DNA from: Longivirga aurantiaca
GTDB lineage: Bacteria > Actinomycetota > Actinomycetes > S36-B12 > CAIYMF01
Assembly (NCBI RefSeq): GCF_042660085.1
Contig: NZ_JBHSTI010000038.1
Coordinates: 1 to 9,991 of the forward strand
Direction: 5' to 3'
Length of the DNA: 9,991 bases
Positions 1 to 9,991 of the stretch are shown here, piece after piece; the first letter of the stretch is position 1; each line of letters begins with the position of its first letter. The position numbers were made by a program, and so were the translations under genes. A model generated the notes under the pieces. The model had not been told where the DNA came from. It made no database searches and saw only the letters and a list, made by a program, of their open reading frames with translations.

Positions 1-503
1 GATGGCTCGACATTCGTCGTCGGCGTGCACCGATCTCCCTGCCAGGCCCCGTCGTCGCTGCGGTTGCCCGCTGCGTCGCCGTCGGAGGTTGCCCTCCGCT
101 GGACCCGGTGGTCGTGCTCGGTGCTGTCGAGGTGTGAAAGAGCCGGCACGTCGGTGCTGCGGTTGCCCGCGTCATCGGCGACGGGTTGCCCCGCTGCCTG
201 CTTCGCCTTCCTCGACTGCCTCCCACTCCGGCCGGCCCGTCGTCGCCCTGGTCTCCCAGGCCGTCGCCGTCGGAGTTGCCTCCGGTGGCCCGCCCTCGTG
301 CTCGGCGTCCGCGTCGCTCCTCGCCGGGCCGCTCGGTCGGCTGGTCTCCCAGCCGTCCGCCGTCCGGAGTCTCCTCCGGCTGGCCCGCCGTCTCGCTCGG
401 CGTGCGCATCGCTCCTCGCCGGGCCGCTCGGTCGGCTGGTCTCCCAGCCGTCCGCCGTCCGGAGTCTCCTCCGGCTGGCCCGCCGTCTCGCTCTGCGGTG
501 GCG
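1..503 (-). repeat. Tandem array of five ~90-97-bp units, each with two short hairpin palindromes whose 4-nt centres read GAGA or GCAA on the minus strand
   Basis: Hand alignment. 314-398 and 409-493 are identical over 85 bp (period 95). Units further left are diverged and carry indels. Palindromes (plus coordinates): 57-74, 83-98, 159-170, 182-193, 247-260, 271-284, 339-354, 364-379, 434-449, 459-474. Hairpin pairs are ~23-25 bp apart centre to centre, and unit spacing is 90-97 bp. Two of the three minus-strand frames have no stop from 508 down to 1, so coding cannot be excluded. Confidence 0.8.
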
Positions 504-656
504 TAGTTCTATTCCTGTTTCGGCAAGCGGCACAAGGGGTTTCAGCGAAGTTTTCTGACGAGTTTCTGTGCCCACAAGATGTGCACAGGGTTGGCGCTGT
601 TCATGCACCGGATGTCCCCATGTTGTCCCCACCTTCATGCACAGGCTGAGAACTAC
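503..656. other. Low-GC island with clustered short direct and inverted repeats; candidate divergent promoter or leader region between the array and the PEBP gene
   Basis: Visibly AT-richer than its flanks. Bounded by the 8-bp inverted repeat GTAGTTCT (503-510) / AGAACTAC (649-656). Contains TTCATGCAC(C/A)GG at 600-611 and 634-645, TGTCCCCA at 613-620 and 624-631, GTGCACAGG at 581-589, and GTTTC-type pentamers at 517-521, 539-543, 551-555 and 562-566. Confidence 0.5.
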
Positions 657-873
657 CGGTGCCCCCGACCCCCTTCCGTCTGTTTGCGATGAAGGGCTGG
701 GCCCCCGCCGGGCGACGATGGGCGAAGCCCTCGTGCGGTAGGGGACTTCGTTGCCAAGAGCGCAAGAAAGTGGACCTTCATCGGTAGCGAGGGGCTGCGT
801 CGGCGGCGTGCGCGCGGCAGGATCGGCGACGTCGACGTCAGCGCTGACGCCGTACCCGGAGAGAGGCGGTCCC

Positions 874-1407
874 ATGGGTCTCGAGCGCCCCGTCATGGTC
901 AACCCGTACGACTACCTGCCGCCGGTGGCGTCGTTCACCGTGACCAGCACCGACGTGGTCGACGGCGAGCAGGTCGACCTCGCCTTCGTGCACGACTCGG
1001 CCGGCGGGTCGAACGTGTCGCCGCAGCTCGCGTGGTCGGGCTTCCCCGACGGCACGCAGAGCTTCGTCGTGACGTGCTTCGACCCGGACGCGCCGATCCC
1101 GTCCGGCTTCTGGCACTGGACCGTGGTCGACGTGCCGCTGGCGGTGACGTCGTTCGACCAGGGCGCCGGGGCGTCCGACGCGACGCTGCCCGGCGGGTTC
1201 CACGTGCGGACGGACTTCGGCTCGGCGTCGTACGGCGGCTGCGCCCCTCCGCCCGGCGACCACCCGCACCGGTACTTCTTCGTCGTGCACGCGGTCGACG
1301 TGCCCAGCCTCGGGGTCGACGCCTCGGTGTCGCCGGCCGTGGTCGGCTTCAACCTGGCCTTCCACACCCTCGGCCGCGCGATCATCGCGCCGACCTACCG
1401 CCACTGA
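874..1407 (+). CDS. YbhB/YbcL family phosphatidylethanolamine-binding (Raf kinase inhibitor-like) protein
   Basis: ORF 751..1407. PEBP hallmarks are present: CFDPDAPIPSGFWHW and GDHPHRYFFVVHAVD. I chose ATG at 874 because GGAGAGAGG (858-866) lies 7 nt upstream; ATG at 895 is an alternative. The stop is TGA at 1405-1407. Confidence 0.9.
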   Translation: MGLERPVMVNPYDYLPPVASFTVTSTDVVDGEQVDLAFVHDSAGGSNVSPQLAWSGFPDGTQSFVVTCFDPDAPIPSGFWHWTVVDVPLAVTSFDQGAGASDATLPGGFHVRTDFGSASYGGCAPPPGDHPHRYFFVVHAVDVPSLGVDASVSPAVVGFNLAFHTLGRAIIAPTYRH

Positions 1408-1422
1408 CGGGCCCCCCGCCGA

Positions 1423-1498
1423 CCGCACGTTCGGGCCCTGTGGGTCGATCACGGGGGTTCAACTGCCTCCGATGACCCCTGCTCGTGATCTTGGTGGC
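1423..1498. repeat. Intergenic repeat family A, copy 1 (fills the gap between the convergent PEBP and zinc-ribbon genes)
   Basis: Ungapped hand alignment to 5075-5150 in the same orientation gives 62/76 identical positions. Conserved blocks are TGGGTCGATCA, ACTGCCTCCG, TGACCC and CTCGTGATCTTG. Confidence 0.8.
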
Positions 1499-1500
1499 CC

Positions 1501-1659
1501 TCAGCCGGTGGCGCGGGTGTCGGTCCAGCCGGGGCCGCAGAGGTCGCCGCCGTCGCAGCACGGCTGCAGGTAGAAGCAGACCGGGCACTGGTCCTTGCCG
1601 CCCTTGCGCACGAGGTCGGCGCGCTCGCACTGGGGGCACTGGCCGGGGCTCTGGAACAT
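1501..1659 (-). CDS. Cysteine-rich zinc-ribbon microprotein (52 aa), function unknown
   Basis: Sequence MFQSPGQCPQCERADLVRKGGKDQCPVCFYLQPCCDGGDLCGPGWTDTRATG. It has a CxxC-x14-CxxC knuckle pair plus three more Cys. All 52 sense codons end in G or C, a strong coding signal in this genome. The upstream in-frame extension to GTG at 1722 has poorer third-position GC. There is no clear SD. TACGCT lies 7 nt upstream of the ATG, so the transcript may be leaderless. Confidence 0.75.
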   Translation of the reverse strand: MFQSPGQCPQCERADLVRKGGKDQCPVCFYLQPCCDGGDLCGPGWTDTRATG

Positions 1660-1749
1660 GCGGGCGAGCGTACGAGCGATAGCCCGGCGTCCGGCGACGA
1701 CACACCACGAGGCCGCACGCACGACCCCAGCGGGACCTCTCGGCGTACG

Positions 1750-1811
1750 CGAGTTACTGCCCAGATGGTCGTTGAAGCAGGCTCTTCAGCGACCATCTGG
1801 GCAGTAACTCG
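1750..1811. repeat. Intergenic long-hairpin repeat family B, copy 1 (22-bp perfect stem)
   Basis: CGAGTTACTGCCCAGATGGTCG (1750-1771) is the exact reverse complement of 1790-1811. The 18-nt loop has a further 5-bp TGAAG/CTTCA stem. The outer 13 bp (GAGTTACTGCCCA) are shared with 7026-7084. The element lies 22 nt after the oxidoreductase stop codon. Confidence 0.85.
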
Positions 1812-1833
1812 AGGAACTCGGGGTGCGGCGTGG

Positions 1834-2832
1834 TCAGTCGAGGCCGGGGTAGGTGAGGCCGATCTGGCGCCGGACCTCGTCGAGGGTCTCCATGATCGAG
1901 ACGGTCTCGTCGAGCGGCAGGCGGGGCGACTCGGTCAGCCCGGCGCGCAGGCACCGGCCGACCTCGGCCGCCTGGTAGCGCAGGCCGTGGCCCGGCTCGT
2001 CGAACGAGTGCACCTCGGGCTCGCCGTCCTCGCGCCCGACGCGCGGGATCACGCGGAACGAGCCGGGGCGGTAGAAGACGCCGTCGATCTCGATGCGTCC
2101 CTCGCGGCCGACGATGACCGCGTGGCACTCGCTCTGGCCGCGCAGGGTCGTCGTGAGCACCGCGTGGGCGCCGCCGTCGAACTGCAGGATCATCGAGGTC
2201 TGGCCGTCGACCCCGGTGAATGCCGCGTCGCTCGCCGCGGTGATCGCGCGCGGCGTGCCGAGCAGCATGTGGGCGTACGACACCGGGTAGATGCCGAGGT
2301 CGAGCAGCGCGCCGCCGCCGAGCTCGGGGGCGAACAGGCGGAACTCGGGGTCGTCGGCGAACCACTGGCCGTGCTCCGCAGTGACGAGGACGATGTCGCC
2401 GATGCGGCCCGACTCGACGATCTCGCGGATCGCGAGCGTGCGCGGCAGGTGCCGCGTCCACATGGCCTCCATGAGGAACGTGCCGCGCGCGCGGGCCGCC
2501 TCCACGAGCGAGCGCGCCTCGGCGGCGTTCATCGTGAACGGCTTCTCGACCAGCACGGCCTTGCCCGCCTCGATCGCGAGCAGCGCGGCGTCGTGGTGGC
2601 CGGGGTGCGGCGTCGCGACGTAGACCGCGTCGACGTCGGGGTCCGCCGCCAGCGCGGCGTACGACGGATGCCGGTGCGCGACGCCGTGCTCGTCGCCGAA
2701 CCGGTCGGCGCTCTCCTGGCTGCGCGAGCCGACGGCGACGACCTCGGCGTCACCGAGCAGCGCGAGATCGCGCACGAAGGCCGCGGCGATACCGCCGGTG
2801 CCGATGACTCCCCAACGGATGGTGTCGCTCAT
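1834..2832 (-). CDS. Gfo/Idh/MocA family NAD(P)-dependent oxidoreductase
   Basis: ORF 1834..2865. It has the N-terminal Rossmann motif IRWGVIGTGGIA and the family EKP motif (LVEKPF). I chose ATG at 2832 (MSDTIRWGVIG). It lies 63 nt downstream of the alpha-galactosidase stop on the same strand, so the two are probably co-transcribed. Confidence 0.9.
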   Translation of the reverse strand: MSDTIRWGVIGTGGIAAAFVRDLALLGDAEVVAVGSRSQESADRFGDEHGVAHRHPSYAALAADPDVDAVYVATPHPGHHDAALLAIEAGKAVLVEKPFTMNAAEARSLVEAARARGTFLMEAMWTRHLPRTLAIREIVESGRIGDIVLVTAEHGQWFADDPEFRLFAPELGGGALLDLGIYPVSYAHMLLGTPRAITAASDAAFTGVDGQTSMILQFDGGAHAVLTTTLRGQSECHAVIVGREGRIEIDGVFYRPGSFRVIPRVGREDGEPEVHSFDEPGHGLRYQAAEVGRCLRAGLTESPRLPLDETVSIMETLDEVRRQIGLTYPGLD

Positions 2833-2895
2833 GCCGCCATCCAACCGTGCCGCCGCTCGTCGCACACGCCGTCGCGGTCTCGGGGTGAGGAGCCG

Positions 2896-5016
2896 CTACA
2901 GGGCGGTGGCGTGGATGAGGGTGGCCTGCTCGGGCACGTGCACGCCCATGGGCAGGCCCACCTCGGCCAGGACGTCGCCCGCCACCTCGATCGGGGCGTC
3001 GTACCACGACGGGTGGTGCCGCTGCATGTCCCAGTTCGCACCCGGCAGGAGCACCCGCTCCACGCGGTAGCGGCGGGCGGGGTCGAGGCCCACCAGCCGC
3101 GCGGGCACCGGCACCGTCAGGGCGGACGCGGTGAGCTGCGCATAGGCGAACAGAGCCTCGGAGCCGTCACGGGCGACCACCCCGTGCACCAGCGCGCTCG
3201 GGTCGGCGTGGTCCACCCGCACGACGCGACCGGTGTGCAGCAGCGATCGGAACCGCTTGTGCACCTCGATCACCTGCGCCACACCGGCTCGGTCCTCGTC
3301 GCTCGCGGCCGAGAGGTTCCACTCGAAACCCAGGTGCCCGAAGAGCGCCGTGGCGGCGCGGAACGGGAGGGTCTGCGTGCGCGCGGTGGTGTGCGACCAC
3401 GCGCCGCCGACGTGCGCGCCCATGAGCTCGGGCGGCAGCAGGTAGGAGAACCCGCGCTGGATGGTCTGGCGCTCGAGCGCGTCGTTGCAGTCCGAGGTCC
3501 AGAAGCGGTCCGTCCGAGCGGCGATCCCGAGGTCGATCCGCCCGCCTCCGGCCGAGCACGACTCGATCTCGAGCCCGGGGTGACGCCGCTTCAGCTCGTC
3601 GAGCAGCGCGTACAGCGCCAGCGTCTGACGGCGTACGCCGGCCACGCCGCCGCGGTGGGCGGCCGCGACGAGCTCGCGGTTGTGGTCCCACTTCAGGTAC
3701 GTGATCGGGTGCTCGGCGAGCAGCGCGTCGAGCCGCTCGAGCAGGTAGTCGAAGGCCTCGGTGCGGCCGAGGTCGAGCACGAGCTGGTTGCGGCCGAGGA
3801 GCGGCTCGTAGCCGTCGACGTGCAGCACCCAGTCGGGGTGGGCGCGGTAGAGGTCGCTGTTGGGGTTGACCATCTCGGGCTCGACCCACAGGCCGAACTC
3901 GAGCCCGAGCCCGACGACGTGGTCGGCCAGCTCGCCCAGGCCGCGGGGGTACTTGCGCGTGTCGACGTACCAGTGGCCCAGCGACGACGTGTCGTCGTCG
4001 CGCTCGCCGAACCAGCCGTCGTCGAGCACGAACCTCTCGACGCCCACTGCGGCGGCGTCGTCGGCGAGGCGTTGCAGCGCGGCCACGTCGTGGTTGAAGT
4101 AGACGGCCTCCCACGTGTTGAGCAGCACCGGTCGCGGAGCCTTCGGGTGGGACGGACGTGCGCGGACGTGGTCGTGGAACTGCTGGCTCGCGGTGGTGAG
4201 GCCCGACCCCGACCACGTGCCGAGCACCGTGGGCGCCTCGTACGTCTCGCCGGGCTCCAGCATGCCCTCGCCCGGCAGGAGGAGGTCGGACGCCGACAGC
4301 ACGCGGCGACCGTCGGGCAGGGTCTCGACGACGAGCCGGTGGTTGCCGCTCCACGCGAGGTGCGCGAGCCAGACCTCGCCCCTCTGCTCGGAGAAGGCGG
4401 GGGTGCCGATCCCGATCGTGGGCCACGACTCGTGCGACGTGCGCCCGCGGCGGCTCTCACGGACGAGCGCGTACGGGCCGAGGGCGTGGCGAGCGCTGTG
4501 CATCTCGTGCGCCCAGCGGCCGGTCAGCGTCATCGCCTCGGACGCACGTGCGGGGAGGGGGATCGTGGGCGCGAGCGAGTCGAGCGTGTAGCGGTCGACG
4601 CCGTCGTTCGTGAGCGACGACGCCACCGACAGCACGCCGTGCTCGTCGAGCGCGACCACGAGCGTGACCGAGATGCCCGCTATCGCGTCCGCCCCTGTCC
4701 AGGTGAGCGACGCCGGATCGGCGGCCGACGACGTACGGCGCAGCAGCGGTGCCCAGGCGGTGCCGTCGGGCCGGTGGCCGCTGATCCCGCCGTACGCCGC
4801 CCAGCCGCGCACATGCTCGGGCAGGAGGGACAACGGCGTGACCGTGTCGAGGCCGCCGTTGGGGATCGAGGCGTCGAGGAGGGCCTCGATCGCGGCGGGC
4901 TCGACCGCGCCGTCGCCCAGGCGCCGCCCCCAGTGCAGGACGCGCGGGACGTCGTCGTCGTGCGTCAGCAGGACGGTCGTGGTCGCCGAGTGCAGGGCGT
5001 GGAAGCGCGATGTCAC
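2896..5016 (-). CDS. Glycoside hydrolase family 36 alpha-galactosidase
   Basis: ORF 2896..5052, about 700 aa. GH36 signatures are present: YLKWDHNR (nucleophile region) and ESCSAGGGRID (acid/base region). The N-terminus RFHALHSATTTVLLTHDD...LHWG is typical of the family. I chose GTG at 5016; GTG at 5034 or 5052 is possible. Confidence 0.93.
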   Translation of the reverse strand: MTSRFHALHSATTTVLLTHDDDVPRVLHWGRRLGDGAVEPAAIEALLDASIPNGGLDTVTPLSLLPEHVRGWAAYGGISGHRPDGTAWAPLLRRTSSAADPASLTWTGADAIAGISVTLVVALDEHGVLSVASSLTNDGVDRYTLDSLAPTIPLPARASEAMTLTGRWAHEMHSARHALGPYALVRESRRGRTSHESWPTIGIGTPAFSEQRGEVWLAHLAWSGNHRLVVETLPDGRRVLSASDLLLPGEGMLEPGETYEAPTVLGTWSGSGLTTASQQFHDHVRARPSHPKAPRPVLLNTWEAVYFNHDVAALQRLADDAAAVGVERFVLDDGWFGERDDDTSSLGHWYVDTRKYPRGLGELADHVVGLGLEFGLWVEPEMVNPNSDLYRAHPDWVLHVDGYEPLLGRNQLVLDLGRTEAFDYLLERLDALLAEHPITYLKWDHNRELVAAAHRGGVAGVRRQTLALYALLDELKRRHPGLEIESCSAGGGRIDLGIAARTDRFWTSDCNDALERQTIQRGFSYLLPPELMGAHVGGAWSHTTARTQTLPFRAATALFGHLGFEWNLSAASDEDRAGVAQVIEVHKRFRSLLHTGRVVRVDHADPSALVHGVVARDGSEALFAYAQLTASALTVPVPARLVGLDPARRYRVERVLLPGANWDMQRHHPSWYDAPIEVAGDVLAEVGLPMGVHVPEQATLIHATAL

Positions 5017-5074
5017 GACGCAACCCTGCCGCACCTGCCCGGCCCACCGCACACGGACCTCGGCTCGCGCCGCG

Positions 5075-5150
5075 CTGCACCTTCTGGCCCCTTGGGTCGA
5101 TCAACGCAGTTCGACTGCCTCCGTTGACCCGTACTCGTGATCTTGATGGC
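5075..5150. repeat. Intergenic repeat family A, copy 2 (59 nt upstream of the alpha-galactosidase start, downstream of the pirin terminator hairpin)
   Basis: Matches 1423-1498 at 62/76 positions in the same orientation. The flanking CTCAG (5161-5165 versus 1500-1504) suggests that a longer element with a 6-nt indel is possible. Confidence 0.8.
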
Positions 5151-5177
5151 GTACGCCGGCCTCAGGGCGCCCGCATG

Positions 5178-5218
5178 CCGGTGCCCCCGGCCGCGGCGTA
5201 CGCGATCGGGGGCACCGG
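5178..5218 (-). terminator. GC-rich hairpin 7 nt after the pirin stop codon (candidate intrinsic terminator without a U-tract)
   Basis: CCGGTGCCCCCG (5178-5189) is the exact reverse complement of CGGGGGCACCGG (5207-5218), with a 17-nt loop. No T/U run follows on the minus strand. Confidence 0.5.
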
Positions 5219-5224
5219 GAGGGG

Positions 5225-6199
5225 TCAGGCGCGGAAGGGCTGGATGCCGTCCGGCGGGACGGTGCCGAGGCGGCCGGCCTGGAAGTCCTCGAAGGCCTGC
5301 ACGAGCTCGCGCTGGGTGTTCATGACGAACGGGCCGTGCCACGCGATCGGCTGGCGGATCGGCTCGCCGCCGAGGATCACGACGTCGAGGCCGCCGAGAC
5401 GGCTCTCCTGCGTCGGGTCGGCGTTCACCGTGAGGGTCGCGCCGGGGCCGAAGACCGCGAGCTGGCCGGTCGTGATCGGGCGCTTCTCCTCGCCGACCGT
5501 GCCGGTGCCGGAGAGCACGTACACGAGCGCGTTGAAGTCCTGGCGCCACGGGATCGTCATCTGCGCGCCGCTGGAGATCGAGGCGTGCACCATCGCCATC
5601 GGCGTGTGGGTCGAGCCGGGGCCGGTGTGGCCGCCGACGTCGCCGGCGATGACGCGCAGCAGCGCGCCGCCGTCGTCGCTCGAGAGCAGCAGCACCTCGC
5701 TGGCGCGGAGGTCCTGGTACTTCGGCGCGCTCATCTTGGCCTCGCGCGGGAGGTTGACCCAGAGCTGCAGGCCGTGGAACAGGCCGCCGCTCATGACGAG
5801 CGACTCGGGCGGGGTCTCGATGTGCAGCAGGCCGGAACCCGCGGTCATCCACTGCGTGTCGCCGTTGGTGATCGAGCCTCCGCCGCCGTGCGAGTCCTGG
5901 TGGATGAACGAGCCGTCCATGATGTAGGTGACGGTCTCGAAGCCGCGGTGCGGGTGCCACGGGGTGCCCTTGGGCTCGCCCGGCGCGTACTCCACCTCGC
6001 CCATCTGATCCATCATGATGAACGGGTCGAGCACCTCGGCCGCGACTCCGGCGAACGCGCGACGGACGGGGAAGCCCTCGCCCTCGAAGCCGGTCGGTGC
6101 CGTGGTGATGCTGCGGACGGGTCGTGCCGGCGCGAGGCCCGGGTCGGGGCGCCGCACGCGCGGCAGCACGGTGATGTCGTCGACGGTGACGGCGGGCAT
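5225..6199 (-). CDS. Pirin family bicupin protein (quercetin 2,3-dioxygenase-like)
   Basis: ORF 5225..6265. It has the N-terminal cupin metal-binding motif WHPHRGFETVTY and two cupin halves. I chose ATG at 6199 because GGAGG (complement of 6206-6210) lies 6 nt upstream. Confidence 0.92.
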   Translation of the reverse strand: MPAVTVDDITVLPRVRRPDPGLAPARPVRSITTAPTGFEGEGFPVRRAFAGVAAEVLDPFIMMDQMGEVEYAPGEPKGTPWHPHRGFETVTYIMDGSFIHQDSHGGGGSITNGDTQWMTAGSGLLHIETPPESLVMSGGLFHGLQLWVNLPREAKMSAPKYQDLRASEVLLLSSDDGGALLRVIAGDVGGHTGPGSTHTPMAMVHASISSGAQMTIPWRQDFNALVYVLSGTGTVGEEKRPITTGQLAVFGPGATLTVNADPTQESRLGGLDVVILGGEPIRQPIAWHGPFVMNTQRELVQAFEDFQAGRLGTVPPDGIQPFRA

Positions 6200-6250
6200 C
6201 GCAGACCTCCAGCAGGCCGGGTTCCGGTCGCGCACCGGGCGGCGCGCATC

Positions 6251-6268
6251 TAGTTCAATGCTCAACTA
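6251..6268. promoter_or_regulatory. Imperfect palindrome TAGTTCAATGCTCAACTA in the pirin upstream region (candidate operator)
   Basis: 6 of 7 arm positions are complementary. It sits in an AT-richer stretch 52-69 nt upstream of the pirin ATG. Confidence 0.3.
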
Positions 6269-6366
6269 TCAGCACATGTTCCCGATCGCGCAAGTCGATC
6301 ACGCCGTGCCCCGCGCCGCCGAGCCTTCGCCGTACGTCGTGATGGCCAGAATTGTTCGGCTCTATG

Positions 6367-6387
6367 GGATGAAGGTCGCCTTCATCC
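6367..6387. promoter_or_regulatory. Perfect 9-bp-arm palindrome GGATGAAGG-TCG-CCTTCATCC (candidate operator or hairpin)
   Basis: Exact inverted repeat read directly from the sequence. The same core GATGAAGG/CCTTCATC recurs at 6409-6417, 687-695 and 775-783. Confidence 0.4.
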
Positions 6388-6420
6388 ACTAGAGCCGGAC
6401 GAATGGTCCCTTCATCGCGA

Positions 6421-6456
6421 ACGGCCGCCCGGGACCGTGGGGTCCGGGGCGGCCGT
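6421..6456 (-). terminator. Very stable GC hairpin 23 nt after the OsmC stop codon (candidate terminator without a U-tract)
   Basis: ACGGCCGCCCGGGACC (6421-6436) pairs with GGTCCGGGGCGGCCGT (6441-6456) at 15 of 16 positions. The loop is GTGG. Confidence 0.55.
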
Positions 6457-6478
6457 CGTGCGGTGCTGGGGTGCGGGA

Positions 6479-6922
6479 TCAGGCGTCGAGCAGGGTGGCC
6501 TCGACGCTGATGTCCTCGACGCCGGCGAGGGCGCGGCTGATGATGCAGCCGGCCTTGGCGGTCGCCGCGGCCTCGGCGAAGCGTGCCTGGTCAACGCCCG
6601 GGACGACGCCGTCCACCGAGATCACGATCTTCGTGATGGCCTGCTGGCCCGCGGCGTTCTTGTCGAGGGTCACCTCGGCGCTCGCGGCCAGCGAGGTCGG
6701 CGGCGTGCCGGCCTTGGACAGCTCGTTCGACAGCGACATCGCGAAGCACGCGGAGTGGGCGGCGGCTACGAGCTCCTCGGGGCTCGTCTGGCCCTCGGGC
6801 TCGCCGGCGCGGCGCGGGAAGGTCACGGGGAACTGGCCGGCGTCGCTGGAGTCGAGCGACACGACGCCGTTGCCGGTCATCAGGTCACCGGTCCACGAGG
6901 TGGATGCGTCACGAACGGGCAC
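6479..6922 (-). CDS. osmC: OsmC family peroxiredoxin (organic hydroperoxide reductase-like)
   Basis: ORF 6479..7039. Both conserved Cys contexts are present (AAHSACFAMSL and KAGCIISRAL). I chose GTG at 6922, giving MPVRDASTSWTGDL (a typical OsmC N-terminus, 147 aa), with GGAG 5 nt upstream. Confidence 0.88.
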   Translation of the reverse strand: MPVRDASTSWTGDLMTGNGVVSLDSSDAGQFPVTFPRRAGEPEGQTSPEELVAAAHSACFAMSLSNELSKAGTPPTSLAASAEVTLDKNAAGQQAITKIVISVDGVVPGVDQARFAEAAATAKAGCIISRALAGVEDISVEATLLDA

Positions 6923-6969
6923 AGGTGCTCCAAGGGTCAGGGGTACGGGGGAGGACGTACGACTGAGGT

Positions 6970-6995
6970 AACCCTTCCTCAGCCGCCGTTGTTCC
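6970..6995 (-). promoter_or_regulatory. Candidate ECF sigma (SigH/SigR-type) promoter GGAAC-N18-GTT upstream of osmC
   Basis: The minus strand reads GGAAC (complement of 6991-6995), then 18 nt, then GTT (complement of 6970-6972). This is about 48 nt upstream of the osmC start. It matches the GGAA(T/C)-N17-18-GTT pattern known for the thiol-oxidative-stress ECF sigma factors of actinobacteria. Confidence 0.35.
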
Positions 6996-7024
6996 GCGAA
7001 CGCGCTGCGCACCGACCGACTCTC

Positions 7025-7085
7025 CGAGTTACTGCCCACAAGGCCCTATGGAGCGCTCCATAGCGACCTTGTGGGCAGTAACTCG
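7025..7085. repeat. Intergenic long-hairpin repeat family B, copy 2 (19-bp outer stem plus nested perfect 18-nt palindrome)
   Basis: CGAGTTACTGCCCACAAGG (7025-7043) is the exact reverse complement of 7067-7085. The inner CTATGGAGCGCTCCATAG (7046-7063) is a perfect palindrome. The element lies 26 nt after the stop of the upstream gene. Confidence 0.85.
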
Positions 7086-7111
7086 CGGAGGGGACGGACG
7101 GCGCGGATGGG

Positions 7112-8083
7112 TCAGGACGCGGTGAGGCGGTGGATGTCGCCGTGCACCTCGAGGCCGGCGCAGTGGCCGGTGTCCTCGAGCAGCACACGGCCGTCGGCGT
7201 CGGTGAGCCGCACCTGCACGGTGGCGTCGAGCGTCTCCTCGACCCGCCGGTGCATCTCGGTGCGGATCGGCGCGTGCAGCAGGCCGCCGCGCGGGCGGTC
7301 GGCCGTGATGTCGAGCGTGGCGCCGCGGCGCGAGCGCAGCGTCCAGCGCACCTCGTCGTCGTCGACCTCGATGCGCGTCGTCTTCGCGCCGTTGTACGTC
7401 GTGAACTTGTGCAGCACGCCGCTGTGCTTGAGGCCGACGATGTGGCCGGGGAACTCCGAGCGCAGCCACGGGATCACCGCGATCGAGCCGGTGAGGCACG
7501 TGCCCGGGTCGCTGAAGTGGTTGGTCTGCAGCCACACGTACCCCGCCGGGAAGGCCGCGCCCCAGTCCTTCTCGAGATAGCCGCGGCCGCCGTCGAAGGA
7601 CGACGTCGTGCCCGCGTGCGTCAGCGAGCCCTGCAGGTCGTGGCCGAACGACACCACGCCGTGCTTGCACTCCATCTTCGGCACCCACGCGTACCAGCCC
7701 ATGACGCCGGGCGAGAGCAGCGAGACCGGCCACGGGTCGAGCGGCGTCGTGAACCGCACCTCGCCCTGCAGCGATGGCAGGTCGAGCACCACGCCGCGGT
7801 CGGAGAAGCGGTTCGGCCCGACGCGCACCGAGAAGCGGTCGGCCTCGGCGCCGAACTCCGACACGTCGTACTGGTGGTACCAGCTCTCGCCGGTGGCGCC
7901 GTCCAGCACCTGCACGAACGCCTCGCCCGAGCCGTCGGGCGCGAGGAAGACGCCGGGGATCACGGCGAACCGTGCACCCCGGTCGGCCGCGACGAGCTTG
8001 ACGTACCAGCCCTCGAAGTAGGAGGAGCGCACGCTCTGCCCGTGGAAACCTTCGGGGTGCAGGACCCCGGTCGCGAGACCCAT
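7112..8083 (-). CDS. Tocopherol cyclase-like family protein
   Basis: ORF 7112..8167. It has the family-typical N-terminal HPEGFHG...SYFEGWYVKL and, further in, LEKDWGAAFPAGYVWLQ. I chose ATG at 8083 (MGLATGVLHPEGFHG); ATG at 8161 or GTG at 8167 cannot be excluded. Confidence 0.75.
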   Translation of the reverse strand: MGLATGVLHPEGFHGQSVRSSYFEGWYVKLVAADRGARFAVIPGVFLAPDGSGEAFVQVLDGATGESWYHQYDVSEFGAEADRFSVRVGPNRFSDRGVVLDLPSLQGEVRFTTPLDPWPVSLLSPGVMGWYAWVPKMECKHGVVSFGHDLQGSLTHAGTTSSFDGGRGYLEKDWGAAFPAGYVWLQTNHFSDPGTCLTGSIAVIPWLRSEFPGHIVGLKHSGVLHKFTTYNGAKTTRIEVDDDEVRWTLRSRRGATLDITADRPRGGLLHAPIRTEMHRRVEETLDATVQVRLTDADGRVLLEDTGHCAGLEVHGDIHRLTAS

Positions 8084-8365
8084 GCGTCGGACGCTACCTC
8101 GCGCCGCCAGCCGGCAGGGCGGATGCGGCCGCACGGTCGAGGCGGGTGCGGGCGTGGTCATCGCCACACGGGTCGGAGGGAACCCGCACGTCGCAGGCTC
8201 TCGGGCTTCCGCCGACGCCCGCTGACCGGTTGCAGAGCGTGAGCGTGCGGCAGTCGTCGTGTGATACTCCCGGAGGCGGTTCGCTCGGCGGCCGCACCCG
8301 TGAGCCGGTTTCGTCCGGAGAGCCAGTGCCCGGCCCAGCGCCGGAGGACAGGGGCGACGTACGCC

Positions 8366-9991
8366 ATGAAGACCCGCACCAGCACGCGCCTTCCGCGCAC
8401 CGCGACCTTCGTCGCCGCGGCGGCCCTCGCCGTCGGCACGCTGCCCGCGCTCGCCGCGAGCGCATCAGCCGCAACCGTCGAGGCCGACCCGACGAACTTC
8501 CCCCGCTTCGGCTACATCACGTACGACGGCGGCGCCCACGACGCGACGACCGACAAGCTGTGGGTGACCGACGGCAGCACCTGGGGCCCGGGCACCCTGC
8601 TGACCCCCAACTCGTACGCCTACTCGTACGACGTCTCCCACGACGGCGAGGTGCTCGCAGTCTCCGGCCAGTCGCGCGCGCTCACCGTGCCGGCGCTGAA
8701 CACGACGTACGGCCTGCTCGTCGTCGACAAGAACGGCCCCGACCCCGATGTGACCACCAACGTCACGACGATCGTCGAGTCGAACCCGGTCGTCTCGCCC
8801 CTCGGCGACTTCGTCTACTGGGTCGACTCCGGCGCGATCTGGCGGTACGTCGTCGACACGGGCGTGACCACCAAGGTCTCCACCAACTTCGCGCCCAAGG
8901 CCGGCGAGGTCGTCGGCCGGCTCGCGATCTCCGACAACGGTGCCGCGGCCGCCGTGGTGTTCACCGTCAACTCCTCCTCCGGCGCGCTCATCTCGAGCCG
9001 CATCCGCGCCGGCCGCCTCGACGGCGTCGGCACCGAGAAGGAGTACTCGCAGAGCGTCGCCTCGGGCCTCAGCTATCCCGTCGGCTCGACCCTGGTGTTC
9101 ACCTCCGACACCGAGGTGGCGTTCAACGTGTGGCGCAGCGGGAACCTGACGAGCACGTGGTCGATCTCCGGCATCGGCGCCACCGCCGTGGCCGACACCT
9201 CGATCGGCCTCGGCGCGGTCTACGACCTCAGCACCGACGGCACGAGCTGGTACTCGTTCCAGGACATCGTCAGCGGCACGCAGGTGGCCAAGACCGTGAG
9301 CCCCTACGACACCGGCGTGTTCGAGGACTTCCCGCGCGGTTCCGGCACCGTGCGCTACGTGCCCGCGACGACCCAGCCGGGCGTGGCTGCTCCGACCGTC
9401 GACGCCGTGGTCAACCGCGCGTCCGCGACGTCGTACCTCTTCCTCGCCAAGAGCGCGGTGCCCACCGGCACGAAGGTGATGTACGCGAGCCTCGCGGCCT
9501 ACCTCGAGGACGCGACCGGCACGCGCGGCGCGGACGTGAAGGCGCAGACCCGCTACGGCCAGCTGAAGTCGTCGGTCAACGGCGGCGCGACGTTCACGAC
9601 CACGGCCACCACCGGTGCCGGGTCGAGGCTGCTCACCTGGCCGACCGGCGCACCGTTCGGCAACGGCTACACCGCGGCTCTCACGCGCAACACCTGGTTC
9701 CAGTGGTGCTTCCAGGGCGACGCCTACGTGGCCGCCGACTGCTCGATCACCAAGAAGGTCACGGTGAACCCGACCGTCTCGGTGGGCGTGCAGACCTCGG
9801 GCAGCACCAAGCGCGTGTACGGCAAGGCTGCACGCACCGGCGGCACCGCGGTGCTCTACCGCTACGTGAACGGCTCCTGGGTCGTCGTGACGACGGCTGC
9901 GGTGTCGAGCACCGGCACGTTCAGCTTCGGCTTCCGCACGCTGCCGCGCGGCAGCTACAAGGCCACCACCAAGGCCGACACCTACTGGGGC
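8366..9991 (+). CDS. Secreted protein with a TolB/PD40-like beta-propeller region and C-terminal beta-sandwich (Ig-like) modules; 3' end beyond the window
   Basis: It is not in the supplied ORF track because no stop codon falls inside the window. Hand translation from ATG 8366 gives 542 uninterrupted codons with very high third-position GC. The N-terminus MKTRTSTRLPRTATFVAAAALAVGTLPALAASASA is a Sec-type signal peptide. Propeller-blade-like repeats include YDVSHDGEVLAVSG, DFVYWVDSGAIWRY and GRLAISDNGAAAAVVF. The C-terminal module is KRVYGKAARTGGTAVLYRYVNGSWVVVTTAAVSSTGTFSF. Confidence 0.8.
   Translation, partial: MKTRTSTRLPRTATFVAAAALAVGTLPALAASASAATVEADPTNFPRFGYITYDGGAHDATTDKLWVTDGSTWGPGTLLTPNSYAYSYDVSHDGEVLAVSGQSRALTVPALNTTYGLLVVDKNGPDPDVTTNVTTIVESNPVVSPLGDFVYWVDSGAIWRYVVDTGVTTKVSTNFAPKAGEVVGRLAISDNGAAAAVVFTVNSSSGALISSRIRAGRLDGVGTEKEYSQSVASGLSYPVGSTLVFTSDTEVAFNVWRSGNLTSTWSISGIGATAVADTSIGLGAVYDLSTDGTSWYSFQDIVSGTQVAKTVSPYDTGVFEDFPRGSGTVRYVPATTQPGVAAPTVDAVVNRASATSYLFLAKSAVPTGTKVMYASLAAYLEDATGTRGADVKAQTRYGQLKSSVNGGATFTTTATTGAGSRLLTWPTGAPFGNGYTAALTRNTWFQWCFQGDAYVAADCSITKKVTVNPTVSVGVQTSGSTKRVYGKAARTGGTAVLYRYVNGSWVVVTTAAVSSTGTFSFGFRTLPRGSYKATTKADTYWG

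What the first reader, a model, noticed from the sequence alone, without database searches (positions are those of the whole stretch)
1..503. Array of ten GNRA-capped hairpins in five ~95-bp tandem units, next to a low-GC leader-like island
On the minus strand each unit has two hairpins ~24 nt apart, joined by a conserved linker ACGGCG(G)AC.
- Units I and II: CCGGAG-GAGA-CTCCGG and GGCTGG-GAGA-CCAGCC.
- Unit III: CGGAG-GCAA-CTCCG and CCTGG-GAGA-CCAGG.
- Unit IV: CGGG-GCAA-CCCG and GCGG-GCAA-CCGC.
- Unit V: CGGAGG-GCAA-CCTCCG and GCaGCGG-GCAA-CCGCaGC.
All ten loops are GNRA on the minus strand (TCTC/TTGC on the plus strand). Stem sequences differ between units yet remain complementary. In units III and V, for example, the 17 nt between the conserved flanks TCCGACGGCGACG and GACGACGGG are almost entirely different, but both fold. 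Under a coding reading, 5 of the 6 residues in that stretch differ. This points to selection on nucleic-acid structure rather than on a peptide. The reading frame with the best third-position GC shifts between units, which argues against one intact CDS. In units I and II a CGGGCC/GGCCCG pairing (477-482 / 420-425) could close both hairpins into a three-way junction. The order (AT-richer island, then array, oriented away from the divergent PEBP gene) recalls leader-plus-array loci or multi-hairpin protein-sponge RNAs. It matches no class I recognise.
Basis: partly seen in the sequence, partly recalled or inferred. Interest (0 to 1): 0.8.

Follow-up and report, generated by a model that had tools for sequence, protein, structure and literature searches.

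The report
Modular hairpin-array noncoding RNA gene
The repeats are the first two-thirds of a conserved, apparently undescribed actinobacterial non-coding RNA built from tandem ~95-nt modules, each with two tetraloop-capped hairpins; it appears to be transcribed from a conserved promoter beside DnaA-box-like repeats, and it most plausibly acts as a multivalent decoy or scaffold.

Summary
All ten hairpins are present at the stated places, and all ten have GNRA loops on the minus strand; 2000 dinucleotide shuffles gave 0.36 on average and at most 3.

The region is not coding. Close relatives differ by 1-nt and 95-nt indels, substitutions show no codon periodicity, no frame is enriched for synonymous changes, and no frame has a Pfam match.

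It is the 5' part of a conserved element found in 5 genome loci and 49 metagenome contigs. In RNA order the element has:
- phased DnaA-box-like repeats;
- a conserved TTGTGC-N18-TAGAAC(T) promoter-like motif;
- 1 to 8 tandem modules (conserved box, hairpin 1, CGGCGG linker, hairpin 2);
- a strong 3' hairpin with loop CUCAUAC.

The window holds modules I-V. Relatives that are 93-94% identical have seven or eight modules.

The stems covary: 20 pairs have compensatory double changes, against 4 or fewer in slid controls. Some relatives use UUCG or CUCG loops instead of GNRA.

There is no significant Rfam match. It is not Ms1, 6S, a Csr/Rsm RNA or an ANTAR target, and it was not found on plasmids or viral contigs.

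Best reading: a stand-alone, very stable structured RNA whose number of modules changes by unit duplication. Expression, transcript ends, DnaA control and the binding partner are all inferred, not shown.

The parts
568..643 (-). Six direct repeats resembling DnaA boxes, read on the minus strand: TGTGCATGA 643-635, TGGGGACAA 631-623, TGGGGACAT 620-612, GGTGCATGA 609-601, TGTGCACAT 587-579, TGTGGGCAC 576-568. Start-to-start spacing is 12, 11, 11, 22 and 11 nt.
   Evidence: Sequence read. Five of the 15 window-wide matches to TTGTCCACA (up to 2 mismatches) fall in 568-631. The same phased box cluster lies upstream of the element in every lineage examined, and the boxes are near-perfect (TTGTCCAC, TCATCCACA) in L092. 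Binding by DnaA is inferred, not tested.
536..567 (-). A-rich spacer (AGAAAC..AGAAAAC..GAAAC) between the boxes and the -35 element; the lowest-GC part of the island.
   Evidence: The position and A-tracts are conserved in relatives. An UP-element-like role is inferred.
505..535 (-). Promoter-like motif: -35 TTGTGC (535-530), 18-nt spacer, -10-like TAGAAC (511-506) followed by an invariant T (505).
   Evidence: CTTGTGC-N18-TAGAACT or a close variant (TAAAACT, TAAAAAT) was matched by the search pattern in 32 of 54 hairpin-bearing loci, and by a relaxed pattern in 46. A strict sigma-70 consensus scan does not call it, because position 6 of the -10 is C.
496..500 (-). Predicted transcription start (about A499); the RNA runs leftwards from here.
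   Evidence: Inferred from the distance to the -10-like hexamer. No experimental mapping.
404..498 (-). Module I: box CCGCAGAGCGAGACGGCGGGCCA, hairpin 459-474 (GAGA loop), linker ACGGCGGA, hairpin 433-450 (GAGA loop), closing helix 477-482 with 420-425.
   Evidence: Covariance-model hit 432-498, 67.1 bits, E = 1.3e-12. Hairpins. Y-shaped fold.
309..403 (-). Module II: a 95%-identical duplicate of module I. Hairpins 364-379 and 338-355; closing helix 382-387 with 325-330.
   Evidence: Covariance-model hit 337-403, 68.2 bits. 95-nt direct repeat. The copy number of this unit varies: one in L002, two in the window, L089, L082 and L003, three in L128.
219..308 (-). Module III: hairpins 271-284 (GCAA loop) and 247-260 (GAGA loop; extended stem 245-262).
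   Evidence: Covariance-model hit 245-308, 62.8 bits. The second hairpin covaries at orthologous columns (CUGG/CCAG, GCGG/CCGC, CCGG/CCGG): helix 17 has 5 pairs with changes on both sides.
125..218 (-). Module IV, the most diverged: hairpins 181-194 and 159-170 (both GCAA loops), linker CGCCGATGAC.
   Evidence: Covariance-model hit 155-218, 26.6 bits, E = 0.003. Hairpins.
29..124 (-). Module V: hairpins 83-98 and 60-71 (both GCAA loops; second stem extends to 57-74), closed by CCGGGUCC / GGGGCCUGG.
   Evidence: Covariance-model hit 57-124, 45.2 bits. One closing-helix pair covaries: U-A, C-G and U-G at columns 628/684.
1..28 (-). Start of module VI (box hairpin CGAC-GAAT-GTCG at 8-19), cut by the window edge.
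   Evidence: Aligns to L089, L082 and L128, where two more modules, a long GNRA hairpin and the terminal hairpin GGGGCCCCUCGAU-CUCAUAC-AUCGAGGGGCCCC follow.

Best explanation
Window 1-~500 (minus strand) is the 5' two-thirds of a stand-alone, highly structured non-coding RNA gene of about 0.78 kb.

**Inferred transcript.** Transcription starts near base 499 from a conserved TTGTGC-N18-TAGAAC(T) promoter-like motif in the low-GC island. That motif is preceded by six helically phased DnaA-box-like repeats. The transcript ends outside the window at a strong conserved hairpin.

**Body of the RNA.** It is a tandem array of ~95-nt modules. Each module has a conserved box (ACGCCGAGNNCGAC-GGCGGGCC), a GNRA-capped hairpin with a conserved stem (YCGGAG/CUCCGR), a CGGCGG linker and a second GNRA-capped hairpin whose stem is free to vary. 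The whole probably closes into a Y-shaped three-way junction. The RNA is only 5% U and is almost entirely paired, so it should be very stable.

**Most likely mechanism (inferred).** It acts in trans as a multivalent decoy or scaffold that presents the same module 1 to 8 times. Valency changes through 95-nt unit duplication and loss. Expression may be coupled to DnaA, and so to replication or growth state.

**Shown here:** the structure, its conservation and covariation, the non-coding mode of evolution, the modularity, and the copy-number variation.

**Inferred only:** transcription, the 5' and 3' ends, DnaA control, and the binding partner.
For: **Hairpins beyond chance.** Ten of ten loops are GNRA, against 0.36 expected from shuffles. 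Fold z = -6.9.

**Conservation.** Homologous elements occur in 5 genome loci and 49 metagenome contigs. In 32 of the 54 loci (strict pattern; 46 with a relaxed pattern) the same order was recognised: boxes, promoter-like motif, modules, 3' hairpin.

**Covariation.**
- In the sequence-based alignment A2, 98% of cells are paired.
- 20 pairs (58 cells) have changes on both sides, against 4 or fewer pairs in slid controls; 0 of 500 shuffles reach the observed values.
- In module alignments the second hairpin shows G-C 16, C-G 12, U-G 2 and U-A 1 at one pair, and the first hairpin shows A-U 17, G-C 9 and G-U 3.

**Loop families.** Loops switch among GAGA, GCAA, GCGA, GAAA and GUGA, and to UUCG or CUCG in relatives of about 450 nt. 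These are the two classic stable RNA tetraloop families, and they occur only on this strand.

**Not coding.**
- Indels of 1, 95, 98 and 101 nt separate relatives.
- Substitution phase counts are 37/37/38 and 42/50/50, against 17/14/46 and 21/22/55 for PEBP.
- Only about 25% of codon changes are synonymous, equally in all three frames, against 50-66% in the true PEBP frame.
- No Pfam hit.

**Module specificity.** Every covariance-model hit with E < 0.01 in 1.19 Mb lies inside an element and in the sense orientation. Module number per element is 1, 3, 7 or 8.

**Independent gene.** In distant lineages the downstream gene is unrelated and often convergent.

**Copy-number change between near-identical relatives.** L128 has one 95-nt unit more than the window; L002 has one fewer.
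Against: - There are no expression data of any kind.
- The strict sigma-70 promoter and intrinsic-terminator scans call nothing in the sense orientation. The -10-like hexamer lacks the usual final T, and the 3' hairpin lacks an adjacent U-run.
- The 3' hairpin's invariance is partly by construction, because it was the search pattern.
- A strand-symmetric G-U versus A-C test did not favour the sense strand. The strand call therefore rests on tetraloop identity, motif orientation and consensus energy (-285 vs -251 kcal/mol).
- The closing helix of modules I and II never varies. In a mixed paralogue alignment the closing helix pairs in only 71% of cells.
- No candidate partner protein or target was identified, and no gene is consistently linked across lineages.
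- In the window's own clade the element is always followed 130-250 nt later by same-strand genes, which also fits a leader role.
Confidence: 0.6

Rival explanations
1. The array is a cis-acting 5' leader of the downstream same-strand genes (PemK-like toxin, small CxxC protein, F420H2-dependent reductase). The terminal hairpin would act as an attenuator or terminator controlling read-through.
For: In the window's clade, and in relatives with the same synteny, the element is always followed on the same strand, 130-250 nt after the hairpin, by one of these genes. The hairpin has no canonical U-tail, so read-through is conceivable.
Against: In more distant carriers (L090, L099, L105, L116) the next gene is unrelated and convergent. 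The first downstream gene differs even within the clade: CxxC protein, PemK-like toxin or F420 reductase. No alternative antiterminator pairing was seen. A leader made of 1-8 repeated modules has no precedent I know of.
Confidence: 0.12
2. The element works at the DNA level. It would be a DnaA-box cluster with an adjacent hairpin or VNTR-like repeat tract, for example a DnaA-titrating locus, a cruciform or R-loop-prone region, or a vestigial or secondary origin. Transcription would be incidental.
For: Phased DnaA-box-like repeats are conserved in all lineages. The tract shows minisatellite-like 95-bp copy-number variation. The transcribed strand would give a G-rich, purine-rich RNA (G 41%, A 21%, U 5%), which favours R-loops. 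The strand-symmetric wobble test was not decisive. GNRA-type loops are also stable in single-stranded DNA (from my own knowledge).
Against: All GNRA and UNCG loops are on one strand, and UUCG/CUCG loops have no special stability as DNA. A conserved promoter-like motif is correctly oriented in front of the array, and a strong hairpin follows it. The stems covary, which a titration site or an R-loop does not require. There are no dnaA/dnaN or replication genes nearby, and nothing similar was found on plasmids or viral contigs.
Confidence: 0.08
3. It is a functional analogue of 6S or Ms1 RNA, binding RNA polymerase, in lineages where Ms1 was not found.
For: Like Ms1 it is an actinobacterial stand-alone RNA with a strongly conserved primary-sigma-like promoter and a terminal hairpin. 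The synteny survey did not detect Ms1 in Frankiales, Geodermatophilales or Glycomycetales (PMC9130861). There is a weak Rfam Ms1 hit of 11 bits, E = 2.
Against: The Rfam Ms1 hit is far below the gathering score of 162 and does not recur. No 6S hit. There is no significant similarity to S. coelicolor Ms1: the best match is a 12-nt word, E = 0.56. The fold is an array of Y-shaped modules, not a rod with a central bubble. Length varies from 130 to 880 nt. The HAD-IB hydrolase synteny was not seen.
Confidence: 0.08
4. It is a protein-coding repeat region: an Asp/Gly-rich, calcium-binding-like or disordered secreted protein read on the minus strand.
For: Two sense frames are free of stop codons over the whole 776 nt in L089. 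Local stretches read as SDGDGLGDQGDDG or TSDGDAAGNRSDDG with high third-position GC. GAGA, GCAA and GCGA loops can be read as Gly-Asp or Gly-Asn codons.
Against: Close relatives differ by 1-nt and 95-nt indels. Substitutions show no 3-nt periodicity. No frame is enriched for synonymous changes. The loop-to-loop distance ranges from 18 to 32 nt with no fixed value modulo 3. No Pfam match in any frame. Stop-free frames are expected in a sequence with 5% U.
Confidence: 0.02

Closest known systems
CsrB/CsrC and RsmX/Y/Z protein-sponge sRNAs
   Same: Stand-alone sRNA genes. Regulator-binding repeats lie upstream of the promoter. The body is made of many repeated hairpin units whose number differs between homologues, and it ends in a terminator hairpin. 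They work by multivalent sequestration. This is the best functional analogy.
   Different: The loops here are GNRA (or UNCG), not the A(N)GGA motif. There are no Rfam Csr/Rsm hits. As far as I know CsrA is not typical of Actinomycetota. The repeat unit here is a ~95-nt two-hairpin module with a conserved 25-nt box, not a single short hairpin.
Ms1 RNA (Rfam RF02566) and 6S RNA
   Same: An actinobacterial (Ms1) stand-alone structured RNA with a well-conserved housekeeping-type promoter and a terminal hairpin, and no linked protein gene.
   Different: 11 bits against a gathering score of 162. No similarity to mycobacterial or Streptomyces Ms1. No rod with a central bubble. Length varies six-fold. 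Different synteny.
Large bacterial structured ncRNAs of unknown function (OLE, GOLLD, ROOL, HEARO, raiA)
   Same: Several hundred nucleotides, many helices with covariation, frequent GNRA tetraloops, found by comparative genomics, no known function at discovery.
   Different: Those have a unique, non-repetitive architecture of roughly fixed size. This RNA is a tandem array of one diverging module with 1-8 copies. No Rfam match to any of them.
MIRU-VNTR-type minisatellites and REP/BIME elements
   Same: Intergenic tandem units of 40-100 bp with copy-number differences between close relatives; hairpin-forming potential.
   Different: It occupies a single syntenic locus rather than being dispersed: no module outside the element in 1.19 Mb. 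The units are old and diverged with compensatory changes. They are framed by a conserved promoter-like motif and a 3' hairpin, and are conserved across lineages with GC from 57% to 74%.
ANTAR-target dual stem-loops
   Same: Two adjacent short hairpins separated by a short linker; known in actinobacteria.
   Different: ANTAR targets have hexaloops with conserved A1 and G4, and overlap terminators or start sites of regulated mRNAs. Here the loops are tetraloops, and the pairs are repeated in an array inside a stand-alone RNA.

Membership tests
Csr/Rsm sponge sRNAs | Multiple GGA (A(N)GGA) motifs presented in hairpin loops | tested here: not met
   All ten window loops are GAGA or GCAA. Across 77 distinct units the loops are GNRA or UNCG of varying sequence.
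Csr/Rsm sponge sRNAs | Match to the Rfam CsrB/CsrC/RsmX/Y/Z covariance models | tested here: not met
   No Rfam hit at gathering score in the window. None at E <= 10 in 1-900.
Csr/Rsm sponge sRNAs | A CsrA/RsmA partner encoded in the genome | not testable with these tools
   Only about 10-20 kb of each genome is available.
Ms1 RNA | Rfam RF02566 score at or above the gathering score (162 bits) | tested here: not met
   11.2 bits, E = 2.1 in L005. No hit in L008 or six other loci.
Ms1 RNA | Sequence similarity to experimentally defined Ms1 (S. coelicolor scr3559) | tested here: not met
   blastn with word size 7: the best match is a 12-nt word, E = 0.56. The query sequence came from the PMC9130861 supplement.
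Ms1 RNA | Synteny with a HAD-IB hydrolase/SerB-like gene and an oxidoreductase | tested here: inconclusive
   The neighbours are PEBP, a CxxC protein, a PemK-like protein and an F420H2-dependent quinone-reductase-family protein. Oxidoreductases are present, but no HAD-IB hydrolase was seen among the neighbours examined.
Ms1 / 6S RNA | Binds RNA polymerase; rod-like fold with a central bubble | tested here: not met
   The predicted and consensus folds are arrays of Y-shaped modules. Binding itself cannot be tested here.
ANTAR-target RNA | Two hairpins with hexanucleotide loops carrying conserved A1 and G4 | tested here: not met
   The loops are 4 nt, GNRA or UNCG. The family definition is from my own knowledge and the abstract of bioRxiv 10.1101/660928.
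Protein-coding repeat (thrombospondin-type-3-like or other) | Frame-preserving indels, third-position substitution bias and an excess of synonymous changes | tested here: not met
   Indels of 1, 95, 98 and 101 nt. Phase counts 37/37/38. About 25% synonymous changes in every frame, against 50-66% for PEBP.
Protein-coding repeat (thrombospondin-type-3-like or other) | Match to a protein family profile | tested here: not met
   No Pfam family at E <= 1 for the three minus-strand frames or the 215-aa plus-strand ORF.
CRISPR array with leader | Near-identical short direct repeats separated by unique spacers; cas genes nearby | tested here: not met
   The units are contiguous ~95-nt modules that diverge from one another. 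The window ORFs scanned with Pfam are PEBP, pirin, OsmC-like and tocopherol-cyclase-like proteins; a GFO/IDH/MocA oxidoreductase and a GH36 alpha-galactosidase are annotated on the matching Logan contig. None is a cas gene.
Dispersed repeat (REP/BIME, MIRU) | Many copies dispersed through the genome | tested here: not met
   No module hit with E < 0.01 outside the element in 1.19 Mb of flanking and control loci. Whole genomes were not searched.
Stand-alone structured ncRNA gene (generic) | Base pairs supported by covariation | tested here: met
   20 pairs with compensatory changes against 4 or fewer in slid controls; 0 of 500 shuffles. Module hairpins.
Stand-alone structured ncRNA gene (generic) | Own promoter and terminator | tested here: inconclusive
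   The conserved TTGTGC-N18-TAGAAC(T) motif and a 13-15-bp terminal hairpin are in the right places. Strict consensus scans call neither.
Stand-alone structured ncRNA gene (generic) | A detectable transcript with defined ends | not testable with these tools
   No transcriptome data are available.

The most novel reading that the evidence does not exclude
This is a previously undescribed class of actinobacterial regulatory RNA whose promoter is controlled by the replication initiator DnaA through six helically phased boxes. Its body is an evolvable array of 1-8 identical-fold Y-shaped modules that titrate or scaffold an as yet unknown factor. That would make it a replication- or growth-coupled RNA sponge whose valency is tuned by minisatellite-like unit duplication.
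Probability: 0.22. Interest if true: 0.88.

Novelty: categorically new. Interest (0 to 1): 0.78.

Why it matters
If the element is transcribed as predicted, four things follow.
- **A new RNA family.** It would be a new structured RNA family in Actinomycetota. Carriers include uncultured lineages labelled Candidatus Nanopelagicales, from many environmental metagenomes. Actinomycetota is a phylum where few trans-acting RNAs and no general RNA chaperone or sponge system are known.
- **A natural series of 1, 3, 7 and 8 modules.** This series, with copy-number changes between relatives that are 93-94% identical, makes the effect of valency directly testable.
- **A possible DnaA link.** The conserved DnaA-box-like cluster in front of an RNA gene suggests a link between replication initiation and riboregulation. 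I found no published description of such a link.
- **An annotation trap.** The RNA has only 5% U, so several frames are free of stop codons. Gene callers are therefore liable to annotate spurious Arg/Gly/Asp-rich proteins across it.

Tried and rejected
**RNA family searches**
- Rfam at gathering score on the whole window, and at E <= 10 on 1-900 and on eight homologous loci: nothing significant.
- The only notable sub-threshold hits were Ms1 (11 bits, gathering score 162) and sodF_sRNA on the 3' domain of L093 (34 bits, gathering score 46, E = 0.026). The sodF_sRNA alignment shows few matching residues outside the two stems, so I read it as shared hairpin-plus-terminator shape, not homology.
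- Ms1 was checked further against the published S. coelicolor sequence and rejected.
- ARAGORN found no tRNA or tmRNA.

**Coding reading**
- Tested by GC frame plot (local signals shift frame), indels and substitution phase, a PEBP control, synonymous versus non-synonymous counts and Pfam. Rejected.
- One Pfam call failed on a stop codon and was repeated with plain sequences.

**Mobile-element origin**
- No blastn match in PLSDB plasmids.
- No match to the 3' hairpin in IMG/VR viral contigs.

**Extending the contig**
- An exact-protein look-up of PEBP returned only a 5.2-kb contig that stops 126 nt upstream of PEBP.
- The extension was therefore made virtually, with relatives that are 93-94% identical.

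**Strand tests**
- Counting G-U pairs per strand is confounded by composition: the antisense strand has more G-U potential.
- G-U versus A-C on the sense-predicted structure looks favourable (69 vs 9), but it is circular.
- A strand-symmetric version is not decisive, so none of these was used as evidence.

**Other ideas tested**
- Ribosome or anti-Shine-Dalgarno sponge: GGAG, GGAGG and GAGG are not enriched over dinucleotide shuffles.
- Closing-helix covariation in a mixed alignment of 32 modules: only 71% of cells paired, with register problems. Inconclusive.
- Strict promoter and terminator scans: negative in the sense orientation.

**Literature**
- Full-text searches for the hairpin sequence as DNA and as RNA found no paper.
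- Four keyword searches found no description of such an RNA.
Full report
**1. The observation**

- Each has a 4-7-bp stem and a GNRA loop (GAGA five times, GCAA five times).
- They are arranged as five pairs.
- TRF finds a 95-nt period over 248-497 (2.7 copies, 92% matches).
- Units I and II are 95% identical.
- In 2000 dinucleotide-preserving shuffles of the 511-nt minus strand, the mean was 5.8 hairpins and 0.36 GNRA-capped hairpins, with a maximum of 3. The observed values are 15 and 10. The plus strand has none with a GNRA loop.
- The minus strand folds to -272 kcal/mol (z = -6.9). The plus strand gives z = -4.6.
- GC is 0.77-0.78 in the array and 0.57 in the island at 501-700.

**2. Context**

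PEBP is at 874-1407 on the plus strand. Further right, on the minus strand, the matching Logan contig carries a GFO/IDH/MocA oxidoreductase and a GH36 alpha-galactosidase; pirin, OsmC-like and tocopherol-cyclase-like genes follow in the window. The 1120-aa plus-strand ORF at 1765-5127 is a shadow of the first two. The window's left edge cuts the array.

**3. Homologues**

A PEBP-anchored scan of one genome per species returned 80 loci.
- Five of them (L002-L005 and L008, all MAGs labelled Actinomycetes, Actinomycetota or Candidatus Nanopelagicales) have DNA homologous to window 1-650.
- Alignment showed that the low-GC island is the most conserved part.
- It also showed that the array continues leftwards to a strong hairpin, GGGGCCCCUCGAU-CUCAUAC-AUCGAGGGGCCCC.
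- Its 21-nt core was used to scan metagenome contigs and found 49 more loci.
- In 32 of the 54 loci my pattern found a CTTGTGC-N18-TAGAACT-like motif upstream. The distance from the -10-like element to the hairpin ranged from 132 to 878 nt.
- The closest relatives of the window RNA are L089 (93.9%), L082 (93.2%) and L128 (93.6%).
- These relatives serve as a virtual leftward extension: the full element is about 776 nt, and the window holds its first ~500 nt.

**4. Not coding**
- Window and L089 differ by a single 1-nt indel. L128 carries one extra 95-nt unit, and L002 lacks one. Other pairs differ by runs of 1, 2, 3, 9, 98 and 101 nt.
- Substitutions are spread evenly over the three phases: 37/37/38 against L003 and 42/50/50 against L004. 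The adjacent PEBP gene, at similar divergence, shows 17/14/46 and 21/22/55.
- About a quarter of changed codons are synonymous in each of the three sense frames, against 50-66% in the real PEBP frame.
- No frame matches any Pfam family.
- Stop-free frames do exist, but they are expected for a strand with 5% U.
- The distance between the two loops of a unit ranges from 18 to 32 nt with no constant value modulo 3.

**5. Structure is conserved**

On the purely sequence-based alignment of ten sequences from the window's clade (A2):
- RNAalifold predicts 210 pairs, 20 of them with compensatory double changes.
- Counting gives 98.0% of cells paired.
- 20 pairs (58 cells) changed on both sides, against 0-4 pairs (0-6 cells) when partners are slid by 1-3 columns.
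- None of 500 column shuffles reaches the observed values.

At orthologous positions the second hairpin reads CUGG/CCAG, GCGG/CCGC or CCGG/CCGG.

Across 77 distinct two-hairpin units from all lineages:
- The first hairpin keeps a conserved stem (YCGGAG/CUCCGR, with A-U to G-C exchanges).
- The second hairpin's stem is almost free to vary, but it always tops out as GG-GNRA-CC.
- Loops interchange among GAGA, GAAA, GCAA, GCGA and GUGA.

In the ~450-nt relatives some hairpins carry UUCG or CUCG loops. In L092, L104 and L107 there are no GNRA loops at all, only YNCG-type loops. Both tetraloop families are RNA-specific stability motifs, and both occur only on the window's minus strand. This is the main basis for the strand assignment, together with the orientation of the promoter-like motif and a lower consensus energy for the sense strand (-285 vs -251 kcal/mol).

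**6. Modularity**

A covariance model built from 25 units was searched over 1.19 Mb, comprising the carriers plus 45 PEBP loci without the element.
- Every hit with E < 0.01 lay inside an element and in the sense orientation. The first hit outside had E = 0.018.
- The window has five modules: 432-498, 337-403, 245-308, 155-218 and 57-124.
- L089, L082 and L003 have seven.
- L128, L004 and L102 have eight.
- The ~450-nt class and L096 have three.
- L105, L129, L090, L099 and L100 have one.
- The module consensus is ACGCCGAGCACGAC-GGCGGGCCA-NN-CGGAG-GNRA-CUCCG-(A)CGGCGG-N5-stem-GG-GNRA-CC-stem.

That helix is invariant in modules I and II. It covaries at one pair in module V (U-A, C-G, U-G). It reads GUACC/GGUAC in L099 by direct inspection. 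In a mixed paralogue alignment it pairs in only 71% of cells, because of register problems. The junction is therefore plausible but only moderately supported.

**7. The low-GC island**

Read on the minus strand, it contains:
- six direct repeats of TG(T/G)G(G/C)A(C/T)(A/G)(A/T) at 643-568, spaced 12, 11, 11, 22 and 11 nt apart;
- an A-tract spacer;
- TTGTGC (535-530), 18 nt, TAGAAC (511-506), then T.

The same layout is conserved in every lineage. Where GC content is lower the repeats approach the canonical DnaA box: TGTGGATGA or TGTGGATAG in L090 and L099, and TTGTCCAC or TCATCCACA in L092. In the window, 5 of the 15 matches to TTGTCCACA with up to 2 mismatches fall within 64 nt. From my own knowledge, TTGTCCACA is the DnaA-box consensus of high-GC Gram-positive bacteria. 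I therefore call the repeats DnaA-box-like, but binding is untested.

A strict E. coli-type promoter scan does not call the motif, and a strict terminator scan does not call the 3' hairpin. Both assignments rest on conservation and position.

**8. Independence from neighbouring genes**

In the window's clade the order is PEBP (divergent), the RNA, then an optional PemK-like gene, a 133-aa CxxC protein with no Pfam or NCBIfam match, and an F420H2-dependent quinone-reductase-family protein. In distant carriers the flanking genes are unrelated, and the downstream gene is often convergent. This argues for a stand-alone RNA gene rather than a leader.

**9. Comparison with known systems**
- No Rfam family matches.
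- Ms1 was considered seriously because it is the known actinobacterial stand-alone RNA. The Rfam score is 11 against a gathering score of 162. The S. coelicolor Ms1 sequence (PMC9130861 supplement) shares only a 12-nt word. The fold and the synteny both differ.
- The closest functional analogy is the CsrB/RsmZ type of sponge RNA: regulator sites, then a promoter, then a variable number of repeated hairpin units, then a terminator. The defining GGA loops are absent, however.
- ANTAR targets, CRISPR arrays, dispersed repeats, plasmids and phages were excluded on defining features.
- Literature searches found no description.

**10. Mechanism**

*Shown.*
- A conserved, covarying, non-coding modular structure.
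- Copy-number change by 95-nt unit gain and loss between near-identical relatives.

*Inferred.*
- Transcription from the conserved motif, starting near base 499.
- Termination at the conserved hairpin.
- High RNA stability (5% U, almost fully paired).
- Control by DnaA.
- Trans action as a multivalent decoy or scaffold presenting 1-8 identical modules.

I put about 0.85 on 'structured RNA element on the minus strand', about 0.7 on 'independent ncRNA gene', and about 0.3 on the decoy or scaffold mechanism specifically.

Noticed in passing
window 568-643 (minus strand); also L002-L130 upstream regions: Six helically phased (11-12 nt) direct repeats resembling DnaA boxes lie directly upstream of the RNA's promoter-like motif. 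The arrangement is conserved in all lineages, with near-canonical boxes in lower-GC carriers and in L092.
   Followed up: partly
L128:361-1231 vs window 1-511, L089, L082, L002: The 95-nt unit (modules I and II) is copy-number polymorphic among relatives that are 82-94% identical: one copy in L002, two in the window, L089, L082 and L003, three in L128. The behaviour is minisatellite-like.
   Followed up: yes
L003:8645-8690 and equivalents, about 265 nt left of the window edge; L108 and L112: A 13-15-bp hairpin with loop CUCAUAC has a 21-nt core that is identical in 54 loci spanning GC 57-74%. In L108 and L112 it occurs about 90 nt after an amidase-like gene with no array or boxes upstream, ahead of the same purine-permease-like gene that follows the full element in L109.
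   Followed up: partly
L005:91-548, L008:5396-5855, L092:3909-4257: Relatives of about 450 nt replace some GNRA loops by UUCG or CUCG loops. The 349-nt L092/L104/L107 version has no GNRA loops at all, yet keeps the box cluster and the 3' hairpin. The body therefore evolves much faster than the two ends.
   Followed up: partly
L003:8127-8528 (minus); L002, L004, L008, L082, L102: A conserved ~133-aa protein (VGVYRAEGSLRGE...HCxLCDITHSP) with no Pfam or NCBIfam match follows the RNA on the same strand. In other carriers a PemK/MazF-like toxin gene sits between them.
   Followed up: partly
Directly 3' of the terminal hairpin in L002-L130 (outside the window): A conserved yATTGTGCC motif follows the hairpin directly, and GCGACACG(C/G)C lies roughly 40-110 nt further on. 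These may be a -10 element and leader of the downstream genes, or a continuation of the RNA.
   Followed up: no
window 1765-5127 (+): The 1120-aa ATG ORF is a shadow ORF antisense to the real GFO/IDH/MocA oxidoreductase (1834-2865, minus) and GH36 alpha-galactosidase (2896-5052, minus) genes.
   Followed up: yes
window 2-649 (+) and minus-strand frames over 1-720: Because the RNA strand has only 5% U, long stop-free frames exist on both strands, for example a 215-aa ATG ORF on the plus strand. Gene callers are likely to annotate spurious Arg-rich proteins here.
   Followed up: yes
L093:1691-1780: The 3' domain (long GNRA hairpin plus terminal hairpin) gives a sub-threshold Rfam hit to sodF_sRNA: 34 bits, gathering score 46, E = 0.026. 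This is probably shape similarity only.
   Followed up: partly
window RNA positions 30-40 and 125-135 (window ~472-482 and ~377-387); L105 and L129: The junction word ACGGGCCAGCCG of the module is identical to positions 109-120 of S. coelicolor Ms1. The E-value of 0.56-2 puts it at chance level.
   Followed up: partly
window 493-506 (+): The terminator scan flags a weak plus-strand hairpin followed by a T-rich tail, overlapping the minus-strand -10-like element. One site was found against 0.4 expected, so it is probably chance.
   Followed up: no
window ~8365-9991 (+): A gene for a probable secreted protein (MKTRTSTRLPRTATFVAAAALAVGTLPALAASASA...) runs off the right edge of the window, with third-position GC of 0.95-1.0.
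   Followed up: no
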